A stretch of DNA of 64,000 nucleotides from a virus, in the IMG/VR virus record IMGVR_UViG_3300037337_000170, positions 64,648-128,647 of that record. One strand, written 5' to 3'. A program made the translations under genes and the position numbers. The notes under the pieces are model-generated. The model had not been told where the DNA came from. It made no database searches and saw nothing but the letters and a program-made list of their open reading frames with translations. Shown here piece by piece: positions 1 through 64,000 of the stretch (position 1 is the stretch's first letter; each line of letters opens with the position of its first letter).

Positions 1-123
1 CTTGATCGAGCCGATACCAGAGCAGGAGTTGAACTTCTAGAAGCTGCCGGTCTACTAGAAGTTGATAGAGCCCTAGAAATTCTAGATACACCTATTACTG
101 AACTAGAAAAATTTGTTGGATAA
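1..123 (+). CDS. 3' end of a tail-fibre-associated/assembly protein (partial)
   Basis: Frame +1 reads LDRADTRAGVELLEAAGLLEVDRALEILDTPITELEKFVG*; resembles the C-terminus of ORF 34904-35320. Confidence 0.55.
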   Translation, partial: LDRADTRAGVELLEAAGLLEVDRALEILDTPITELEKFVG

Positions 124-137
124 ACTCAAATGACTTT

Positions 138-145
138 TATAAATA
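138..145 (+). promoter_or_regulatory. T4-type late promoter TATAAATA
   Basis: Exact gp55 consensus upstream of GGAG RBS and ATG 162. Confidence 0.75.
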
Positions 146-161
146 AAATAGGAGACTACAC

Positions 162-1265
162 ATGAGTTATATAGGCAATCGACCAAACAACCCACAGATC
201 GGACCGGCATCATCGACTACTATTACTGCGACCACATTGCAGACAGTATTCAGTATTGCCTATACACCTGGCTTTATTACAGTATTTCAGAACGGCGCGC
301 TTTTAGTTCCTTTTTCTGATTATACTACAAATGCAGGGACCTCTGTTACATTAGTTACCGGTGCGACTGTAGGCGATGAACTTACATTTATTGTTGGTAA
401 TGCGGTTGCTAATGGTGAGGTGGTTACTGCGACTACTGCCACATTTGCTACTAATGCGGCAACAGCGACCAATGCGGTAACAGCGAACAATGCTACTCTT
501 GCTGCAACAGCTACAAATGCGCTTTCACTAGGCGGTACACTAGCGGCCAATTATTCGCTGGTAGCTAATAGTGTGTCCAGCGTCAACGGTACCACCGGGC
601 CGGTCCAAGGCGTTGTCTTTGACGCACCAACTGACGGCGAAAACTACCTCCGCGCTGGCTCTGCCTGGGTGGTGTCCGTTGCGCCTATTGACCGCGTGCC
701 GCAAATGCTTGTCATCACATCTACCCAGACATGGGCGCCGCCCGTTGGTGTGACACGGGCGAAATTGACTGTGATCGGTGGTGGCGGTGCGAGTGGAACC
801 GCGACATCTCAAGTCGGCGGCGGGGGCGGGGGCGGTGGTAGCGCTGTTTCCGTGTTGACCGTTTCCAGCGCAACAACCTACACTGCAACAGTTGGTGCTG
901 GCGGCGCAGCCGCCGCCCAAAGCGGCAACCTAAACGGGAATGCTGGCGGAGCAAGCTCATTTTCAGGCAGTGGCATCACAACAATGACAGCAAATGGAGG
1001 TGGTGGTGGGCAAAGCTATCAGGGCAACGTGGGCGGCACAGCCACAGGGGGGCAAATCAACATCCCTGGCGGCAGCGGCAACGGATCAGCAACAAATAAC
1101 AACACGCCGCCGCCGCACGGCGGCGAAACGCTTCTGTCGCCAAGAACTGTGCAGCCCGGTAGCGGGGGCCTGGCCGGGCAGGGGTTCGGAGCGGGAGGCG
1201 TTGCGCCATTCAACGCCACCACGACATTTGCTGGTGCCGCCGGCGTCATCGTTATCGAATTCTGA
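162..1265 (+). CDS. Tail fibre protein with glycine-rich C-terminal domain
   Basis: MSYIGNRP start, ATxA repeats, VSSVNGxTG motif, WAPPVGVTRAKLTVIGGGG...GVIVIEF glycine-rich domain. Confidence 0.75.
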   Translation: MSYIGNRPNNPQIGPASSTTITATTLQTVFSIAYTPGFITVFQNGALLVPFSDYTTNAGTSVTLVTGATVGDELTFIVGNAVANGEVVTATTATFATNAATATNAVTANNATLAATATNALSLGGTLAANYSLVANSVSSVNGTTGPVQGVVFDAPTDGENYLRAGSAWVVSVAPIDRVPQMLVITSTQTWAPPVGVTRAKLTVIGGGGASGTATSQVGGGGGGGGSAVSVLTVSSATTYTATVGAGGAAAAQSGNLNGNAGGASSFSGSGITTMTANGGGGGQSYQGNVGGTATGGQINIPGGSGNGSATNNNTPPPHGGETLLSPRTVQPGSGGLAGQGFGAGGVAPFNATTTFAGAAGVIVIEF

Positions 1266-1275
1266 AAGACTCAAC

Positions 1276-1809
1276 ATGATCGCAGCACAAATTAACTCTA
1301 CCGGCCTTGTCACAAACACCATCATTGTTGATTCGCTCAACGTCATACCCGGCCTGATTGACGGCACAGGCGCAGCCATTGGCGATACATGGGACGGCTC
1401 GGCATTTATCCATCCGACCCCACCCACCATCCCACTCGCCACCCGCCAAGCCGCAGCATGGGAGCGCATTAAAACCGAGCGCGTCCGGCGCAAGGTATTG
1501 GGTGTCAAAGTCGGCGCGCATTGGTTTCACAGCGACGCAGACAGCCGCATTCAGCAATTGGGCTTGGTTATCATGGGCACATCAGTCCCAGCGGTGCAGT
1601 GGAAAACGCTCACACCGAACGGATCATCTGTATTTGTAACAATGACACAAGCGATTGCCGCAGGCATTTTTCAGAATACGGCAGCAAGTGATACGGCTAT
1701 ATTTGAAGCAGCAGAGACACATAGACTGGCAATGGAAGCAAGCTCTACTCCAGAAAGTTATGAGTTCACTTCTGGATGGCCTATCTCAATTGAAGATCAA
1801 GCAGATTAA
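1276..1809 (+). CDS. Tail fibre assembly chaperone (DUF4376-like)
   Basis: ATG 1276 is more plausible than 994; WERIKTER...GVKVGAHWFHSDADSRIQ...WKT...GWP pattern. Confidence 0.7.
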   Translation: MIAAQINSTGLVTNTIIVDSLNVIPGLIDGTGAAIGDTWDGSAFIHPTPPTIPLATRQAAAWERIKTERVRRKVLGVKVGAHWFHSDADSRIQQLGLVIMGTSVPAVQWKTLTPNGSSVFVTMTQAIAAGIFQNTAASDTAIFEAAETHRLAMEASSTPESYEFTSGWPISIEDQAD

Positions 1810-1812
1810 TCT

Positions 1813-2331
1813 ATGAAACTAGCCTCTTACCATGGCACCAAGTCCGGCGTAATGGGACTCGGCAATGTTTTAATAAGATACCGTCTTAAAGGCGTGTATT
1901 CTCATTCGGAGATAGTATTTGAGCCCGGTGATAATGTTGACGGGTTCATGCCGGATGGTACCACAGAACCTAATGAGTCAGGCGAAGTATGGTGTGCCTC
2001 TAGTACCGGATTAGATTTTATCCCAGACTGGAGTAAAGTTCGTGCAGGTAAACTAGGTGGAGTTAGGTTTAAGAGAATTAAACTTGACCCAGCCAAATGG
2101 CGTATTGATGAGACAACGGCCGATCCTGTAAAGGCTGCATTATGGGCTGTTGACAATCAGGGAATGCGTTATGATTGGCAATTGATCTTTGGTTTCATTG
2201 CCTGGGTAATACCAGAAAAGACAGGTCGGGTAATGTGTAGTGAGGCATGTGCTGAAATGCTAGGTTATAATGATTCTTGGAGATTGGATCCTTGCATTTT
2301 ACGATCAGTCAATAATTATTCTATAACTTAA
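1813..2331 (+). CDS. Putative permuted papain-like (NlpC/P60, YiiX-like) hydrolase
   Basis: YSHSE (His), GMRYDW and MCSE (Cys) in permuted order; paralog of 35286-35744. Confidence 0.55.
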   Translation: MKLASYHGTKSGVMGLGNVLIRYRLKGVYSHSEIVFEPGDNVDGFMPDGTTEPNESGEVWCASSTGLDFIPDWSKVRAGKLGGVRFKRIKLDPAKWRIDETTADPVKAALWAVDNQGMRYDWQLIFGFIAWVIPEKTGRVMCSEACAEMLGYNDSWRLDPCILRSVNNYSIT

Positions 2332-2402
2332 GATAGAAATACTATTGTAACAGGTTTGCATACTGACCTTGTTAACTAACATGATAAATAAGTACAATCC
2401 AC

Positions 2403-2410
2403 TATAAATA
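2403..2410 (+). promoter_or_regulatory. Late promoter TATAAATA
   Basis: Consensus immediately before ATG 2415; a GATAAATA variant lies just upstream. Confidence 0.6.
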
Positions 2411-2414
2411 ACAT

Positions 2415-3599
2415 ATGAGCAATTCACAAAAATTATCACAATTGGTGCCTGGTGGTAACACTCCTATTCCGGTCAATAAGGGCGGCACCGGTACGGCATC
2501 ATTGACTGGGCTTGTAAAAGGTAATGGTACTGGTGCATTAACTGCAGCAGTATCTGGTACTGATATTAAGACCGTTAATGGTGTAACTTTTCTTGGCTCT
2601 GGTGATATTGCAGTACAAGTTCCATTGGTTTCTGGTACTAATATTCGCACAGTTAATGGTGCATCATTATTGACTGCTGGCAATTTGCAACTTGGTGCAT
2701 CCCTAGTAGGATCTGCTCGTACTGCTAATACAGCATTAGGTATAGCCGATAATTCTGCCTTAATTGATATCACCAGTGGCACGTTTACGCAAACATTCTC
2801 TGCCGCAGCAACGCTGGGCAGCGGTTGGTTCTGCTACATCCGCAACTCAGGCACAGGTGACATCACGCTTGATCCGAACGCTTCGGAGTTAATTGACGGC
2901 TTGACCAGTTATGTGATGTATCCCGGCGAAGTGCGGCTGGTGCAGTGCGATGGGGTGGCGCTGAGGAGTGTGGTGTTGACGGCGTTTGCCAGAACGTTTA
3001 TTACCTCGGGGACGTTTATTAAGCCACCGGGTTATTCCGTCATTTTCACCGAACTATGGGCTGGTGGTGGCGGCGGCGGCAAAGGTACGAGTTATACGAC
3101 GGCTGGGAACGGCGGCGCGTATATGACCCGACCTGTGATGGCCAGCACTATCCCCCCGACGGTGCTTGTAACTGTAGGAGCCGGCGGCACACCCGCTTCT
3201 GTAAATACTGCATCGGGCACCGCTGGCGGCGTATCCACACTAGGAACCTTGGTGAGCACAGACTCTGTGTCTGATTCGCGCGGGGGCAATCCGGGGCAAG
3301 CATATCCAGACATTCAAGGTACGTTTACTGGGGGGCGTTCAGCCACGTTCAGCACCGGGTCTACGACTTTGGCCGGGTCCAGTATTTTCGGCGGTGGGGC
3401 TGGAGGTTCATTTAACTTAAATGCAACCACAATTGTGCCACCCGGAGTTAGTAATTTTGGCGGTTCTGGGGGCTCAGCAGGTAATGCGGTAAGTGGGTCC
3501 GATGGAATTATTCCCGGCGGCGGAGGTGGAGTTACGCGCACAGGGCCTTTATCTGGCGCGGGCGCCCGCGGTGAAGTTCGTATCTGGGGAGTCGCATAA
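2415..3599 (+). CDS. Tail fibre protein with glycine-rich C-terminal domain
   Basis: PVNKGGTG motif, two SGTxIxTVNG repeats, ITLDPNASELIDG domain, Gly-rich tail ending GARGEVRIWG. Confidence 0.75.
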   Translation: MSNSQKLSQLVPGGNTPIPVNKGGTGTASLTGLVKGNGTGALTAAVSGTDIKTVNGVTFLGSGDIAVQVPLVSGTNIRTVNGASLLTAGNLQLGASLVGSARTANTALGIADNSALIDITSGTFTQTFSAAATLGSGWFCYIRNSGTGDITLDPNASELIDGLTSYVMYPGEVRLVQCDGVALRSVVLTAFARTFITSGTFIKPPGYSVIFTELWAGGGGGGKGTSYTTAGNGGAYMTRPVMASTIPPTVLVTVGAGGTPASVNTASGTAGGVSTLGTLVSTDSVSDSRGGNPGQAYPDIQGTFTGGRSATFSTGSTTLAGSSIFGGGAGGSFNLNATTIVPPGVSNFGGSGGSAGNAVSGSDGIIPGGGGGVTRTGPLSGAGARGEVRIWGVA

Positions 3600-3997
3600 T
3601 GCGCGCACACATCATTACGGGCGGCATTGTCGCCAACACCATCGAAGTCGAATCACTCGACTTTCTTCCCGGCCTGATCGCTGCGACTGAGGGCACCATT
3701 GGCGACCTCTACGCTAATGGCGTGTTCAGCAAGCCGCCTACACAGCCGACTGCTGTCCCATACTCAGTCACTCGTAGACAAGCCAAGCATGCACTACTAC
3801 TAGCAGGTCTATTAGGTAATGTCCAACCGGCACTTGATGCTATTGCAGATCCGGTTCAAAAAACAATAATGCAAATTGAATGGGACGATAGTCAGGAATT
3901 TGAGCGTAACCGCCCTAGCCTAATCGCTATTGGTACGGCATTAGGTCTAGATTCTACTGAACTAGATGATCTATTCATTACTGCCAGCGGCTTATGA
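3599..3997 (+). CDS. Tail fibre assembly protein
   Basis: VPYSVTRRQAKHAL...IEWDDSQEFER...LDDLFITA pattern typical of fibre chaperones. Confidence 0.65.
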   Translation: MRAHIITGGIVANTIEVESLDFLPGLIAATEGTIGDLYANGVFSKPPTQPTAVPYSVTRRQAKHALLLAGLLGNVQPALDAIADPVQKTIMQIEWDDSQEFERNRPSLIAIGTALGLDSTELDDLFITASGL

Positions 3998-3998
3998 C

Positions 3999-4092
3999 CC
4001 ACTTACCGAACAACTGGAAGACATAGTCTATTATATCCAAGAAACTTAGAACCTAAAATAAACTTGGGTTCTAAGTTGTAATAATTTGTACA
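3999..4092 (-). promoter_or_regulatory. Repeated orphan promoter element, copy 1 (candidate origin)
   Basis: Minus strand TGTACAA-N4-TTACA-N13-GTTTATT-N21-TATAAT followed by conserved ATGTCTTCCAGTTGTTCGGTAAGTGG. Confidence 0.65.
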
Positions 4093-4095
4093 CAA

Positions 4096-4848
4096 ATGGC
4101 CATTATCGCATCACGACAAAACTTAAAAGAATACTGCCTAAGGCGCCTAGGCGCACCATTAGTGCAGATTGACATTACCGATGAGTCAATGGATGATGCT
4201 ATTGATGACTGCCTGTCCTTTATGCAGGAATATTATTTCGATGGGTCAGATAGATTCTTCTATGGTCATCAAGTAACACAACTCGACATTGATAATAAGT
4301 ATATTACGTTACCGCTCTACATCTGGGGTGTTAATGAGGTATTCAATGTTACCAACACAAGTGCTTCTCAAATGAGCATTTTCGATGTTGAATATCAAAT
4401 GAGAGCGTCCGATCAATTTAGGGCTATTAGTACTGGCTCTGGTGGGTTAGTCTATTATACCCAGATGATGACTACTCTATCCATGATGAACGAAATTCTT
4501 AATGTCAAGAAACAATTCAGATTCAACCGTAATAGTGATAAAATCTATATCGACATGAACTGGAATAGTAGGGTAAATATTGGCACATGGATAATGCTTG
4601 ATTGCTATGCGGTTATTGATCCTAACGAGAACAGTAAGTTCTGGAATAATCACGCATTTAAAGAAATTGTTACGGCTAGGTTTAAAATGCAATGGGCTAT
4701 GGCTTATTCCAAGTTCATGAACATTCAATTACCTGGTGGTGTACAAATTGATGGACGAGATAGTTATGCTACTGCCAAATCAGAATATGATGAACTAGCT
4801 GATGATATTATGAATAATAGTAGCCCAACAGGAATTTATTATGGTTGA
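4096..4848 (+). CDS. gp13: Neck protein gp13
   Basis: LKEYCLRRLGAP and QLPGGVQIDG motifs; synteny. Confidence 0.92.
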   Translation: MAIIASRQNLKEYCLRRLGAPLVQIDITDESMDDAIDDCLSFMQEYYFDGSDRFFYGHQVTQLDIDNKYITLPLYIWGVNEVFNVTNTSASQMSIFDVEYQMRASDQFRAISTGSGGLVYYTQMMTTLSMMNEILNVKKQFRFNRNSDKIYIDMNWNSRVNIGTWIMLDCYAVIDPNENSKFWNNHAFKEIVTARFKMQWAMAYSKFMNIQLPGGVQIDGRDSYATAKSEYDELADDIMNNSSPTGIYYG

Positions 4849-5191
4849 CTATTTTATACATTTTGGTTATCTTCTACTGGCATCATACATTTTTTGGTGT
4901 CTTTATATAGCAACTATGGGATGCTATAGGGCGCATCTGGCTGGTCGGTTGGTTGGGATTACAAAAATTCTAGCCTATCCCTTGGTAATATTTGCGGTCA
5001 TCGTTGATATTATTTTTCAATATACAGTTGCAACTGTATTATTTTTTGATCTACCAAAAGCAAAAGAATATCTTGTTACCGACCGTCTACAAAGATATGT
5101 TGCTGGAAAAAACGACTGGCGTCGAAAGATTGCAGTATATATTTGTGATAATTTATTAGATGTATTTGATCCAACTGGAGATCACTGTTAA
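4841..5191 (+). CDS. Hypothetical membrane protein
   Basis: Two hydrophobic segments; ends LDVFDPTGDHC; overlaps both neighbours. Confidence 0.7.
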   Translation: MVDYFIHFGYLLLASYIFWCLYIATMGCYRAHLAGRLVGITKILAYPLVIFAVIVDIIFQYTVATVLFFDLPKAKEYLVTDRLQRYVAGKNDWRRKIAVYICDNLLDVFDPTGDHC

Positions 5192-5847
5192 TGGTAACAT
5201 CACTAAGAATTAATCCCCGTACTTACTCGAATGATAATATGATTCTTTCTCTATTGCATGAGGAAGCAATATCCATTCAGTCAATTGATGCATTCTATAT
5301 CCCACGTACATTAGTTTTTGAGGATAAAATTCTTGGTGAGGATCGGCTAAGCCAATTCAGAGAAGCGTATCCAATTTTAGCCTATCTTGAAGATGTAGAC
5401 GGCTATCAGGGGCAGAATTCATTTGCATCAAAGTTTGGTTTACAGATCGACTCTAATACCACATTAACCATATCGGCTGCTGCGTGGGAACGGTCTGTTG
5501 GTCAATTTGGTTCGACTATTTTACCGAATCGCCCGTGCGAGGGAGATTTAGTTTATCTACCAATGACCAAAGGGTTGTTTAGTATTACATTTGTTAACGA
5601 CAAGTCGCCTTTCTATCAGTTAGGTCAAAAGTATACATACAAACTCAGTATTGAATTATTCAACTATTCTAGTGAGAAAATTGAAACTGGTATACCAGAA
5701 CTTGATGCGATTGAAGCCGAACATACACAAGATACCACTATTAGACCAGATATTGATACATTACCACGAGGTGCAGATAATCAAAAGTTTCGTGATCGTG
5801 GTGCTACACTAAACTGGAATTCTGGTAATCCATTTGGTGATCTATAA
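5191..5847 (+). CDS. gp14: Neck protein gp14
   Basis: YIPRTLV..D.ILGED..S.F, SKFGL, RPCEGDLVYLP, PFYQLG and NPFG motifs. Confidence 0.92.
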   Translation: MVTSLRINPRTYSNDNMILSLLHEEAISIQSIDAFYIPRTLVFEDKILGEDRLSQFREAYPILAYLEDVDGYQGQNSFASKFGLQIDSNTTLTISAAAWERSVGQFGSTILPNRPCEGDLVYLPMTKGLFSITFVNDKSPFYQLGQKYTYKLSIELFNYSSEKIETGIPELDAIEAEHTQDTTIRPDIDTLPRGADNQKFRDRGATLNWNSGNPFGDL

Positions 5848-6569
5848 TGCTAGAACAACCCTTTTATCATGCCACTATTCGGAATACGATTATCTCGTTT
5901 GGTAATCTATTCTCGAAGTTAAAATTACAACGCGCTAATGCTGCCGGTGCGATTACACAAACTATTGCAGTGCCTATTACATATGGTAACAAGGAAAAGA
6001 TCTTTGTTCGATTGCGTCAGGAAACCAACTTTGAGAATCAAGTTGCAGTAACCCTACCGCGTATGGCCTTTGAAATTACTTCTTATTCACACGATCCGTC
6101 TAGGTTTCAAAGTAAACTAAATAAGATTACATCCAAGAATCCGGATGGTTCAATAAATGGAATGTTTGTTTCCGTTCCTTATAATCTAGGAGTATCTCTA
6201 TATATTCTAACAAAGGGCTCTGAGGATGGGCTTAATATCATCGAACAGATCCTGCCAATCTTTATTCCCGAATATATGCTTCCTGTTGTAGGTCTATCAA
6301 CAATGGGATTGGTTCAGGATGTTCCAGTAATATTGAATTCTGTTTCCTCACAGTCAGAGTTCGAGGGCGACTTTATGGCCCGCTCATTAACAACACACCA
6401 ATTAGATTTTACTGTAAAGATTAATCTCTATGGTGGTATCGGTAATGCCAAAGAGATTACTAGAACCGATGTTGGAGTTAGAGCAAGAATCGATGCTGGG
6501 TTAGCCGATATTACACATACTGCGATTGGTGATCCAGATGACAAAACAGTTACAGACTTCTGGAACTAA
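5847..6569 (+). CDS. gp15: Tail sheath stabilizer/terminator gp15
   Basis: FYHATIR...FGNLF, VPITYG.KEK, TLPRMAFE and IEQILPIF motifs. Confidence 0.92.
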   Translation: MLEQPFYHATIRNTIISFGNLFSKLKLQRANAAGAITQTIAVPITYGNKEKIFVRLRQETNFENQVAVTLPRMAFEITSYSHDPSRFQSKLNKITSKNPDGSINGMFVSVPYNLGVSLYILTKGSEDGLNIIEQILPIFIPEYMLPVVGLSTMGLVQDVPVILNSVSSQSEFEGDFMARSLTTHQLDFTVKINLYGGIGNAKEITRTDVGVRARIDAGLADITHTAIGDPDDKTVTDFWN

Positions 6570-6571
6570 TA

Positions 6572-6937
6572 ATGGATAATAAAGGTTATAACGGCAATTT
6601 ATTAATCAAGACCGTTGGTGCACAACAAGACTGGACATTGGATCAAGTTCAAGAATGGACAAAGTGTAAAGAAGACCCAATATATTTTATCGAAAAATAT
6701 ATTAAGATTGTAACACTAGATTACGGTCTTCAACCAATGAAACTATATCCATTCCAACGTGATATTATTCTAGGCATCGTTAATAATAATAAGGTCATCG
6801 CATGTTGCGCCCGGCAGCTAGGTAAGTGCGTCGATAAAAACACTAAATATACTGTAAGGAATAAAAAGACTGGTGAAATCAGATCTTTAACCGCACAGGA
6901 ATTTCATGAGCAAACAAAAAAGACCAACCCAATATAA
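6572..6937 (+). CDS. terL: Terminase large subunit, N-terminal fragment fused to split-intein N-part
   Basis: YNGNLLIK, KCKEDPIYFIEKYIKI, LYPFQ and ARQLGK (start of Walker A), followed by C-V-D... Confidence 0.9.
   Translation: MDNKGYNGNLLIKTVGAQQDWTLDQVQEWTKCKEDPIYFIEKYIKIVTLDYGLQPMKLYPFQRDIILGIVNNNKVIACCARQLGKCVDKNTKYTVRNKKTGEIRSLTAQEFHEQTKKTNPI
6827..6934 (+). mobile_element. Split intein N-fragment (36 aa)
   Basis: Cys1-initiated block A CVDKNTKYTVRNKKTGEIRSLTAQEF directly after GK. Confidence 0.85.
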
Positions 6938-8399
6938 AGCAATATTAACATGTATTCAATGTAAAGTGGATTTTACTGGGCGTGCTGGGTCTAAATTTTG
7001 CACCCCAGCATGCAACAATGCTGCAAATGTAGCACGTAATATTGGTGCAGAAAAAAATTGTATGGTATGTGCCAAAATTTTTACTGGTAGAAAGGGCTCT
7101 ACATTCTGTTCTGATGTCTGCCGTGATATTTCAAATGATAAAGATAAAACTGATAAACGAGCAGCTAAACTTTTCTCTAGATTGTTAGTGGCTCACCCAA
7201 CGAATATTAAGTCTTGTGATGAATGTAACACAGATTTTTCTCCAACCATTAAATTAAAAAAGTGGTGTTCCATTGGGTGTAGAACCATCTCATCTGGAAA
7301 AACTCAAAAAAATAAAGCTGATAAAAATCTAAAAATTAAAACCTGTAAAGAATGTAACATAGTCTTTAAGGGAAGAAAAGGAAGTAGTTTTTGTTGTAAA
7401 ATATGTAAAAATAAACATGATCTGAAACAACAACATATTGATGCAGTCGAAAAGTATCAGAGCGTAGAGGAATATGTAATCTGCCCGGTTTGTTCCTTAA
7501 GAATGGGTCAAATTTCCTCAGTGCATATGAAGATTCATGGTATGACAATACCAGAAATCAAGATATTATATCCAGACCAAAAGCTCTTATCAGTGAATCT
7601 TTCAATGGAACTATCTAAGAGAGTTGAGGGAGATAAAAATCCAGGATTTAAGCATGGTGGTAGACTATCTCCATTTTCGAGCAAATTTTTAAAATATAAT
7701 GAATTCAGTAATGTTGAAACAAAGGAAATTGTCGAAAAGCTTTTTGTAAAATCAATCAATACTAGAAATATTAATGATAATAACAGTACTAGATTGTCTT
7801 ACTATACAAGTCGTGGGATGTCGGAATTAGATTCTGAGATAGCTTTACATAACAGGCAAACAACATTTAGTCTAGAAAAATGTATAAATGACTATGGTGA
7901 TGAATTAGGTACTTTAATATGGGCTGATAGACAAGCCAATTGGCAAAATACTTTAAATAGTAAATCCGATGAAGAAAAAGACTTAATAAACTCCAAAAAA
8001 TCATCGAAGGTTAATTATAGATCGCTGTGGTCTCAAACCCTTGACAGTCAGGGCTACTTTTATATTATAGAGATATACCCCAATGTTGTTAAAATTGGAG
8101 TCACATCAAAGTCGGATATAAGAAAAAGATATAATATTATAGATTTGAAAAACACCAATATATTATTGTTTGAAAAATGTCATAGTATCAATCATGCTTT
8201 TCAAATTGAGCAGTTACTTAAACGAAAGAATAAGTTGCTTATAAATAACTCTGATTATGGCGCATTTGGTTGGACAGAGGTTTTCAATAACATAGATACA
8301 AGCGTCATATTAAATGAGGCTTTAATAATGCTTAATAATCCCGATTCAATAGCTATTGAGTTTAATAATGTGTTTAAATTAAAAAATGGTTCTATCTGA
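6906..8399 (+). CDS. Putative homing endonuclease (Zn-ribbon repeats, NUMOD-like segment, GIY-YIG/T5orf172-like C-terminus)
   Basis: Four CxxC...CxxxC repeats, GDKNPGFKHGG, GYFYII...KIGVT...RY...EQ...GWTEVF; AT-rich and inserted within terL. Confidence 0.7.
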   Translation: MSKQKRPTQYKAILTCIQCKVDFTGRAGSKFCTPACNNAANVARNIGAEKNCMVCAKIFTGRKGSTFCSDVCRDISNDKDKTDKRAAKLFSRLLVAHPTNIKSCDECNTDFSPTIKLKKWCSIGCRTISSGKTQKNKADKNLKIKTCKECNIVFKGRKGSSFCCKICKNKHDLKQQHIDAVEKYQSVEEYVICPVCSLRMGQISSVHMKIHGMTIPEIKILYPDQKLLSVNLSMELSKRVEGDKNPGFKHGGRLSPFSSKFLKYNEFSNVETKEIVEKLFVKSINTRNINDNNSTRLSYYTSRGMSELDSEIALHNRQTTFSLEKCINDYGDELGTLIWADRQANWQNTLNSKSDEEKDLINSKKSSKVNYRSLWSQTLDSQGYFYIIEIYPNVVKIGVTSKSDIRKRYNIIDLKNTNILLFEKCHSINHAFQIEQLLKRKNKLLINNSDYGAFGWTEVFNNIDTSVILNEALIMLNNPDSIAIEFNNVFKLKNGSI

Positions 8400-8748
8400 T
8401 ATAACCAACCGTAAATTTATAGAGAGCTTCGATGTTTCTGAGTGGGAAGTCGAAACAGATACCGGTTGGGAAGATATATCCTCTAGCAATAAGACAGTTG
8501 AATATGAACTTTATGAACTGACTACAGAGTCCGGCAGAATTTTAAAGTGTGCTGATACCCATATTCTATTTGATAGAACTATGGATGAGATATACGCCAA
8601 GGATACATTTGGTATATTGGTTCAAACCAAAACTGGTCTCGATAAGGTAGTTTCAGTTGTCGCGACAGGCATATATGAAAATATGTATGATCTCTCAGTT
8701 AACTCATCTAATCATAGATATTATACTGATGAATTCTTGAGCCATAAT
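8386..8748 (+). mobile_element. Split intein C-fragment (121 aa)
   Basis: VETDTGW, LKCADTH (block B), MYDLSV (block F), YYTDEFLSHN|T (block G, Thr at +1). Confidence 0.88.
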
Positions 8749-10062
8749 ACGACTGTTATGGCTGCATTCTTCTGTTACTATATACTATTCAATTCAAGTA
8801 AGACTTGTGCCATTCTAGCCAACAAAGCATCTTTAGCCAGAGAGATTCTATCTAGAGTAAAACTAGCATATGAACATATACCGAGATTTTTGCAGCAGGG
8901 TATTTCAGAGTGGAATAAATCAAGCATAGAATTAGAAAATGGTAGTAGGATTATTGCTTCTGCTACTTCTGGTAGTGCTATTCGTGGGCAGAGTATAAAC
9001 CTACTTTTCTTGGATGAATTCTCCCATATACCAAGTGGAATAGCAGATGATTTTTTTGCTTCTGTATATCCGACTATTTCATCGGGTAAAACTTCTAAAA
9101 TAGCAATAATTAGTACGCCGAATGGTTTAAATAGTTTCTATCGTATGTGGACAGAAGCCCAGGATAATAGCAACGGGTTTATACCGATCTTTGCTCCATG
9201 GAATTCTATTCCGTCCAGAACACAAGAATGGGCAGATGAACAGAAACGTGTATTGGGTGATGTTAAGTTCTCACAGGAAATGTCGTGTGACTTTATTGGT
9301 TCCTCTAACACACTCATCTCTGGTTCTAAACTTAAGTCTATACCGATTACGCGCCCAATTCTTTCTAATAGCACCACATCAGTCTACTCTAAACCAGTAC
9401 CTGGAAATAGTTATGTAGCCGTGGTTGATACCTCTAGAGGAACCGGGGGAGATTATTCTGCATTTATCGTCATTGATATAACAACGATTCCCTATAAGGT
9501 GGTTCTTAAATATGGAAATAATACTATATCAAGTATGTTATACCCTGGTGTGATTCATAGAATTGCAATGGAGTATAATATGGCAACTTTATTCATTGAA
9601 ACCAATGATATAGGTGAGGCAGTAGCAAACGCCGTCTATTATGATCTGGAATATGAGAATGTGATTTTTTCTAATAATGGAATTATTGTTGTCTGGGGTG
9701 GTAAAAACTCTCTACCTGGAGTTAGAACCACTACAAAGACCAAACGTATTGGTTGTGATAATATTAAGCAGTTGATTGAAAAAGATATGCTTATTATTAA
9801 TGATGCTGAAATACTTATGGAATTAAGTAACTTTGTTGTAAAGGGGAGTTCTTATGCCGCAGATACCGGACACGATGATTTGGCAATGTGTTTGGTTATG
9901 TTTGGATACATGACATCTTCAGTTAAATTTGAGGAACTTACTGATATATCGGTGAGGGCTAGAATTATTGAAGAGCGACAGGCCGAAGAAGATGCATCTG
10001 CTTTACCTATAGGTTTTTTCTCCAATGGGTTAGAAGAAGATGTTGATGTGTTTAATTTTTAA
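8386..10062 (+). CDS. terL: Terminase large subunit gp17, C-terminal fragment preceded by split-intein C-part
   Basis: After HN|TT: AILANK, ELENGS, IRGQSINLLFLDEF (Walker B), STPNG, nuclease motifs VDTSRG and HDDLAM. Confidence 0.93.
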   Translation: MVLSDITNRKFIESFDVSEWEVETDTGWEDISSSNKTVEYELYELTTESGRILKCADTHILFDRTMDEIYAKDTFGILVQTKTGLDKVVSVVATGIYENMYDLSVNSSNHRYYTDEFLSHNTTVMAAFFCYYILFNSSKTCAILANKASLAREILSRVKLAYEHIPRFLQQGISEWNKSSIELENGSRIIASATSGSAIRGQSINLLFLDEFSHIPSGIADDFFASVYPTISSGKTSKIAIISTPNGLNSFYRMWTEAQDNSNGFIPIFAPWNSIPSRTQEWADEQKRVLGDVKFSQEMSCDFIGSSNTLISGSKLKSIPITRPILSNSTTSVYSKPVPGNSYVAVVDTSRGTGGDYSAFIVIDITTIPYKVVLKYGNNTISSMLYPGVIHRIAMEYNMATLFIETNDIGEAVANAVYYDLEYENVIFSNNGIIVVWGGKNSLPGVRTTTKTKRIGCDNIKQLIEKDMLIINDAEILMELSNFVVKGSSYAADTGHDDLAMCLVMFGYMTSSVKFEELTDISVRARIIEERQAEEDASALPIGFFSNGLEEDVDVFNF

Positions 10063-10077
10063 TCAAAAAATAATTTG

Positions 10078-10085
10078 TATAAATA
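10078..10085 (+). promoter_or_regulatory. Late promoter TATAAATA
   Basis: Consensus upstream of gp18. Confidence 0.75.
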
Positions 10086-10155
10086 ATATGCAAACCCAAA
10101 TATAAATCCTTAGAAACAGTTTCTAAGTATTATTTTATATGAATAAAGGAATAAA

Positions 10156-12354
10156 ATGTTTTCATTATCACCCTCTGTAACTGTACGTGAAGTAGACCTA
10201 ACTTCAGTTGTGCCAGCTGCCTCAACTTCTGTAGGTGGTGTAGTAATCGATGCGGCCTGGGGCCCTGTAATGGATACCACCACTATTGATTCTGAATCAA
10301 CTCTAGTTCAACGACACGGCAAACCCAATGACTTCAATGCTAGTTCATGGATGGTTGCTGCCAACTTTTTAGCATATAGTAATAATTGTTTAGTAGTTCG
10401 TACAGATACTACCAACCAGCGTAATGCAGTATCAGCTCTATCATTTAGTTTGTTTTCCGTAGCCCCGGGAACTGCCGGGTTAGGTTATACTTCTACTGGC
10501 GCCAATGCGGTGTCAGTTACTGTGGCAGCCCCAGTGCAAGGTATTACTGCGGTAGTTGAAGCTGTGGTAACAGATGGTGGAATAACCAGCTTTAATATCG
10601 TTAACCCTGGTTCTGGATATGATGTAGTTCCAACTATTACTATTAATGACGGTTCTGGTTCAGGTGCGACCCTTGGCGCAATTGAAGTAATTCAGGGCGG
10701 CGTAAAAATTAATAATGAAAGTGATTACGAAAATCTTTACTCAAATGGCGAAGCTGTAGTTGGAGAGTTTGCAGCCAAGTACCCTGGTGCTCTAGGCAAT
10801 AGTTTAGCTGTATCTGTCTGTGATGGCGCTAAGGCAGGTCGCGTTACAGGTATCGTAGTTCTTACTGCAGGTGATTCATACACCTCAGTTCCAACAGTTA
10901 CAATTTCTGCTCCAGCAGGATCAGGAACTCAGGCTACAGCTATTGCTGTATTATCTGGCAGCACAACTGGGACCGTCACAGGTATCGTTATCACTTCAGC
11001 AGGCAGCGGTTATACCAGCGCCCCAGTGGTAAGTTTGGTTGGTGGAACTCCTACAACTGTGGCCACCCTTGGGGTTGTTTCAGTTCAAATGGTTAGCCCA
11101 TTTTCCATCTGGGAATATAACAATTTCTTTGATGGTGCACCAAATACCTCAACGTTTGCTTCCTCTAATCAATCTACAAATGACGAATTACACGCGGTAG
11201 TAATCGATACAAATGGCCGTTGGTCTGGTGTCGCTGGAACTGTGCTAGAAACCTTTGCATTTCTTTCAAAAGCTTCTGATGGTAAAAAGGAAGACGGCTC
11301 AAACGCATACTATAAAAATGTATTGAATACCCAATCCAAGTATGTCTACTGGATGGATCATCCAGTTAATGGTACCAATTGGGGTCAATTAGCCAATTCC
11401 GTGAATTTCGGGATCCTCGGTGTTTTTACAAGAACCCTAGCCGGCGGTGTGGATCACTTCACCTCTACGGATGGCCAGAAGATTCGTGCATTTGATCTAT
11501 TCAGTAATGCAGAAACATTAGATGTTAGTCTTCTAATGTGCGGTAAGGCTTCAGCCACAGTAGCCAATTATGTAGTACAAAATATTGCTGAAACCCGTAA
11601 AGATTGTGTGGCATTTATTTCTCCACTCGATCTGTCTGGTAATATTCTTATTGGTAATACCTCAGACATTGCAGAAAAATTAATTGCTTTCCGTAATGTA
11701 CTACCATCAAGTTCATATATGGTTATTGATACTGGCTACAAATACCAATACGACAAGTACAATGACAAATATCGTTGGGTGCCATTAAACGGGGATATTG
11801 CAGGTCTATGTGCTCGTACTGACGAGACCAATGACCCATGGTTCTCTCCAGCAGGTCTGAATCGTGGCTCTATTAAGAATGTGGTCAAACTTGCATATTC
11901 TCCAGTTAAGACTGATCGTGATAATCTATATAAAGCCGGTATTAATCCAGTTGTTTCATTCCCAGGTCAGGGCGTGGTTCTATATGGTGATAAAACTGGA
12001 CTAGCTAAGCCAAGTGCATTTGATCGTATCAATGTACGCCGTCTGTTTATTACTCTTGAAAAATCAATTGCCACCGCAGCAAAATTTCAACTATTTGAAT
12101 TCAATGATGCGATTACTCGTGCCAACTTTGTATCAACAGTCACACCATTTCTTCGTGATGTACAAGGTCGACGGGGCATCTATGAGTTTAGGGTTGTGTG
12201 CGATGAGACCAATAATACACCCAACATTATTGACACAAATCAATTCATCGCAAGTATTTTCATCAAACCAGCTCGCAGTATCAATACAATTGAACTAAAC
12301 TTCGTGGCGGTTCGTACCGGTGTGAGTTTTGAAGAAATTGCTGGTTCAGTTTAA
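10156..12354 (+). CDS. gp18: Tail sheath protein gp18
   Basis: SPSVTVREVDLT, WGP, PWFSPAG.NRG, GDKT, SAFDRINVRRLF and KPARSIN motifs. Confidence 0.96.
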   Translation: MFSLSPSVTVREVDLTSVVPAASTSVGGVVIDAAWGPVMDTTTIDSESTLVQRHGKPNDFNASSWMVAANFLAYSNNCLVVRTDTTNQRNAVSALSFSLFSVAPGTAGLGYTSTGANAVSVTVAAPVQGITAVVEAVVTDGGITSFNIVNPGSGYDVVPTITINDGSGSGATLGAIEVIQGGVKINNESDYENLYSNGEAVVGEFAAKYPGALGNSLAVSVCDGAKAGRVTGIVVLTAGDSYTSVPTVTISAPAGSGTQATAIAVLSGSTTGTVTGIVITSAGSGYTSAPVVSLVGGTPTTVATLGVVSVQMVSPFSIWEYNNFFDGAPNTSTFASSNQSTNDELHAVVIDTNGRWSGVAGTVLETFAFLSKASDGKKEDGSNAYYKNVLNTQSKYVYWMDHPVNGTNWGQLANSVNFGILGVFTRTLAGGVDHFTSTDGQKIRAFDLFSNAETLDVSLLMCGKASATVANYVVQNIAETRKDCVAFISPLDLSGNILIGNTSDIAEKLIAFRNVLPSSSYMVIDTGYKYQYDKYNDKYRWVPLNGDIAGLCARTDETNDPWFSPAGLNRGSIKNVVKLAYSPVKTDRDNLYKAGINPVVSFPGQGVVLYGDKTGLAKPSAFDRINVRRLFITLEKSIATAAKFQLFEFNDAITRANFVSTVTPFLRDVQGRRGIYEFRVVCDETNNTPNIIDTNQFIASIFIKPARSINTIELNFVAVRTGVSFEEIAGSV

Positions 12355-12380
12355 AAAGTAGGAAGTATACTTCCTACTTT
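12355..12380. terminator. Perfect 26-bp palindrome (hairpin/terminator-like) between gp18 and gp19
   Basis: AAAGTAGGAAGTATACTTCCTACTTT equals its own reverse complement. Confidence 0.5.
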
Positions 12381-12404
12381 ACATTTAATAAAAGGTAGAA
12401 TAAA

Positions 12405-12926
12405 ATGGCAAGAATTTCTGATTTTAAAGCTAATATGTTGGCTGGTGGCGCTCGATCAAACCAGTTTCAGTGTATTATTACATTCCCAGCAGCTGTTATT
12501 GGTGGCTCTCTGGCTTCTAATAAGGTAACATTTATGGCAAAATCTGCATCCATTCCAGATAGCACTGTAGCTGATATTGAGGTGATGTATCGAGGACGAG
12601 CAGTACACTTTGCTGGTGAAAGGACCTTTCAGCCATGGAATATTACCGTATATAATGATAATGATTTTGCATTACGCAATGCATTTGAAACATGGGTAAA
12701 TATTATTTCTAATGCAGATTCTACCAATGGCCTAATGGCACCATTGGATTATCAGGTTGATATGGAAGTTCATCAGTTAGATCGATCAGACCTAATTGTT
12801 AAAAAGTATAAGTTTGTTGATGCATATCCAACGAATGTCGGCGAAATTCAATTAAGCTGGGACGCCAACAGTCAACTTCAAGAGTACCCCGTATCCTTCA
12901 GCTACAACTATCATCAGCCCGCCTGA
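12405..12926 (+). CDS. gp19: Tail tube protein gp19
   Basis: GGARSNQF, GR...AGERTF.PW..T.YND.DF and QLDR motifs. Confidence 0.95.
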   Translation: MARISDFKANMLAGGARSNQFQCIITFPAAVIGGSLASNKVTFMAKSASIPDSTVADIEVMYRGRAVHFAGERTFQPWNITVYNDNDFALRNAFETWVNIISNADSTNGLMAPLDYQVDMEVHQLDRSDLIVKKYKFVDAYPTNVGEIQLSWDANSQLQEYPVSFSYNYHQPA

Positions 12927-12934
12927 TATAAATA
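12927..12934 (+). promoter_or_regulatory. Late promoter TATAAATA
   Basis: Consensus upstream of gp20. Confidence 0.75.
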
Positions 12935-12955
12935 ATTTTTTATTGATTTATTATT

Positions 12956-14575
12956 ATGGCGTCTTTTTCAGATCTTTTTGGTTTTAGCTTTAAAACCAAC
13001 AATGAAAAACAAATTCCATCTGTTGTAGCACCAGCTAAAAACGATGGCGCGCTTGTTCTTGATAATAGTGCAGTAACTGGTGGGTGGACCGGTACGGCAT
13101 ACGATATTGATGGTGTAGTTAAGACTGAAAACGAGCAGATTAGACGATATAGGGATATTGCAGGTCAACCAGAAGTTGATTCTGCAATATCTGATATTGT
13201 TAACGAATGTGTAGTAACTGATCAGGATGATCATCCTGTTAAACTATTTTTAGATAATTTAAAAGTAAGTGATGCACTAAAAAAGAAATTCAATGATTGT
13301 TTTATTGAAATCTTAAACAAACTTGACTTCAATTTGGAAGGTCATGATATTATTAGACAGTGGTATGTAGATGGGCGTATCTACTACCATATTCTCTTTG
13401 TCAATAATGATATTTCTAAGGGAATCGCAGAGCTTAGATTAATCGATCCTTTAAAGATTAAAAAGATCAAAAATATTAAGCGTACAAAAAATAATCGTGG
13501 TATAGATATTGTTGATTCTATTGAGGAATACTATATCTATAATGACAAGGGTGTTACAGAAAATAATATTCAGGGAGTTAAGTTAACTGCCGATTCTGTT
13601 GTGATGATTCATTCTGGTTCTATTGATTCTATAAGTGGTAGTGTAATTGGATTTCTACAGAAGGTTATTAAACCAGCTAACCAACTTCGAATGATCGAAG
13701 ATGCAGTGGTTATCTATACGATGACACGGGCGCCAGATCGCCGTGTATTTTATATTGATGTAGGTAATCTTCCTAAAGTTAAAGCAGAACAATATGTTAC
13801 AGACATTATGAATAAGTTTAAAAACAAACTTATCTATAATGCTGCCACGGGCGAAATTGCAGATTCAAAACGTAATCTATCAATGACTGAGGATTTTTGG
13901 CTTGCGCGTAGGGACTCTAAGTCCACTGAAATTACTACGTTACAGGGAAGTCAATCTTTAATCCAGTCAGACTTTATCGACTACTTTCAGAATAAATTAT
14001 ATCAATCGCTTAATGTTCCGATTGGTCGCATGAAGCCAGAAACCGGCTTTACATTAGGTCGATCATCCGAAGTTACAAGAGATGAACTAAAGTTTAGTAA
14101 GTTTGTTGGAAGGCTAAGAATTCGATTCTCTGGTCTTTTCAGTGATCTAATGAAAATTCAACTCGTATCAAAAGGCCTAATTCGACTCGATGAGTGGGAT
14201 GATATAAGAGCCAAGATACGATTTGACTTTATTAAGGATAATCACTTTACCGAGTTAAAGAATGCAGAAATCATTACCAATAGAATGACCACGCTTCAAA
14301 TGGTTGATCCATTTTTAGGTAAATATGTATCAAAGAAGTGGGTACAGAAGAATGTTCTAATGCTTGATGACGAAGAAATTGTCGAGATGGAAAACCAGAT
14401 TAAAGAAGATGGGCCGATACCTGGCACAGAAGAAATGCCGGCTATTGAACCACCCGCTGGCGGTGAAGAAGATCCTGCACAAGATCAAGAAATGGATCAA
14501 AGCCAAGAAGCCCACGATCAAAAGATTCGGCAATCCGAAGAATTACACCAACAGAAACTGAAGGATAAAAAATGA
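12956..14575 (+). CDS. gp20: Portal protein gp20
   Basis: WYVDGRIYYH, NQLRMIEDAVVIY...RAPDRRVFYIDVGNLPK.KAEQY and TRDELKF motifs. Confidence 0.96.
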   Translation: MASFSDLFGFSFKTNNEKQIPSVVAPAKNDGALVLDNSAVTGGWTGTAYDIDGVVKTENEQIRRYRDIAGQPEVDSAISDIVNECVVTDQDDHPVKLFLDNLKVSDALKKKFNDCFIEILNKLDFNLEGHDIIRQWYVDGRIYYHILFVNNDISKGIAELRLIDPLKIKKIKNIKRTKNNRGIDIVDSIEEYYIYNDKGVTENNIQGVKLTADSVVMIHSGSIDSISGSVIGFLQKVIKPANQLRMIEDAVVIYTMTRAPDRRVFYIDVGNLPKVKAEQYVTDIMNKFKNKLIYNAATGEIADSKRNLSMTEDFWLARRDSKSTEITTLQGSQSLIQSDFIDYFQNKLYQSLNVPIGRMKPETGFTLGRSSEVTRDELKFSKFVGRLRIRFSGLFSDLMKIQLVSKGLIRLDEWDDIRAKIRFDFIKDNHFTELKNAEIITNRMTTLQMVDPFLGKYVSKKWVQKNVLMLDDEEIVEMENQIKEDGPIPGTEEMPAIEPPAGGEEDPAQDQEMDQSQEAHDQKIRQSEELHQQKLKDKK

Positions 14576-14733
14576 CCACCCAAGACCTAATTGATGCTAT
14601 CGAAGCAGGTAAGACCCGTAATATGGAATCTACATTCGAAGCTATTATGCAAGAGAAAATGGAAACTGCTATTGACTTGCGCCGAATGGAGATTAGCCAA
14701 TCAATGTTCACCTCTGATAACGCAGATAAATAA
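14572..14733 (+). CDS. Prohead core protein gp67-like (53 aa; absent from ORF track)
   Basis: MTTQDLIDAIEAGKTRNMESTFEAIMQEKMETAIDLRRMEISQSMF...; ATGA overlap with gp20; T4 synteny. Confidence 0.7.
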   Translation: MTTQDLIDAIEAGKTRNMESTFEAIMQEKMETAIDLRRMEISQSMFTSDNADK

Positions 14734-14769
14734 TAGTTGTAGACCTAGTATCTAAAGTCAGGAATAAAA

Positions 14770-15204
14770 ATGGATCACCGCACATCAATCAACGAAGTAC
14801 ACCAGTTTCTGGAAAACCAGAGGAAGGAACGGCTTGAGTCTGCGGTTTCGCTAATGGATGCTTCTGACTCTCAGTTAAAAGCCCTTCTCTATGAAGCACG
14901 TCTAACACAACATAGTCTAGTTCGTGGCTCAATTGCGGAACTTGAAAACACACGAAAAATCGAATCTGCTACATTAGTGCTAGAGTCTCGACTAGATGAA
15001 CTATCTAAGTCAACTCTGGGATCATATATTGAAAAATCAAGTAGAGATGCTGCAGCCAAATATCACAAATCTGGTGAGCTTGGTTTTAATAATGTTGGTG
15101 ATAAGCATTTTGACAAGGGCGAAAAACGCCGCATTGGGGTTGGTTCAGCCGTTAAGCGTCTGGTCAAGGAAGCCCTTGACAAGCTAGATGAGGCTAAAGA
15201 TTAA
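14770..15204 (+). CDS. Hypothetical head/internal protein
   Basis: AGGA RBS; LDELSKSTLGSYIEK module and several L/V-x-E putative protease sites. Confidence 0.7.
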   Translation: MDHRTSINEVHQFLENQRKERLESAVSLMDASDSQLKALLYEARLTQHSLVRGSIAELENTRKIESATLVLESRLDELSKSTLGSYIEKSSRDAAAKYHKSGELGFNNVGDKHFDKGEKRRIGVGSAVKRLVKEALDKLDEAKD

Positions 15205-15206
15205 AT

Positions 15207-15620
15207 ATGCCTATTTCAATCCTAAAACAAACTGAGACTATTGCTGTAGTAAAGGTATTCGGCGCCGGCGGCACCATTGACCTAAATACTGACCTACTGT
15301 CGCCGACGATGATAATTCAAGGTACTCCAACAGTTAATATTATCTTTGCTCAATGGAATATTAGCCCTGGAGCTGCTGATGTCATTTCAGTTACCCGCAA
15401 CGGTATCTCAGTACTTAATCTTCACCAGAATGCAGGTGAAATAGATCTCAGTGGTAATGGTGGTTATGCGGACACAACAGGAAATACATCCCCACTTGTT
15501 GTTACCATTACTGGATTAGGCGAGGCATATTTCACCCTTCGCAAAGCATCTGGTTATAAGTCAAAAATTGAACCAGAAACATTCAGTTCATATGATGACA
15601 CATCTGTAGTCGGAAGCTAA
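15207..15620 (+). CDS. Hypothetical virion protein
   Basis: Beta-rich ORF in the head operon before gp21. Confidence 0.7.
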   Translation: MPISILKQTETIAVVKVFGAGGTIDLNTDLLSPTMIIQGTPTVNIIFAQWNISPGAADVISVTRNGISVLNLHQNAGEIDLSGNGGYADTTGNTSPLVVTITGLGEAYFTLRKASGYKSKIEPETFSSYDDTSVVGS

Positions 15621-15630
15621 GAAGACAATT

Positions 15631-16281
15631 ATGATCTTACTAAAAGAATTCTCAGAGCCATCTAATGTGAATTATCTGACCGAAGCAGACACATCCGGCA
15701 TTAAGCATATGTACATCGAAGGTTGTTTTGCTGAGGCAGTAACCAAAAACAGAAACGGTCGAATCTATCCAAAGAATATTTTGGAATCGGCCGTAGGGAC
15801 TTATGTTGAAAACTATGTTTCTAAAAATAGAGCAATTTCAGAATTAAGTCACCCAGAAAATCGCCCAATGCCGAGTCCTGCATTGGCTAGTCATCTTGTT
15901 ACCGAACTTAAAATGGTCGGTAACAAGGCGATGGGAAAGGCCAGAATTCTAAAAACTCCCCAAGGTCAAATCATTGAGGGTTTGATTAATGGCTCTGTTG
16001 CATTAGGTGTATCTACTCGCGGCCTAGGGTCTGTACAAGAATCTAACGGCACTACATATGTTAAGGATGATCTGGTCCTTTATGCAATCGACTGCGTGCT
16101 GGATCCCAGCGGACTAAGTTGTTTCGTTGATGCGATTAATGAATCCCAAGAGTGGGTTGTTACAGATGATGGTCGGGTACTCGAGAAAACAAAGAGTATT
16201 ATTAATACAACTCCATATATGAATGAATCACAGAAACTTAAATTATTCGGTGATTTTATGCTAGAGATTGTATCACGATAA
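15631..16281 (+). CDS. gp21: Prohead protease gp21
   Basis: YIEG.F, KNRNGRIYP, ELSHP, SH, TPQG, LGVSTRGLGS and DPS motifs. Confidence 0.95.
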   Translation: MILLKEFSEPSNVNYLTEADTSGIKHMYIEGCFAEAVTKNRNGRIYPKNILESAVGTYVENYVSKNRAISELSHPENRPMPSPALASHLVTELKMVGNKAMGKARILKTPQGQIIEGLINGSVALGVSTRGLGSVQESNGTTYVKDDLVLYAIDCVLDPSGLSCFVDAINESQEWVVTDDGRVLEKTKSIINTTPYMNESQKLKLFGDFMLEIVSR

Positions 16282-16312
16282 GTATCTTAGTACAAACCCG
16301 AAATTTAATTGT

Positions 16313-16320
16313 TATAAATA
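16313..16320 (+). promoter_or_regulatory. Late promoter TATAAATA
   Basis: Consensus upstream of gp22. Confidence 0.75.
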
Positions 16321-16346
16321 AACTTAACCAATTAGGAATAACCTAT

Positions 16347-17729
16347 ATGAAAACCGTTGAAGACAAACTAAATGAACTCGCCCAATTGGCTGAAGAACTA
16401 AAACTTCAAACAGAGGCACATCCAGAAATTGAGGGCGATGAGGATGAAGACATGGACACCAACGAAATGTCTGCAACTGAAAAAATGAAGCTTAAGGCAC
16501 AAATGAAGAGCCTAAGTCCTGCTGAACATAAAAAGATGATGGAAGGCAAAAAATCATCAATGTATGAAATGGCTATGTCAAAAATGAAATCTAAAAAAAT
16601 GATGGATGAAGTTTGTGACGAAGACATGGATGATATGGGCAAAATGAAAATGAAGCCTATGAAAGAAATGGATAACATGTCCATGAAGAATAAAAAATCA
16701 ATGAAGGAAATTCATTGTGATGATGACATGGATGACATGGATGATATGGGCAAAATGAAAATGAAGCCTATGAAAGAAATGGATAACATGTCCATGAAGA
16801 ATAAAAAATCAATGAAGGAAATTCATTGTGATGATGACATGGATGAAATGCCCATGAAGGAAATGAAAAAGAAGTCTATGCAAGAAATGAAGGCTAAGCC
16901 TGATTTTCTGGACCTAGATAAGGACGGCGATAAAGAAGAAGATATGACCAAAGCCGCTAAGGATAAAAAGATGAAGGGCATGAAAGAATCTGTGGATCTA
17001 GGTGGTCTATTTGAAGGCCAGGACCTATCAGAAGAATTTAAAACAACTGCAGCAGAATTATTTGAATCTGCTGTTACTGTACGTGTAAATCAAGAGCTGG
17101 ATGAGGCTATTGATGACCTACAGGAAAAATTTGATCAGTATGTCAATGAACAGACAACTGAATTGAAAGAAAGTCTAGTCGACAAAATTGATGGATATCT
17201 TGACTTTATGGTCGAGCAGTGGATGGATAAGAATGAACTAGCAATTAACCGCGGAATCAAGACAGAAATTCTCGAAAGTTTCGTCTCCGGCATGAAGAAT
17301 GTATTCGAGAGCCATTATATTGATGTACCAGATGAAAAGTATGATCTCGTTGAAGCATCCCGCGCCGAAGTAACAGAACTCGAAGCCCGTCTAGATGAAG
17401 AGGTTGCAAAATCTGTTTCCCTAACCAAAACTCTTAAAGAGATTAGCCGCCAGGTTATGATCGATGAGGCTGTTGAAGGTATGGCCGAAACTGATGCTGA
17501 GAAGTTTCGCCAATTGGCAGAAGAAATGACCTATACCGATACTGGTTTTGAAAAGAAGCTTGCTGTTATCAAAGAGAGTTATTTCTCTGCCAGCAAGACC
17601 CGTCATTCAAAGCAGTTGACCGAAGAGTTCATGACCGACGAACCAATCGAAGAAACTTTAAATGAATCATCAACTATTGATCCAGTAATGGCTCTCTATT
17701 TGACCGCTCTCGAACGTAGTAACTATTAA
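16347..17729 (+). CDS. gp22: Prohead core scaffold protein gp22 with Met/Lys/Asp-rich N-terminal extension
   Basis: LSEEFK...FE.AV, KIDGYLD..VEQW...N, F..HYIDVPDEKYDLV and IKESYF motifs. Confidence 0.9.
   Translation: MKTVEDKLNELAQLAEELKLQTEAHPEIEGDEDEDMDTNEMSATEKMKLKAQMKSLSPAEHKKMMEGKKSSMYEMAMSKMKSKKMMDEVCDEDMDDMGKMKMKPMKEMDNMSMKNKKSMKEIHCDDDMDDMDDMGKMKMKPMKEMDNMSMKNKKSMKEIHCDDDMDEMPMKEMKKKSMQEMKAKPDFLDLDKDGDKEEDMTKAAKDKKMKGMKESVDLGGLFEGQDLSEEFKTTAAELFESAVTVRVNQELDEAIDDLQEKFDQYVNEQTTELKESLVDKIDGYLDFMVEQWMDKNELAINRGIKTEILESFVSGMKNVFESHYIDVPDEKYDLVEASRAEVTELEARLDEEVAKSVSLTKTLKEISRQVMIDEAVEGMAETDAEKFRQLAEEMTYTDTGFEKKLAVIKESYFSASKTRHSKQLTEEFMTDEPIEETLNESSTIDPVMALYLTALERSNY
16623..16846 (+). repeat. 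Tandem in-frame duplication, 111-bp period (37 aa)
   Basis: GACATGGATGATATGGGC...GACATGGATGA starts at 16623 and again at 16734, identical. Confidence 0.9.
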
Positions 17730-17777
17730 TCTAATTTCTAGATTTAATAAATAATATATCCAACTAAGGAATTAAAA

Positions 17778-19040
17778 ATGTCAACAAACCAACAACTGTT
17801 AAAGAAATGGGCTCCGATTCTGGAATCTACTTCAATGCCAGCAATCGCTGATAACCAGCGTAAAATGGACATCGCTGTCCTATTAGAAAACCAAGAACGT
17901 GCGCAACGTGAAGAGCGTGCAGTACTATTCGAAGATGCTCCAGGCAACTCAGCCGGCGCCATGCCAGATACCGGCGGTGTTGCTAAGTTTGATCCAGTTC
18001 TAATTAGCCTGGTTCGCCGTGCTATGCCAGCAATGATCGCCTACGACATGTGTGGTGTTCAACCAATGACCCAGCCAACTGGTCTTATCTTCGCAATGAA
18101 GTCAAAGTACTCCAGCCAGGGCGGAACTGAAGCCCTATTCAACGAAGCCGATACCGACTTCTCTGGTAAGGGTACTCATGCAGGCGACGGTTCTGCTGCA
18201 GGTTCAACCACCGGCACCGGTATGTCAACTGCTGAAGCAGAAACTCTAGGCTCACTAAACGGCACCCCAGGTGGTACGTTCAACGAAATGGCCTTCTCTA
18301 TCGAGAAGACTTCAGTGGTTGCTCAGTCTCGTGCCCTAAAAGCAGAATACAGTGTTGAGCTTGCTCAAGACTTGAAGGCTGTTCACGGTCTAGATGCTGA
18401 AGCCGAACTAAGCAACATTCTTTCACAAGAAATTATCAACGAAATTAACCGTGAAGTTATTCGTACGGTATATAGTTCTGCACGAATTGGTGCACAGGTT
18501 GGTACCGCAGTGGCTGGTGCATTCGACTTAGATGTTGATTCTAACGGTCGTTGGTCAGTTGAAAAATTCAAAGGCCTATTGTTCCAAATCGAACGTGAAG
18601 CCAATGCAATTTACCAACAAACTCGTCGTGGCAAGGGTAACTTCATTGTCTGTTCTTCAGACGTGGCTTCTGCCCTAGCGATGGCTGGTGTGCTTGATTA
18701 CGCTCCTGCGCTATCAACCAACCTAAATGTAGATGAAGCATCTTCAACCTTTGCTGGCGTGCTTAACGGTCGCTACAAAGTGTATGTTGATCCATTCGCT
18801 GCAAACCAGACTGCTGAACAGTTTCTAATGGTAGGTTACAAGGGCACCAGCCGCTTTGATGCTGGCGCCTTCTATTGCCCATACGTACCTCTCCAACTCT
18901 ACCGTGCTACGGACCCGCTTACGTTCCAACCAAAACTAGCATTCCGGACTCGATATGGGTTCGTTGCAAACCCATTCACCTCGCTAGCTGCTAATACCAA
19001 TATTTACTTCCGTAAAATTCGTATTCTCAACTTAATGTGA
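17778..19040 (+). CDS. gp23: Major capsid protein gp23
   Basis: LLENQ, DPVLISLVRR, GVQPM..PTGLIFA, SRALKAEY, EINREVIR, GRWSVEKFKGL and FYCPYVPL motifs. Confidence 0.98.
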   Translation: MSTNQQLLKKWAPILESTSMPAIADNQRKMDIAVLLENQERAQREERAVLFEDAPGNSAGAMPDTGGVAKFDPVLISLVRRAMPAMIAYDMCGVQPMTQPTGLIFAMKSKYSSQGGTEALFNEADTDFSGKGTHAGDGSAAGSTTGTGMSTAEAETLGSLNGTPGGTFNEMAFSIEKTSVVAQSRALKAEYSVELAQDLKAVHGLDAEAELSNILSQEIINEINREVIRTVYSSARIGAQVGTAVAGAFDLDVDSNGRWSVEKFKGLLFQIEREANAIYQQTRRGKGNFIVCSSDVASALAMAGVLDYAPALSTNLNVDEASSTFAGVLNGRYKVYVDPFAANQTAEQFLMVGYKGTSRFDAGAFYCPYVPLQLYRATDPLTFQPKLAFRTRYGFVANPFTSLAANTNIYFRKIRILNLM

Positions 19041-19086
19041 TTGTATGGTATAGAAATATACCGATCAGTATACAAAGATGATACTC

Positions 19087-19112
19087 AAAAGGGACCGCAA
19101 GGTCCCTTTTTT
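19087..19112. terminator. Bidirectional intrinsic terminator
   Basis: AAAAGGGACC-GCAA-GGTCCCTTTTTT between convergent genes. Confidence 0.85.
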
Positions 19113-19123
19113 ATGCCTAGAAT

Positions 19124-20419
19124 TTATTTCAGTAGAAATACCTTGTGGCCACAATCCCAAAACTTCCTATATTTTGCTGCGAACATAGATTCATCCTCGG
19201 TTCCATCTATAAATTTCGAACCTAACAGAGTTTTCAATTTAGACTTTTGTGTCTGATAACGGGTTAGGCATTTACCACCGTTTGTCCAGAAATAACCTGG
19301 TTCGGTTGTTCTAATGTGCTCGAAGCCGGCCAAAGAGTATACCTTACCGGTGCCATATCTTTTATCACAATAACTCAGAATAGACCCAACATAAGTTGAT
19401 CGAAAGTGAGATAAAAGCTTCTGAAAGCCACCAATAACATTATAGCCTGTTTCGGATGCAAATCTAATAAGCTCCCAATCTGCTTCCACAGTAAATCGCG
19501 GCTTCTTAAATGATACAACCTGCATAAGTTGGCCTTCGAATAATAGCCCTAGATTGACTTTTGCTACTGCATTGCCAGAAATATGATTTTTATCCATGAA
19601 CTCTTTTGTTTGTTTGGCTGTAAGTTCTTGCACAATACATTTTCTAGCATAGAGTTTATTACCAAGACCAAGCCTGGAGTTAATCATAGACATAACAAGT
19701 TCTTGCTTTTCTGTAATTTCCTTATCAGTAAAATGCATTAACAGGATACCACTTTTTTCTACACTATCACTTTTATGTAGATGTTTGTGTTTAATTTCTC
19801 TACTAATCGCCTTGCTACTAGCCGAGTGCCAATAGAGCCCATTTATTTCTATGGCGAGATTGTTGTTTGGAAAATAAATATCGAGGTGTTTTGGTTTTAT
19901 TACTGTTTTATCATTTAACAGCATAGCCCCGGAAAAAACCTTTTTGAGTTCATTGACCAAAGTTATTTCTACAAAGCTTCTCTGAAAATCATCATTACGT
20001 TCGATATTATGCCCATCAACAAATGCTAGAATCGTCCCGTAGTGAACATCAAGTTCTTTACCTAGTTCTTGTGATGATCTACCCTTTGTTTTATATTCCT
20101 CAAATACCCAAGTCTTATCCGATAGTTTTTTGAGTACTTCTTCCGAAAGTTTAGATTTTTTCCAAAGATGTTTTAGATCGGGTCTTTGAGAATTGAATCT
20201 ATAACCGGTTTTAGCCAATAAGGTCTCTTCCCGTTTTTTCTGTGATGATTTTTCATTTCTATTTGCTATGGAGTCCTTCATAATAAATGCTAGGTCCTTA
20301 TTCTTACACTTGTTCGAGCAGTAGTTGGACATAGTAACAGTACCACCATTAATATTAACCAAACATGGATCTCCGCACATTTTACATTCGCTATGTGGTT
20401 GATCTGTAAGAATCATCAT
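19124..20419 (-). CDS. Hef-like homing endonuclease (Vsr/PD-(D/E)xK domain plus GNAT-like C-terminus); N-terminus probably frameshifted, with original start at 20571
   Basis: LDIYFP...AIEINGLYWHS, YARKC, WELIRFAS...GGFQKL, SYCDKRY and WDCG motifs. Confidence 0.75.
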   Translation of the reverse strand: MMILTDQPHSECKMCGDPCLVNINGGTVTMSNYCSNKCKNKDLAFIMKDSIANRNEKSSQKKREETLLAKTGYRFNSQRPDLKHLWKKSKLSEEVLKKLSDKTWVFEEYKTKGRSSQELGKELDVHYGTILAFVDGHNIERNDDFQRSFVEITLVNELKKVFSGAMLLNDKTVIKPKHLDIYFPNNNLAIEINGLYWHSASSKAISREIKHKHLHKSDSVEKSGILLMHFTDKEITEKQELVMSMINSRLGLGNKLYARKCIVQELTAKQTKEFMDKNHISGNAVAKVNLGLLFEGQLMQVVSFKKPRFTVEADWELIRFASETGYNVIGGFQKLLSHFRSTYVGSILSYCDKRYGTGKVYSLAGFEHIRTTEPGYFWTNGGKCLTRYQTQKSKLKTLLGSKFIDGTEDESMFAAKYRKFWDCGHKVFLLK

Positions 20420-20599
20420 TACAGATTCTCTCAGAGAATAGGATTCCCATATACGGCTTTTATTTGATTATAAAGATCTGGCTGGTTGTGCTTTTCAAAA
20501 TATTCCTTCCGCGATCTCTTAGAAATAAATTTTTCATCAATAAACAGAAGATCTTTAATTTGTGTTTTCATAGCTTGTTTTGGTATAAGTGCCTATTGC

Positions 20600-20634
20600 A
20601 TTATATATCGTGTAAGATATTCTCCAAAATAAAC
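20600..20634 (-). promoter_or_regulatory. Middle-type promoter GTTTATT-N22-TATAAT for the endonuclease gene
   Basis: Reverse complement matches the motif seen before replication genes; lies 29 nt upstream of ATG 20571. Confidence 0.55.
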
Positions 20635-20666
20635 TTAAGATGCGTGAGTAGCATGGTCTATGTACG

Positions 20667-20674
20667 TATAAATA
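20667..20674 (+). promoter_or_regulatory. Late promoter TATAAATA
   Basis: Consensus upstream of ATG 20700. Confidence 0.7.
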
Positions 20675-20699
20675 ATTGTACCAAATACCTAGGTTTATT

Positions 20700-21230
20700 A
20701 TGCTATCATTTAGAGAATATCTAATGGAATCAGTTAAAGGCAATTATGTATCTATTGATGTCGATAGACCCTTAATTATCCCTAGTCTAGCAGAAAAATT
20801 TCCGACTGCAAAAATCTGTATCGATGAGCAACATGCTACCCTAATGTATTCGGAAACCACAGATATTGCGGATGAGACAATTAAAGCCTTTCTATCCAAA
20901 TATAGCAAACCATTTAAGATTAACCTGGGTACTGTAGAGGCATTTGATTCTCCTATGGATGATGGCTCTAAGTCTGAATTGTGTGCTATAGTAGTTAAGA
21001 TTGAATCTAACCTTTTATCTGAGATTCACTCTGGACTAAAAAAATTAGGTCTTAAGCATTCATATGCAGACTTTCAGCCGCATATCTCGGTTTTATATAA
21101 ACTTCCCATGGCAGATAAAAATGCTGCATTATCTTGTGTTAGAGACAACATTGAAAAGGGTGCAGAACTTATGTTAAAAGGTTATAACATAGATGCAATC
21201 GACAAATCTTGGGCCTCTAAAATAAAGTAA
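20700..21230 (+). CDS. acb1: 2H phosphoesterase, T4 57B/Acb1-like (putative anti-CBASS nuclease)
   Basis: GNYVS, HATLMYS, H...GLKHSYADFQPHISVLY and terminal WA; two HxT/S motifs. Confidence 0.75.
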   Translation: MLSFREYLMESVKGNYVSIDVDRPLIIPSLAEKFPTAKICIDEQHATLMYSETTDIADETIKAFLSKYSKPFKINLGTVEAFDSPMDDGSKSELCAIVVKIESNLLSEIHSGLKKLGLKHSYADFQPHISVLYKLPMADKNAALSCVRDNIEKGAELMLKGYNIDAIDKSWASKIK

Positions 21231-21233
21231 CTT

Positions 21234-21776
21234 ATGTCATTTTTATCAGTACCCACTCCCGCCAAAGTAAATCCTCTATTCGGCCCAGGTAATTATTCAT
21301 TCAACTTAGTCAAGTTTCCAGAAGTAAGTTTCATGCTTCAATCGGTTGAATTACCTAGTATTCAGCTTGGTACCGCCATGATGTCGACAAGTGTACACGA
21401 TGTTCCATTACCAGGTGAAACTCTTTCCTTTTCAGATTTATCATTTACATTTATTGTTGACGAAGATATGTCTAACTACATGGCTATTCATGAATGGCTA
21501 ATGGGCCTAGGCTACCCCGAATCTCATGAAATGTATAAGGAACTTTTACGTAATTCTAAAAACACCGCTAGTCTTTCTGAGCTATCAAAAGGCTATACAG
21601 ATGGTGTTATAACCATAATGGGTAATTATAATGTTCCAGTTGTACAAGCCGTTTTTGTCGATGCATTCCCTATTAGTATTGGTGGCATGAACTTTAATAG
21701 CAACAACTCTGACTCGGAGCCAATTATCGCCACAGCAACTTTTGCATATGCTCATTATACCCTAAATAAAGTCTAA
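21234..21776 (+). CDS. gp3: Tail completion/tube terminator gp3
   Basis: P.VSF..Q.V.LP.I, PGETL.F, FIVDEDM.NY, W..GLG.PE and DAFP motifs. Confidence 0.88.
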   Translation: MSFLSVPTPAKVNPLFGPGNYSFNLVKFPEVSFMLQSVELPSIQLGTAMMSTSVHDVPLPGETLSFSDLSFTFIVDEDMSNYMAIHEWLMGLGYPESHEMYKELLRNSKNTASLSELSKGYTDGVITIMGNYNVPVVQAVFVDAFPISIGGMNFNSNNSDSEPIIATATFAYAHYTLNKV

Positions 21777-21794
21777 CAAGACTACCTTTATATT

Positions 21795-22229
21795 ATGACA
21801 CTTAGTGAATTGAAATTGCAATGGGCCCGCGATTGTATTATTGATGAAAATGATCTTGGTGGCGCCGCCATAAAGACAAGTAATTTACATTCATTTTACA
21901 TCAATGAAAATATTAACATTAAATTACAATTAGTAAAACTTCAAATGGAAGTGGCCACACTTCAGGTTGCTCGTGGCAGATACTTTCGTGGCGAGATGCC
22001 AAGTGCTGAGTTAAAAGAACGTGAATGGGAACAATGGCACTACAAAACCCTTAGAGCGGATATTGGTGATTTAATCTTAGCATCGCCTGATGTACAAATT
22101 CTATTGGGGCGTCAGGAATATCTAAAAATCATTATCGGCTTTTTAGATTCAGTTCTAGGTGAGATCAAAGCCCGCTCATTTAATATTAGAAATGCTATAG
22201 ACTGGGCCAAGTTCAGAGCAGGCAATTGA
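21795..22229 (+). CDS. uvsY: Recombination mediator UvsY
   Basis: W..D..ID...L, LHS.Y and R.F.I.NAIDW.KF.AG motifs. Confidence 0.9.
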   Translation: MTLSELKLQWARDCIIDENDLGGAAIKTSNLHSFYINENINIKLQLVKLQMEVATLQVARGRYFRGEMPSAELKEREWEQWHYKTLRADIGDLILASPDVQILLGRQEYLKIIIGFLDSVLGEIKARSFNIRNAIDWAKFRAGN

Positions 22230-22230
22230 A

Positions 22231-22324
22231 CCACTTACCGAACAACTAGAATACATAGTTTATTATATCCAGAAAAGTTCGAGCCCGAAATAAACACGAC
22301 CTATTCCATGTAACACTTTGTACA
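22231..22324 (-). promoter_or_regulatory. Repeated orphan promoter element, copy 2 (candidate origin, next to uvsY)
   Basis: Same architecture and spacing as 3999-4092. Confidence 0.65.
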
Positions 22325-22437
22325 AGTCATTTGTCAGGAATTCTTGGAATACGAGAAACCGCATAAATAATGTAATAGAATCAACAACTTAGCCGCGCGT
22401 TTTCCGAAAGCTGTGGGGATCCCCACCAAATTATATT

Positions 22438-23970
22438 ATGTCAAAAATCACAGTTACTTCTTATAATGAAACACATGTCCGTGTAAACTGTGATGACTAC
22501 GGGGTGGAAATGGAACTTCAGGAATATTTTACCTTTAGTGTCCCTGGTGCTAAATTTACACCCAAGTTTAAATCTGGTCAATGGGATGGAAACATTAAGC
22601 TACTCAACACCCGTAACAAATTATTGTACACTGGGTTAATTTCACTAGTACATAAATTTGCTAGATCCAATGGTTATGAGATTGATATTGCCAGAGAGTT
22701 AAATCCCACGATCAAGATTACCAGAGCCGAAGTATCGGATTACATGCACGGGCTTAATCTAACCGGTCGGGGTGTTCCAATTCAACTTAGAGATTACCAG
22801 ATTGATGCTGTTTATAAGGCTCTTTCAAATAAGAGGTTAATTCTAGTAAGTGCTACTGGCTCTGGCAAGTCATTGATTTTATATTCGATCATTCGCTATT
22901 GCTTAGACAAAGAACAGTCTATTGTTCTTATTGTACCGACTGTAAGTTTGGTGAATCAGATGGTTAGCGACTTTAAGGATTACAGTACGGCTAATGGTTT
23001 TGATGTAGATAAACATATCCACGGCTTATATTCTGGCAAGGATCGTATTTTTAATAAGCCTGTTACAATTTCAACTTGGCAGACATTGGCTAGTATGCAC
23101 AAGAGTGATTCAAAGAACTATTTGGCACTAACTGCAAATACCGATGTATTGCTAGCCGACGAAGCGCACACATTAAAAGCGGCTGTTGTTTCTGCGACCA
23201 TTGAAGGGTTCGTCAATACAAGCCATAGAATTGGAACCACCGGTACCCTACACGATGCACTTTGTAATAAGCTAGTGTTAATAGGTCTTTTGGGTCCGGC
23301 TCACGAGATTATATCTGCTTCCGAATTGATTGCAGCTGGTCAGGCTGTTCCAATCGACATTAAAGTTATTATTCTCAAACATCCTTCAGAGTTCTGTAAG
23401 ATGTTAAAGTCAATGGATTACAAAGAAGAACTTCAACAGATTATCTCTAATCCTGCACGTAATGCCTTTATTGCCAACCTCGCAAAATCATTATCTGGTA
23501 ATACATTAATTTTATACCGCTTTGTTGCTACCCATGGGCAAATTTTATATGATCTCATAAAAGAAAATGTAGGTGACACAAGAGCAGTTTATTTTATTCA
23601 CGGTGGTGTAGAAGTAGAGGAACGGGATAGAATTCGTCTCATTTTGGAAAATGATAAGAGTGCCATTGTTGTAGCCACTGAGTCCCTAATGTCGACAGGA
23701 ATTAATATCCCTAGTCTAGAAAATTTAATCTTTGCCTGCCCTGGTAAATCTGCAATTCGTATTCGTCAATCAATTGGAAGAACACTTCGATTAAAAGAAG
23801 GTAAGACTCATGCTACCATATATGACATTGCCGACGATTATCGAGCCTCACCAAAAGCTAGAAATAACATAACTCTTAATCATCTTAATGATAGACTAGC
23901 CATTTATGTAAAAGAGGATTTCAAATACTCAATTCGTAGACTAGAGTTAAAATATGATTATCTTGGCTGA
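22438..23970 (+). CDS. uvsW: RNA-DNA/DNA helicase UvsW
   Basis: FTF.VPG.KF...WDG, RDYQ, SATGSGKS, DEAH, GTTGT and QSIGR.LR motifs. Confidence 0.95.
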   Translation: MSKITVTSYNETHVRVNCDDYGVEMELQEYFTFSVPGAKFTPKFKSGQWDGNIKLLNTRNKLLYTGLISLVHKFARSNGYEIDIARELNPTIKITRAEVSDYMHGLNLTGRGVPIQLRDYQIDAVYKALSNKRLILVSATGSGKSLILYSIIRYCLDKEQSIVLIVPTVSLVNQMVSDFKDYSTANGFDVDKHIHGLYSGKDRIFNKPVTISTWQTLASMHKSDSKNYLALTANTDVLLADEAHTLKAAVVSATIEGFVNTSHRIGTTGTLHDALCNKLVLIGLLGPAHEIISASELIAAGQAVPIDIKVIILKHPSEFCKMLKSMDYKEELQQIISNPARNAFIANLAKSLSGNTLILYRFVATHGQILYDLIKENVGDTRAVYFIHGGVEVEERDRIRLILENDKSAIVVATESLMSTGINIPSLENLIFACPGKSAIRIRQSIGRTLRLKEGKTHATIYDIADDYRASPKARNNITLNHLNDRLAIYVKEDFKYSIRRLELKYDYLG

Positions 23971-24000
23971 TAAATACTAAAATTATAAGTTAAGATTATC

Positions 24001-25227
24001 ATGCAAAGTTTTAAAAGTTGGCTAAATGAGGCGTCAGAGGTAAATTCTCACATGACGCATCTCTCGGATTTGCTATTCATTGAAGGTATTGCCGGAACAA
24101 AAAAGGCAGTTGATTACCTTCGTGATATGCGAAAGATATTTTCCAAGTCATCAAGGAATGTGTATAGTGTAAAATGGGATGGCGCGCCGAGCGTAATTCT
24201 AGGGATTGATCCAGCAGACGGTGTCTTTTTTGTGGCCAAAAAAGGTATCTTCAATAAGAATCCCAAAGTCTATAAGACACAGGCTGACATTGATTCTGAG
24301 TTATCGGGCGAACTTAGAGATAAATTTAGTACTCTACTAAAATATGGTGTCGAATTAGGTATCACTTCTGGAATCTATCAGGGTGATTTAATGTATACAT
24401 CTGATGATTTAAAAACTGAAACTATTGATGGCGAGGCAATGGTCAAGTTTCATCCAAACACTATTGCATATGCGGTGCCTAAGACCTCGAATTTAGCTAA
24501 AAAGATTCTAAAATCTAAACTGGGTATAGTCTTTCACACCACATACACAGGTGATAGTTTTGCCAACCTTAAAGCTAACTTTGGCAAAAATATTGTAACA
24601 AAGTTCAAAACTACTCCTAATGTATGGGCTATTGACGCCACATTAACTGATGACACGGCTGAATTTACTCTGAGCGCTGGTGAATATCTTACGGTTGAGT
24701 TGCTATTAAAAGAGATTGGTCAACAGTTTCAGAAGTTAGATTCCAAACTCGTTAATAATATTTCTACCCACCCAGAATTGTCTAGTTTAGTTTTGATTTA
24801 TATTAACTCTCTTGTTAGAAAAAATAATAAGTCAATTACCCCAATGCAAATGGCAACTGGATTCCATGATTTCATTCATGCTAGATATCAAAAAGAAATT
24901 GATTCAAAGAAGACGGAAAAAAGTAAATCTGCCCTTGAGACAAAGCGTATTGAGGCTTTAAAATATTTTGAGGAATATTCTACAGTTAAAATTGCTACTA
25001 TGTTTGAATTAACCCAATCAATAGAGGCGCTAAAGGATCTGATGCTTGATAAGATGAAAGTTATTAACGGTTTGAGTCATTATCTTAAAACCAAGGATGG
25101 ATATAAGGTAACCAACCCAGAAGGTTTTGTTGCTATTAATGGGGATAAAGCTATCAAACTTGTGGATAGATTTACTTTCTCGTTGGCCAACTTTTCACCA
25201 GAAATCCAGAAAGGGTGGCAAAAATGA
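24001..25227 (+). CDS. Conserved T4-like phage protein (DUF6267-like) with ligase-type nucleotidyltransferase motifs
   Basis: SVKWDGAP (KxDG), YQGDLM, PEGFVA and KLVDR..FS.ANF; N-terminus MQSFKSWLNE. Confidence 0.65.
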   Translation: MQSFKSWLNEASEVNSHMTHLSDLLFIEGIAGTKKAVDYLRDMRKIFSKSSRNVYSVKWDGAPSVILGIDPADGVFFVAKKGIFNKNPKVYKTQADIDSELSGELRDKFSTLLKYGVELGITSGIYQGDLMYTSDDLKTETIDGEAMVKFHPNTIAYAVPKTSNLAKKILKSKLGIVFHTTYTGDSFANLKANFGKNIVTKFKTTPNVWAIDATLTDDTAEFTLSAGEYLTVELLLKEIGQQFQKLDSKLVNNISTHPELSSLVLIYINSLVRKNNKSITPMQMATGFHDFIHARYQKEIDSKKTEKSKSALETKRIEALKYFEEYSTVKIATMFELTQSIEALKDLMLDKMKVINGLSHYLKTKDGYKVTNPEGFVAINGDKAIKLVDRFTFSLANFSPEIQKGWQK

Positions 25228-25814
25228 TCTCATTTAAGGAATATCTCAATGAAGCAACATCTAAATGTGTGGTTGCTGCCTTCGGGCGGTTTCAGCCTCC
25301 TACTACCGGGCATGGCTTATTAGTTAAAAAAGTAGTTGATACAGGTAAAGCTAATAAATGTGACCACGTAATTTATCTTAGTAAAACTGAAGATCCTAAA
25401 AAGAATCCTCTTAATATTACGGATAAAGTTAAATGGGCCCGTGAGATGTTTCCTGGTGCCAATATTACTGGTGCAACTGCAGAGATTCGCACTTTTATTG
25501 AAATGATAAAACATTTAAATCAGAAATACAAAGTTCTTTATCTGGTCGCTGGCAGCGATAGGGTCCCTGAATACCAGGCCCTACTAGACAAATATAATGG
25601 TACTGAATTTAAGTATGATAAAATTGAAGTTGTATCCGCGGGCGCGCGCGACCCGGATGCTGATGGTGCTTCTGGAATGAGCGCCACTAAAATGCGAAAT
25701 GCAGCTAAGGACAATGATTTAGTTTCATTCAAAAAAGGTCTACCGACACATATGAATACACGAGCCCAGGCTATGATGGATAATATTCGTTCTGGTATGA
25801 AGATAAAGGATTAA
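25224..25814 (+). CDS. Cytidylyltransferase-like (HxGH superfamily) nucleotidyltransferase
   Basis: FGRFQPPTTGH, KNPL, VAGSDRV, SAGARDPDA and MSATKMR motifs; ATGA coupling. Confidence 0.8.
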   Translation: MISFKEYLNEATSKCVVAAFGRFQPPTTGHGLLVKKVVDTGKANKCDHVIYLSKTEDPKKNPLNITDKVKWAREMFPGANITGATAEIRTFIEMIKHLNQKYKVLYLVAGSDRVPEYQALLDKYNGTEFKYDKIEVVSAGARDPDADGASGMSATKMRNAAKDNDLVSFKKGLPTHMNTRAQAMMDNIRSGMKIKD

Positions 25815-25816
25815 TC

Positions 25817-27115
25817 ATGGCTGGACTATCCCTTTCAGAATTAAAGAAACGGCCGGGTAGGCTTCAAACCTTAGTTTCAAAGATGCAGAATAAATCTGCT
25901 TTTGGGACAGAAAGTGGGCCGCATGTCTGTAGTTCTATCTCTATTGATGAAAAGATATTCAAAGTAGATAGCGATAATTCAGCTAAAATTGTTATAGATA
26001 TTCTTTCGAATAATGCAAAAAAGATTATTATGATACCAGATGATGGATCTATGGGTATACCAATTTCAAAATTACTTAAGACAACTGAATTTGGTGGATC
26101 AGCACCAGCGCCTGGTGGCGGCTCGTCTGGCGCTAAAGGTAATAGAGGAGACATGGCAGAAGCTGTTTTTGCAGCAGCTATTACAGCCAGATTTATGACC
26201 AAGAATAAGAAAATATTATCTTCCGATGTACATTCTATTCTGAATACATTGACCTCTGATAAGATGCAACAATCACATGAGTTCGAAGGCTTCAATGAAA
26301 ACGGTAAATTCAAGGATGTAGTTATTTTCAAATTGGGACTAGCCCTTTCCAACCTAATTGCCATACAAAATAAAAGTATTAGAGAATCTATGGAAGATGT
26401 TGTAGAATCTAGTATAAAATTTGCTAATTCCAAAACAGTAGAAAATTGGGCCCAATTACTGTATAAAAATAATCAAAAAAATATTATACAAGTTATTGCT
26501 GATGGTGTAGGCGATCAAACTGGCACAAAGGTAGATGTTCGTGTTTTTGTGGATGATAAATCTACAGATGTTAATGTTTCATTAAAGGCTGGTGATGTAA
26601 AACAGTTTGGTCAGGTGGGTGGTTCTGGATTTGATAAGCAGGTTTATCTGTGGGATAAGTTGGCTAAAATAAATGTTAAGACCATCGAGAATGACTATGT
26701 TAGATTGCTCTCGGAGAAAAAACCATCTGAGGCAGTCCTATTGGCATACACCTTAGGCGCAAAAAACTTTAATTCTAAGCCTTCAAAAAAGGCATTAGAG
26801 GATTTGTCGATGGGTGTATTATTCTTTGGCACATCATTTGAAGAAAACGTAACACTAGTTCAACTAAATAGAAAAGAATCCAAGGTCTATGAGTTTGGTA
26901 AATTAAATTCTGCTCTTTTGGCTACAAATACTAAAATTACGGCAGAAGTAATTAACACCAAGGCTCAACCCGAAGTGCAATTCAGGGATAATTTCGGTGG
27001 GATTTTACTTACTGTTCGCTGTAAAACAGAGACTAAACCTAATGGTGAGGCATACATGAGAAATTATGTCGAAAAAGGTAATCTCATGGCCAAATTAGTG
27101 TCCTACTACTCATAA
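25817..27115 (+). CDS. Hypothetical protein, probable PD-(D/E)xK nuclease fold
   Basis: NRGDMAEAVFA helix; TKVDV...NVSLKAG...QFGQ restriction-endonuclease-like motif. Confidence 0.5.
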   Translation: MAGLSLSELKKRPGRLQTLVSKMQNKSAFGTESGPHVCSSISIDEKIFKVDSDNSAKIVIDILSNNAKKIIMIPDDGSMGIPISKLLKTTEFGGSAPAPGGGSSGAKGNRGDMAEAVFAAAITARFMTKNKKILSSDVHSILNTLTSDKMQQSHEFEGFNENGKFKDVVIFKLGLALSNLIAIQNKSIRESMEDVVESSIKFANSKTVENWAQLLYKNNQKNIIQVIADGVGDQTGTKVDVRVFVDDKSTDVNVSLKAGDVKQFGQVGGSGFDKQVYLWDKLAKINVKTIENDYVRLLSEKKPSEAVLLAYTLGAKNFNSKPSKKALEDLSMGVLFFGTSFEENVTLVQLNRKESKVYEFGKLNSALLATNTKITAEVINTKAQPEVQFRDNFGGILLTVRCKTETKPNGEAYMRNYVEKGNLMAKLVSYYS

Positions 27116-27121
27116 AATAAT

Positions 27122-28651
27122 ATGTTATCATTTAAAGATCTTACAGATAGAAAAACATTGCCGCTACGTGAGCAATTCATTCGTGGGGATGTATTGAATA
27201 TTGGTCAACTAGTGGAGGATCATAATGGAAAATATCAAATTCTTGATCGGGGTACAAACTATCTTATATGTGCTAATGATTCCGGCCGCATAGTAAAAAA
27301 GTTTCTACTAGAGGTAAAATCTATTTCTGAGATCGCACCGATAGATACACTTCAATGCTTTAAGGGTTATCAAAGTAATATTAAGGATCCGATTGCAGAA
27401 GAATGTTTTATATCCTTAATTGATAAATACAACAGTGGTGATATAGTCGACTCCATCGCAATTCTAAAAGCCCTCAAGGCTTATAACGAAGACAATGTAG
27501 AGTCACTTAAGACAAGTCTAACACGTCTTAATGAACTGGATAATTACCTTAATCTAAAGGAAGCTATGTCTGATAATATTAAAAGTAATGATAAACTAAA
27601 GGTAGCTTCAGTTATCGCCGATACATTGGGAGTTGAGTCTAGTGGTTCTAGCCCTGAGATGATGGTCAACAATGCCCTCAGGAATGCCCGCAAGAACTCA
27701 ATGATGCTTCGCGGTGAGAGTATTAAAATTATTATGCGGATGCTTGAACTGGCAAAGTCGGTTGGTATTAAGTATGACGAGAAAATTATCAAGGTTGTTG
27801 AGGAATCCGAGGAATCTTTGGATGAACTCTCAACCGAAAAACTCGCGGCCTACAAAAGGAAGGCATCCTTGGCCGCCTCCGAAGCGGACAAAAAAGGTGA
27901 CTTCAAAACCGGCAACAAACGCTTTTCTGGTATCATGAAGGCCACCCGCAAGCAGTTTGACAATGACCTAAAAGAAGGCAGTGACATGCGGATGCTTGAA
28001 CTGGCAAAGTCGGTTGGTATTAAGTATGACGAGAAACTTATTAAGCTCCCGGAAGTTAATGAGGAAATCAAGGGTTGGAAAAATGCTGGTTCTGACATTG
28101 CAAGGATGCGTAAGGCCCGGGGCGATGAAGCTAAAACAGTACATTTACATAGATTGAAAAAAGACGGTTCTGAGTCTGGTATGCATGACGCACGAAAATC
28201 ATTTTCCTCCCAAGAAGATGCTCAGAGGCATCATGATAATAGTCGTAAGTTGAATCCCAAAAGCGATATCCGGCACAATCTTTATATTGATGGTAAGCAG
28301 GTTAGTACGCTTAAAGAATCCAAAGTCATTGTTACCAACGAGACCGGTAAAAAAATGAATGGCAAGGTCCAAGCGGTTCATGGTCCGGTGCAGCAGATTA
28401 AATATAGAAATGGTAAAACAGGTTATTATCATCAACACAATGTCTCCAAATTAGAAGAGGAAGACTGTCAAGATGAACCAACCAAAAGAACATATTCCGA
28501 ACTAATGTCGGCTATCAAACATTCGGCTGGAACTGGTGAAGCAACGGTTGATGATAGTGAACTTCCTGCTCGACTAAAAAATGGTCACACTATGTCACCT
28601 ACTAGTGAAACCAACCGTAAACAATTAATTAAACATCTTTTAGATCATTAA
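27122..28651 (+). CDS. Modular putative internal head protein
   Basis: MLSFKD start; LREQFIRG...DRGTNYLIC domain; many L/V-x-E sites; internal repeat. Confidence 0.65.
   Translation: MLSFKDLTDRKTLPLREQFIRGDVLNIGQLVEDHNGKYQILDRGTNYLICANDSGRIVKKFLLEVKSISEIAPIDTLQCFKGYQSNIKDPIAEECFISLIDKYNSGDIVDSIAILKALKAYNEDNVESLKTSLTRLNELDNYLNLKEAMSDNIKSNDKLKVASVIADTLGVESSGSSPEMMVNNALRNARKNSMMLRGESIKIIMRMLELAKSVGIKYDEKIIKVVEESEESLDELSTEKLAAYKRKASLAASEADKKGDFKTGNKRFSGIMKATRKQFDNDLKEGSDMRMLELAKSVGIKYDEKLIKLPEVNEEIKGWKNAGSDIARMRKARGDEAKTVHLHRLKKDGSESGMHDARKSFSSQEDAQRHHDNSRKLNPKSDIRHNLYIDGKQVSTLKESKVIVTNETGKKMNGKVQAVHGPVQQIKYRNGKTGYYHQHNVSKLEEEDCQDEPTKRTYSELMSAIKHSAGTGEATVDDSELPARLKNGHTMSPTSETNRKQLIKHLLDH
27734..28036 (+). 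repeat. 51-bp direct repeat (27734-27784 and 27986-28036)
   Basis: Identical ATGCGGATGCTTGAACTGGCAAAGTCGGTTGGTATTAAGTATGACGAGAAA, encoding MRMLELAKSVGIKYDEK. Confidence 0.9.
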
Positions 28652-28659
28652 GGAACAAC

Positions 28660-30666
28660 GTGAGTAAAGTAACAAATCTATTGGCCGACTTTCGCACCAA
28701 TATTAAAAATATAGAGGGCTCCGCGGATTTAAAAGAAGCTAAAAAAACTATTGAAAAGCGATATAAGGATCTTGGTACTTGGGAAAAGCAGCTTAAGGAA
28801 ATACATGGGCAAGATGTTAGTATTAAAGACCACCCAACTTATGCACTATCATATATCGCTCGCAGCAATGGAAACTATGCAGGTTATTTTAAGATGATTA
28901 GCAAAATTGGTGAAATTGTTAAGCCAATGAAGGAATCCGATGAGTATCAATTCGAGTCAAAGAAACAATGGGCCGCGGCTATTATTAACGAGCATGGCCC
29001 ACATGTTGAGTTCGTATATTCTGGTGGTTCTTATACTGCCAATAGCGGTTCAAAGTCAGTAGGCTCATTCAAGTATGATACTGGTGTAAATCAACTCAGT
29101 GGAACGGGTCATATTTCTGAATCAGTTCAACTAGACGAAGCTATTCGCTCCAAGGACTTCCCTCGCGCTACTGCATTAATCAAGAAGTACTTCACTGGTA
29201 AATTAGGTAAGGTATATTTCTTTCCAATGCCAGAGGTGTTTACTCCTAGCGGCGGTTCAAAAGGTGTGGGTATTAAATTCTTCGTAAATGGTAATCAGGC
29301 AGTTCGTATGAATTGGGCTGGCACCAATCTAGGTATCTCTAAAGGTTTGGTATCAGTGGATTTTTGGGACGGTTCTAAGTCACCACAACCAACACCAAGC
29401 CATCATGTCAAATTTGAGTCGGGTAACGAATCCTTAATTAAGGTATTACCATTTGTCGTAGATTTTGTGCAGGGTAAAATTGATAAAACTGGTTCTAGCA
29501 TCTTTGTCAATGAGGAAGTTAGTGCATACGATCTAACTATGGTAACTGATTTTACTCAGCTTCATACTATCAATGAGGCTAATTATAGTTCTGGTGAACT
29601 ACACAAGACTGTGTCAAATATTATAAATGCTTTGAGTCAGGGCATTTCGATTTCGGATATGACTAAAATGGGAGGGACAAAAAAATATGGCCCTCGGTTC
29701 CCAAAGGCTATTGAGGCTATCAAACGCAATCATGGCAATCTATTCACCAAACAGGGTCTTAAGCATATTATTGAGCCTAGTCAAGTAAAAAAGATTGACA
29801 CCGCCGCAGTACTCGCCTATATTTCTGGTGGTGATGATGCCATTGCATTCACTGCCAGCGCTGGTTCAAAAGAAATGGTTGAAGTCGACGGTGCTTCTGA
29901 GCAAGATATTGAACGCATGACTTATGAGGAAAGTTTAGAAGCACTTCAATCCGGAGTTAAACTGTTGATGGCAAATGCGACCAATGGCTTATTCTTGGCT
30001 GGAAGAGGGGGAGTTGGAAAGACAGCAAATGTTGAAGATGTATTGGCTGCTGCTGGTAAATCAGATGGTCAGGGTTATTATAAGGTCGCGGGTTCTGCTT
30101 CACCCGCTGGTATGTATCGTATTTTGTTCGAACATAAGGATGAAATTATACTTTTTGATGACGCGGATAGTGCATTGGGTGACGTGGAAGGGCGTAATTT
30201 AATTAAAGCAGCAGCCGATACTTCTAAGAAACGTAAAATTTCTTGGTTAAAAGGTGGTGGCGCCTATGTTGACCCAGATGAATACGATCCAGACGCAGAT
30301 GATGGTAAATTACCACGATCATTTATCTTTACTGGTAAAATTATCTTTATTAGTAACCTAGCCATTAACAAATTAGATCCCGATGGTAGTTTAAGGACCC
30401 GAGCATACTTGATTAATATAGATCCATCAAATATGGAGATGTATGAATTTATGACAAAAATAGCAGGCAAGATCAAATTAGATGTTGATTATCCTCTATC
30501 ATTATCTGATCGGCTTGAGGTAGTAGAACTTTTGAAAAGTAGAAAGGTTGCCGATAAGACCGTTAACTTACGTCAATTAGTTCGTGGTCTAAATACCCGT
30601 GCTGGTATAGCCAGTCAAGGTGGCACCACGGCGGAGTGGACTCGTTTTGTTAAGATGTTCGCATAA
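28660..30666 (+). CDS. Multidomain protein with C-terminal AAA+ ATPase
   Basis: GRGGVGKT (Walker A), IILFDDAD (Walker B), IIFISN and LRTR; GTG start with AGGA RBS. Confidence 0.75.
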   Translation: MSKVTNLLADFRTNIKNIEGSADLKEAKKTIEKRYKDLGTWEKQLKEIHGQDVSIKDHPTYALSYIARSNGNYAGYFKMISKIGEIVKPMKESDEYQFESKKQWAAAIINEHGPHVEFVYSGGSYTANSGSKSVGSFKYDTGVNQLSGTGHISESVQLDEAIRSKDFPRATALIKKYFTGKLGKVYFFPMPEVFTPSGGSKGVGIKFFVNGNQAVRMNWAGTNLGISKGLVSVDFWDGSKSPQPTPSHHVKFESGNESLIKVLPFVVDFVQGKIDKTGSSIFVNEEVSAYDLTMVTDFTQLHTINEANYSSGELHKTVSNIINALSQGISISDMTKMGGTKKYGPRFPKAIEAIKRNHGNLFTKQGLKHIIEPSQVKKIDTAAVLAYISGGDDAIAFTASAGSKEMVEVDGASEQDIERMTYEESLEALQSGVKLLMANATNGLFLAGRGGVGKTANVEDVLAAAGKSDGQGYYKVAGSASPAGMYRILFEHKDEIILFDDADSALGDVEGRNLIKAAADTSKKRKISWLKGGGAYVDPDEYDPDADDGKLPRSFIFTGKIIFISNLAINKLDPDGSLRTRAYLINIDPSNMEMYEFMTKIAGKIKLDVDYPLSLSDRLEVVELLKSRKVADKTVNLRQLVRGLNTRAGIASQGGTTAEWTRFVKMFA

Positions 30667-30674
30667 TTAATAAC

Positions 30675-30716
30675 AACTAAAATACAGTCTACCCGAAAAT
30701 AGACTGTATTTTAGTT
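30675..30716. terminator. 17-bp perfect inverted repeat (terminator-like hairpin)
   Basis: AACTAAAATACAGTCTA-N8-TAGACTGTATTTTAGTT. Confidence 0.6.
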
Positions 30717-30724
30717 TATAAATA
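30717..30724 (+). promoter_or_regulatory. Late promoter TATAAATA
   Basis: Consensus just before ATG 30729. Confidence 0.6.
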
Positions 30725-30728
30725 CCCT

Positions 30729-31079
30729 ATGGACTATCTCAAATATTTTATAGATAATATAGATACTGTAATATTAATTACTGGTGTTCTACTAGTTCTT
30801 ATTACATTAGTAGTATGGCACAAGGGAGAATCTCGTTTCGATCTTAAAGAAATTATTATTGACACAGAAAAGCAGCATGTGTCACTTTATAAACTTGGTC
30901 AGGTATTGGCCTTGTTAATTTCCACCTGGGTTTTAGTAAATGAGACACGAGCTGGCAGACTGAATGAGTTTTTATTCACCACATATATGCTTTCGTGGGC
31001 TGGGGCAAATAGTCTCAATAGATTCATTGATAGTAGAAATAGGAATTCATCAGTCAATGTTAAGAATTCTGATAATTAA
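30729..31079 (+). CDS. Small membrane protein, possible holin
   Basis: 2-3 hydrophobic segments, charged C-terminus, late promoter. Confidence 0.5.
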   Translation: MDYLKYFIDNIDTVILITGVLLVLITLVVWHKGESRFDLKEIIIDTEKQHVSLYKLGQVLALLISTWVLVNETRAGRLNEFLFTTYMLSWAGANSLNRFIDSRNRNSSVNVKNSDN

Positions 31080-31109
31080 AATATAGAAAAATAACAAAGG
31101 TTACTAGAC

Positions 31110-31445
31110 ATGTTATTAAATTTTTATGCTAAAAGTTTAAATCTTTACATGGAGCAGGGTGGGTCCTACTTTAAAGAGTTTAACTTGTTAGATGATGGTA
31201 CTTCTGTTGATCTTACAGGCTATGCCCTTTCTATGCAAATAAAAGAATATTCGGGAGTAAAGCCATTAGTCATAGTATCAGATGTATACATATTGGCTAA
31301 TATACCAAGTACAGTTGTCATTTCTATAGAGTCAGCAGAAACAGATTTATTAGTAAAAAGCAGATATGTGTACAGACTCATGGCGATAAGTCCTACTGAA
31401 GCTACTATATTGATGTTTGGTCAGATACTGATTTCCAACTTTTAA
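31110..31445 (+). CDS. Hypothetical virion (adaptor-like) protein
   Basis: EQG.SY, VDLTGY...MQI, ETD.L...RYVY and GQI pattern common in tail adaptors. Confidence 0.6.
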   Translation: MLLNFYAKSLNLYMEQGGSYFKEFNLLDDGTSVDLTGYALSMQIKEYSGVKPLVIVSDVYILANIPSTVVISIESAETDLLVKSRYVYRLMAISPTEATILMFGQILISNF

Positions 31446-31496
31446 TAAATATTATTGTAGGCTATTCTTTATTAATTGTTTATAAAATTTTCCTTT

Positions 31497-31946
31497 ATGA
31501 TGTCACTAAAGCAAAAAACAGTCAATGCATTTTGCAAAGCTCTTTTCGATACGGAATTAGTTATGTTGAGAATAATGTTGGGGGTTTCAGAATTTTTTTG
31601 GGCCACACTTCTTTTTTGGCCTGGTGATTCATTTTCACAGCCATATTATTCTAGTATCAGCAAATATGTCGATGAAACACAATTAGCCACAATATTCATG
31701 GTATTTGCCTTAACTCAATTTTATATAATTTTTACTGAAAAATTTCACTGTAAGTTTTCCCAGGGCTTTGCTTGCTTTAGTGCGTTTCTATGGTGTATTA
31801 CAATAATGTCTGTTTTTATTTCCGTATATCCACCGCCATCTCAAATAGGTGGAGAAATAGTGCTAATGTTTGGCGCAATTTGGGTATGGTTACGGCCCAT
31901 GATTCTCTACCACGGTATAAAAAATGCAAGAAAACAATCCCAATAA
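31497..31946 (+). CDS. Hypothetical membrane protein (about 4 TM)
   Basis: Four hydrophobic segments. Confidence 0.65.
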   Translation: MMSLKQKTVNAFCKALFDTELVMLRIMLGVSEFFWATLLFWPGDSFSQPYYSSISKYVDETQLATIFMVFALTQFYIIFTEKFHCKFSQGFACFSAFLWCITIMSVFISVYPPPSQIGGEIVLMFGAIWVWLRPMILYHGIKNARKQSQ

Positions 31947-32292
31947 TGATCTTGACAGACAGATATTGAACAGAGATATAGGATTATTGGATCAATCGAC
32001 CAAGGAACTACTGGCATTGGTAACTCAGATTAATGAGAGAACTCGTGACATCGAAAAGAACATTAAAGCCCTTTCTACCGCATATGTAAAAAACGACTTG
32101 GGTGAACCCGACTATGATGGTCATAGAAAGTCACATATCCAAATGGATAAGGAAGCTGATTTAGTTGAAAATTATAAAAAAGGAATCACTGAAACAATAA
32201 TAACATGGTTGGTCACGGGCCTAATGATTGTATTAGCTTCTGGTGCTATGGAAACTATACGGCACTATCTTTCTGCGGGTGTTACCAGATAA
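31924..32292 (+). CDS. Hypothetical protein with coiled coil and C-terminal TM
   Basis: PDYDGHRKSH motif followed by a hydrophobic helix. Confidence 0.65.
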   Translation: MQENNPNNDLDRQILNRDIGLLDQSTKELLALVTQINERTRDIEKNIKALSTAYVKNDLGEPDYDGHRKSHIQMDKEADLVENYKKGITETIITWLVTGLMIVLASGAMETIRHYLSAGVTR

Positions 32293-32439
32293 GTAATAGT
32301 ATGATTACTAATTTAAAGAATATGAAATGTTAGCAGTTCCTATAACCCGTGCATCTGATCTGAAAATTCAGTTACAAAAGGCTAAGGTTTTAATACAGAC
32401 TCAACGAATTATTGCACAACAACTTATTAAGGCCTGCAC

Positions 32440-32649
32440 ATGACCGTAGAAGCTGAATTAGCCGCATTGACCGACCAGACCACACAATTGCTTGATGTGG
32501 TTTTTCAATTAAAAAGTGGAGTTGCCGCACAAATAGCAGCGGCTGTATTACTTTCGGAAAATGCTACGCAAATCCCCTTAATAAATATTTCGACGACGTT
32601 CATAAAGTCGCAAACAGATTTTATTAATTATGTAGGACAAAGACCATGA
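32440..32649 (+). CDS. Small tail-fibre-associated protein
   Basis: MTVEAELAALT start paralogous to the next ORF. Confidence 0.6.
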   Translation: MTVEAELAALTDQTTQLLDVVFQLKSGVAAQIAAAVLLSENATQIPLINISTTFIKSQTDFINYVGQRP

Positions 32650-33242
32650 GCATAGAAGCAGAAGTTGCACTATTAACTAGTGCCGTACAGGCGCAAACAT
32701 CTGCTGTTGTTTCTCAACAATTGACAGTTACAAATGCAATTATTGCAATTGCATCGACGACCAGTAGAGTTAATGCCCTTGCGGAAGTAGAAAATACTTC
32801 CGATGCTGATAAACCTGTTAGTACAGCAACAGCAGCATCTATTGCACTCAAACAGGATATTTTAGACTCAACTAACATTAAAACAGTAAACGGTTTATCT
32901 CTACTAGGCACTGGTAATGTCATTATTCCCAGAGGTGCTACTTCACTTACTGCATTAGATTACGATAGTAGAGGAACATTACGTGATATTCCCGTAACAG
33001 AATATTTGCTAGATGATAGCGTTGTAATTGAAGGTCTTGGATTATTCATGTTTGTATCTACTCAATTAGAACCGGATGATGACGAGACATGTATAACTGC
33101 TGCCGGAACAACGGGGCAGTGGATTTTAAAAACACCAGCCTATGACTTATTAGCAGCATATAGTTTAATTGATGATGAAATTCGAGACGAATTTCAAGAA
33201 ACCGAATCGATTAGATTCTCTACCTACACAAATTCAATATAA
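32646..33242 (+). CDS. Tail fibre-related protein
   Basis: VENTSDADKPVSTA and IKTVNGLSLLGTGN motifs typical of fibres. Confidence 0.65.
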   Translation: MSIEAEVALLTSAVQAQTSAVVSQQLTVTNAIIAIASTTSRVNALAEVENTSDADKPVSTATAASIALKQDILDSTNIKTVNGLSLLGTGNVIIPRGATSLTALDYDSRGTLRDIPVTEYLLDDSVVIEGLGLFMFVSTQLEPDDDETCITAAGTTGQWILKTPAYDLLAAYSLIDDEIRDEFQETESIRFSTYTNSI

Positions 33243-33255
33243 TAGGAAATATATA

Positions 33256-34896
33256 ATGTCAACACTACGCGGCTATAGATTACTAAACGCATTAGAGAAT
33301 GGAACAGTCACTGGTTCTGAATTACAAACAATTCTTACAGATAGTGGTAGACTAGCCGAGCTAAAAGTACTATTTGCTCGTCCCGGTCAAGCTAGGCGGG
33401 CAGCAGCATCGGGGACGGTTGTCGATGCAGTTGTCGATAGTCAGATTGCTAGAAATACAGTGTTTAAAGACGCCTCAGCAAAAAATTCAATTATGTATCA
33501 AGCTATCGTCGCTGATGCGAATTCGGTGGCAACGGTATCGGTTAATTTACCTAGCATGACTGAAATAGAACTGAATGCAATTACTTGGAATCAGTGGGTG
33601 GTAGGTGAATTTTTTGAGGTCAATTCAAAAAATGTAATTCAGATTTTCGCCGGCACAGAAAGCTTTGCTTCTATTCAATTACTAATAGCCAATGAAACGG
33701 CTCAAAATTTAGTCGCTGGTAGTCGGCAGGCAATTCGTACAGCGGTAGCGAGTGCACCTACTATGACGGCAATTGCAGCCAGTGGTGGTATGATGGCCGA
33801 TGTTGCCGGATCAGTACAAGCAATTGGTATTGTTGCGGCTAACGGCGGTGCCATGACTATTATTGCAGCCAGCCCAACCGCTATGGGCGCAATTACCCCA
33901 GTAGCAACAGCTATGAGTTTAATTTCAAATAGTGCGCCCGGTATTCAAGCAGTTTATGCCAATGATAACGCTTGGATTGCATTCAAGGCGAGTGCCAGTT
34001 TCGCAGCCAATATTGTTGCAGTTATTTCTAAGCTCGCCGGTATTACATCTACATTTACATCAGTTGATGCCATTATTGCTAATGCCGCGGCATTAACTTT
34101 GGTAAATGCAAATGCTGGCGCCTCTAATGCGTTAACCACAAACAGCGCTGCCTTGGCCGCATTGTCTGCTAGTTCTAACTTTCCTATTATCGCAAATAAT
34201 GCGCCTGTGTTGGCAGCACTGGCCGGCAATAGCACGGCAATTTTAAACTTGGCTGGTAATAGCAACTTTACGTTTGTTGCTGGTAATACCGCCGTGATGA
34301 CTGCCTTTGCGGCCAACTCAGCAGCAGTCACTGCACTAGGCAATAATAGTGGGAACTTTGCCATTGCCACAAACACACCAGTTGCAATCGGAGCATTGAC
34401 TGGCAATCAAGCTGCAATGACCAACTACATTAGCAACAATGCCACATTAGCAGCATTGTTTGGGTCATCCAGCGCACGCGGCGCAATGTTTACATCTGCC
34501 ATTGTTATCAATACCATTGCTTCAACCGCCAGCGCATTGACATATCTCAAAGTGACTTCGGGACTCAAGAAAGAAACATTTTCAACAACGGTACCTAATG
34601 GAGCCGGTCGGGGAGGATTATTTGAACCATTCGGCGGCGGTGTTCCTTCCAAGGTATTGGTGCTGGCAGTACGGCAGGCTGGCATTGCAGCCATTCCAAC
34701 AGATTATCAATTGGCAACTGGTGCAGCCGGAGCAGTAGCCGGCGCGGCGTTTACGACGGCGGGAGTAGCAGCACTAGCAGCAGATCAGTTTCCTCAAGCA
34801 CACATTGCCACGTATTCTAACCTCACAGTAAAAACTGCAGCCGCGGTGATTGCGATTACCGGGGTTCTAGGTGTCCAATATATTGATATGACTTAA
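33256..34896 (+). CDS. Ala/Asn-rich repeat protein, putative tail/receptor-binding protein
   Basis: AGGA RBS before ATG 33256; many short helical A/N-rich repeats. Confidence 0.65.
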   Translation: MSTLRGYRLLNALENGTVTGSELQTILTDSGRLAELKVLFARPGQARRAAASGTVVDAVVDSQIARNTVFKDASAKNSIMYQAIVADANSVATVSVNLPSMTEIELNAITWNQWVVGEFFEVNSKNVIQIFAGTESFASIQLLIANETAQNLVAGSRQAIRTAVASAPTMTAIAASGGMMADVAGSVQAIGIVAANGGAMTIIAASPTAMGAITPVATAMSLISNSAPGIQAVYANDNAWIAFKASASFAANIVAVISKLAGITSTFTSVDAIIANAAALTLVNANAGASNALTTNSAALAALSASSNFPIIANNAPVLAALAGNSTAILNLAGNSNFTFVAGNTAVMTAFAANSAAVTALGNNSGNFAIATNTPVAIGALTGNQAAMTNYISNNATLAALFGSSSARGAMFTSAIVINTIASTASALTYLKVTSGLKKETFSTTVPNGAGRGGLFEPFGGGVPSKVLVLAVRQAGIAAIPTDYQLATGAAGAVAGAAFTTAGVAALAADQFPQAHIATYSNLTVKTAAAVIAITGVLGVQYIDMT

Positions 34897-34903
34897 TCAC
34901 TGG

Positions 34904-35320
34904 GTGTTTCCAATGCCAATATACATAGTGACCAGTAACGGCATGCCTATTGAGGCCACAGAATCTTTTATGAGCGATAATTTTCCAGGAAATTATACTC
35001 TGTTTCCTGAACCACCTTGGGCACGTCTAATCGATATCGGGCCATTTTACGACCGGTTTGCAAAGTCTAAAATGCCCATATTAACTAGTGAGGATCTTAC
35101 TATAAAGGGTATTATTCGGGATTTAAATATCCGTCAGTGGGTGGATCTGACACGATTAGAGGTTATTCAAGCAGTTAATTTTATAAGCACTATAGTACCC
35201 AGTCTAACACAAGATTTAAAAGTGTCAGTTTTAACCGATCCAGTAACACCTGATGAGCAGTTCGCATTAAGAAAAGTCTTTTTTCATGAAAATAGCATTC
35301 TATACCGGCAACAATTCTAA
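34904..35320 (+). CDS. Tail fibre assembly-like protein
   Basis: IDIGPFYDRF, WVDLTR and VLTDPV..DE motifs. Confidence 0.6.
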   Translation: MFPMPIYIVTSNGMPIEATESFMSDNFPGNYTLFPEPPWARLIDIGPFYDRFAKSKMPILTSEDLTIKGIIRDLNIRQWVDLTRLEVIQAVNFISTIVPSLTQDLKVSVLTDPVTPDEQFALRKVFFHENSILYRQQF

Positions 35321-35744
35321 TAGCACATTTGCAGTTCGTGCCGGATGCTGGTTAACTAAACTTGCTCAAAAGGGGCCATATGGTCATGTAACACACTGTG
35401 AGGCTATTCATGCTGAGTATGGTGACGGGTGTGTTCTAATAGCAGGGGCAAGCCATCGATATCGAGGTGTAAGATCCAAAAAAATAAAGCTAGATCTTGC
35501 AAAATGGATAATAGTTGATGTACCGCAGTGGGATGTTAATCGTTCACTTGAACTACTAAATAATACCCGTGGGCAACCATATGATTGGTCCGGTGCTATT
35601 GCTACGGTATTACCCGGAAAAGAAGATGCAATTTCTTGGTTCTGTAATGAGTGGGTATCCAAGCCATTTCTTTTGTCATCTTCTAATTTCGGTCCCCATC
35701 AACTAGCAGCAATTTGCTTATCCATCGGAAGTATTGTAAAGTGA
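35286..35744 (+). CDS. Putative permuted papain-like (NlpC/P60) hydrolase
   Basis: VTHCE, GVRSKKI, GQPYDW and WFCNEW; paralog of 1813-2331. Confidence 0.55.
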   Translation: MKIAFYTGNNSNSTFAVRAGCWLTKLAQKGPYGHVTHCEAIHAEYGDGCVLIAGASHRYRGVRSKKIKLDLAKWIIVDVPQWDVNRSLELLNNTRGQPYDWSGAIATVLPGKEDAISWFCNEWVSKPFLLSSSNFGPHQLAAICLSIGSIVK

Positions 35745-36127
35745 ATGAACTTAATGCCGTTGCTGATCGGAATAAAAACTATGTGGCAATTCTTGCCCGT
35801 AATGGGCTTTCTTTGCTAGGCGATATTAGTATGACCGAGACAAATGTTCCAGGTTACTATTCTGGTACAGTTCCTATTGGTACCCCAGAAGGTGTGTATG
35901 ATGTTCTAATTTTGGATGTTACTACAAGAGATATAAATTCCTCAGGTACACTCAATTGGAATGGAACTATAGAGATAGATGTAACTAAGATGGTAAATGA
36001 ATTACATATATTAAATGGATTACAGATTGGTGCACCTCTTTTGGTCACAGAAAATTTCAGAACAGCAGGAAATATCTCTCAGACTATTGAGTCCACAGCA
36101 AGTAATACAGTAGTAATAAGAACTTAA
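35741..36127 (+). CDS. Hypothetical virion protein
   Basis: GTG start overlapping the previous stop; beta-rich sequence. Confidence 0.6.
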   Translation: MNELNAVADRNKNYVAILARNGLSLLGDISMTETNVPGYYSGTVPIGTPEGVYDVLILDVTTRDINSSGTLNWNGTIEIDVTKMVNELHILNGLQIGAPLLVTENFRTAGNISQTIESTASNTVVIRT

Positions 36128-36492
36128 TGTTCTATCATCAAAGTGCAGCCCTTCAGGGATTATACCCTGGAGTTGTTACAACTGCTTCTATAGCCAGTCA
36201 GGGGCTATTTGAGTTTGAGATAATTATTACCCCGGTGGTTAGCGCAGCTGGCGGGGGTGGATATGTACCATCATTCCAAGGTAAACCAGAGCGTTATAGA
36301 GTTAAAGTTCGGGTAAAAATAAATAATGTGTGGTCTGAGGACGAATTAATAGTAGATGATACTGAAGCTAGAGTGATTGCCAAGTTTCGTGGAATCACAG
36401 ACTTCACGGAAAATGAAATAATGATTGCCGTTAATGGTATTCAAATACACGAGTCTGCGATTTCAGTAATGATAAATAATAAAAGAACTTAG
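36127..36492 (+). CDS. Hypothetical protein
   Basis: Translationally coupled ORF with Gly linker. Confidence 0.6.
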   Translation: MFYHQSAALQGLYPGVVTTASIASQGLFEFEIIITPVVSAAGGGGYVPSFQGKPERYRVKVRVKINNVWSEDELIVDDTEARVIAKFRGITDFTENEIMIAVNGIQIHESAISVMINNKRT

Positions 36493-36499
36493 GCTTCCT

Positions 36500-37615
36500 A
36501 TGACAATTGCAACTCTTAAACTAGATTCCCCGTCAACTCTAACATTTGATGTGGCTATTACCGGAGCATCCGGTGTCCCAGAAGCTAGATTTATTATTGA
36601 AGATAAAGAATTTAGTATTTCATATCCCTGTTTTCAGACCAATGAGGGAGTTGAAGTGGAAATCAAGGGTCTAAAAAATATTCTTCGGGCCGGAGATTAT
36701 CAGGCCAGACTAGAAATTGTATTAGAAAATAAATTGTATGTGCCACTTCGTGATGTAATTACATTTGAACCTACAGTTGAGATTGCCGCATCAAAACCCA
36801 CTAAGCAACTTAAGGAATCTATTGTAATGGGGAAGGTCACAGTAAAGGTAACTGAATCTATTCATACACCTATTAATGAGTCCTTTCTACGTAAGACTCA
36901 GGCTGCAATGATTATTGCACAATCACTAAAATATACACCAGAGCAAAATGAATCGGCTCAAGAGACTATTGATAGCGCCATAAGAAATTCTGGATCAATG
37001 TCTGAGAATCAGCTTAAAACACTCCAGGAAATGCTTAAGTTAGCAGAGTCGGTAGGTGTGGATGTTTCTAATATAGCATTGCCTGTTTTAACCGAGTCAA
37101 AAGTCCCTGAAACCGAAGAGGACGAGTCTGAAGCAGAATTAGAAGATATGGTTAATGGTGTCACCGACTGGGAACACATTATCCATGCCTATGATAATGA
37201 TGAATTGGTAATGATCGATTCCGAGACGGGTGAAATTCTTGATCACGATTTAACTGATGATCTAAATGAGTCAGATGAATTAAACGAAGTATTATCACGA
37301 GCCGAACGAATTAAGGCCAAGATTAGATTTGCCAGGACTGCTAACAAGCGTCAACGTGCTACTCGAATTGCACTAAAGCGCCATAGCTCTAATGCGACTA
37401 TTAATACTAGAGCCCGCCGCTTGGCAATTAATTTAATGAAAACCAAACTTGCACGTGGTAAACCATTGGCAGGCATGAGTGTTCCAGAAAAAATGCGTAT
37501 TGAAAAAATTATTGAACAGCGTTCTAAATTAGTGGGTCGATTGGCCTTAAAGTTAACCAGTCGTATTCGTAATATTGAAAAATCCAGATTGGCCCACAAA
37601 GCCGTAACCAAATAA
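36500..37615 (+). CDS. Putative head protein with basic C-terminal (gp68-like character) domain
   Basis: Repeated L/I-x-E sites; Arg/Lys-rich C-terminus EVLSRAERIKAKIRF... Confidence 0.6.
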   Translation: MTIATLKLDSPSTLTFDVAITGASGVPEARFIIEDKEFSISYPCFQTNEGVEVEIKGLKNILRAGDYQARLEIVLENKLYVPLRDVITFEPTVEIAASKPTKQLKESIVMGKVTVKVTESIHTPINESFLRKTQAAMIIAQSLKYTPEQNESAQETIDSAIRNSGSMSENQLKTLQEMLKLAESVGVDVSNIALPVLTESKVPETEEDESEAELEDMVNGVTDWEHIIHAYDNDELVMIDSETGEILDHDLTDDLNESDELNEVLSRAERIKAKIRFARTANKRQRATRIALKRHSSNATINTRARRLAINLMKTKLARGKPLAGMSVPEKMRIEKIIEQRSKLVGRLALKLTSRIRNIEKSRLAHKAVTK

Positions 37616-37625
37616 AGGTATTAAC

Positions 37626-38804
37626 ATGACAGATATAAGCAAAACTTCCTTCAAGGATTACATCGTGGTACATGAATCGGTAATTGAAGATATTGATAGG
37701 CAACTAGAAGAAATGATGTCTCAGAAACAAGCTCGAGATGCTCATGTTGGTGGCATGAAACGGGCTGAGGACGAAACTAAAGATTCACAGGCTAAGCACC
37801 CAAAGGGGAGTAAAGTCGTCCTTTCTGGTAATCGTATTGCTACAGTCACCGGTCATAATGGTACCACAGTCAATACAGATCTTGGCGATCACCATATGAC
37901 AAAGGTTAGAGCCCTTAAAGAGAATGAGGAAATTGTAGAATCATTTACTGTAAAAAACGCCGCCGGTAAAGTAGTTCATACCGCCTACTCAGAAAATGCG
38001 GCCCGTGCTAAAGCAATTGAACTATCTAAAACCGGTGAAAAACACACCTCCGGCTTTGATCGTCAAGCGATGGTTAAGGAATCCGACGATCTAGAAGAAG
38101 CTACTCTGACCCACCACAGTGCCGACTGGGACGACCGGTCCGCAAAATATAACAGTGTTAAGCACCATGGTAAGGATGGCGCAGGAGCTGATGTCTACAC
38201 TGCCGTACACGAGTACGGTCATCACACCGCCCTTGTTGTAAAGAATGGTAAGCTTGTTGCTTCTACCAAGGAAAAAACTAGCGAGGCGATTAAGGCGCGA
38301 GCCAAGAAGGCCGTGGATTCAAAGAAGACTCATTACTGGGATACACCGGGTGATTCTTGGTACAATGCACACCACAGCGGCGGTGCACCAAAAGCCAATC
38401 ATGTCGAGATTCATGAAGCCGCATTCGACTGGGGTAAAACCAAGCCAGATGTATCAAGGTTTTTTGGTAAGGGTAAAAAGTCAGATACGAAAAAATCTGA
38501 AGGTGGCCTAATCCATAAGGGAACTTACGGTTCAGAAGATCACCGTGCACCTAATTCTGTAAATACACCAAAGGAAAAGCAATCTGTAGGTCGCCCAGCT
38601 GGCGCATACGGTGGTGCTTATAAAATTGACAAGGGTGCTCGCGACAGTCAAGAATATAAAGATGCTTTATCTGCAAAAGTTCGTGCTGCAAAGGCTCAAG
38701 GCTTTGAGGATCGAACCTACTTCAAGGATCTAATGAATGCGTCTCTACTAAACCATGCTAAATATTTGGCCAAAAAAGCCGATGACGAAGCCAAAAATAA
38801 ATAA
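37626..38804 (+). CDS. Modular putative internal head protein
   Basis: SFKDY near the N-terminus; His/Lys-rich modules separated by LEE/LKE/IVE/VKE/IHE. Confidence 0.6.
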   Translation: MTDISKTSFKDYIVVHESVIEDIDRQLEEMMSQKQARDAHVGGMKRAEDETKDSQAKHPKGSKVVLSGNRIATVTGHNGTTVNTDLGDHHMTKVRALKENEEIVESFTVKNAAGKVVHTAYSENAARAKAIELSKTGEKHTSGFDRQAMVKESDDLEEATLTHHSADWDDRSAKYNSVKHHGKDGAGADVYTAVHEYGHHTALVVKNGKLVASTKEKTSEAIKARAKKAVDSKKTHYWDTPGDSWYNAHHSGGAPKANHVEIHEAAFDWGKTKPDVSRFFGKGKKSDTKKSEGGLIHKGTYGSEDHRAPNSVNTPKEKQSVGRPAGAYGGAYKIDKGARDSQEYKDALSAKVRAAKAQGFEDRTYFKDLMNASLLNHAKYLAKKADDEAKNK

Positions 38805-38813
38805 GGAAATAAT

Positions 38814-39608
38814 ATGTTATTCACAAATAAAGACTCACAAGCCGGTCAACCAAAAAACCTTGATGTTGGTCAAGTAAAGGGTATCGCCCTTTCTGGTACA
38901 ATGAGTGGTTACGCAAACGGCGCGGTACTTACTATTTCAGCCCCGCCTACTGGCGGTGTCCAAGCAGCTGGCACTATTTTGGTAACAGCGGGTGTTATTA
39001 CTGGAGTAATTATAGTCAATCCAGGTGCTGGTTACACTAGTGCGCCAACAGTTACAGCACCTGTGGGATCCGGTGCGGTACTATCAGCTTCAGTAGCCGC
39101 TAATCTTTACGCTAACTCAGAAATCGTGTTTGTTTCCTTAGAAGAATCCCTTATTGTATCTAATAAACTAAAAGGAATTAGTTCACCAGGTTGGTATCGT
39201 ATTGTGGAAAAAATGACATCTGCCGGTAATATTACATACAAAAGCGAATGTCTTGTTGCAATGACTGTTGCGACTGCCGTGTCAACTGATGGCAAAGGTG
39301 ATGATCTTGTAGTTGGCGATGTTAATATTGCTATTGCCACCCAACCTCAGGCTCAATCTGCTACAGCTCCTGGTGCGGCTTCATTTACAGTTGTAGGCAC
39401 AGGTGTTACCACGTTCCAATGGCAGGTACAGGTCGGTGGTGTAGGCTCATATATTAACGCGATAGGCGCCCCATATACCACACCAACTGCAGCCACACTT
39501 GGCATTACCAACTCTACTGGTTTAAATGGTAATCGTTATCGAGTAATTTGTGGTAATGGTGGTACAGCCCAAGTAACTTCACGCGGTGCAAGTCTAACCG
39601 TCGCTTAA
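38814..39608 (+). CDS. Head outer/fibre protein with C-terminal Ig-like domain
   Basis: GISSPGW...KSECLVAM motif; IATQP...SFTV...FQWQ...YRVI Ig pattern. Confidence 0.7.
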   Translation: MLFTNKDSQAGQPKNLDVGQVKGIALSGTMSGYANGAVLTISAPPTGGVQAAGTILVTAGVITGVIIVNPGAGYTSAPTVTAPVGSGAVLSASVAANLYANSEIVFVSLEESLIVSNKLKGISSPGWYRIVEKMTSAGNITYKSECLVAMTVATAVSTDGKGDDLVVGDVNIAIATQPQAQSATAPGAASFTVVGTGVTTFQWQVQVGGVGSYINAIGAPYTTPTAATLGITNSTGLNGNRYRVICGNGGTAQVTSRGASLTVA

Positions 39609-39610
39609 TT

Positions 39611-39964
39611 ATGATAATGTCCGAGTCAGAATTTTTCAGAGTCGCATTACACTCATACAGTAATGCGCAATGTATTTCCGTAGAGGAATTCGACTCGGAT
39701 CTATCAAGAATAATGGGTGTAAAAAAACTTATTGACAAACTTGATGTCAATTGTTCTTATCGGTTGGTATTGAACAATCTAGTTATTCTTTATAATAACT
39801 TTGGTAATCATGCTACAGAGCTACTTATCTACAAATTACCGTCATATCAACTATCAGTATTATTTCCATTTTTACTATATCTAAATCGATTGCCAATAGA
39901 TGTGATAGAGTACCACAAGATTGAATTGGACGAAAAAACAATAACCGAACTAAGGAAGATATAA
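39611..39964 (+). CDS. Conserved T4-like phage hypothetical protein
   Basis: Y.N.QC...EEF..DL.R...KKL, RLVLNNLVILYN.FG and LRKI pattern. Confidence 0.75.
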   Translation: MIMSESEFFRVALHSYSNAQCISVEEFDSDLSRIMGVKKLIDKLDVNCSYRLVLNNLVILYNNFGNHATELLIYKLPSYQLSVLFPFLLYLNRLPIDVIEYHKIELDEKTITELRKI

Positions 39965-40458
39965 TGGCAGCATCAATTTTAGACAGTATGGCAGCTCTTC
40001 GAGTAGCATACCTTCTTATTAATCCAATTGAAAATACTGCAGCATATAAGTTGGGTCTAATTGATATCGATGGTAAGACAGTTAGAAAAGCCGTTACCCG
40101 AGAGGAGAAGAAATCTACTTCAATGCTACACAGATTATCCTGGAATCTAAAAAGACTTATTGGTTTAATACCGGGTGGAAGTACCAGAATCGGTTCAGCT
40201 GCCGCGGCTTTTCTTTTAATGAAAGAGGCGGTTGAGAATAATTGGTCTGAAGCTGAGTTAAACGAGCAATGTCTATCTAGATTCAATGGGTTATGTGAAG
40301 CCGAATGCCCAGAATTAGAAACACTTTTTGAAGAACTTAGTATACTTGAGGAAGATGCACCGGCTAATGCCACTGGAACTGCAGTTAGCACAAACATTCC
40401 ACTAGAACGTCTATTTACCATGAGGCGACGTAAGTGGAAAGCTATAGTACTCCCTTAA
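39964..40458 (+). CDS. Conserved T4-like phage hypothetical protein
   Basis: AYKLGLID.DGK, HRL..NLKRL...PGG and EEDAPANATG motifs. Confidence 0.75.
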   Translation: MAASILDSMAALRVAYLLINPIENTAAYKLGLIDIDGKTVRKAVTREEKKSTSMLHRLSWNLKRLIGLIPGGSTRIGSAAAAFLLMKEAVENNWSEAELNEQCLSRFNGLCEAECPELETLFEELSILEEDAPANATGTAVSTNIPLERLFTMRRRKWKAIVLP

Positions 40459-40480
40459 ATAAGTTTTTAGGTAACTTTAT

Positions 40481-40741
40481 ATGAATAGCAGTATATTTTC
40501 AGTTAGCCAAACCGTGCAGGTTACGGCAATCATCGAACTTGATATCAATGGCACTAAGTTAAAACTTAGTCTTGAAGATGCTAAAAAGTTATATTCCGCT
40601 CTCGGCCCCATTGTTGAACCAGTGAAATCTGGTAATCTTACATATCCACCAGGAGTTAGATCCAGTAATGCTTTTGAGAAAAATACTCCATATTTCCCAT
40701 TTGATATATCGTTACAAGGTAAAAATACTATAGTATGCTAA
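40481..40741 (+). CDS. Hypothetical protein
   Basis: ORF with AGGT RBS. Confidence 0.55.
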   Translation: MNSSIFSVSQTVQVTAIIELDINGTKLKLSLEDAKKLYSALGPIVEPVKSGNLTYPPGVRSSNAFEKNTPYFPFDISLQGKNTIVC

Positions 40742-41382
40742 TATTTTTATCAACAGTATTTTATCAGTTCATTTATGCACTGATCCTACCCGGGCTTCTA
40801 TTGGGCATCGGTGCAATTATTTTAAGTTTGTTTCTGCCAAACTTTGCTTATAAGAAACATGTTTTTATTATCGGTGTAGTTGCCATAGTATTTTTTACAT
40901 TTTTTTCTGGTAAATATACTTCAGAGACAAAGTGGAAAGCTAAATGGCAGCTTCATGAAACCCAGCAGGCACTTGAAATAGCCAAATTAGAAGCCGCCGC
41001 CGCTTATATAACTACTGAAACCGTAGTTATGTATGTAGATAAAGTCAAAGTAGTTGAAAAACTCAAAACCGAATATAGGACAGTTTATGTTGACAAGTAT
41101 ATCACGACCGAAATTGATAATCAGTATGGTTTTTTGCCTGATACTTTCATCATGCTCCACGATTCAGCCGCAAAGGGCCTTGTTCCCGACACCACCCGAA
41201 GCGCTGATGAAATCACCACAGAAGCTTCAGGAATTAAGCTCTCTACCGCGACAAAAGTAATAGTAGATAATTACTTGACATGCACCGCGACAGAACTTCA
41301 ACTTTTATCCCTACAAAAGTGGGTAAGAGACCAGCAACGTCTGCATGATGGTGGGCTAGATGCTGGTAAAAATCATCGGTGA
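40735..41382 (+). CDS. Inner-membrane spanin (Rz-like)
   Basis: N-terminal TM segments, coiled coil, YVDKVKVV, LHDSAA and NY..C....QL..LQ.W motifs. Confidence 0.7.
   Translation: MLIFLSTVFYQFIYALILPGLLLGIGAIILSLFLPNFAYKKHVFIIGVVAIVFFTFFSGKYTSETKWKAKWQLHETQQALEIAKLEAAAAYITTETVVMYVDKVKVVEKLKTEYRTVYVDKYITTEIDNQYGFLPDTFIMLHDSAAKGLVPDTTRSADEITTEASGIKLSTATKVIVDNYLTCTATELQLLSLQKWVRDQQRLHDGGLDAGKNHR
41087..41260 (+). CDS. Outer-membrane spanin lipoprotein (Rz1-like), embedded in Rz
   Basis: Signal peptide with lipobox LSSC followed by Pro-rich FPTPPEALMKSP, in an alternative frame. Confidence 0.7.
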   Translation: MLTSISRPKLIISMVFCLILSSCSTIQPQRALFPTPPEALMKSPQKLQELSSLPRQK

Positions 41383-41443
41383 ATGTGACTTTCCTAGGCT
41401 TAGACCTTAGGTATATCTCCACAAACCTAGCTAGATACTATGT

Positions 41444-41518
41444 CGAACAACTGGAAGACATAATCTATTATATCCATAAAATTCGATTTAAAAAATAAAC
41501 TTGTGAGATAAGATGTAA
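41444..41518 (-). promoter_or_regulatory. Repeated orphan promoter element, copy 3
   Basis: TTACA-N13-GTTTATT-N21-TATAAT-...ATGTCTTCCAGTTGTTCG on the minus strand; back-to-back with the gp55 promoter. Confidence 0.6.
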
Positions 41519-41533
41519 AGGTCTGTCTCATAA

Positions 41534-41567
41534 GTTTATTTTTTGTACTCCAGATATGTGTTATAAT
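41534..41567 (+). promoter_or_regulatory. Middle-type promoter GTTTATT-N21-TATAAT (gp55)
   Basis: Same motif and spacing at 49545, 50214, 53869, 57751, 59325 and 61682. Confidence 0.65.
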
Positions 41568-41587
41568 TACTCAACACTAGGAGAAAT

Positions 41588-42175
41588 ATGGAACTTAAAC
41601 TCAAACCTACCGTCGATGCTGCGAATCCCCGCTACTACCTAGACAAGGTAAAAATGCGTGAAGCTCTTTTTGAGTACAAAGAGCAGTGTGATGCTGCCCT
41701 AGCAAAAGGCGAGGAACAGCCTGGGGTGTCAAACTACCTAGGCGAGTGTTTCTTGCTTATAGCCAGAGGCATTGGTCATAAATTTAACTTTCGCAACTAC
41801 TCATTCTTAAACGATATGATTTCGGATGGGGTACACGTTTGCCTAAAGTACGTTCGGTCTTATGACCCTGCAAGGGTAAATGCAACTACAGGGCTGCCAA
41901 CATCCCCCTTGAGTTATTTCAGTCAAGCAATTCATTTTAGCTTCATTAACCGTATTAATATAGAGGCAAAGCAAAGCCGAATTAAGCGTGCAATGATATA
42001 TTCTGCCGATATTGATTCATTCAGTCTTCAAGATGATGAAGATGCCGGCGATTTTAGAATGAATCTAAATGAATTTATTTCTGGTCTAGGTACCAATGAG
42101 GTTGAAGCGATGGTTAGCAAAAAACCAAAAAAATCAGATAATGATGCTCCTAATATGTTCGATGATTTTGTGTAA
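41588..42175 (+). CDS. gp55: Late-transcription sigma factor gp55
   Basis: YLGECF..IA, NF.NYSF..DMISDG and P.SYFSQ...FSFINRI..E.KQ motifs. Confidence 0.93.
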   Translation: MELKLKPTVDAANPRYYLDKVKMREALFEYKEQCDAALAKGEEQPGVSNYLGECFLLIARGIGHKFNFRNYSFLNDMISDGVHVCLKYVRSYDPARVNATTGLPTSPLSYFSQAIHFSFINRINIEAKQSRIKRAMIYSADIDSFSLQDDEDAGDFRMNLNEFISGLGTNEVEAMVSKKPKKSDNDAPNMFDDFV

Positions 42176-42184
42176 GGCGATTAA

Positions 42185-43228
42185 ATGAAATTTGCAATTG
42201 TAGGCGATTGTCACTTGGGTGTTAAATCTGGTTCTTCCCATTTTGCCAAATACCAGATTAGATTTTTCAATGAGCAACTTTTTCCTTATATGGAACAGCA
42301 TGGGATTGATACTATCATACAAACAGGAGATCTCTGGGACCATAGAACACAATTACAATTAAAATCATATCATCCTGTTAAAAAGCATATCTTTGATGAA
42401 ATGCAAAAAAGAAATATCAAGTTTCACACCTTGGTAGGAAATCATGATATGCAACTCAGGGAGTCTGTAAAACTTAATACCTCAGAAATATTACTTAGAG
42501 AATATTCTAATGTCAGGGTATATTCACATCCAACCGCGGTGGCTTTCGATGATATTACAGTGGACATAGTTCCATGGATATGCAATGAAAACGGAGAGGA
42601 AATACGCGAGTTTATGACACGTAAGATTGTTGGTGATATTTGTATTGGTCACTTTGAGATCGTCGGCGGCATGATGCAAAAAGGTATCCCAGGTCATGGC
42701 GGCATGCCGACTAAATTGTTTGAACGTTATTCTTCAGTTAAGGTCGGACATTATCACTCTAGAAATTTTTTGAATGATGGTCAGATTGAGTATGTAGGTA
42801 CACCATATCCCATGAACTGGGGCGATTGCAACGATCAACGGGGCTTCAACATATTTGACACTAAAACCTTGACCACAGAATTTATTCCTAATCCAGAAGA
42901 AATGTTTATAAAGTTGCGATATGACAATGTATGCTATACGAATCCCAAGTCTATTACTGGAAAATATGTCAAACTGATTGTTGATAATAAGAAAAATTTG
43001 GTAGACTTTGACAACTATCTCAATAGCCTTAAACTTGCTGATCCTCATGATCTGATTATCATTGATAATAAAATTGACCTAAGCGGCGGTGATATCGAAG
43101 AATCAGTAGAAGTACAAAATACTGAAACCATCATTAATCAATATATTGATGGTATGACAGATAACATAGATAAAGACTCAGTGAAACATTATGTTCAATC
43201 ATTGTTACAAGAAGCAAATAATCGATGA
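42185..43228 (+). CDS. gp47: Recombination endonuclease subunit gp47 (Mre11/SbcD-like)
   Basis: GDCHLG, GDLWD, GNHD, GHFE and GHYH motifs. Confidence 0.95.
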   Translation: MKFAIVGDCHLGVKSGSSHFAKYQIRFFNEQLFPYMEQHGIDTIIQTGDLWDHRTQLQLKSYHPVKKHIFDEMQKRNIKFHTLVGNHDMQLRESVKLNTSEILLREYSNVRVYSHPTAVAFDDITVDIVPWICNENGEEIREFMTRKIVGDICIGHFEIVGGMMQKGIPGHGGMPTKLFERYSSVKVGHYHSRNFLNDGQIEYVGTPYPMNWGDCNDQRGFNIFDTKTLTTEFIPNPEEMFIKLRYDNVCYTNPKSITGKYVKLIVDNKKNLVDFDNYLNSLKLADPHDLIIIDNKIDLSGGDIEESVEVQNTETIINQYIDGMTDNIDKDSVKHYVQSLLQEANNR

Positions 43229-44922
43229 TTACACTACACCAAATAACCGTCACCAATCTACTATCATATGGCAATGTACCTACGACATTGCGCTTGGATA
43301 AGCATAGAAATACCTTGATTGCATCTAGCTCAGGTTCAGGTAAGTCTGTTTGGGTTGATGCTGTCTGTTATGCATTGTACTCTAAGCCATATCGTAATAT
43401 TAAATTACCTCAGCTGATTAACTCGATTAATCTAAAGGGAATGCTGACCACAATTGAGTTTTCTATTGGCTCAATACAATATAAAGTTGTTCGTGGTATG
43501 AAACCCAACATCTTTGAAATATACCAAAATGGTATTCTACTCGATCAAGAAGCAGCAACACGTGATTACCAAGGCTATCTGACCAATACTATTTTAAAAA
43601 TTAGTATGAAAACCTTTTGCCAGATTGTCTTAATTGGTACCGCTGGTTTCACTCCATTCATGCAATTGCCAGCAGGTCAGCGGCGTGATGTTGTCGAAGA
43701 TGTATTAGATATTGCAGTATTTTCTGAAATGAATTTGATTTTACGACAGCGTATTCAGGATAGCAAGGACAGTCTATTATCTGTAAACGGTATGTTGGAT
43801 GGTGCAAAAAAAGATACGCAGAATCAGTTGAAAATCATCAAACTAATGGAAGGTCATCATGAGGAAAAAATCAATAGTCTGAAAGCTCAGATATTAGAGA
43901 CAGAATGCGATATAGACGAGCTTGCCATTGAACTTGCTGTGAATAATGCTAAGGAAAGTAATCTAACAGAAAATAAAAAGAGTCTTACTGTTGACAATTC
44001 CAAGGATATATTTCTACTTCAAGATGAAATGGACCGGGCTAATAAAAAAATATCATCGATTGATGTTATGGAATCTTGTCCAACATGTATGCAATGTGTT
44101 ACCGCAGATCACAAAAAGATTACGGAACTAATTATTAAGGACCGTCTTTCTATAATTAGTGCCAAGTTAGAACTCTTACAAGTAGAACAAGAGCACTTTA
44201 ATTCTATTATTCAATTTAATATCGACATCGAAGCGGAACTTAAGATTATAAGTTCCGGCTCTAAATTTAAGAGCAATTCGATTGAACTAAAAAAGAAAGA
44301 TATATTCTCTTACAAAACAAATATTGCCTTATTAGAACAAGACACAAATGGGCTAGAGACGGAAAAGTTAAAATTAAAGTCAGTTGCAGCCGATGCACTT
44401 TCCATGTTAGAGCAAAAGAAGTTATTACTAACAGAAAGAGCTGTTCAGGATATCTCCTTGGGTCTATTAAAGGATGGTGGCATAAAGTCCAAAATTATTA
44501 ATGAGTACATTCCTATTCTTAACAAACTCATTAACAAATATTTAGGCGAGTTTGGTTTCTTTGTAAATTTTACTCTTGACGAACATTTTAATGAAAAGAT
44601 TCTTTCCCGAGGTAGGGATGAATTTGGTTACAATTCCTTCTCCGAAGGTGAAAAAGCTAGGATCGATTTGAGTATTTTGTTTGCATTTCGTCAGATAACT
44701 GAAATAAAAAACAGTGCCTCGGTTAACCTATTATTTCTTGATGAGGTAGCCTCATCAGCCCTCGACTTGAACTCCAAGGAGGCATTTGTGGAAATTTTGA
44801 CTCAACTTGAGAACGGAAATAATTTTGTTATCAGCCATAATGCTCCGGATAGTAGCATCTATGACCAGGTGATCAGTGTCTCTAAGAAAAACGACTTCAG
44901 CATGCTTGAGTACCTAGCCTGA
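43225..44922 (+). CDS. gp46: Recombination endonuclease subunit gp46 (Rad50/SbcC-like)
   Basis: NLLSYG, GSGKS, CPTC zinc hook, FSEGEK, LFLDE and VISH motifs. Confidence 0.95.
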   Translation: MITLHQITVTNLLSYGNVPTTLRLDKHRNTLIASSSGSGKSVWVDAVCYALYSKPYRNIKLPQLINSINLKGMLTTIEFSIGSIQYKVVRGMKPNIFEIYQNGILLDQEAATRDYQGYLTNTILKISMKTFCQIVLIGTAGFTPFMQLPAGQRRDVVEDVLDIAVFSEMNLILRQRIQDSKDSLLSVNGMLDGAKKDTQNQLKIIKLMEGHHEEKINSLKAQILETECDIDELAIELAVNNAKESNLTENKKSLTVDNSKDIFLLQDEMDRANKKISSIDVMESCPTCMQCVTADHKKITELIIKDRLSIISAKLELLQVEQEHFNSIIQFNIDIEAELKIISSGSKFKSNSIELKKKDIFSYKTNIALLEQDTNGLETEKLKLKSVAADALSMLEQKKLLLTERAVQDISLGLLKDGGIKSKIINEYIPILNKLINKYLGEFGFFVNFTLDEHFNEKILSRGRDEFGYNSFSEGEKARIDLSILFAFRQITEIKNSASVNLLFLDEVASSALDLNSKEAFVEILTQLENGNNFVISHNAPDSSIYDQVISVSKKNDFSMLEYLA

Positions 44923-44925
44923 CAT

Positions 44926-44968
44926 TTTACTTTTATTCTTGTCTGTGTTATAATAAACACATACCAAC
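44926..44968 (+). promoter_or_regulatory. Early (sigma70-type) promoter TTTACT-N17-TATAAT, repeated element
   Basis: Identical to 45177-45219; 12 similar copies in the window. Confidence 0.8.
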
Positions 44969-44980
44969 CAGGGAAACACC

Positions 44981-45166
44981 ATGTCAGAACTTACTTACCC
45001 AACTTTGCCATGCCCTCTCGGCCTTGTTCAATTTGCTGCTGAGCAGTATGAAGATGCATGGACCTCAAGCATGGAAGCATATGGTGAAGAGCAGATGCTA
45101 GCATATGCGGAGCCTCTGTTGCGGCGCATCAAGGAACTTGAGAAAATGTTGGCTGAAAATACTTAA
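44981..45166 (+). CDS. Hypothetical early protein
   Basis: Own promoter and AGGGA RBS. Confidence 0.65.
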   Translation: MSELTYPTLPCPLGLVQFAAEQYEDAWTSSMEAYGEEQMLAYAEPLLRRIKELEKMLAENT

Positions 45167-45176
45167 GCTATAAAAT

Positions 45177-45219
45177 TTTACTTTTATTCTTGTCTGTGTT
45201 ATAATAAACACATACCAAC
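45177..45219 (+). promoter_or_regulatory. Early promoter repeat
   Basis: TTTACT 45177, TATAAT 45200. Confidence 0.8.
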
Positions 45220-45231
45220 ACGACATACATT

Positions 45232-47394
45232 ATGACAGACAAGACTTCACTAGACCTTCTGGGGCGACTCCTGGCTTCAGAAAATATTCGTATCGTTCGA
45301 AAAAAAGCCGATACAGCATCTTTTAATGTTTTTACCCGAGAGCTCACGCTTCCACTTTGGGAAGAAATCTCAAAGCAACTAGAAACTTTGTTGATCGCCC
45401 ATGAAGTCGGACACGCGATCTGGACCACAGAGCAGTTTTTGAATCTGTGGAATGATCCATTTCGCCCTCATTTTCATGGGTATGCTAATATCTGTGAAGA
45501 CGCTCGTATTGAGCGCATGATTAAGGAAAAATTCCCTGGTCTGAAAAAAGACTTCTTTGTTGGCTACAATGAGATTCTGAAAAGTAATTTTTTCGGTACC
45601 GAGGGTAAGGATTTAAATACACTCAACTTTATTGATCGTATTAATCTACACTTCAAACTTGAGAATCGGGTAGAGATCGACTTTTCTACCGAAGAGCAGA
45701 CACTTGTTACCCGTCTTACTACGGTTAAAACTGAGGACGAGGTTCTAAAAATTGCCCAACTTGTTTATGACATGGCTGAAAAGTCAAAGTCTAAGCAGAC
45801 TCCAGACAAATCCAAAACCTCCGATCCTGAGCAAAATGATAATAATGCTTCTCCAAGTGAAGAGGGCTCAGAAAATGTTTCGGACTCAGACTTTGGAGAT
45901 CTTTCCGCCGATGATTTGAAAAATGACCCGGAGTCTATGTCCGAGAAAACACCCTCGGGCGCGAATGATAAGCCACCCCAGAGTCTACCTGAGGAGACTG
46001 GTTCAGAAAAAAATGAGTCCATCGTTCCAACTACCCAGGATATGATGGATAAAGGTATGCGTTCAAAGGTAGATAGTTCTAAGTCGAAGGTCTATAATTT
46101 GAAGCCTGAATTAGCTCAGTTTGTCAAATTTGTGCCACTGAAAACTATTGTAGAAGAGTTTAAAAACATAGATGTCTTACCATCCTCGAAATATCTGGGA
46201 TTTATGGCAAAAAATTCAAAACTTGTTACCCACATGGTACAGGAGTTCGAACGAAAAAAATCAGCCGAAAAACTTAAATCGTCCAAAATTGCAAATAGTG
46301 GCGCATTGGACATGAAAAAGATCTTCAAATACAAAATTGCAGATGAAATTTTCAAGCAATACAAAATTGAAGCTGCATCAACTGATCATGGTTTTGTCAT
46401 GTTATTGGATTATTCTAAATCCATGACCATGGTATTTTCATCTGTCATGGAGCAAGTGATCACATTGGTACAATTTTGCTCGGCTGTCGATATTAAGTTT
46501 GAAGTCCTAGCATTTACTAATTCATTTGAGTACACCAGGGAAGATTTATTAAACGGAGCATCGATCTTAGAAAAGCGTACACATAATCTAAAGCTTGATG
46601 AGCTTTATACCGTTAGTCATGCAAGGGTATCAATGCTTCAATTTTATAAAAGTGGAATGAAGAAATCTGAGATTAACTTAATTTCTGGTATATTACATAA
46701 CTATATTAATGTGTTTCACAGAAAGGGGGTGGGCTCAACATATCAAAATTACAAAATGGGCGCAACACCCTTGGTCGAAGCTCTACTGTATATTAATGAT
46801 TACCTGGATGTATTTAAAGCCAAGAATAATACTCAAAAAAATACACTTATTATTTTAACAGACGGGTTTCCTACCGATACCAAATTCATGTCTGGTCCGC
46901 GAAGATTGGACTATGTGTGGCCTAGTAAATCACAAAAGATTTTTATTAGCAGTAAGAAAAATAACATTCAGTATTCCATTAATCTTAAACATGGGAACGT
47001 AAATGTATTGTTACTGGAACTACAGCAGACATTGATCGATCTAATAGCCGGCGATCACCCAGATACAAAACTCGTTGGTATTTTTGTTACTGGCACCAAA
47101 ACATTCAGCAATAATTTTGACTATTATACTCATACCTTAGGTCTTAGTGAAAGAATTGATGCTAAAAAACATGCTAGGTATGCTATGAAAAAAGAAGGCT
47201 TTTATGAGTTTGTTGTCCGTGGTTATAACAAATTTTTTATTGTACCGGTCGATATGACCGATGAAAATGTTGGCTTTGATAAGGTGGTCGCGACCATGAC
47301 CGCGTCCCAGATCGCCCGTGTCACGTCCGGCCGCTTGCTTGCTCAGAAAATGGCTCGTGTCATGTCTAGCAAGCTGATCGCTGAGGTAGCCTGA
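45232..47394 (+). CDS. Metallopeptidase plus vWA domain protein (partner of the CobS-like ATPase)
   Basis: HEVGH, NICEDARIE, acidic linker, LLDYSKSM (MIDAS-like), TPL and LTDG motifs. Confidence 0.8.
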   Translation: MTDKTSLDLLGRLLASENIRIVRKKADTASFNVFTRELTLPLWEEISKQLETLLIAHEVGHAIWTTEQFLNLWNDPFRPHFHGYANICEDARIERMIKEKFPGLKKDFFVGYNEILKSNFFGTEGKDLNTLNFIDRINLHFKLENRVEIDFSTEEQTLVTRLTTVKTEDEVLKIAQLVYDMAEKSKSKQTPDKSKTSDPEQNDNNASPSEEGSENVSDSDFGDLSADDLKNDPESMSEKTPSGANDKPPQSLPEETGSEKNESIVPTTQDMMDKGMRSKVDSSKSKVYNLKPELAQFVKFVPLKTIVEEFKNIDVLPSSKYLGFMAKNSKLVTHMVQEFERKKSAEKLKSSKIANSGALDMKKIFKYKIADEIFKQYKIEAASTDHGFVMLLDYSKSMTMVFSSVMEQVITLVQFCSAVDIKFEVLAFTNSFEYTREDLLNGASILEKRTHNLKLDELYTVSHARVSMLQFYKSGMKKSEINLISGILHNYINVFHRKGVGSTYQNYKMGATPLVEALLYINDYLDVFKAKNNTQKNTLIILTDGFPTDTKFMSGPRRLDYVWPSKSQKIFISSKKNNIQYSINLKHGNVNVLLLELQQTLIDLIAGDHPDTKLVGIFVTGTKTFSNNFDYYTHTLGLSERIDAKKHARYAMKKEGFYEFVVRGYNKFFIVPVDMTDENVGFDKVVATMTASQIARVTSGRLLAQKMARVMSSKLIAEVA

Positions 47395-47397
47395 AAT

Positions 47398-47440
47398 TTT
47401 ACTTTTATTCTGTGGCGTGTTATAATAAACACATACCAAC
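47398..47440 (+). promoter_or_regulatory. Early promoter repeat
   Basis: TTTACT 47398, TATAAT 47421. Confidence 0.8.
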
Positions 47441-47464
47441 CCAGACTCACTAGGAAATATTATT

Positions 47465-47620
47465 ATGAACTCACACGAAAATCTCAAGACTTCTGATGGT
47501 TACTACAACTTTCTTTGCGATATGACCGACTATCTCAATGCCCGTGGTTTTAAAACTGTTGAGTCTGCCGTGACTGAAGAACTCTTGTTCGACGAATTTC
47601 TCGCCGAAACTTTCGCTTAA
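47465..47620 (+). CDS. Small hypothetical protein (51 aa)
   Basis: AGGA RBS; MNSHENLKTSDGYYNFLCDMTDYLNARG... Confidence 0.55.
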   Translation: MNSHENLKTSDGYYNFLCDMTDYLNARGFKTVESAVTEELLFDEFLAETFA

Positions 47621-47626
47621 AAGATT

Positions 47627-48799
47627 ATGACTATCATCGTCGATACTTCCCAAGTTCTGGATGAGATGGAACTTGATGACGCTTTCCGCGCCACTAAAAT
47701 CTACACGCGGCAATTGGTGCGTGATGTCTGCGCCCGTCTTTGTATCGCCAACGACAATAGTGTTCAGAATGCCCTGATTGGTCAATCTGAAAAACTCCGT
47801 CATGGCGTTTATAAACTGGGGGTCGCATCAGTAAAATCAACACCCATCAAAAAGGAGGCTACTGTCAAGATCCAACCGCTGCAATTGGTTTCGATGCCAG
47901 CCCAAGCCCCGCGTGTCCTCGAATTGGCTATTTCTTTGACCACCGTATCTGTGCCAAAAGCAGAAGCTGGTTATGTTCCCTTCGGTAATTACCGTGATGT
48001 TGAGCGTGTTATTTCTAGTCGCCAGTTTTTTCCGGTGTATATTACTGGTCCTTCTGGTAACGGCAAGTCGAGTATGGTCATTAATATTTGCGCCAAGAAT
48101 TCGATCCCAATGATTCGTATTAACTGCTCGGTCCAATCTGACGAGGAAAAGTTAATCGGCTCAAAAACTCTGGTGAACGGCGACATTAAAGTTATTGACG
48201 GGCCTATTGTTACTGGACTCCGTACCGGCGCTCTGATAATCCTAGAAGAGGCTGATGCTCTGGACACGCGTTTGGCACTTACCCTGCAAGGTATCCTCGA
48301 GGGTCGACCATTTTTCTTTGCTCTGACGGGAGAATATATCATTCCTGCTCCTGGCTTTAACATTGTTGCCATCGGCAACACCAAAGGCTCTGGCTCAGAG
48401 GATGGCAAATATCTTGGTACTAATCTGCAAAATTCTGCATTCCTCGAGCGATTCGGGTGCACCTTTGAACAAGATTTTCCTAATCAGATCGCCGAGCAAA
48501 AAATGGTAATGAACTGGATGCAGCAACATGACTGTGTCGATGAGACCTTGGCCGCGGCTTTGGTGAAATGGACTGATGCAGTCCGCAAAACCCATAAAAG
48601 TGGTGGTATCGAAGATGTTATCTCGACTCGGCGATTGAATCATATTGTGGTGGCATATTCTATTTACCGAAATATTACGAAAGCTGTTGAACTCTGTACC
48701 AATCGATTCGATTCGTTTACATCAGCTGCATTCCGGGATCTTTTCGACAAGATTTATGTTGAACCTCTTCCATCTGTTCCTGCTCTAGAAAGCGCTTAA
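47627..48799 (+). CDS. cobS: CobS/MoxR-like AAA+ ATPase
   Basis: YVPFGN, GPSGNGKS, LEEAD, PAPGFN..A..NTKG.GS.DG, AFLERF and ISTRRL motifs. Confidence 0.88.
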   Translation: MTIIVDTSQVLDEMELDDAFRATKIYTRQLVRDVCARLCIANDNSVQNALIGQSEKLRHGVYKLGVASVKSTPIKKEATVKIQPLQLVSMPAQAPRVLELAISLTTVSVPKAEAGYVPFGNYRDVERVISSRQFFPVYITGPSGNGKSSMVINICAKNSIPMIRINCSVQSDEEKLIGSKTLVNGDIKVIDGPIVTGLRTGALIILEEADALDTRLALTLQGILEGRPFFFALTGEYIIPAPGFNIVAIGNTKGSGSEDGKYLGTNLQNSAFLERFGCTFEQDFPNQIAEQKMVMNWMQQHDCVDETLAAALVKWTDAVRKTHKSGGIEDVISTRRLNHIVVAYSIYRNITKAVELCTNRFDSFTSAAFRDLFDKIYVEPLPSVPALESA

Positions 48800-49128
48800 T
48801 GTTACTGTATACTGATCTTTCTGGCTCCCAACGGCGATGGGTGGATTTGGTAGAATTTTGCTTCCCCGATATCAGCGAAACTATTACATATCAAAAAATC
48901 AAGGACATACATAACTTTTTTACCGAGAAGCGAAAAGATAATCCTAAGTATAAAATCTCTAAAGCACTCTGGCTTATTACAAATAATGCCATGACTCGGG
49001 GTGTATATAAATTTCCTAGCTCTAAACTAGCAGATGAAGATGCCCCAATGGTAGAGGATACGGAGATGGAAAAACTCTATAAGGCTGAACTCGCTAAGTA
49101 TGGAATCCCAATCAAAAAATCCAAATGA
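48799..49128 (+). CDS. Hypothetical protein
   Basis: Translationally coupled ORF; WL...N...RGVY.FP motif. Confidence 0.65.
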   Translation: MLLYTDLSGSQRRWVDLVEFCFPDISETITYQKIKDIHNFFTEKRKDNPKYKISKALWLITNNAMTRGVYKFPSSKLADEDAPMVEDTEMEKLYKAELAKYGIPIKKSK

Positions 49129-49301
49129 TTAATAAAAACTTCTGTTTCGGTTTCTTTGGTACATCGATCCTCTGTGCCATTATAGCGTGGCTTAGCGGCT
49201 ATAACTTTGATACCCGCGGTCCGGAGATAGCCAATTGGTTCTCATTTGTTTTTTGGATTTCTGTTATAATCGGTACCGTGACTTCTGCTACATCATCTTA
49301 A
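49125..49301 (+). CDS. Small membrane protein (58 aa)
   Basis: ATGA overlap; MINKNFCFGFFGTSILCAIIAWLSGYNFDTRG..., two TM segments. Confidence 0.5.
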   Translation: MINKNFCFGFFGTSILCAIIAWLSGYNFDTRGPEIANWFSFVFWISVIIGTVTSATSS

Positions 49302-49310
49302 GGAAAAAAC

Positions 49311-49562
49311 ATGAAAACTGGTTCAGAAGGTTACGGTGTTAAACCGGATAAGGTACTTCGTTATGAAGAATATGAGGCCGAGATTTCTAGACTAAATGCT
49401 AGAGTGATTGAGCTTGAAGCGGCTAATAAAATTCTAGAAACCGAAGAGGCTAATATCATTCTAGCACTTCGAAAGTGTCTTGGCTCTCTATGCGATGAAA
49501 ACGACATTCTCACACAAGAAGCCGATATGTTTTACCGAGCAAAAGTTTATTCTGGTCGCTGA
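49311..49562 (+). CDS. Hypothetical coiled-coil protein
   Basis: AAGGA RBS. Confidence 0.6.
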   Translation: MKTGSEGYGVKPDKVLRYEEYEAEISRLNARVIELEAANKILETEEANIILALRKCLGSLCDENDILTQEADMFYRAKVYSGR

Positions 49563-49633
49563 AAGTTTATGGTATAATAGGTATGACGACACCGATAGTC
49601 CTACTTAACCCAATGTTCGGTATAGGAAAAATT

Positions 49634-49834
49634 ATGAAAACCGTTCCAATGCAAACCAAGTTCGAAACCCGTGTGAGTGCAGGCCAGACCCTAACTATCC
49701 CCCAGCTAAAGCAAATGGGTTTTGCCAATCCTTATGACGCAGCATACAGTGCCCGACAAAATGGATTTAACGTACAGCGTTTTATGAAAAATACCCGCAA
49801 GGGCCCAGTATCAGTATACAGTCTAGATGTCTGA
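49634..49834 (+). CDS. Small basic protein, possible winged-HTH
   Basis: AGGA RBS before ATG 49634; G..LT, ANP and R..G...Y pattern; preceded by the middle-type promoter at 49545. Confidence 0.55.
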   Translation: MKTVPMQTKFETRVSAGQTLTIPQLKQMGFANPYDAAYSARQNGFNVQRFMKNTRKGPVSVYSLDV

Positions 49835-50213
49835 TAAGCACATACCACCCATGGTTGGTATGTACGTCGGCGGAATATTTTGTCCAGGTCCAGTTAATGC
49901 CACACTAACTACTCTCGATAAGGGTAGTAAATTTGATTCTGGCAAACCAATGATGTCGCTACTCCCGCCACATGCTATGCTAGCAGTCGGTAGGGTACTA
50001 ACATTCGGTGCCCAGAAATATAGCAAAGATAACTGGAAGCTCGTGCCATCTGCCAAACAGCGCTATATGGATGCTATGATGCGGCATGCCTTTCATTTTA
50101 TGTCTGGCGAGGAACGAGATCTTGAGACTGGCGAAAATCACTTGGCCCATCTTATCTGCTGTGCTAGCTTCATTCTTGATGCAGCAGAATCGGGGAACGA
50201 TCTACCCGAGTAA
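49827..50213 (+). CDS. dATP/dGTP diphosphohydrolase domain protein (DUF5664-like)
   Basis: GSKFDSGKP..SLLP, GAQKY...NW, YMDAMMRH and ETG..HLAH motifs. Confidence 0.8.
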   Translation: MSDKHIPPMVGMYVGGIFCPGPVNATLTTLDKGSKFDSGKPMMSLLPPHAMLAVGRVLTFGAQKYSKDNWKLVPSAKQRYMDAMMRHAFHFMSGEERDLETGENHLAHLICCASFILDAAESGNDLPE

Positions 50214-50289
50214 GTTTATTTTGTGTCTAGTGTTACCCTGATATAATTGATCAAGCAGGCAATATTGCCTTTATTATGAAAGAAATTCT

Positions 50290-50949
50290 ATGAAAATCAG
50301 CCGCGAAACTATTGCTATTCTTAAGCACCTCTCCTCTATCAATCAAAACGTAATCCTTAAGCCTGGTAAAGTGGTTTCGACTATTTCTCCTCAGAAAAAT
50401 GTTCTGGCTGATATTGTTATTGCCGAAGATTTTGAAGCGGTTATGCCGATTTATGACTTGTCAGAATTTCTAGGTGCATTAAGCCTATTCTCTGATCCTG
50501 AAGTTACTTTTAAAGGTAAATACGCACTAATCTCTGAAAACGGCAATGCAATTAAGTACTATGCTGCTGATGAAAGTATCCTGATTGTGCCTAATAAGGC
50601 AATCAAGTTTCCCACATCCGATATTGATTTTACCCTATCGCAGGAAACACTAGCATTGGTTCTTCGTACTGCAGGTGTACTTCGAAGCTCAGATGTGTCA
50701 CTGGTTGCAGATGGTGAATTTCTATCATTTGAAGTTGCCGATTTGAAATCAGCAACCTCTAATTCTTTTACTGTACCGCTTGGCGATACCGATAAGACTT
50801 TTAAGGTAAATTTTAAGACTGAAAACTTAAAACTTATCCCAGGAGAATATGACGTTAGTATCTCAGCAAAAAAGATCTCTCGTTTCAAAAATACATCACT
50901 TGATGCGGTATTCTACATTGCACTTGAGTCGACCAGCAGCTTCGACTAA
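50290..50949 (+). CDS. gp45: Sliding clamp gp45
   Basis: MKIS.ETI.ILK...IN, IYDL.EFL, NLKLIPG.Y.V.IS and YIALE motifs. Confidence 0.93.
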   Translation: MKISRETIAILKHLSSINQNVILKPGKVVSTISPQKNVLADIVIAEDFEAVMPIYDLSEFLGALSLFSDPEVTFKGKYALISENGNAIKYYAADESILIVPNKAIKFPTSDIDFTLSQETLALVLRTAGVLRSSDVSLVADGEFLSFEVADLKSATSNSFTVPLGDTDKTFKVNFKTENLKLIPGEYDVSISAKKISRFKNTSLDAVFYIALESTSSFD

Positions 50950-50954
50950 ATCAC

Positions 50955-50974
50955 AAACCAGCTTCGGCTGGTTT
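50955..50974 (+). terminator. Intrinsic terminator (cUUCGg loop) overlapping an early-type promoter
   Basis: AAACCAGC-TTCG-GCTGGTTT; TTTACT 50972 / TATAAT 50995. Confidence 0.7.
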
Positions 50975-51021
50975 ACTTTTATGTGCAGATGTGATATAAT
51001 GTTACCTTAACAAGGAGATAT

Positions 51022-51954
51022 ATGAGTGAAAAAGTGTGGGCAGAAGCCTGGCGCCCAAAAACAGTAGCCGACTGCATTTTGCCAGACTCGGTTGCCAGTA
51101 TGATTACTTCTGCTATTAAAAATAACAGTCTTCAGCATTTAATTCTATCTGGTCCACCAGGAACCGGTAAGACTTCGATTTGCAATGCAATTGCCAATGA
51201 CATGGATGCTGACCTACTTAGCATCAATTGTGGACTAACACCATCGATTGATGTTATCCGTAGCAGCGTGGTATCTTTCAGTAGTTCGGTTTCACTGAAT
51301 GGTGGAATTAAGATTGTCTTATTCGATGAGGCAGACTCACTTTCTAACCAGGCATTTTTATCACTTAAAGGTGTGATTGAAGAGTTTTCTAATACCAGAT
51401 TCTTCTTTACTACAAATTCATTATCCAAGATCATTCCGGCTATTCAATCTCGGGCCTTGCTAATTGATTTTAATGCGCAGGCATCGGACAAGCCAAAACT
51501 AGCCTCGAAGATGTTTAAGCGCGTTCTGGGTATTCTAACTACCAATAATATCGAGTTCGATAAAGCAGTAGTTGCTCAGATCGTAAATAAATTCTTTCCC
51601 GATTTTCGTAAAACTTTAAACGAGCTTCAGCGGTACTCGGCTGCCGGCAAAATTGATTCTGGGATTCTCCTTGGCTCATCCAAGGAGACCTTTGCAGAAC
51701 TATTGAATGGAATCAAAACTAAAGACTTTAAAGTAGTCAGACGATGGGTCGGTGAAAATGCAGACATTGAAATGCAAACTCTGTTTCGTGACTTCTACGA
51801 TAATTCCAATGACTATTTCAAGCCAGAAACCATTCCTCAGATTATTCTAATCATGAGCGACTATGGTTACAAATCGACTGCTGCCGTAGATCAAACTATC
51901 ACCTTAATGGCTGCTATGATTGAAATTATGTTACTTGACCCAATTAAGGATTAA
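51022..51954 (+). CDS. gp44: Clamp loader large subunit gp44
   Basis: W.E..RP..V.DCILP, GPPGTGKT, DEAD, IEEFS and FPDFR..LNELQRY motifs. Confidence 0.95.
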   Translation: MSEKVWAEAWRPKTVADCILPDSVASMITSAIKNNSLQHLILSGPPGTGKTSICNAIANDMDADLLSINCGLTPSIDVIRSSVVSFSSSVSLNGGIKIVLFDEADSLSNQAFLSLKGVIEEFSNTRFFFTTNSLSKIIPAIQSRALLIDFNAQASDKPKLASKMFKRVLGILTTNNIEFDKAVVAQIVNKFFPDFRKTLNELQRYSAAGKIDSGILLGSSKETFAELLNGIKTKDFKVVRRWVGENADIEMQTLFRDFYDNSNDYFKPETIPQIILIMSDYGYKSTAAVDQTITLMAAMIEIMLLDPIKD

Positions 51955-51955
51955 A

Positions 51956-52252
51956 ATGGAATATGTTATTGTTGCTTTAGTAGTCGGTGTTTTTTCATAC
52001 TGGCGCGGCCTTGTTGCAGGAGTTAATGAAAATATTGTCGATCAACTCAAAAGGTTAGTCGAGCATATCCCTGTTAATTTGGAGATAGAACTTCTGCAAG
52101 GTATCTATTACGGTAGAATCTTAAACTTAGGCCCCTTTGTTGGTCAGAGCACCGAAAAACAAGAAATTATTGATATGGCAATGGCAATGTTTTCAGATCG
52201 TACCATTATCGTAAGTTCTAAAGAAGAGGAAGAACATGAAGAATGTGTTTGA
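51956..52252 (+). CDS. Hypothetical protein with N-terminal TM
   Basis: AAGGA RBS before ATG 51956. Confidence 0.6.
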   Translation: MEYVIVALVVGVFSYWRGLVAGVNENIVDQLKRLVEHIPVNLEIELLQGIYYGRILNLGPFVGQSTEKQEIIDMAMAMFSDRTIIVSSKEEEEHEECV

Positions 52253-52616
52253 TGTTATCAACAGTCTAAGTTCTACCAAAACTTCTGATTGGTCTGAGTG
52301 TGAAACACTATATGAGCCATTCATGGTGAATAGGGGATTTTCTAATTTTTATGATACGATTATGATTGCCAATGAGATGAACAGTCTGGCTGCATCAAAA
52401 ATACCCAAAAAGTGGGCATTTGACTTCTATAATCATGCAATCAAAAATAAAAAGAAACGCTTTTCTACTTGGGCGAAACCGCGCAAGGATGAACGTGTTA
52501 AACTTATCTCAGAGTTTTATAAATGCAGTAAGCTTATAGCAGAGCAATATAACCTAATTTTAACAGAAGATGATATTAAGGAACTTGAAAATAAAATGAC
52601 CAAAGGTGGGCGATAA
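52236..52616 (+). CDS. gp62: Clamp loader small subunit gp62
   Basis: Y.PFMVNRGFS...DT...ANEMN, KKRFS.W.K and KGG motifs. Confidence 0.9.
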   Translation: MKNVFDVINSLSSTKTSDWSECETLYEPFMVNRGFSNFYDTIMIANEMNSLAASKIPKKWAFDFYNHAIKNKKKRFSTWAKPRKDERVKLISEFYKCSKLIAEQYNLILTEDDIKELENKMTKGGR

Positions 52617-52657
52617 AAAATCATAAATAAAGGGATTAACCAACACGCCCCTTTATT

Positions 52658-53071
52658 ATGACTTATCTATTAACCGACTCCTATCATTGGACTGAGTCAT
52701 GTCTCTATGAAATTATCCTTCCTGATCCTGATGCCTTTTTAAAAATAAAAGAAACCTTATCTAGAATAGGAATTGCTTCAAAAAAAGAAAAGATTCTCTG
52801 CCAGACCTGCCATATTTTACACCGCCGTGGCAAATATTATATTATGAATTTCAAAGAGCTTTTTGCATTAGACGGTAAACCAACCAATATTGAATACAAT
52901 GATATTGCCAGACGGAATACTATCGCAAATCTCCTAGAGCAATGGGGCCTATGTAAGGTAGTACAAAAATCAGACTTGATTTTGACCACCAATTGTATTA
53001 AAATTATTCCTTTCGCACAGAAGTCTCAGTGGACTTTGACTGTAAAGTACACTATGGGCAAGAAAATCTAA
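52658..53071 (+). CDS. regA: Translational repressor RegA
   Basis: FLKIKETLSRIGIA, QTCHILH..G.YYI..FKELF.LDG, RRNTIA.LL..WGL and KY..G motifs. Confidence 0.95.
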   Translation: MTYLLTDSYHWTESCLYEIILPDPDAFLKIKETLSRIGIASKKEKILCQTCHILHRRGKYYIMNFKELFALDGKPTNIEYNDIARRNTIANLLEQWGLCKVVQKSDLILTTNCIKIIPFAQKSQWTLTVKYTMGKKI

Positions 53072-53257
53072 ATGCAAATTACCAAACTAGCAAAATTTCC
53101 TATCTTCAGACGAGGAAATTGGAACTATAGTATTTCTATTACAAATGAAAAAAACGTTCTTGTAATAGCTAGTAAACAAAAAGCTGATTACGATTTTTTC
53201 GTTAGGTTTTTTGTAAACGAAGCCAAGGCGTATGACTGGGCTAAGACCCTAACTTAA
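53072..53257 (+). CDS. Hypothetical protein
   Basis: Coupled small ORF. Confidence 0.6.
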   Translation: MQITKLAKFPIFRRGNWNYSISITNEKNVLVIASKQKADYDFFVRFFVNEAKAYDWAKTLT

Positions 53258-53269
53258 TTATGGATTATA

Positions 53270-53866
53270 ATGAATTACTCACTATTTGCACTTGATATTG
53301 AAACACTTGCCACAGAAGCAAATGCTGTAATTCTTTCAATCGGCTTGGTACCATTTGAAGCCAAGCCATTTTTCACCGTAGAGGGTTTAAGAAAAAATTC
53401 CTTTTTTGTAAAATTTAATGCTCGCGAGCAACAGACCATCTATAATAGGTCTGTCAGTAAGGACACATTGAAGTGGTGGTCTGAGCAATCCAAAGCATCT
53501 CAAGCAATGAGTCTGATTCCATCCTCCTCTGATATGTCTGTGGTTGATGGTTTATCTGCTCTTACTGAGTTTTATCATAGCCGTGGTGGTTCGAAAAACT
53601 CTAAAATTTATACCCGCGGTTCCTTTGACCAAATGATTACAGATTCTCTATTCAAAGCCGCAGATATGAAGCCTCTGGCTCCATACTACGGTTTTAGAGA
53701 TATTCGCACATTTATCGAGGTATTGTATCCAAAATCCGAACGAGGGTATATCAAGGTAGATACCACAGTTTGTACTGACTATAATCAAGATAAACTTGTA
53801 GCCCATGATCCGGTCGAGGATTGTCTTCGTGATATCGCTATGATGCTAGCCGGCGAAGTAGACTAA
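53270..53866 (+). CDS. dexA: DexA-like DEDDh 3'-5' exonuclease
   Basis: LDIETL, T..WW..Q, RGSFD, RDIRT and HDP..DC..D motifs. Confidence 0.8.
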   Translation: MNYSLFALDIETLATEANAVILSIGLVPFEAKPFFTVEGLRKNSFFVKFNAREQQTIYNRSVSKDTLKWWSEQSKASQAMSLIPSSSDMSVVDGLSALTEFYHSRGGSKNSKIYTRGSFDQMITDSLFKAADMKPLAPYYGFRDIRTFIEVLYPKSERGYIKVDTTVCTDYNQDKLVAHDPVEDCLRDIAMMLAGEVD

Positions 53867-53924
53867 AAGTTTATTTTCATACACTAAAGTACGGTGTATA
53901 ATAAAGCTTCTGACACTCACTTTT

Positions 53925-53988
53925 CATTACTGCGCCAATGTATCGTAAAGAATACATTGGCGCAGTAATGTATTCTTTACGATACATT
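53925..53988. repeat. Overlapping perfect inverted repeats in the gp43 leader
   Basis: 19-bp arms at 53925-53943/53952-53970; 22-bp arms at 53937-53958/53967-53988. Confidence 0.85.
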
Positions 53989-56517
53989 ATGAACACTGCG
54001 AAAAATAACCGATTCTATACTTCTATTGCCAAAAGTGGACAAAATATTCTAGTTCGCGAGGTTGTTGATGGAATTCACTCTCTACGAAAAGATATTTGGT
54101 CACCTACCTACTATCTTAAAGATGCAAGCAATAATTCTGGCCTGAAGACGCTTTATGGTGATTCAGTTAAGGCTGTTAAGCCAGGAAATATGTATGAAGC
54201 CAGGGAATGGTGCAAACAGTACACCGGTATTTCTGGCGTAGAAGTATTTGGTCAACAGAATGAAATACTGCAATATGCGAATGAATACCAATTTACTGGA
54301 TGGGATTTCAAACATATTAAAGCATACTCAATTGATATTGAAACCGGGTCGGCCGACGGAAATTTTCCTGACCCAAAATATGCCCTCGGTGAGGTTCAAC
54401 TAATTACTCTTCAGGATATGCACACCAAGCGTTGCTATACCTGGGGGACTAAGAAATATACACCGACTGGAAAGCATAAGGTCGAAACGGCTTATACTCA
54501 ATGCTCAGATGAAAAAACACTACTGAAAATGTTCCTAATATTCTGGGAACAAAAACAACCTGATGTTATTACTGGCTGGAATTGTGATGGCTTCGATATG
54601 CCGTACCTGGTTAATCGACTTAATATCATACTTGGTCCCGACTTTACCAAGAAGTTATCTCCTTGGGGTCAGGTTGATTTCAAATTGAGAATGTTTCAGG
54701 GCCGAGAAGAATGTGAATATTCTATCGTTGGTGTGTCTGTCCTAGATATGATGCTGTTAATGAAAAAATTCACCACCAATGCTCGTGAGAGTTGGAGTCT
54801 TGGCTCGGTTGCCCAGGAAGAATTAGGTACTACAAAACTCGAAAATCCCGAGGAATCATTTGATGCATTCTATCGTAATGCGTTTGATGAATTCGTAGAG
54901 TACAACATTGTTGATACTGAATTGGTTAGCAAGATTAATGATAAACTAAAATTAATCCAGCTGGCATGTACTATGGCTTATGAAGCTAGGATTAACTATA
55001 CTGATGTATACAGCCCCGTTAAAACTTGGGATGCTATCATGCATAATCAACTTTTAAGTATGGGGATTGTAACACCACCAAGGAAGAGTAGCGGTATAAC
55101 TTCACAGATTGAGGGGGCCTATGTTAAAACTCCGGTCCCTGGTATGTATAGGCAGATTATTTCCTTTGATTTTTCATCGCTCTATCCTAGCATTATGCGC
55201 GCATTAAATCTTTCGCCAGAAACATATCTGGGGCAAACAGAAAGCACGGTTGAGTCGTGTCTAGCTGGAACTTATCCTAAGACAGATTCGGAAGTCTGTA
55301 TTGCTCCTAATGGTTCTATGTATTCAAAAAAGTCCCTAGGTATTATTCCTCTAGTCATTAAACTGTATATGACAAAGCGGCGAGACGCTAAAAACTTAAT
55401 GCTTGACATTGAGCGGCAGATTGAACAATTAAAGACAACTACCAATGACAAAAAAGAAATTTTCATCTTATCACAGCGTTATTCAGAGCTGAATAACATT
55501 CAAACTGCATATAAGCTAAATTTAAATTCACTTTATGGCTCGTTAGCCAACGCCGGGTTTCGTTACTTTAATCCAGATATTGCAGAATCAATTACCTTAA
55601 CTGGTCAGCTATTACTTCGAACTTTAGAGGCTAGGTTTGACAAAGAGTTTTCTGATGTAATGAAGATAGATTGTACTGGTACTATGTTCTATGCCGATAC
55701 CGATAGTGCGATAATGACACTTGATAAGGTAGTCAAAAAATATGCACCCAACAATACTGTTGAGCAGAATATCAAGCTAATTGAGAAGTTGGCTAATGAT
55801 AAAATGTCGCCGGTTATCACAAAAATTACTCAGGATATTGCGACCAAACTAAATGTGTATGAAAATACATTTAATATGAAGCTTGAGATGGCAGCATCAC
55901 ATCTGGTCCAACTTGGCAAGAAAAAATACTTCGCGCGGGTCTATTCCTCTGAAGGTGTATCCTATGCAAAGCCAAAATTGAAAATTATGGGAATGGAGAT
56001 TATTAAGTCATCTACCCCTAAGGTAATCCAAAAAGCTTTAAAAGACTCAATTGAAATTATTCTTGACAGTACCGAATCAGAAATGCAAGAATACATCGCA
56101 AAGGTAAAAGCAGATTTTGTTAACTTGACAGTTGAACAAATTGCTTTCCCGCGTGGGCTGTCTAACCTAGCCGAATATTCTGACCCTAATACTATTTTCG
56201 GAAAGAAGACACCTATTCATGTTAGAGCAGCCCTACTCTACAACCATCTGCTAGAAAAAAATGGCCTAACCAAAAAATATGAAATTTTAAAAGAAGGGAA
56301 CAAACTTAAGTTTATCTACCTAGCAGAACCAAATCCATTACACCAAAACATCATCGGGTGGCCTGTGGACAACAAGCTACCAACTGAGTTCGGTCTACAC
56401 AAATATATCGATGTTGATCTTCAGTTTGAAAAGGTATTTCTGAATGCTGTTCAACTTATGATCGAGCCCATGAACTGGAAGGCCGAGCACAGGAATGATC
56501 TTTCTGAATTCTTTTAA
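53989..56517 (+). CDS. gp43: Family B DNA polymerase gp43 (in-frame ATGs also at 53938 and 53968)
   Basis: DIETG, GWN..FD.PY, DFSSLYPS, K...NSLYG and YADTDS motifs. Confidence 0.97.
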   Translation: MNTAKNNRFYTSIAKSGQNILVREVVDGIHSLRKDIWSPTYYLKDASNNSGLKTLYGDSVKAVKPGNMYEAREWCKQYTGISGVEVFGQQNEILQYANEYQFTGWDFKHIKAYSIDIETGSADGNFPDPKYALGEVQLITLQDMHTKRCYTWGTKKYTPTGKHKVETAYTQCSDEKTLLKMFLIFWEQKQPDVITGWNCDGFDMPYLVNRLNIILGPDFTKKLSPWGQVDFKLRMFQGREECEYSIVGVSVLDMMLLMKKFTTNARESWSLGSVAQEELGTTKLENPEESFDAFYRNAFDEFVEYNIVDTELVSKINDKLKLIQLACTMAYEARINYTDVYSPVKTWDAIMHNQLLSMGIVTPPRKSSGITSQIEGAYVKTPVPGMYRQIISFDFSSLYPSIMRALNLSPETYLGQTESTVESCLAGTYPKTDSEVCIAPNGSMYSKKSLGIIPLVIKLYMTKRRDAKNLMLDIERQIEQLKTTTNDKKEIFILSQRYSELNNIQTAYKLNLNSLYGSLANAGFRYFNPDIAESITLTGQLLLRTLEARFDKEFSDVMKIDCTGTMFYADTDSAIMTLDKVVKKYAPNNTVEQNIKLIEKLANDKMSPVITKITQDIATKLNVYENTFNMKLEMAASHLVQLGKKKYFARVYSSEGVSYAKPKLKIMGMEIIKSSTPKVIQKALKDSIEIILDSTESEMQEYIAKVKADFVNLTVEQIAFPRGLSNLAEYSDPNTIFGKKTPIHVRAALLYNHLLEKNGLTKKYEILKEGNKLKFIYLAEPNPLHQNIIGWPVDNKLPTEFGLHKYIDVDLQFEKVFLNAVQLMIEPMNWKAEHRNDLSEFF

Positions 56518-57356
56518 TGAGTCACTTAAAGCTGTTTAGATATGCCGGTAGTAAGAACAAATATTTGGATATTATACTACCTCTAATAGATACAAAAAAA
56601 CATCTGATAGAGCCATTTCTGGGTTCTGCCGCAGTATCCCTAAATGTTAACAATAAAACTTTAGCATTTGACTATAATGAAAGATTAATAGACTTGTTTA
56701 ATGGCTTTAAGATTATAAACATCGAACAGTATATTAAACTCTATAATTGTAAAGACCCAGAACTTATCCCTAATGATCATCAATCATACTATAGCTATAG
56801 GAATTATTATAACCTAAACTATGATTCTTTGAATCTACCACAAAAGGCAGTTCATCAACAAAAACTATTCCAGTGTTGTTTGAATTCTCTTGCTAGATGG
56901 GGCCCTAATGGATTTAATCAAAGCTTTGGTTGTCGAAGCCATTCAATGCTCGACCTTTGTATGCTTAAGAAAATCATAGAGAGATGTCAGAATATAGACT
57001 TTAAGCAGGCCGACTTCTTCAACTTGGGTGCTCTTGATAATAAGGATACCACTTGGTTTTTAGACCCACCCTATTACAAAAACCCGATAAATTACAAATC
57101 TAATTTTAACAATTTAAAGACAAAAATCTTTATTGGTATGATAGAAGAGTTTCATGGCAATGTAATTTACACAGATACTATTCATGAATATAATGCCCAT
57201 TTATTAACTTCATGGAACTGTGTAAAGCTAGATAATCTTTGGACTACAAGTACTAAACCAAGAAAGGATAATACATCAGTGGACAATCCCGAATACATAT
57301 TCTGTAATTTTGAATTCCAAAAGCAAACTACTAGTGATCTCTCTGAATTCTTTTAA
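56517..57356 (+). CDS. dam: DNA adenine methyltransferase (Dam-like)
   Basis: FRYAGSK, EPFLGS.AV, FN..FG and LDPPY motifs. Confidence 0.85.
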   Translation: MSHLKLFRYAGSKNKYLDIILPLIDTKKHLIEPFLGSAAVSLNVNNKTLAFDYNERLIDLFNGFKIINIEQYIKLYNCKDPELIPNDHQSYYSYRNYYNLNYDSLNLPQKAVHQQKLFQCCLNSLARWGPNGFNQSFGCRSHSMLDLCMLKKIIERCQNIDFKQADFFNLGALDNKDTTWFLDPPYYKNPINYKSNFNNLKTKIFIGMIEEFHGNVIYTDTIHEYNAHLLTSWNCVKLDNLWTTSTKPRKDNTSVDNPEYIFCNFEFQKQTTSDLSEFF

Positions 57357-57369
57357 AAATTGGAACTTT

Positions 57370-57750
57370 ATGAATCTAGAACAAATTACCAAACTTTTTC
57401 AACCACAACTTGATAAAACCAAACCTGAATGTGGTGATTTTCTTAGGGGCCTTTCCCTGGAAGAAGCCAAAAGCAACTTCCTTAATAACCAGAAAATGAC
57501 CCAGGGGGTTTTTGATATTGATACTTATTTTGCCAGACATGTGGAAAATAGTCAAAAACATATCGGGCAGACTCAGCTTTTTTATATGTTTGAAACGTTC
57601 GATCCTATTGAAACACATGCCGGCAAGAATATCAAGAATATTTTGTTGAGTGTAGTAAAAATCTGGTCGGGAGATCTTGATACCTTATTGGATCTCAGAC
57701 ATATCCCAAGATCACATGGGTCCTTGCCACGATTTGGCCCAAAGAAATAA
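57370..57750 (+). CDS. Hypothetical protein
   Basis: GGA RBS before ATG 57370. Confidence 0.6.
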   Translation: MNLEQITKLFQPQLDKTKPECGDFLRGLSLEEAKSNFLNNQKMTQGVFDIDTYFARHVENSQKHIGQTQLFYMFETFDPIETHAGKNIKNILLSVVKIWSGDLDTLLDLRHIPRSHGSLPRFGPKK

Positions 57751-57807
57751 GATTATTTCGCTTCTCATATTACCGTTATATAATTAATCTTTACACCAAG
57801 GAAAAAC

Positions 57808-58866
57808 ATGATGTCTCTAATGGATAAGCTACGGAAAAATTCAACTATCAAGATCGCATCGGTCTTGGACAAGTCCACCTTCTTCAACGATGTCGACGAA
57901 ACTATTACGGATATCCCAGCGATTAATATTGCATTATCCGGCAGCATCGATGGCGGGATGAAGTCGGGCATTCTTACTATTGCTGGACCAAGTCGACATT
58001 TTAAAACTATGTATGGTCTAATCATTGCGGCTGCATATCTTAAAAAGCATAAGGACGCAGTTTTATTTTTTATGGACTCGGAATTTGGATCTCCCAAAGA
58101 GTACTTCTCAGCGGTTGGAATTGATACCTCTAGAGTCCTGCATGTTCCGGTGAAAAATCTGGAAGAATTAAAGTTTGAAATGATGCAGCAATTGACTACC
58201 ATTACTAGGGGTGAAAAGGTATTCTTCATGATTGATTCGATAGGAAATCTTGCGAGTTTAAAAGAACAAGATGATGCTATCGATGGTAAATCTGTGGGCG
58301 ATATGTCGAGGGCAAAATACCTTAAAAGCTTCTACCGAATCATTACCCCGTACCTACGTATTTTGGATATTCCTTTAGTACAAATTGGTCACATTTATAT
58401 GACCCAAGAAATTTATAGTAAGGCCGTATTAAGTGGCGGCACTGGTGTAATGTTGGCTAGCGATAATGTATGGCTAATCGGACGTTCACAGGACAAGGAC
58501 GGTACGGAACTATCTGGATATAATTTTACTATCCGCATCGAAAAATCTAGATATGTAAGAGAAAAATCTGCTATTCCTATTACTGTAAAGTTTGAGGGTG
58601 GTTTATCAAAATACACCGGTCTACTTGAAATTGCATTAGATAGTAAAGCTGTTCAAAAACCCTCTAATGGATGGTATTCTAGAGTTGATGATGATGGTGT
58701 TATGGAAGATAAAAAGTTTCGAGCCAAGGATATTGATAATAAAGACTTCTGGGCACCGGTCCTTAAAACAAATCTATTCAAGGATTATCTAACCTTAACG
58801 TATAAGGTAAGCAATGGAGCTTTACTAACAGATGATGCAATCGATACCGAACTAGCCAACATTTAA
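57808..58866 (+). CDS. uvsX: RecA-like recombinase UvsX
   Basis: INIALSG..DGG, AGPSRHFKT, DSEFG, DSIGNLAS, DMSRAK and KSR.V.EK motifs. Confidence 0.95.
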   Translation: MMSLMDKLRKNSTIKIASVLDKSTFFNDVDETITDIPAINIALSGSIDGGMKSGILTIAGPSRHFKTMYGLIIAAAYLKKHKDAVLFFMDSEFGSPKEYFSAVGIDTSRVLHVPVKNLEELKFEMMQQLTTITRGEKVFFMIDSIGNLASLKEQDDAIDGKSVGDMSRAKYLKSFYRIITPYLRILDIPLVQIGHIYMTQEIYSKAVLSGGTGVMLASDNVWLIGRSQDKDGTELSGYNFTIRIEKSRYVREKSAIPITVKFEGGLSKYTGLLEIALDSKAVQKPSNGWYSRVDDDGVMEDKKFRAKDIDNKDFWAPVLKTNLFKDYLTLTYKVSNGALLTDDAIDTELANI

Positions 58867-58881
58867 GAATAAGGATATATC

Positions 58882-59325
58882 ATGAAATTAACTAATCAAA
58901 ACACCCGCGTTGACTATACCGAATCCTATCTTGCCAATATTACTATTCTTGAAGGCGATGATTCTGGAATTGTATATCAATACGGCCGCGTATGGGTGAA
59001 TACGGATGATGTAGATAATCCTTCTTTACAATTTGATTACAATGTAATTCAAGGGACCCCGGTAGATAAAAAGTCGTTTGAGCATGATGTTGCTACTCTA
59101 CTTCATACAATGATTGTAGAACAATTGGAGGCTGGAGAGGTTCAATACACTGGTGGCACAGACCCAGATAAAGGTCAGATCAACAGCCTAATTCAAGAAG
59201 CCTCTACTGGCTTAGAATTTCCGACATTGAATACACAGGTGGGTGCATTTGTAGCAAAACCCAAGGAAAATGCTATGGATTTTCTAAACCGGCTTGCGGC
59301 AGAAGGTAGTAAGGCAATGAAGTAA
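58882..59325 (+). CDS. Conserved hypothetical protein at the T4 gp40 position
   Basis: I.EG...GIVYQYG.V...L.FDY motif; lies between uvsX and 41. Confidence 0.6.
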   Translation: MKLTNQNTRVDYTESYLANITILEGDDSGIVYQYGRVWVNTDDVDNPSLQFDYNVIQGTPVDKKSFEHDVATLLHTMIVEQLEAGEVQYTGGTDPDKGQINSLIQEASTGLEFPTLNTQVGAFVAKPKENAMDFLNRLAAEGSKAMK

Positions 59326-59333
59326 TTTATTTC

Positions 59334-59349
59334 GGGGACTTCGGTCCCC
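59334..59349 (+). terminator. cUUCGg hairpin inside the gp41 promoter spacer
   Basis: GGGGAC-TTCG-GTCCCC; no U-tract. Confidence 0.45.
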
Positions 59350-59382
59350 ATATATAATGGGACATAAACCTACGGAGTATTA

Positions 59383-60762
59383 ATGTCAGAAGTGAAAATT
59401 GAAACCAGCATCCTAGCCAATCTACTAATTAATGAAAAATACAGCCGTGTGGTTATTCCTTTTCTTAAGGATACCTACTTTAGCGATAAAGCTGAAAGCC
59501 AAATTCTAAAACTTTCACTAGAATTTTTCAATAAACACAATAGAGCTACTACTCCAGAGATTCTTTCACTGGAGTTAAAAAATGTCAAGGGACTTTCAGA
59601 TGCCGAATTAGAAACTGCCCAGCTTCTTGTTAATTCATTTTCTACTACCCCAACTGATATTGATTGGCTGCTAACTGCCACCGAAACTTTTTGTAAAAAA
59701 CGGGCTATCTATCTTGCCATCATGGAATCTATTGGCATCATGGATGGCTCATCGAAACTAACTGATGATGCCATACCCAAGCTTCTTGCTGATGCCATCA
59801 ATATTAACTTTGATTCATCAGTAGGCCATGCTTATTTGGCCGATGCTTCAGACCGCTTTGATCAATATAATCTAGTCGAGGATAAGATTTCGTTTGGTAT
59901 TACTGCTCTCGATAAATTGACCAAGGGTGGAATGAGTAGAAAAACTCTAAACTCAGTAGGCGGTTCATCTGGCGCCGGCAAATCAATTTTTATGACTAAC
60001 AATGCCGCAGTCGCATTGGCCGCCGGTAAGAATGTATTGTATATTACCATGGAGATGTCTGAAATTAGGATCTCCGAACGTATCGATGCGAACCTAATGA
60101 ACATCACGGTTGATAGTATTAAGGGTCTTCCAAAAGATGTCTTCATGTCGAAAATCGATAAGATTTCATCCAAGACTCATGGCAAACTATATGTTAAGGA
60201 ATATCCTACAGGCGCAGCACATTCTGGACATTTTCGTGGCCTACTAGAAGAACTAAAAACCAAACAGAATTTTATTCCCAATCTAATTATTATTGACTAT
60301 CTAGGTATCTGTGCTTCTGCTAGGATCAAGATGGGTGGGTCGACTAACACCAATACATATGTTAAGACTATCGCAGAAGAACTACGATCACTGGCAATTG
60401 AATTTAACGTACCGATTCTTACAGGCCATCAACTAAATCGTGGTGCTTATGATAATTCCGATGTGTCAATGGCTGACACCGCAGATAGTATCGGCTTGAT
60501 AATGAGCCTGGATAGCGCCTTTACTCTTATTGCCACAGATGAATTATCAGAGATGGATCAAATTATCATCAAGATGTTAAAAAATCGGTATGGTGAACTT
60601 GATAAATTTGTTGTGGGTCTTGAAAAAGCAAAAATGAAATTCTATGAACTAGAGGCAAGTGCCCAGACTTTGGCCAAACCTGCATTGGCCCCTCAACCCA
60701 GTAATGCACCACAACGATTAGGTAAAGCAGCCGCAGAAAAATTCTCTGGCTTTAAGATGTAA
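59383..60762 (+). CDS. gp41: Replicative helicase gp41
   Basis: FDSSVGH.Y, GAGKS, LYITMEM.E..I.ERIDAN, KEYPT, IDYL.IC and LKNRY motifs. Confidence 0.96.
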   Translation: MSEVKIETSILANLLINEKYSRVVIPFLKDTYFSDKAESQILKLSLEFFNKHNRATTPEILSLELKNVKGLSDAELETAQLLVNSFSTTPTDIDWLLTATETFCKKRAIYLAIMESIGIMDGSSKLTDDAIPKLLADAININFDSSVGHAYLADASDRFDQYNLVEDKISFGITALDKLTKGGMSRKTLNSVGGSSGAGKSIFMTNNAAVALAAGKNVLYITMEMSEIRISERIDANLMNITVDSIKGLPKDVFMSKIDKISSKTHGKLYVKEYPTGAAHSGHFRGLLEELKTKQNFIPNLIIIDYLGICASARIKMGGSTNTNTYVKTIAEELRSLAIEFNVPILTGHQLNRGAYDNSDVSMADTADSIGLIMSLDSAFTLIATDELSEMDQIIIKMLKNRYGELDKFVVGLEKAKMKFYELEASAQTLAKPALAPQPSNAPQRLGKAAAEKFSGFKM

Positions 60763-60789
60763 ATAACATTTCAACAACAAAGGTATACT

Positions 60790-60996
60790 ATGAAAAAAGA
60801 ATTTAAGCAAGGCCAACGATTAACAATGCAAGATATTTTTGGTAGGTTTCTAGAAGATGAATTTCCTCCAAAATATGTTTTTTGCATGTTTGATGGGCAG
60901 CCCCGAAGTCTAAGCCTTTCCGAACTATCCGATTATGACTATGTTTTTACAGGTATCGATCAATTTTCTAATCTACCCGAATTAGAAAAGGCTTAA
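60790..60996 (+). CDS. Hypothetical protein
   Basis: AAGGT RBS. Confidence 0.55.
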   Translation: MKKEFKQGQRLTMQDIFGRFLEDEFPPKYVFCMFDGQPRSLSLSELSDYDYVFTGIDQFSNLPELEKA

Positions 60997-60999
60997 ATA

Positions 61000-61635
61000 A
61001 TGAAGAGAGTTTTGCTTGTATTGGCATTTTTCTCTTCGGTTTCATATGCTTCATGCCCAGAGCTATACGCTGCTGGGCTTAAAAAGCATAAGCAGTCGAC
61101 TGAATTGTGCAATATTTTTTTTGTAATTTCATATGATGAGGTCAATTCTAGGCCAAAATTTGTTTCAGAAAGACTAAAACAAGGCACCGATGTTGGTAAA
61201 ATTGAAAGAGTAAATTCTTTTAGACAAGATTCACGCATTAAAAATAGCCCTGAAAATGCTGATTATGCTGCATCTGGTTATGACCGTGGACATCTGGCAC
61301 CATCAGCGAATGCTTCAACAAAAGATGAACAACGCGCTACATTTGTTCTGACAAATATGACACCGCAAGTACCAACCCTGAATAGAAAGGCCTGGAAGGT
61401 ATTAGAGGATAATATTAGAGATATTTTCTATGCATCAACTTTGGATGTATTCGTTGTTACCATTCCAATTTACTCTAAAGATCCACCTTACATGCTCGGC
61501 GCGATTCCTATACCTACTGGTTATTGGAAGGTGGTAATAGCAAATGGCGAAACAAAAACATACTACGCAGATAATATTTTTATGGCCGAAGTAAAAGAAC
61601 ATAAACAGATAAAGTGGCTAGAGCTAATACGTTAA
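61000..61635 (+). CDS. DNA/RNA non-specific endonuclease (NucA/EndA family) with signal peptide
   Basis: MKRVLLVLAFFSSVSYA signal; SGYDRGHLAP, TNMTPQ...NR..W..LE and IPTGYWK motifs. Confidence 0.9.
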   Translation: MKRVLLVLAFFSSVSYASCPELYAAGLKKHKQSTELCNIFFVISYDEVNSRPKFVSERLKQGTDVGKIERVNSFRQDSRIKNSPENADYAASGYDRGHLAPSANASTKDEQRATFVLTNMTPQVPTLNRKAWKVLEDNIRDIFYASTLDVFVVTIPIYSKDPPYMLGAIPIPTGYWKVVIANGETKTYYADNIFMAEVKEHKQIKWLELIR

Positions 61636-61651
61636 AAATTTAAATTTTTTA

Positions 61652-61750
61652 TGTACAAAGAGTTACTCTAAGTAGGTGTCTGTTTATTTTTCTAGCCAGA
61701 TTTGGTGAATATAATATATTATGCTCTCCAGTCATTGGTTGTTCGTAAGG
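61652..61750 (+). promoter_or_regulatory. Repeated orphan promoter element, copy 4 (plus strand)
   Basis: TGTACAA-N4-TTACT-N14-GTTTATT-N21-TATAAT...ATGCTCTCCAG...TTGTTCGTAAG. Confidence 0.55.
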
Positions 61751-61934
61751 TCATTCTACCTTGTTGGGTAGATGTTTAGTATTCTTGAGGCATGCCTAGG
61801 ACAGTCTTAGCCGCTGTTTAAGCGGGTTTATGCTTTAGCCGATGTTGACCTAGACACTCTACAAGCGACGCTCACACATGATTTTACTTTTATTCTGGGC
61901 GGTGATATAATAACTTATCAACACGGAAACATAA

Positions 61935-62087
61935 ATGTACATTCTTATCACTTCCAGCGGCAAAGTCATGAAATTTACGGTCAAGGCTTGTGCAGAGTTG
62001 TATGCAGTGTGCTACGGCGGTCAGATTATCGACAACCAGCTTTATGCTAGCGTATACGCCGAGGTTTTTGAAGCAGAACTTGTGTAA
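61935..62087 (+). CDS. Small hypothetical early protein (50 aa)
   Basis: Own promoter and GGA RBS; MYILITSSGKVMKFTVKACAELY... Confidence 0.6.
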   Translation: MYILITSSGKVMKFTVKACAELYAVCYGGQIIDNQLYASVYAEVFEAELV

Positions 62088-62316
62088 AGTTTTACTTTTA
62101 TTCTGGGCGGTGATATAATAAACACATACCAACCAACACGGAAACATCATGAACAACGTAATCAAACAAGCTAGGTTTTAGCCCTTGTGGCATAGAGTTG
62201 GCGCCGTGTATTCCTATCACCATATTGAATATGATGGTGTTATATAGTAGCATTGCAGAAGAAACAGAAGCAATAGGTAAAAGTTATTACCTGATTACAA
62301 ACTATGGAAAAAGAAT

Positions 62317-62484
62317 ATGAAAACAATACACTATATTGATGTTAGTAAGATGTCTGAAAAAGAACTATGTGGCATTCTTGGACTTGAATATACTCCTTGG
62401 TATAAAAGTTCTTTATTTTGGTCACTAGCATTATCGTTTTCTATGCCGTCTTTGCTTATACTAATTAATATTTTTGGAAATTAA
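62317..62484 (+). CDS. Small protein with C-terminal TM (55 aa)
   Basis: MKTIHYIDVSKMSEKELCGILGLEYTPWYKS... Confidence 0.5.
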   Translation: MKTIHYIDVSKMSEKELCGILGLEYTPWYKSSLFWSLALSFSMPSLLILINIFGN

Positions 62485-62603
62485 AAAGAACACAACAGGA
62501 TGAAGATTGGTTTAGTCACCAGCTTCGAACCAATCTCCCAAAATGTTTTTACTTTTATTGTTGAATGTGTTATAATAAACACATACCAACCAAGGATCAC
62601 AAA

Positions 62604-62753
62604 ATGTTTTCAGTCATCGCCTTCAACGACAATACCTTATCCAGAACTGTTGTTGCTGATTCCCTGTCCGAAGTAGACGCACAGGACTTGATGCTAGAAG
62701 CAGAGCAAACCAATCTTGATGTGTCTGTCTTTTTCGAAGTTGTTCAAGACTGA
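62604..62753 (+). CDS. Small acidic early protein (49 aa)
   Basis: AAGGA RBS after a promoter. Confidence 0.6.
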   Translation: MFSVIAFNDNTLSRTVVADSLSEVDAQDLMLEAEQTNLDVSVFFEVVQD

Positions 62754-62788
62754 TTTTACTTTTATTACTAGATGTGTTATAATAACTT

Positions 62789-63007
62789 ATGAACAAAATT
62801 ATTCAATCTTTTATCGACAAATCCACCAATCATAATACCGGTTACTTTGATAAGGAAATGTTTGCTGCACTGATCGTTAAGGCCTGCGCTGATGCAGCTG
62901 ATATGGGCTACGAAGGTGATTGCGGAGATTATGTCGGGGATTATGTCGGGGAGTCAATGGGCTATGGCGAAGACAAGGGAATTACGAACTGGAGATTAGG
63001 CAGTTAA
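62789..63007 (+). CDS. Hypothetical early protein, probably leaderless
   Basis: ATG 5 nt after TATAAT; FAALIVKACA motif common in small phage ORFs. Confidence 0.65.
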   Translation: MNKIIQSFIDKSTNHNTGYFDKEMFAALIVKACADAADMGYEGDCGDYVGDYVGESMGYGEDKGITNWRLGS

Positions 63008-63088
63008 CTCAGTCGGATTAGAAATTTCAAATCCTTTCGCTACCACACAAAAATATTTTTACTTTTATTACTAGATGTGTTATAATAG

Positions 63089-63214
63089 AAACTTAGGATG
63101 ATTTATCAGGTAGTATAACGGCTGATCACCGTAACATGGTTGTTACCCGCCGGGCTGGGTATGTGGTTCGATTCCACGGTATTACCTGATAAGTTTTTCT
63201 AAAACCTGAAGTTT
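63089..63214 (+). ncRNA. Putative structured tRNA-like ncRNA
   Basis: Own promoter; 13-bp closing stem (63103-63115/63180-63192), internal hairpins and T-arm GTGG-TTCGATT-CCAC. Confidence 0.5.
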
Positions 63215-63273
63215 TAGTTATATAAATAATAAATAACATGTAACAAACAAAAAGATTTAGATAGAAAAATTGT

Positions 63274-63423
63274 ATGAAATTTGCTTCGATGAAACACACA
63301 AAAACCTTATCGTTGGCCACATGCCTCCGCGGGTTTGATGCGATCGGCAATCAGCTGACCATCGTGTGGGCACCGGCAAGCCTAAATACACGTCATTATG
63401 AGACCGGACCTCCGGGTATCTGA
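63274..63423 (+). CDS. Putative leader peptide (49 aa) ending GPPGI
   Basis: Follows late promoter TATAAATA at 63221; its 3' end is complementary to the terminator arm. Confidence 0.4.
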   Translation: MKFASMKHTKTLSLATCLRGFDAIGNQLTIVWAPASLNTRHYETGPPGI

Positions 63424-63445
63424 ACCAGATCTAAGATCAACTTCA

Positions 63446-63478
63446 GACCCCCGGAATCCACAAGGACCCGGGGGTTTT
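63446..63478 (+). terminator. Intrinsic terminator/attenuator hairpin
   Basis: GACCCCCGG...CCGGGGGTTTT. Confidence 0.75.
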
Positions 63479-63530
63479 ACTTTTATTACTAGATGTGTTA
63501 TAATAAACACATACCAAGAGGAAACGAAAG

Positions 63531-63664
63531 AATATTTAGGTGGGTAGTGTAGTAATTTTGAATATTTGTTGAGGTTCGTATACAGTCACTGATGGGTGCA
63601 CCGAGGTACTTACTGAGGATTTTCAAAAAGCCTAAACCGTGCATTGCCCACCCACCTAAATGTT
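63531..63664 (+). ncRNA. Putative long-stem ncRNA
   Basis: Own promoter; AATATTTAGGTGGGT pairs with ACCCACCTAAATGTT; no ORF. Confidence 0.45.
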
Positions 63665-64000
63665 TTACTTTTATTACTAGATGTGTTATAATAACTTATG
63701 TTCAGGGGGAATGGAAGAATATTTAGGAAGATTGGTTGGTTTTGATGTTTAGAGTTCTATGGCTGGGTATATGTTAACCTGGTAGACGGCCCGCTTAGAC
63801 GGTGGGAGGCTGCAAGTTCGAATCTTGCTACTCAGACAGAAAACTTTAAACATCAAAACCAACCAATCTCCCAAAATGTTTTACTTTTATTACTAGATGT
63901 GTTATAATAACTTATGTTCAGGGGGAATGGAAGAATATTTAGGAAGATTGGTTGGTTTTGATGTTTAGAGTTCTATGGCTGGGTATATGTTAACCTGGTA
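63661..64000 (+). repeat. 216-bp tandem repeat (second copy truncated by window end)
   Basis: 63661-63784 is identical to 63877-64000. Confidence 0.9.
63763..63836 (+). tRNA. tRNA-Pro-like cloverleaf with aberrant anticodon loop (UUAGACG); pseudo-tRNA or tRNA mimic
   Basis: Acceptor CTGGGTA/TACTCAG+A, D-loop AACCTGGTA, anticodon stem CCCGC/GTGGG, T-arm GCAAG-TTCGAAT-CTTGC; no encoded CCA. Confidence 0.65.

Follow-up and report, generated by a model that had tools for sequence, protein, structure and literature searches.

The window, the whole stretch of 64,000 nucleotides analysed here, makes up the second half of one contig, which has 128,647 bp and 39.8% G+C and is recorded as linear and about 73% complete. 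The runs listed as containing the contig are DNA runs labelled salt lake metagenome, with no RNA run among them. The source of the contig is a divergent T4-like phage with genes for UvsY, UvsW, a gp55-like late sigma factor, a neck protein, the sliding clamp, DNA polymerase, UvsX, a replicative helicase, clamp-loader subunits, RegA, SSB, and a primase-like protein, and with virion genes. Nearly all large ORFs in the window are on the plus strand. With UvsW as the query, the nearest cultured relatives were cyanomyoviruses at only about 42% identity, and a megablast search with 4 kb matched no close relative among cultured phages. The epimerase gene has matches of 51-60% across many phyla. Several genes, among them uvsY, uvsW, and regA (starting at 21795, 22438, and 52658; coordinates are those of the window unless genome positions are named) begin after ..TTTATATTATG or ..TTTATTATG and have no Shine-Dalgarno sequence. 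A gene for a D12-class N6-adenine DNA methyltransferase (56517-57356, plus strand) is found between the DNA polymerase and UvsX genes.

Four copies of an orphan promoter cassette are found in the window, on the strands and at the positions given by the original prediction. Copy 1 (3999-4092, minus strand) consists of a dyad, TGTA-N8-TACA, at 4077-4092, a GTTTATTT box at 4056-4063, a -10 element, TATAAT, at 4030-4035, and a leader at 3999-4024 that begins at the predicted start, 4024. It lies in a 98-bp gap between a 132-aa gene (3599-3997) and the neck/adaptor gene (4096-4848). The gene region beside it has a tail-fibre-assembly match, in agreement with the predicted location next to tail-fibre genes. 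Copy 2 (22231-22324, minus strand) has its dyad at 22309-22324, GTTTATTT at 22288-22295, the -10 element at 22262-22267, and a leader at 22231-22256 with the predicted start at 22256. As had been predicted, it is located between uvsY (21795-22229) and uvsW (22438-23970), in a gap of 208 bp. A perfect 14-bp palindrome, GTGGGGATCCCCAC (22404-22417), precedes the start of uvsW by about 20 nt and is changed in the related contigs L004 and L005. Copy 3 (41436-41500, minus strand) has GTTTATTT at 41493-41500 and the -10 element at 41467-41472, no dyad, and a leader that is conserved from the predicted start at 41461 to about 41444. It lies in a gap of 205 bp and has a partner promoter (41534-41567, plus strand) for the gp55-like late sigma gene (41588-42175). 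Copies 1 to 3 are oriented against the flanking plus-strand genes. Copy 4 (61652-61753, plus strand) has a dyad variant, TGTA-N8-TACT, at 61652-61667, GTTTATTT at 61682-61689, the -10 element at 61710-61715, and, from the predicted start at 61721 to about 61753, a leader of a second type with a 7-nt duplication. The small-gene region past copy 4 carries a single tRNA-Ser gene (anticodon AGA; 63763-63837, plus strand).

The orphan-specific stretch TATAATANAYTATGNNNTCYAGT, which extends from the -10 element into the transcript, has exactly four copies in the window, where 0.00 are expected. A profile made from all copies was compared with the 128.6-kb contig and gave exactly six matches (E 3.5e-32 to 5.3e-23; the next match has E 1.6). 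The number four, which had been predicted, is therefore correct for the window but not for the contig, where two more copies exist at genome positions 11.7 kb (minus strand; copy 5) and 28.3 kb (plus strand; copy 6), with predicted starts at 11691 and 28290, respectively. Directly past copy 6 and its early promoter there is a 345-aa DUF7487 gene (genome 28414-29451, minus strand; 2415-3452 in L052). This gene is missing in the close relatives L011 and L014, where it corresponds to a 1.1-kb indel.

The motif GTTTATT-N21-TATAAT had been put forward as the mark of the orphan copies. It has eight matches in the window against 0.02 expected from shuffled sequences, and it turned out to represent a general promoter class of the phage (class B), which is also found 5-43 nt upstream of replication genes (110 nt for the SSB gene). 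The class B targets are dCMP deaminase/primase, SSB, gp55, an 83-aa ORF, the clamp, DNA polymerase, UvsX, and the helicase. A class B promoter with a 22-nt spacer is also found upstream of a minus-strand HNH gene. This gene encodes a 431-aa homing endonuclease (19124-20419, minus strand) and is flanked by virion genes; its promoter (20600-20634, minus strand) is of the GTTTATTT-N21-TATAAT type, the 22-nt spacer being that after GTTTATT, and a small upstream ORF is present. The possibility that the orphans are stumps of this gene was rejected, because the HNH promoter region has no leader-like block.

Class A, a highly conserved family and probably the early promoter class, has the consensus TTTTACTTTTATTCT..TGnTATAAT (TTTTACTTTTATTCT-N8-11-TATAAT with TGn). 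In a scan of the plus strand, 27 copies were found before small genes (e.g., at 44925-44954, 45176-45205, 47397-47426, and 61882-61911). Hairpins of -10 kcal/mol or below precede 4 of the 27, the same share as in random 49-mers (16%). A third promoter class, TATAAATA, is found upstream of virion genes. Judged by its sequence, the promoter of the orphan cassettes belongs to the class of the replication genes. Note that this class is 'middle-like' by association only, since MotA and AsiA were not found (MotA_activ, MotCF, and AsiA: no match at E<=1 on this contig of about 73% completeness).

Every copy of the cassette has the form GTTTATTT-N20-(A/T)ATAAT, followed by a predicted start at the A of ATG or ATA and a conserved leader of 26-33 nt. 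The GTTTATTT box is at about -40. There is no -35 element, and the -10 region reads TGG-A-TATAAT. After GTTTATTT, the order is a free spacer ending in TTT..TGG, then ATATAAT, A-N-A-Y-T, and ATG (ATA in copy 6). The context A(C/T)TATG is common to the orphan start sites and the starts of uvsY, uvsW, and regA. All copies share the leader core CCAG..GTTGTTCG(G)TAA, which as RNA would read CCAG..GUUGUUCG(G)UAA. The type 1 leader is ATGTCTTCCAGTTGTTCGGTAAGTGG. In the type 2 leader, found in copies 4 and 5 and in the related contigs L009 and L013, seven nucleotides are duplicated in tandem: CCAGTTGYTGGTTGTTCGTAATGT.

A leaderless mini-ORF that starts at the conserved ATG and encodes a conserved peptide would be one explanation of this block. 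An ATG exists at the predicted start in five of the six genome copies, and its context resembles that of the uvsW, uvsY, and regA starts. We regard this explanation as scarcely credible, however. Copy 6 has ATA, and the 7-nt duplication that separates the two leader types leaves no common reading frame. Stops follow after 7 to 29 codons (after 7, 10, 16, and 26 codons for the ATG-started peptides of the window copies). Orthologs differ non-synonymously, and the third positions in GTTGTTCG never vary. A peptide does not account for the conservation, given the 7-nt indel, the differing stop positions, and the non-synonymous changes. The 26-33 nt shared by all copies are thus a conserved untranslated 5' leader with no conserved ORF, as the original prediction had it.

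The dyad TGTA-N8-TACA is present in copies 1, 2, and 6, and the TACT variant in copy 4. The longer upstream motif TGTACAA-N4-TTAC was confirmed in copies 1, 2, and 4; copy 3 does not have it. In the genome, TGTA-N8-TACA occurs at 5 sites against 2.2 expected, and all three of the intergenic ones are within cassettes. The upstream box of the protein-binding type that had been anticipated is present, is private to the orphan units, and is carried by four of the six genome copies. Copies 3 and 5 have no dyad; each is placed back to back with a divergent class B promoter (of gp55 and of deaminase/primase, respectively), which takes up the position of the dyad. The dyad centre is at -60.5 or -61.5 relative to the predicted start, which is the classical position of a class I activator of the CRP type. 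An NtcA site, on the other hand, is usually near -41.5, where it replaces the -35 element. The 16-bp dyad fits GTA-N8-TAC, the site that was used to find NtcA promoters in cyanophages (PMC3037559). It differs from NtcA- and CRP-type promoters in general in being private to the orphan units, and HTH_Crp_2 and cNMP_binding have no match on the contig, indicating that no CRP-family protein is encoded there.

Orthologs of the cassettes were found in contigs from one group of IMG/VR samples: L008 for copy 1; L004 and L005/L010 for copy 2; L009 and L013 for copy 4; L049/L179 and L183 for copy 5; and L011 and L014 for copy 6. Of eight IMG/VR loci with the dyad pattern, seven are real and one (L012) is a chance match. 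None of 29 dyad-plus-box loci in metagenome contigs was real on inspection; L024, for example, passed a loose filter but has neither TATAAT nor a leader. The promoter-only pattern matched three IMG/VR sites, all within coding sequence and with the flanking motifs missing, and these were dismissed as chance. Among at least 182 new block matches examined in leader-block scans of IMG/VR, two have the promoter context and both are copy 5 orthologs. The internal hairpin of copy 4, used as a pattern, matches only the two known contigs. Loose contig ends at copy 1 in four DNA runs were traced to paralogous copies. In distant relatives of UvsW (41% identity), uvsY abuts uvsW with no spacer. Since the orthologs come from one IMG/VR sample group, none of the 29 metagenome loci is real, and the distant relatives have no uvsY-uvsW spacer, the cassette family appears, on these comparisons, to be confined to one clade.

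Comparison with these orthologs shows which parts of the cassette are kept. Among both paralogs and orthologs (L004 and L005 for copy 2) the boxes are conserved while the spacers diverge. Over leader positions +1 to +30, copies 1 and 2 each differ from their orthologs at 1/30, copy 5 at 0-1/30, and copies 4 and 6 at 5/30. L008 keeps the element of copy 1, although its upstream gene is different and the sequence past the leader is unrelated. In some relatives (L004 and the runs X2 and X3), an insertion of 560-570 nt with a 109-aa ORF is found between the copy 2 spacer and uvsW (window 22416-22432; 520-1083 in L004).

Could the cassette act at the DNA level with no RNA function? It might be a mobile or recombinogenic promoter module of the PeSL kind, which inserts itself at junctions between modules or promotes exchange there, or it might be a site, present in several copies, to which a DNA-organising protein binds. 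Where the element ends, homology with relatives is lost (L008, L049, and L014/L011), and L004 and the runs X2 and X3 have an insertion of 567 nt beside copy 2, both as such a module would have it. Fixed boxes with free spacers speak against it, because box-like conservation implies selection on function rather than recent copying. Moreover, the promoter is of class B and not of the early class, the distance between leader core and promoter varies by 7 nt, and the family is restricted to one clade. We therefore consider a pure DNA cassette unlikely. PeSLs, composite promoter-terminator motifs described at indel junctions of T4-type phages (PMC4122927), are a known model for it. Like PeSLs, the cassettes are short, conserved, multi-copy, and intergenic, and are located at indel or replacement junctions between related phages. 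A PeSL, however, is an early promoter plus a stem-loop that flanks expressed ORFs, whereas here a class B promoter and a conserved transcribed leader drive no ORF. The 27 early promoters of the phage itself form a sequence family distinct from the cassettes and, unlike PeSLs, are not as a rule preceded by stem-loops. The hairpins that follow copies 5 and 6 were also considered as PeSL stem-loops and rejected, class A hairpins occurring at a random rate.

The sequences that follow the leaders are of several kinds. In copy 5, a perfect bidirectional terminator follows after 82 nt. In copy 6, a 10-bp hairpin and a T-rich tract follow after about 80 nt; its ortholog in L014 shows a hairpin at the corresponding position, with another sequence. 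Both units would give RNAs of about 80 nt. In the RNA of copy 5 with its terminator, 4 of 85 positions differ from L049; the promoter and upstream region differ at 22 of 112, and past the terminator L049 has an unrelated gene. Copy 4 is predicted to produce a structured non-coding RNA of about 165 nt (61721-61885, plus strand), which ends where the next early (class A) promoter begins. Its body is about 69% identical to that of L013, in otherwise unrelated flanks, and three sequences share two conserved small hairpins in it. Folding of the same three sequences suggests that the copy 4 leader may lie in a long-range helix with leader-distal sequence and perhaps be sequestered. The terminators about 80 nt after two copies and the conserved bodies of copies 4 and 5 point to RNA genes.

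Copies 1 to 3 have no minus-strand terminator within the next 0.6-1 kb. Their predicted transcripts are antisense and enter the 3' ends of neighbouring genes: the 132-aa gene for copy 1, uvsY for copy 2, and a 215-aa gene (40735-41382) for copy 3. The bodies of these RNAs have evolved in the same way as the overlapping coding sequence. It had been predicted that these three copies point antisense into genes; the copies themselves are intergenic, and it is the predicted transcripts that enter the upstream genes. Over the whole family, a promoter, the lack of an ORF, and a conserved 5' block are found in 6/6 copies and strong terminators in 2/6, while one more copy has a structured RNA with a weak end. 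Rfam 15 gave no match at the gathering score in the window, and for the six 401-nt loci the best match had E 0.76, to eukaryotic snoRNA models. Duplexes between the leader and the phage genome reach -22.9 kcal/mol at best; with 10 shuffled queries, the minima range from -21.8 to -27.6.

As judged from sequence, the cassettes are genuine orphan transcription units that are under selection and specific to one clade, with predicted starts, a private operator, and a shared untranslated leader. The most likely explanation, held tentatively and at somewhat less than even chances, is that they form a co-regulated family of non-coding RNAs, comprising two to three discrete small RNAs and three antisense RNAs; RNA-primed replication origins come second. 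The variant replication-gene promoter would drive six stand-alone non-coding units, and the family would be switched on together with the replication genes. The dyad would presumably be read by a dimeric activator or repressor, and transcription would start at the A of the conserved A(C/T)TATG. The common leader would then function as RNA, offering a shared handle or seed to a partner, which may be protein or RNA. Reading of the leader as RNA, rather than by phased DNA contacts, is suggested by the 7-nt shift of the core, the CCAG/CUAG/CCGG variants, and G-C or G-U closing pairs that are wobble-compatible. The three antisense members might also damp late or recombination genes before late transcription. 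Antisense regulation of late genes had been proposed as an alternative to origins; it would apply to three predicted antisense RNAs against late or recombination genes.

Some observations do not fit this explanation well. With their terminator-less transcripts and gene-like body evolution, copies 1 to 3 are unlike classical trans-acting small RNAs. A family of RNAs gives no reason for the over-dispersed spacing described below, and the leader has no better-than-shuffled target in the phage genome. The possible sequestration of the copy 4 leader and the lack of an Rfam match also count against it.

Two other explanations involve the leader RNA. The first is a cis-acting element: positions +1 to +30 might modify the polymerase by pausing or by antitermination of the nut, put, or qut kind, or the orphan promoters, being strong, might be convergent roadblocks that insulate transcription units. 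A conserved element directly after the start with arbitrary sequence downstream would be expected from this, as would terminators after three copies, which could be read through, and copies at the borders of gene modules. But a leader of 26 nt is too short for known put-type structures, and from four of the six copies long antisense transcripts would run through genes, for which no advantage is apparent. A cis-acting role is accordingly improbable. The second is that the leader is an operator or decoy for the translational repressor RegA, the RNAs titrating RegA or being bound by it. RegA is encoded in the window (52658-53071, plus strand; PF01818, E 1.4e-40). Its T4 SELEX core, given as UUGUUAUGUAA in PMC3014915, agrees with UUGUUCGGUAA of the leader at 9 of 11 positions, and copy 5 has UUGUU..AUGUAA. 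This match was found post hoc, however. Translation starts are not enriched in leader-like words (1 against 1.67 expected) or SELEX-like words (3 against 2.02), and the leader does not have the 5' poly(A) tract that RegA sites, described as A+U-rich, carry (PMC3014915). A RegA function is thus very unlikely.

The distances between the copies in the window are 18.2, 19.2, and 20.2 kb, and the even spacing of 18-20 kb that had been reported holds there. Over the contig the gaps are 16-40 kb, with a minimum of 16.5 kb and one gap of 40.4 kb. On a linear contig, a minimum gap of 16.5 kb is larger than expected by chance (P=0.002 for uniform placement; 0.003 for placement among 29 intergenic gaps of at least 90 nt). 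This over-dispersion is limited to the structural/replication half of the genome. The related contig G001, a region of early-type genes 52.6 kb long, has 35 class A promoters and a single cassette copy, which is its only class B promoter. Another related contig, G002, extends 11.8 kb beyond the start of the present contig, and no cassette copy is found in that part. With one copy per 52.6 kb of early region in related contigs, the spacing is not regular genome-wide. From G001 it appears that the early region may exceed 52 kb in this phage clade.

The original prediction had proposed a family of T4-type origins, and the spacing speaks for this explanation. The orphan transcript would stay hybridised as an R-loop through its G/U-rich, C-poor leader, be processed, and prime a leading strand that is extended the same way as the transcript. 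GTT and GCT triplets are frequent in the displaced strand, which would be the entry site for primase and helicase, and the dyad would bind an origin regulator. T4 primase starts at GTT and GCT. The promoter class is that of the replication genes, and therefore origin timing would match the onset of replication. Promoter and leader alone are common to all copies, with arbitrary sequence downstream, and UvsW, a primase-like gene, helicase, SSB, and clamp are all encoded. In relatives, the copies are located at mosaic junctions; a reference cited in PMC3016281 says in its title that the origins of T4 and recombination hot spots coincide. As in oriF and oriG of T4 (PMC3016281), copies are found beside uvsY and a tail-fibre region.

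Other features weaken the origin proposal. The minimal T4 oriF and oriG, as described in PMC3016281, are about 100 bp and combine a middle promoter that requires MotA with an A+T-rich unwinding element. Here such an element is missing in five of the six copies, downstream of which the A+T fraction is 0.50-0.64 (0.58-0.64 at +26 to +75), compared with a genome mean of 0.602 (sd 0.089, 50-bp windows). Only copy 6, at 28.3 kb, is A+T-rich (0.78-0.82), and the stretch in question is the next early promoter. MotA and AsiA are also missing on the contig. T4 origins are described in the same source as sharing no motif (PMC3016281), while the copies here are sequence-conserved. The strong terminators about 80 nt past two copies and the conserved RNA bodies of copies 4 and 5 also speak against origins, as do, in related contigs, the single copy in 52.6 kb of early region and the lack of copies in the 11.8 kb beyond the start of the present contig. 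The C-domain of T4-type RNase H and the N-domain of gp59 had no match on the record, which is about 73% complete; a gp59 control search also gave none. Promoter class, dyad, leader, and spacing thus survive as support for the origin family, and the unwinding element, MotA/AsiA, and terminators count against it. On balance we find it possible but doubtful.

Copies 1 to 3 on the minus strand face plus-strand late clusters, and the plus-strand copy at 28.3 kb faces a minus-strand late cluster (genome 36-41.8 kb) with head-closure, end-protector, tail-tube-like, and baseplate-hub genes. If forks moved along the primer RNA, they would meet late genes head-on, and the discontinuities of the lagging strand would be left on the strand that is not transcribed. 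In T4 late transcription the activating discontinuities must lie in the non-transcribed strand, the polarity that the sliding clamp needs (PMC2988020). That the six cassettes are sequence-defined, co-regulated R-loop origins whose orientation is functional in this way is nevertheless a long shot. A variant in which sliding clamps are loaded directly at the RNA 3' end of the R-loop was rejected, since the polarity would be wrong for minus-strand copies and plus-strand late promoters (PMC2988020).

Whichever explanation is correct, the phage offers a sequence-defined promoter class of replication genes and a six-copy orphan version of it with an operator and an untranslated leader. To our knowledge, T4-type phages outside the enterobacterial group have no MotA/AsiA, and their middle transcription and replication origins are undefined. 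The exact predicted start sites could decide between regulatory RNAs and RNA-primed origins. In the case of origins, the cassettes would provide the first origin consensus in T4-type phages and a handle on the coupling of fork direction to late transcription.

Of the known systems, oriF (ori(uvsY)) and oriG (ori(34)) of T4 resemble the cassettes in being units of about 100 bp around a replication-period promoter, with several per genome, and in having, as proposed here, an untranslated or incidental transcript as the active product. As in T4, one copy is beside uvsY and one beside tail-fibre genes. UvsW, which removes origin R-loops in T4 (PMC3016281), is encoded next to copy 2. Unlike the T4 origins, the cassettes have no MotA/AsiA and no AT-rich element; they have a shared leader of 26-33 nt, a dyad in four copies, and terminators after two. 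The T4 MotA box is near -30 and is combined with a sigma-70 -10 element, whereas GTTTATTT is at about -40 here.

A precedent for the preferred explanation, a family of regulatory RNAs, is found in phage PAK_P3, for which early antisense RNAs over structural genes and small RNAs are described (PMC4933390). Its antisense RNAs and sRNA1/2 are, as those proposed here would be, non-coding transcripts of a virulent phage. The antisense ones are directed over structural or late genes with pre-late timing, and the small RNAs are intergenic, as are the small members here. The present family, known from sequence only, differs from that of PAK_P3 in that six units, 16-40 kb apart, have one promoter architecture and one 5' leader. 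If the transcripts are indeed RNAs of this kind, they would form a phage RNA family of an unusual kind, whose several copies share a 5' module.

What the first reader, a model, noticed from the sequence alone, without database searches (positions are those of the whole stretch)
62500..64000. Array of promoter-driven RNAs with long terminal stems enclosing variable, often tRNA-like payloads
Seen: successive non-coding units lie between early promoters. 63718-63880 forms a 39-bp stem (2 mismatches) enclosing a complete tRNA-like cloverleaf. 62502-62547 has the same flanks (GAAGATTGGTT...AACCAATCTCCCAAAATGTT) around only 15 nt. 63531-63664 has related flanks (AATATTTAGG...CCTAAATGTT) around a different payload. 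63103-63192 closes a multibranch RNA with a T-arm. Inference: a modular RNA display or processing platform, in which a constant duplex scaffold (RNase III-like processing, stabilisation or circularisation) presents swappable tRNA mimics, for example as decoys for anticodon nucleases or other RNA-sensing defences. I know of no described system with this layout.
Basis: partly seen in the sequence, partly recalled or inferred. Interest (0 to 1): 0.85.

Follow-up and report, generated by a model that had tools for sequence, protein, structure and literature searches.

The report
Phage promoter cassettes carrying stem-closed small RNAs
At the head of its tRNA gene cluster, an uncultured T4-like phage carries a row of tiny early-promoter units, each making a tRNA or tRNA-like RNA whose two ends pair in a long helix; related phages gain and lose these units at the repeated promoters, a new twist on known T4 promoter/stem-loop cassettes.

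Summary
Window 62500-64000 holds five copies of one early promoter (TTTACT-N17-TATAAT with TG). Between them lie non-coding units closed by long helices.

- D (63716-63882): a 39-bp stem with 2 mismatches, leading into a real tRNA. It is tandemly repeated.
- C: 17 bp.
- B: a tRNA-like RNA with a T-arm and no anticodon loop.
- A: a plain hairpin.

The window ends where locus L001 begins. L001 is the phage's tRNA cluster and holds more units of this kind.

- The shared flanks are the ends of PeSL-type cassettes. Each 3' arm runs into the U-run that is also the next promoter's -35.
- Close relatives differ by whole units exactly at the promoters.
- D is a tRNA-Pro(UGG) relative with a rewritten anticodon loop, sitting inside an A-type hairpin.
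- The helices look selected as RNA on the + strand: G.U:A.C is 43:15 against 50:43 elsewhere, with compensatory changes.

Transcription, termination, processing and any decoy role are untested. No RNA run was listed.

I class it as a new variant of a known kind: PeSL cassettes plus leader-trailer helices, with T4 rnaC as the nearest tRNA-like RNA. This scan has noted PeSL-like arrays on other DNA. None of the 8 notes shown to me describes RNA genes inside the stems.

The parts
62497..62547 (+). Unit A: plain stem-loop after the 55-codon ORF 62317-62484. Arms are GAAGATTGGTT (62502-62512) and AACCAATCTCC (62528-62538). It lies directly upstream of a promoter, the PeSL-type stem-loop position.
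   Evidence: (D4, I3, I4). Homologous hairpins occur in L003 (two copies, 95% identity) and as a promoter-driven unit in L002 2160-2240.
62548..62576 (+). Early promoter TTTACT-N17-TATAAT with TG. It drives a 49-codon ORF (62604-62753).
62755..62783 (+). Early promoter. The ATG of the 72-codon ORF 62789-63007 lies 5 nt after the -10, so the mRNA is probably leaderless.
63020..63057 (+). Remnant of a unit. It keeps the 3' half of a T-arm and the 3' arm (GCTACCACACAAAAAT) of a tRNA-like unit that is complete in L002 (1541-1707) and L003 (14215-14377). The 5' part is replaced here by the ORF.
   Evidence: (L002 1650-2177 = window 63005-63539).
63058..63086 (+). Early promoter of unit B.
63093..63205 (+). 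Unit B: tRNA-like RNA. A 17- to 23-bp closing helix starts about 6 nt after the -10 and ends in GUUUUUCU. Inside are a D-like hairpin, a short hairpin with a 4-nt loop in place of the anticodon arm, a variable hairpin and a canonical T-arm.
   Evidence: I5; z -3.2; only a weak tRNA-Sec match, 22 bits. G.U to G-C change in the helix; 98.2% identity to L002 and L003, against 84-93% for the neighbouring sequence.
63221..63423 (+). Context: T4-late-type TATAAATA (63221-63228) and a conserved 49-codon ORF (63274-63423).
   Evidence: (four phages, 46-84% amino-acid identity).
63448..63475 (+). Canonical GC-rich terminator hairpin (CCCCCGG...CCGGGGG). Its U-run is the TTTTAC of the next -35.
   Evidence: (-26.3 kcal/mol, z -4.6).
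63476..63504 (+). Early promoter of unit C. It is also the left boundary of the C+D insertion/deletion relative to L003.
63529..63666 (+). Unit C: a 17-bp closing helix around a 104-nt payload of unknown kind. The payload has no relative in any locus fetched.
   Evidence: (I10).
63664..63692 (+). Early promoter of unit D, copy 1.
63716..63882 (+). Unit D, copy 1: a leader-trailer helix (39 bp with 2 mismatches, an internal loop, then the acceptor stem) enclosing tRNA 63763-63837. The body is canonical, no CCA is encoded, and the anticodon loop is UUAGACG ('AGA', C at position 37). It is a relative of tRNA-Pro(UGG) in L002.
63880..64000 (+). Promoter (63880-63908) and the 5' part of unit D, copy 2, cut by the window end. 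L001 starts with the next base of the tRNA.
   Evidence: (D2).

Best explanation
The stretch is the promoter-proximal part of the tRNA and small-RNA gene cluster of an uncultured T4-like myovirus. It is organised as PeSL-type cassettes whose cargo is structured RNA rather than ORFs.

How each unit is built:
- It is a separate early transcription unit with a host-sigma70-type promoter.
- A purine-rich leader of about 6-28 nt follows.
- Then comes an RNA whose 5' and 3' flanks pair in a long leader-trailer helix.
- The 3' strand of that helix runs into ...AAAUGUUUUACUUUUAUU, which is also the upstream element and -35 of the next promoter.

Proposed mechanism: the helix plus U-run ends transcription (terminator or attenuator) and leaves an RNA with both ends buried in duplex. 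A true tRNA payload such as D would then have to be released by host enzymes, since the phage encodes neither RNase III nor a CCA-adding enzyme. RNase III would cut the long duplex, followed by RNase P, 3' trimming and CCA addition. The tRNA-like payloads may stay closed.

The 'same flanks' are shared cassette ends spread by recombination between the repeated promoter/stem modules. This recombination inserts, deletes, duplicates and hybridises units. A SegB-like GIY-YIG endonuclease in the cluster may add breaks at T-arm motifs.

Shown: the promoter motif and its copies; the helices and their excess; a strand-specific RNA-type pairing bias and compensatory changes; unit turnover at promoters; D's descent from tRNA-Pro.

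Inferred: transcription from these promoters, termination, nuclease processing, and what the payloads do.
For: Phage type. gp41 helicase is 46-49% identical to T4-like phages and lies next to UvsX.

Promoter. There are 29 copies, all on the + strand. It fits the T4/PST PeSL consensus TTTACW-N17-TAYWAT given in PMC4122927 (whole text, parts 1-2 read).

Stem-loops. Of the 8 promoters in 61600-64000, 4 have a stem-loop directly upstream: A, the GC-rich terminator, and the C and D helices.

Helix base. In C, D, the L003 hybrid, the L002 hairpin and the L002/L003 '1545' units, the helix base pairs A(G/A)AAUAUUU with AAAUGUUUU of the next -35. L002 keeps this pairing through U.G pairs.

Turnover.
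- L003 (helicase 100% identical) lacks C and D exactly between two promoter copies: L003 14322-14826 = window 63005-63517, then 14785-16200 = L001 96-1512 at 99.2%.
- L003 carries a hybrid unit with a D-type leader and 5' arm joined to an A-type hairpin. The same junction letters appear in a contig of run X2 (table 5c).
- A contig of X4 runs from 63517 into L001-type sequence (table 7).
- The window keeps only the 3' half of a unit that is complete in L002 and L003.

Origin of D. It is 86.9% identical over 107 nt to L002 tRNA-Pro(UGG). That gene sits inside the cluster with a 12-bp leader-trailer extension.

RNA-level selection.
- The + strand folds better than the - strand for B, C, D and L002_1545.
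- Non-Watson-Crick positions in the array helices are G.U 43 against A.C 15 (binomial p = 3e-4). In the rest of the genome they are 50 against 43.
- Compensatory pairs: 7 of 43 (A3), 7 of 32 (A4), 2 of 38 (A5).
- In the 'CTATTCTA' helix family, 11 of 21 pairs are compensatory. 94.3% of cells are paired against 81.1% shuffled, and 0 of 500 shuffles reach that.

Processing enzymes. No RNase III or CCA-adding gene is found in either record.

SegB relative. L001 862-1027 is 70% identical to T4 segB. The Pfam GIY-YIG matches are just below the curated cut-offs (19.9 against 22.6 bits; SegE_GIY-YIG 21.8 against 25).
Against: - No RNA data exist, so transcription, 3' ends and processing are all inferred.
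- The helix bases next to the U-run are A/U-rich, unlike the one canonical GC-rich terminator (63448-63475). The simple terminator scan did not call them, but its loop limit of 3-8 nt excludes them by design.
- Several long helices in L001 (325, 1633, 4593) are not followed by a U-run. Termination therefore cannot explain the class as a whole.
- 4 of the 8 promoters in 61600-64000 have no upstream stem-loop.
- The G.U:A.C count includes homologous helices from three related phages, so the cells are not independent. For the window phage alone it is 16:8.
- Compensatory counts rest on 2 to 5 sequences.
- A fully paired acceptor extension is expected to hinder bacterial RNase P (recalled, not tested). 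This sits awkwardly with ordinary tRNA maturation.
- Unit C folds only weakly better than shuffles and has no relatives.
Confidence: 0.6

Rival explanations
1. The units are dedicated non-decoding tRNA mimics made early in infection, with closed ends. They act as decoys or competitors for tRNA-targeting host defences or tRNA-handling enzymes. The helix is there to present and protect the mimic, not merely to end transcription.
For: - Three tRNA-derived payloads keep acceptor, D and T arms but lack a usable anticodon loop.
  - B has a 4-nt-loop hairpin instead.
  - D has UUAGACG with C37 where its L002 relative has CUUGGAA.
  - The His-like unit has a GUG loop in L001 but a 6-nt deletion of that loop in L005, and the L205 contig is the same there.
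- L005:14188, a further tRNA-like unit, has an oversized 15-nt loop in that arm.
- B is 98.2% identical across three phages, against 84-93% for its flanks.
- D has its own strong promoter and is duplicated.
- The same D loop occurs in contigs of two further runs: X2 (4 differences, all elsewhere) and X4 (0 differences) (tables 3 and 8).
- No canonical tRNA-Pro is found elsewhere in the two records.
- Phage tRNAs that counter tRNA-cleaving defences are documented: PMC10264068, PMC11464382 and PMC11555353 (search listing and first lines of the abstracts only).
Against: - There is no functional or expression data.
- Scaffolds are not constant between units.
- Payload turnover is as expected for any hyperplastic-region cargo.
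- Loss of the anticodon loop could be the first step of pseudogene decay in a region of rapid flux.
- Unit C is not tRNA-like and has no relative in any locus fetched.
Confidence: 0.17
2. Ordinary stable-RNA precursors. The helices are leader-trailer processing stems like those around 16S and 23S rRNA. They are cut by host RNase III to release normal tRNAs and small RNAs from longer transcripts. Their position next to promoters is incidental.
For: - Helices of 19-45 bp flank RNAs in mid-cluster positions with no U-run after them (L001 325, 1633, 4593).
- They covary.
- Leader-trailer helices are universal around rRNA (PMC11404451, abstract).
- A leader-trailer extension of a tRNA-like acceptor stem promotes RNase P processing of mascRNA (PMC8457004, abstract).
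Against: - For A, B, C and D the helix base lies at a fixed register against the U-run/-35.
- B's helix begins about 6 nt after the -10, so its primary transcript would already be end-paired.
- By the same finder, the T4 tRNA region has only 1 such helix in 4 kb, and it is not around an RNA gene. This is therefore not the general T4-type way of making tRNAs.
Confidence: 0.15
3. DNA-level feature only. The inverted repeats are recombination scars or cruciform-prone palindromes of the cassette junctions, with no role in RNA. Alternatively, the terminal duplication is an assembly artefact.
For: - Each promoter is itself flanked by the same inverted repeat (I1; Rfam's spurious miRNA-precursor hits across 63830-63985).
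- The junctions are demonstrably recombination points.
- The contig ends inside the repeat.
Against: - There is a strand-specific excess of G.U over A.C (43:15 against 50:43), and the + strand folds better.
- G.U pairs are kept at the helix base in L002.
- Payloads fold as tRNA or tRNA-like on the + strand only.
- Unit D is present in independent contigs: L001 and runs X1-X4 (table 8).
Confidence: 0.06

Closest known systems
PeSL (promoter-early stem-loop) cassettes of T4-type phages (Arbiol et al. 2010, PMC2839356; Comeau et al. 2014, PMC4122927)
   Same: - A T4-like phage with same-strand repeats of a strong sigma70-like early promoter. The consensus is the one given for T4/PST.
- A stem-loop immediately upstream that serves as terminator or attenuator.
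- Small self-contained units, with insertions, deletions and replacements between close relatives lying at the motif.
   Different: - The cargo here is non-coding RNA (a tRNA, tRNA-like RNAs and unknown RNAs), not ORFs.
- In C and D the cargo sits inside the stem-loop itself, so the 'loop' is 59-104 nt of structured RNA and the stem reaches 39 bp. B is likewise enclosed by its own helix, which ends in a U-run rather than at the next promoter.
- The 2010 paper's main text does not contain the word tRNA (0 occurrences). The 2014 paper mentions tRNAs only as genome content.
Leader-trailer helices of precursor rRNA (PMC11404451, PMC10250234) and the leader-trailer extension of the mascRNA acceptor stem (PMC8457004)
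   Same: Complementary segments flank a stable RNA and form a long covarying helix. For mascRNA, an extended acceptor stem sits on a tRNA-like RNA.
   Different: - The RNAs enclosed here are tRNA-sized.
- The setting is a phage.
- Each unit has its own promoter.
- The helix abuts a U-run and the next promoter.
- Processing is untested.

I saw the abstracts of PMC11404451 and PMC8457004, and only the search listing for PMC10250234.
T4 stable RNAs rnaC (species 1) and rnaD (species 2) in the T4 tRNA cluster
   Same: - Small non-tRNA RNAs encoded among the tRNA genes of a T4-type phage, next to segB (annotation).
- rnaC folds with a canonical T-arm, CCGGG-UUCGAAU-CCCGG (z -4.6), like unit B.
- Their function is unknown (recalled).
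   Different: - There is no sequence similarity to any unit.
- T4 rnaC and rnaD have no long terminal helix and no annotated private promoter.
- The T4 region has 1 long helix by my finder, against 12 in 8.8 kb here.
Bacterial Y RNA (YrlA) with a tRNA-like domain
   Same: A long stem formed by the two RNA ends, plus a tRNA-like module. It is reported from bacteria and phages (recalled).
   Different: - No Rfam family other than tRNA and spurious miRNA-precursor or weak hits matched in 61000-64000 at E up to 10.
- Here the helix prolongs the acceptor stem. In YrlA the ends lie in a stem at the anticodon-arm side (recalled, not tested).

Membership tests
PeSL cassette | Host is a T4-type phage and the array lies in a variable (hyperplastic) region | tested here: met
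   gp41 is 46-49% identical to T4-like phages, with UvsX adjacent. The region differs between phages whose helicases are 97-100% identical.
PeSL cassette | Repeated sigma70-like early promoter (T4/PST type TTTACW-N17-TAYWAT) | tested here: met
   29 copies, all on the + strand. 8 lie in 61600-64000, each with TG before the -10.
PeSL cassette | Stem-loop directly upstream of the promoter | tested here: met
   Met at 4 of the 8 promoters in 61600-64000 (62548, 63476, 63664, 63880). The others follow a stop codon or a remnant arm.
PeSL cassette | The stem-loop terminates transcription | not testable with these tools
   The helix base abuts the U-run. No RNA data are available.
PeSL cassette | Insertions, deletions and replacements between relatives are bounded by the motif | tested here: met
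   C+D are absent from L003 between two promoter copies. There is also a hybrid unit and a half-unit remnant.
PeSL cassette | Cargo is a small ORF placed between two motifs | tested here: not met
   B, C and D carry no conserved ORF. The cargo of C and D lies inside the stem.
tRNA (RF00005), unit D payload | Cloverleaf scoring above the gathering score | tested here: met
   43.5 bits against 29. ARAGORN also calls it.
tRNA (RF00005), unit D payload | Canonical 7-nt anticodon loop (U33, purine 37) with an anticodon that fits the tRNA's identity | tested here: not met
   The loop is UUAGACG, with C at position 37 and anticodon AGA, on a class I body whose L002 relative is tRNA-Pro(UGG) with loop CUUGGAA. 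The identity rules are recalled.
tRNA (RF00005), unit D payload | Aminoacylation and use in translation | not testable with these tools
   -
Leader-trailer / RNase III processing helix | Complementary leader and trailer around a stable RNA, kept by covariation | tested here: met
   The sets are small, 2-5 sequences.
Leader-trailer / RNase III processing helix | Cleavage by RNase III | not testable with these tools
   The phage records encode no RNase III, so a host enzyme would be needed.
YrlA / Y RNA | Match to the Rfam model | tested here: not met
   No such hit in the window at gathering thresholds, in 61000-64000 at E<=10, in L001 at E<=0.1, or in L002/L003/L005 at E<=0.01.
YrlA / Y RNA | Neighbouring Ro (rsr) gene | not tested
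   -
T4 rnaC/rnaD | Sequence homology to the T4 RNAs | tested here: not met
   blastn of window 62485-64000 and L001 1-6200 against T4 69500-73500 hit only segB and an 18-nt tRNA word.

The most novel reading that the evidence does not exclude
This phage lineage maintains a rapidly exchanged arsenal of autonomous early RNA genes. These are anticodon-less or anticodon-altered tRNA mimics, each locked by a long leader-trailer helix that hides both ends. Each is packaged with its own promoter and terminator as a recombination-ready cassette. They would work as RNA-level counter-defence, acting as decoys or inhibitors of tRNA-cleaving or tRNA-tail-cleaving immunity or of tRNA-processing enzymes. 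They would be the long-sought functional analogues of T4 rnaC and rnaD.
Probability: 0.2. Interest if true: 0.85.

Novelty: new variant of a known kind. Interest (0 to 1): 0.55.

Why it matters
If the reading holds, PeSL-type shuffling in T4-like phages moves RNA genes as well as small ORFs. One helix would also do three jobs: terminator, end protection and recombination junction.

The region shows tRNA genes turning into non-decoding tRNA-like RNAs that stay conserved and are expressed from private early promoters. This bears on two open questions:
- what phage-encoded tRNA-like stable RNAs do (T4 species 1 and 2 RNAs are unexplained; recalled);
- how phages answer the many tRNA-targeting defence systems now being described.

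The units are short (110-190 nt) and self-contained, so they can be cloned and tested directly.

Tried and rejected
Expression. The look-up of sequencing runs listed no RNA holder. All 11 runs are DNA from salt-lake metagenomes. This says nothing about expression.

Read laying.
- Only contigs broken at every promoter repeat were laid.
- Unit C has no cover in X2-X4. I do not use that as evidence.
- The contig depth of unit D in X1 (27.9 against 13-15 beside it) cannot be read as a copy number, by the tool's own note.

Relatives.
- megablast and blastn of the region against 50,697 phage records: no match.
- The tRNA block of L001 gave only short tRNA-level hits in 6 records, so no cultured relative could be compared.
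- NucA-based and 49-aa-ORF-based locus searches returned only the contigs behind L002 and L003.
- The metagenome scan with a conserved tRNA-Leu(UAG) word gave 6 loci. Two are the L005 phage again. Four are more distant phages without this promoter, some with other long helices (CCATATTGAAGT-type arms) that I did not pursue.
- The pattern AAATGTTTT-N0-2-ACTTTTAWT was too unspecific: the scan stopped at its 120-stretch limit and most matches looked like chance.
- My first promoter pattern had the wrong spacing and found nothing. It was corrected.

Rfam. Nothing but tRNAs was found, plus spurious miRNA-precursor hits on the inverted repeat and weak sub-threshold hits.

Ideas rejected.
- A coding reading of the units. 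The 15-codon ORF in D's leader is frameshifted in L003.
- The PPG leader-peptide idea linking the 49-aa ORF to tRNA-Pro. The motif is LPG, IPG and VPG in relatives.
- YrlA membership and T4 rnaC/rnaD homology (see the membership tests).
- Circularisation or permuted tRNA: nothing in the sequence calls for it.

Not done. My first stem finder was too permissive and its output was cut, so only one search is used for counts. No covariance model was built, no protein structure or complex job was run, and paper supplements were closed and not needed.
Full report
WHAT THE WINDOW IS

The window is bases 64648-128647 of a 128,647-bp IMG/VR virus record, estimated 73% complete. Its replication genes place it among T4-like myoviruses. 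The gp41-type helicase (59383-60762) is 46-49% identical to helicases of Synechococcus and Stenotrophomonas T4-like phages, and a UvsX-like gene lies beside it. No cultured phage matches the finding region at the DNA level.

One promoter motif, TTTACTTTTATT-N7-GTG-N-TATAAT, occurs 29 times in the record, always on the + strand. Read as a promoter this is TTTACT-N17-TATAAT with an extended -10. An independent consensus scan finds 8 of these in 61600-64000. The motif fits the early-promoter consensus TTTACW-N17-TAYWAT that Comeau et al. give for T4/PST PeSLs (PMC4122927).

Unit D has arms of 52 nt at 85% complementarity and folds at -75.7 kcal/mol, z = -7.5. It continues through an internal loop into the acceptor stem of a tRNA. 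That tRNA scores 43.5 bits on Rfam's tRNA model.

- Unit C is closed by 17 pairs (z = -2.1).
- Unit B is closed by 17-23 pairs around a four-hairpin RNA with a canonical T-arm (z = -3.2).
- Unit A is a plain hairpin with the same arms as D's outer helix.
- Unit D with its promoter is repeated in tandem, and the window stops inside copy 2.

THE ADJOINING SEQUENCE

A 28-nt word of D's tRNA hit one other IMG/VR contig, fetched as L001 (52,642 bp). L001 begins with exactly the base that follows the window's last base within the tRNA. CheckV completeness of the two records is 73% and 22%. I treat L001 as the probable continuation.

L001 is the phage's tRNA cluster. ARAGORN makes 16 calls and Rfam finds 13 tRNA and 2 tRNA-Sec-like matches in 6.6 kb. 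It also contains a GIY-YIG ORF that is 70% identical at the DNA level to T4 segB.

L001 holds more units of the same build:
- a promoter-to-promoter unit with a 24-bp helix around 38 nt (L001 3982-4112, z = -5.1);
- a 26-bp helix around 85 nt (z = -5.6);
- a 21-bp helix that prolongs the acceptor stem of an Asn-like tRNA-like RNA;
- a 21-bp helix around a His(GUG) tRNA.

Helices of 16 bp or more enclosing roughly 20 nt or more number 12 in these 8.8 kb. The other 126.2 kb of the genome have 38. By the same finder, the T4 tRNA region has one, and it is not around an RNA gene.

WHAT THE FLANKS ARE

In C, D and four related units in relatives, the base of the helix pairs A(G/A)AAUAUUU of the leader with AAAUGUUUU. 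This second stretch is the sequence just upstream of, and running into, the -35 of the next promoter. Elsewhere in the array a canonical GC-rich terminator (63448-63475) uses the same TTTTAC as its U-run. Unit B ends in GUUUUUCU, and its helix starts about 6 nt after the -10.

The constant part of the 'scaffold' is thus the terminator-plus-promoter junction. That is the definition of a PeSL (PMC2839356, passages seen; PMC4122927).

The arms shared by A and D have a different origin. L002 comes from a phage whose NucA gene is 94% identical to the window's. There, an A-type hairpin is a free-standing promoter-driven unit (2160-2240). D's closest tRNA relative is a normal tRNA-Pro(UGG) inside the cluster, with only a 12-bp leader-trailer extension. 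D therefore looks like that tRNA, with its extension, sitting in the loop of an A-type hairpin.

UNITS ARE EXCHANGED AT THE PROMOTERS

L003 has a 100% identical helicase. It matches window 63005-63517 and then jumps to L001 96-1512 at 99.2% identity. Units C and both D copies are therefore absent between two identical promoter copies. Other signs of exchange:
- L003 has a hybrid unit with D's leader and 5' arm followed by an A hairpin. A contig of run X2 carries the same junction letters (table 5c).
- A contig of X4 runs from 63517 into L001-type sequence (table 7).
- The window keeps only the 3' half of a tRNA-like unit that is whole in L002 and L003 (63020-63057). The break lies in the T-arm.
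- L005 (helicase 73% identical) has the same promoter and, at B's position, a different payload in a 19-bp helix. It is followed by the same late-type TATAAATA and a conserved 49-codon ORF.

This is the behaviour described for PeSLs. SegB of T4 cuts at the T-psi-C motif of tRNA genes (PMC2330249, abstract). A SegB-like enzyme here could add to the flux; this is inference.

THE HELICES LOOK SELECTED AS RNA

- The + strand folds better than the - strand for B, C, D and the L002 1545 unit.
- I used a finder that treats G.U and A.C alike. Non-Watson-Crick positions in 26 array helices are 43 G.U against 15 A.C (p = 3e-4). In 38 helices elsewhere in the genome they are 50 against 43.
- For the window phage alone the ratio is 16:8. 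Some helices are homologous between phages, so this is supportive rather than strong.
- Compensatory changes occur in 7 of 43 pairs (L001 4588 against L002 5192), 7 of 32 (L001 1738 against L005 14843) and 2 of 38 (D against L002 tRNA-Pro).
- A helix family with arms CTATTCTA... occurs in three phage lineages (five copies in four loci) around payloads of 13 to about 95 nt. It has compensatory changes in 11 of 21 pairs. 94.3% of cells are paired against 81.1% in shuffles, and 0 of 500 shuffles are as high. It comprises only five sequences, two of them nearly identical.

THE PAYLOADS

D's body is a canonical tRNA, but its anticodon loop is UUAGACG where the L002 relative has CUUGGAA. The same loop stands in contigs of X2 and X4 (tables 3 and 8). 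No canonical tRNA-Pro is found in either record.

B has a 4-nt-loop hairpin where the anticodon arm should be. It is 98.2% identical to its copies in L002 and L003. The adjacent spacer is 84-89% identical and the ORF 90-93%.

The His-like unit lost its anticodon loop in L005, and the L205 contig is the same there. C has no relative in any locus fetched. Neither record encodes RNase III or a CCA-adding enzyme.

VERDICT

The best-supported reading (0.6) is a PeSL-type cassette array whose cargo is small structured RNAs. Each is enclosed by a leader-trailer helix that also forms the cassette's terminator.

Transcription, termination and processing are inferred, and the function of the payloads is open. 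Loss of anticodon loops with retention of the tRNA body keeps a tRNA-mimic, counter-defence reading alive (about 0.2). Its literature context is PMC10264068, PMC11464382 and PMC11555353, seen only as a search listing with first abstract lines.

The nearest known tRNA-like phage RNA is T4 rnaC. It has a T-arm but shows no homology to these units and has no terminal helix.

I searched for a described equivalent and found none. This library lacks most subscription-journal papers of the 1970s-80s on T4 and T5 tRNA regions.

Earlier notes of this scan describe PeSL-like arrays on other DNA. None of the 8 shown describes RNA genes nested in the stems.

Noticed in passing
L005 14476-14532 (also present in L205): Sub-threshold match to the type III hammerhead ribozyme: 30.7 bits against a gathering score of 48.5. 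The CUGAUGAG - stem II - CGAAAC core is intact, but the cleavage triplet is not canonical. It lies inside the tRNA cluster of the 73%-helicase relative.
   Followed up: partly
L001 860-1543: GIY-YIG ORF inside the tRNA cluster. Its first 166 nt are 70% identical to T4 segB, whose product cuts tRNA genes at the T-psi-C motif. The window's half-unit remnant (63020-63057) breaks within a T-arm.
   Followed up: partly
window 63221-63423: T4-late-type TATAAATA followed by a 49-codon ORF that is conserved in four phages (46-84% amino-acid identity).
   Followed up: partly
window 62784-62791; L001 4139-4146: One promoter class has ATG 5 nt after the -10 (TATAATAACTTATG), which implies leaderless mRNAs. 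A second class carries a conserved leader, AAACACATACCAAC...GGA...ATG. Both leader types are reused in front of the non-coding units.
   Followed up: no
L001 395-490, 1557-1627, 4741-4830; L002 3106-3197; G001 7722-7797: Many tRNAs of this lineage are unusual. Examples are a 92-nt tRNA-Asn, a Tyr(GUA)-like gene with a very long variable arm and a GAUCGUAAC T-loop that ARAGORN misses, and Arg(UCU)-like genes with long variable arms. ARAGORN and Rfam disagree on several.
   Followed up: no
L001 4025-4062 and 4487-4544; L002 5070-5138: A conserved roughly 40-nt motif (GAGACATAGCTCC.GTAA.ACGGAGAAGCATGGTGGTTATC) occurs twice in L001 and once in L002. One L001 copy is the payload of a promoter-to-promoter unit. 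It matches no Rfam family.
   Followed up: no
window 62140-62316; L002 1200-1440; L003 12690-12810 and 13520-13770: Non-coding stretch after the promoter at 62091. It has a conserved core (GCTAGGTTTTAGCCC...GGCGCCGTGTATTCC) that is longer and duplicated in relatives. It may be another structured RNA. The window copy does not fold better than shuffles (z = +0.27).
   Followed up: partly
L204 2570-2926 and 8760-8807; L206 8092-8136; L005 15176-15324: More distant T4-like phages that share the tRNA-Leu(UAG) gene carry long helices with arms of the type CCATATTGAAGT / ACTTCAATATGG. These often start at the CCA end of a tRNA, and their loops range from 3 to 86 nt.
   Followed up: no
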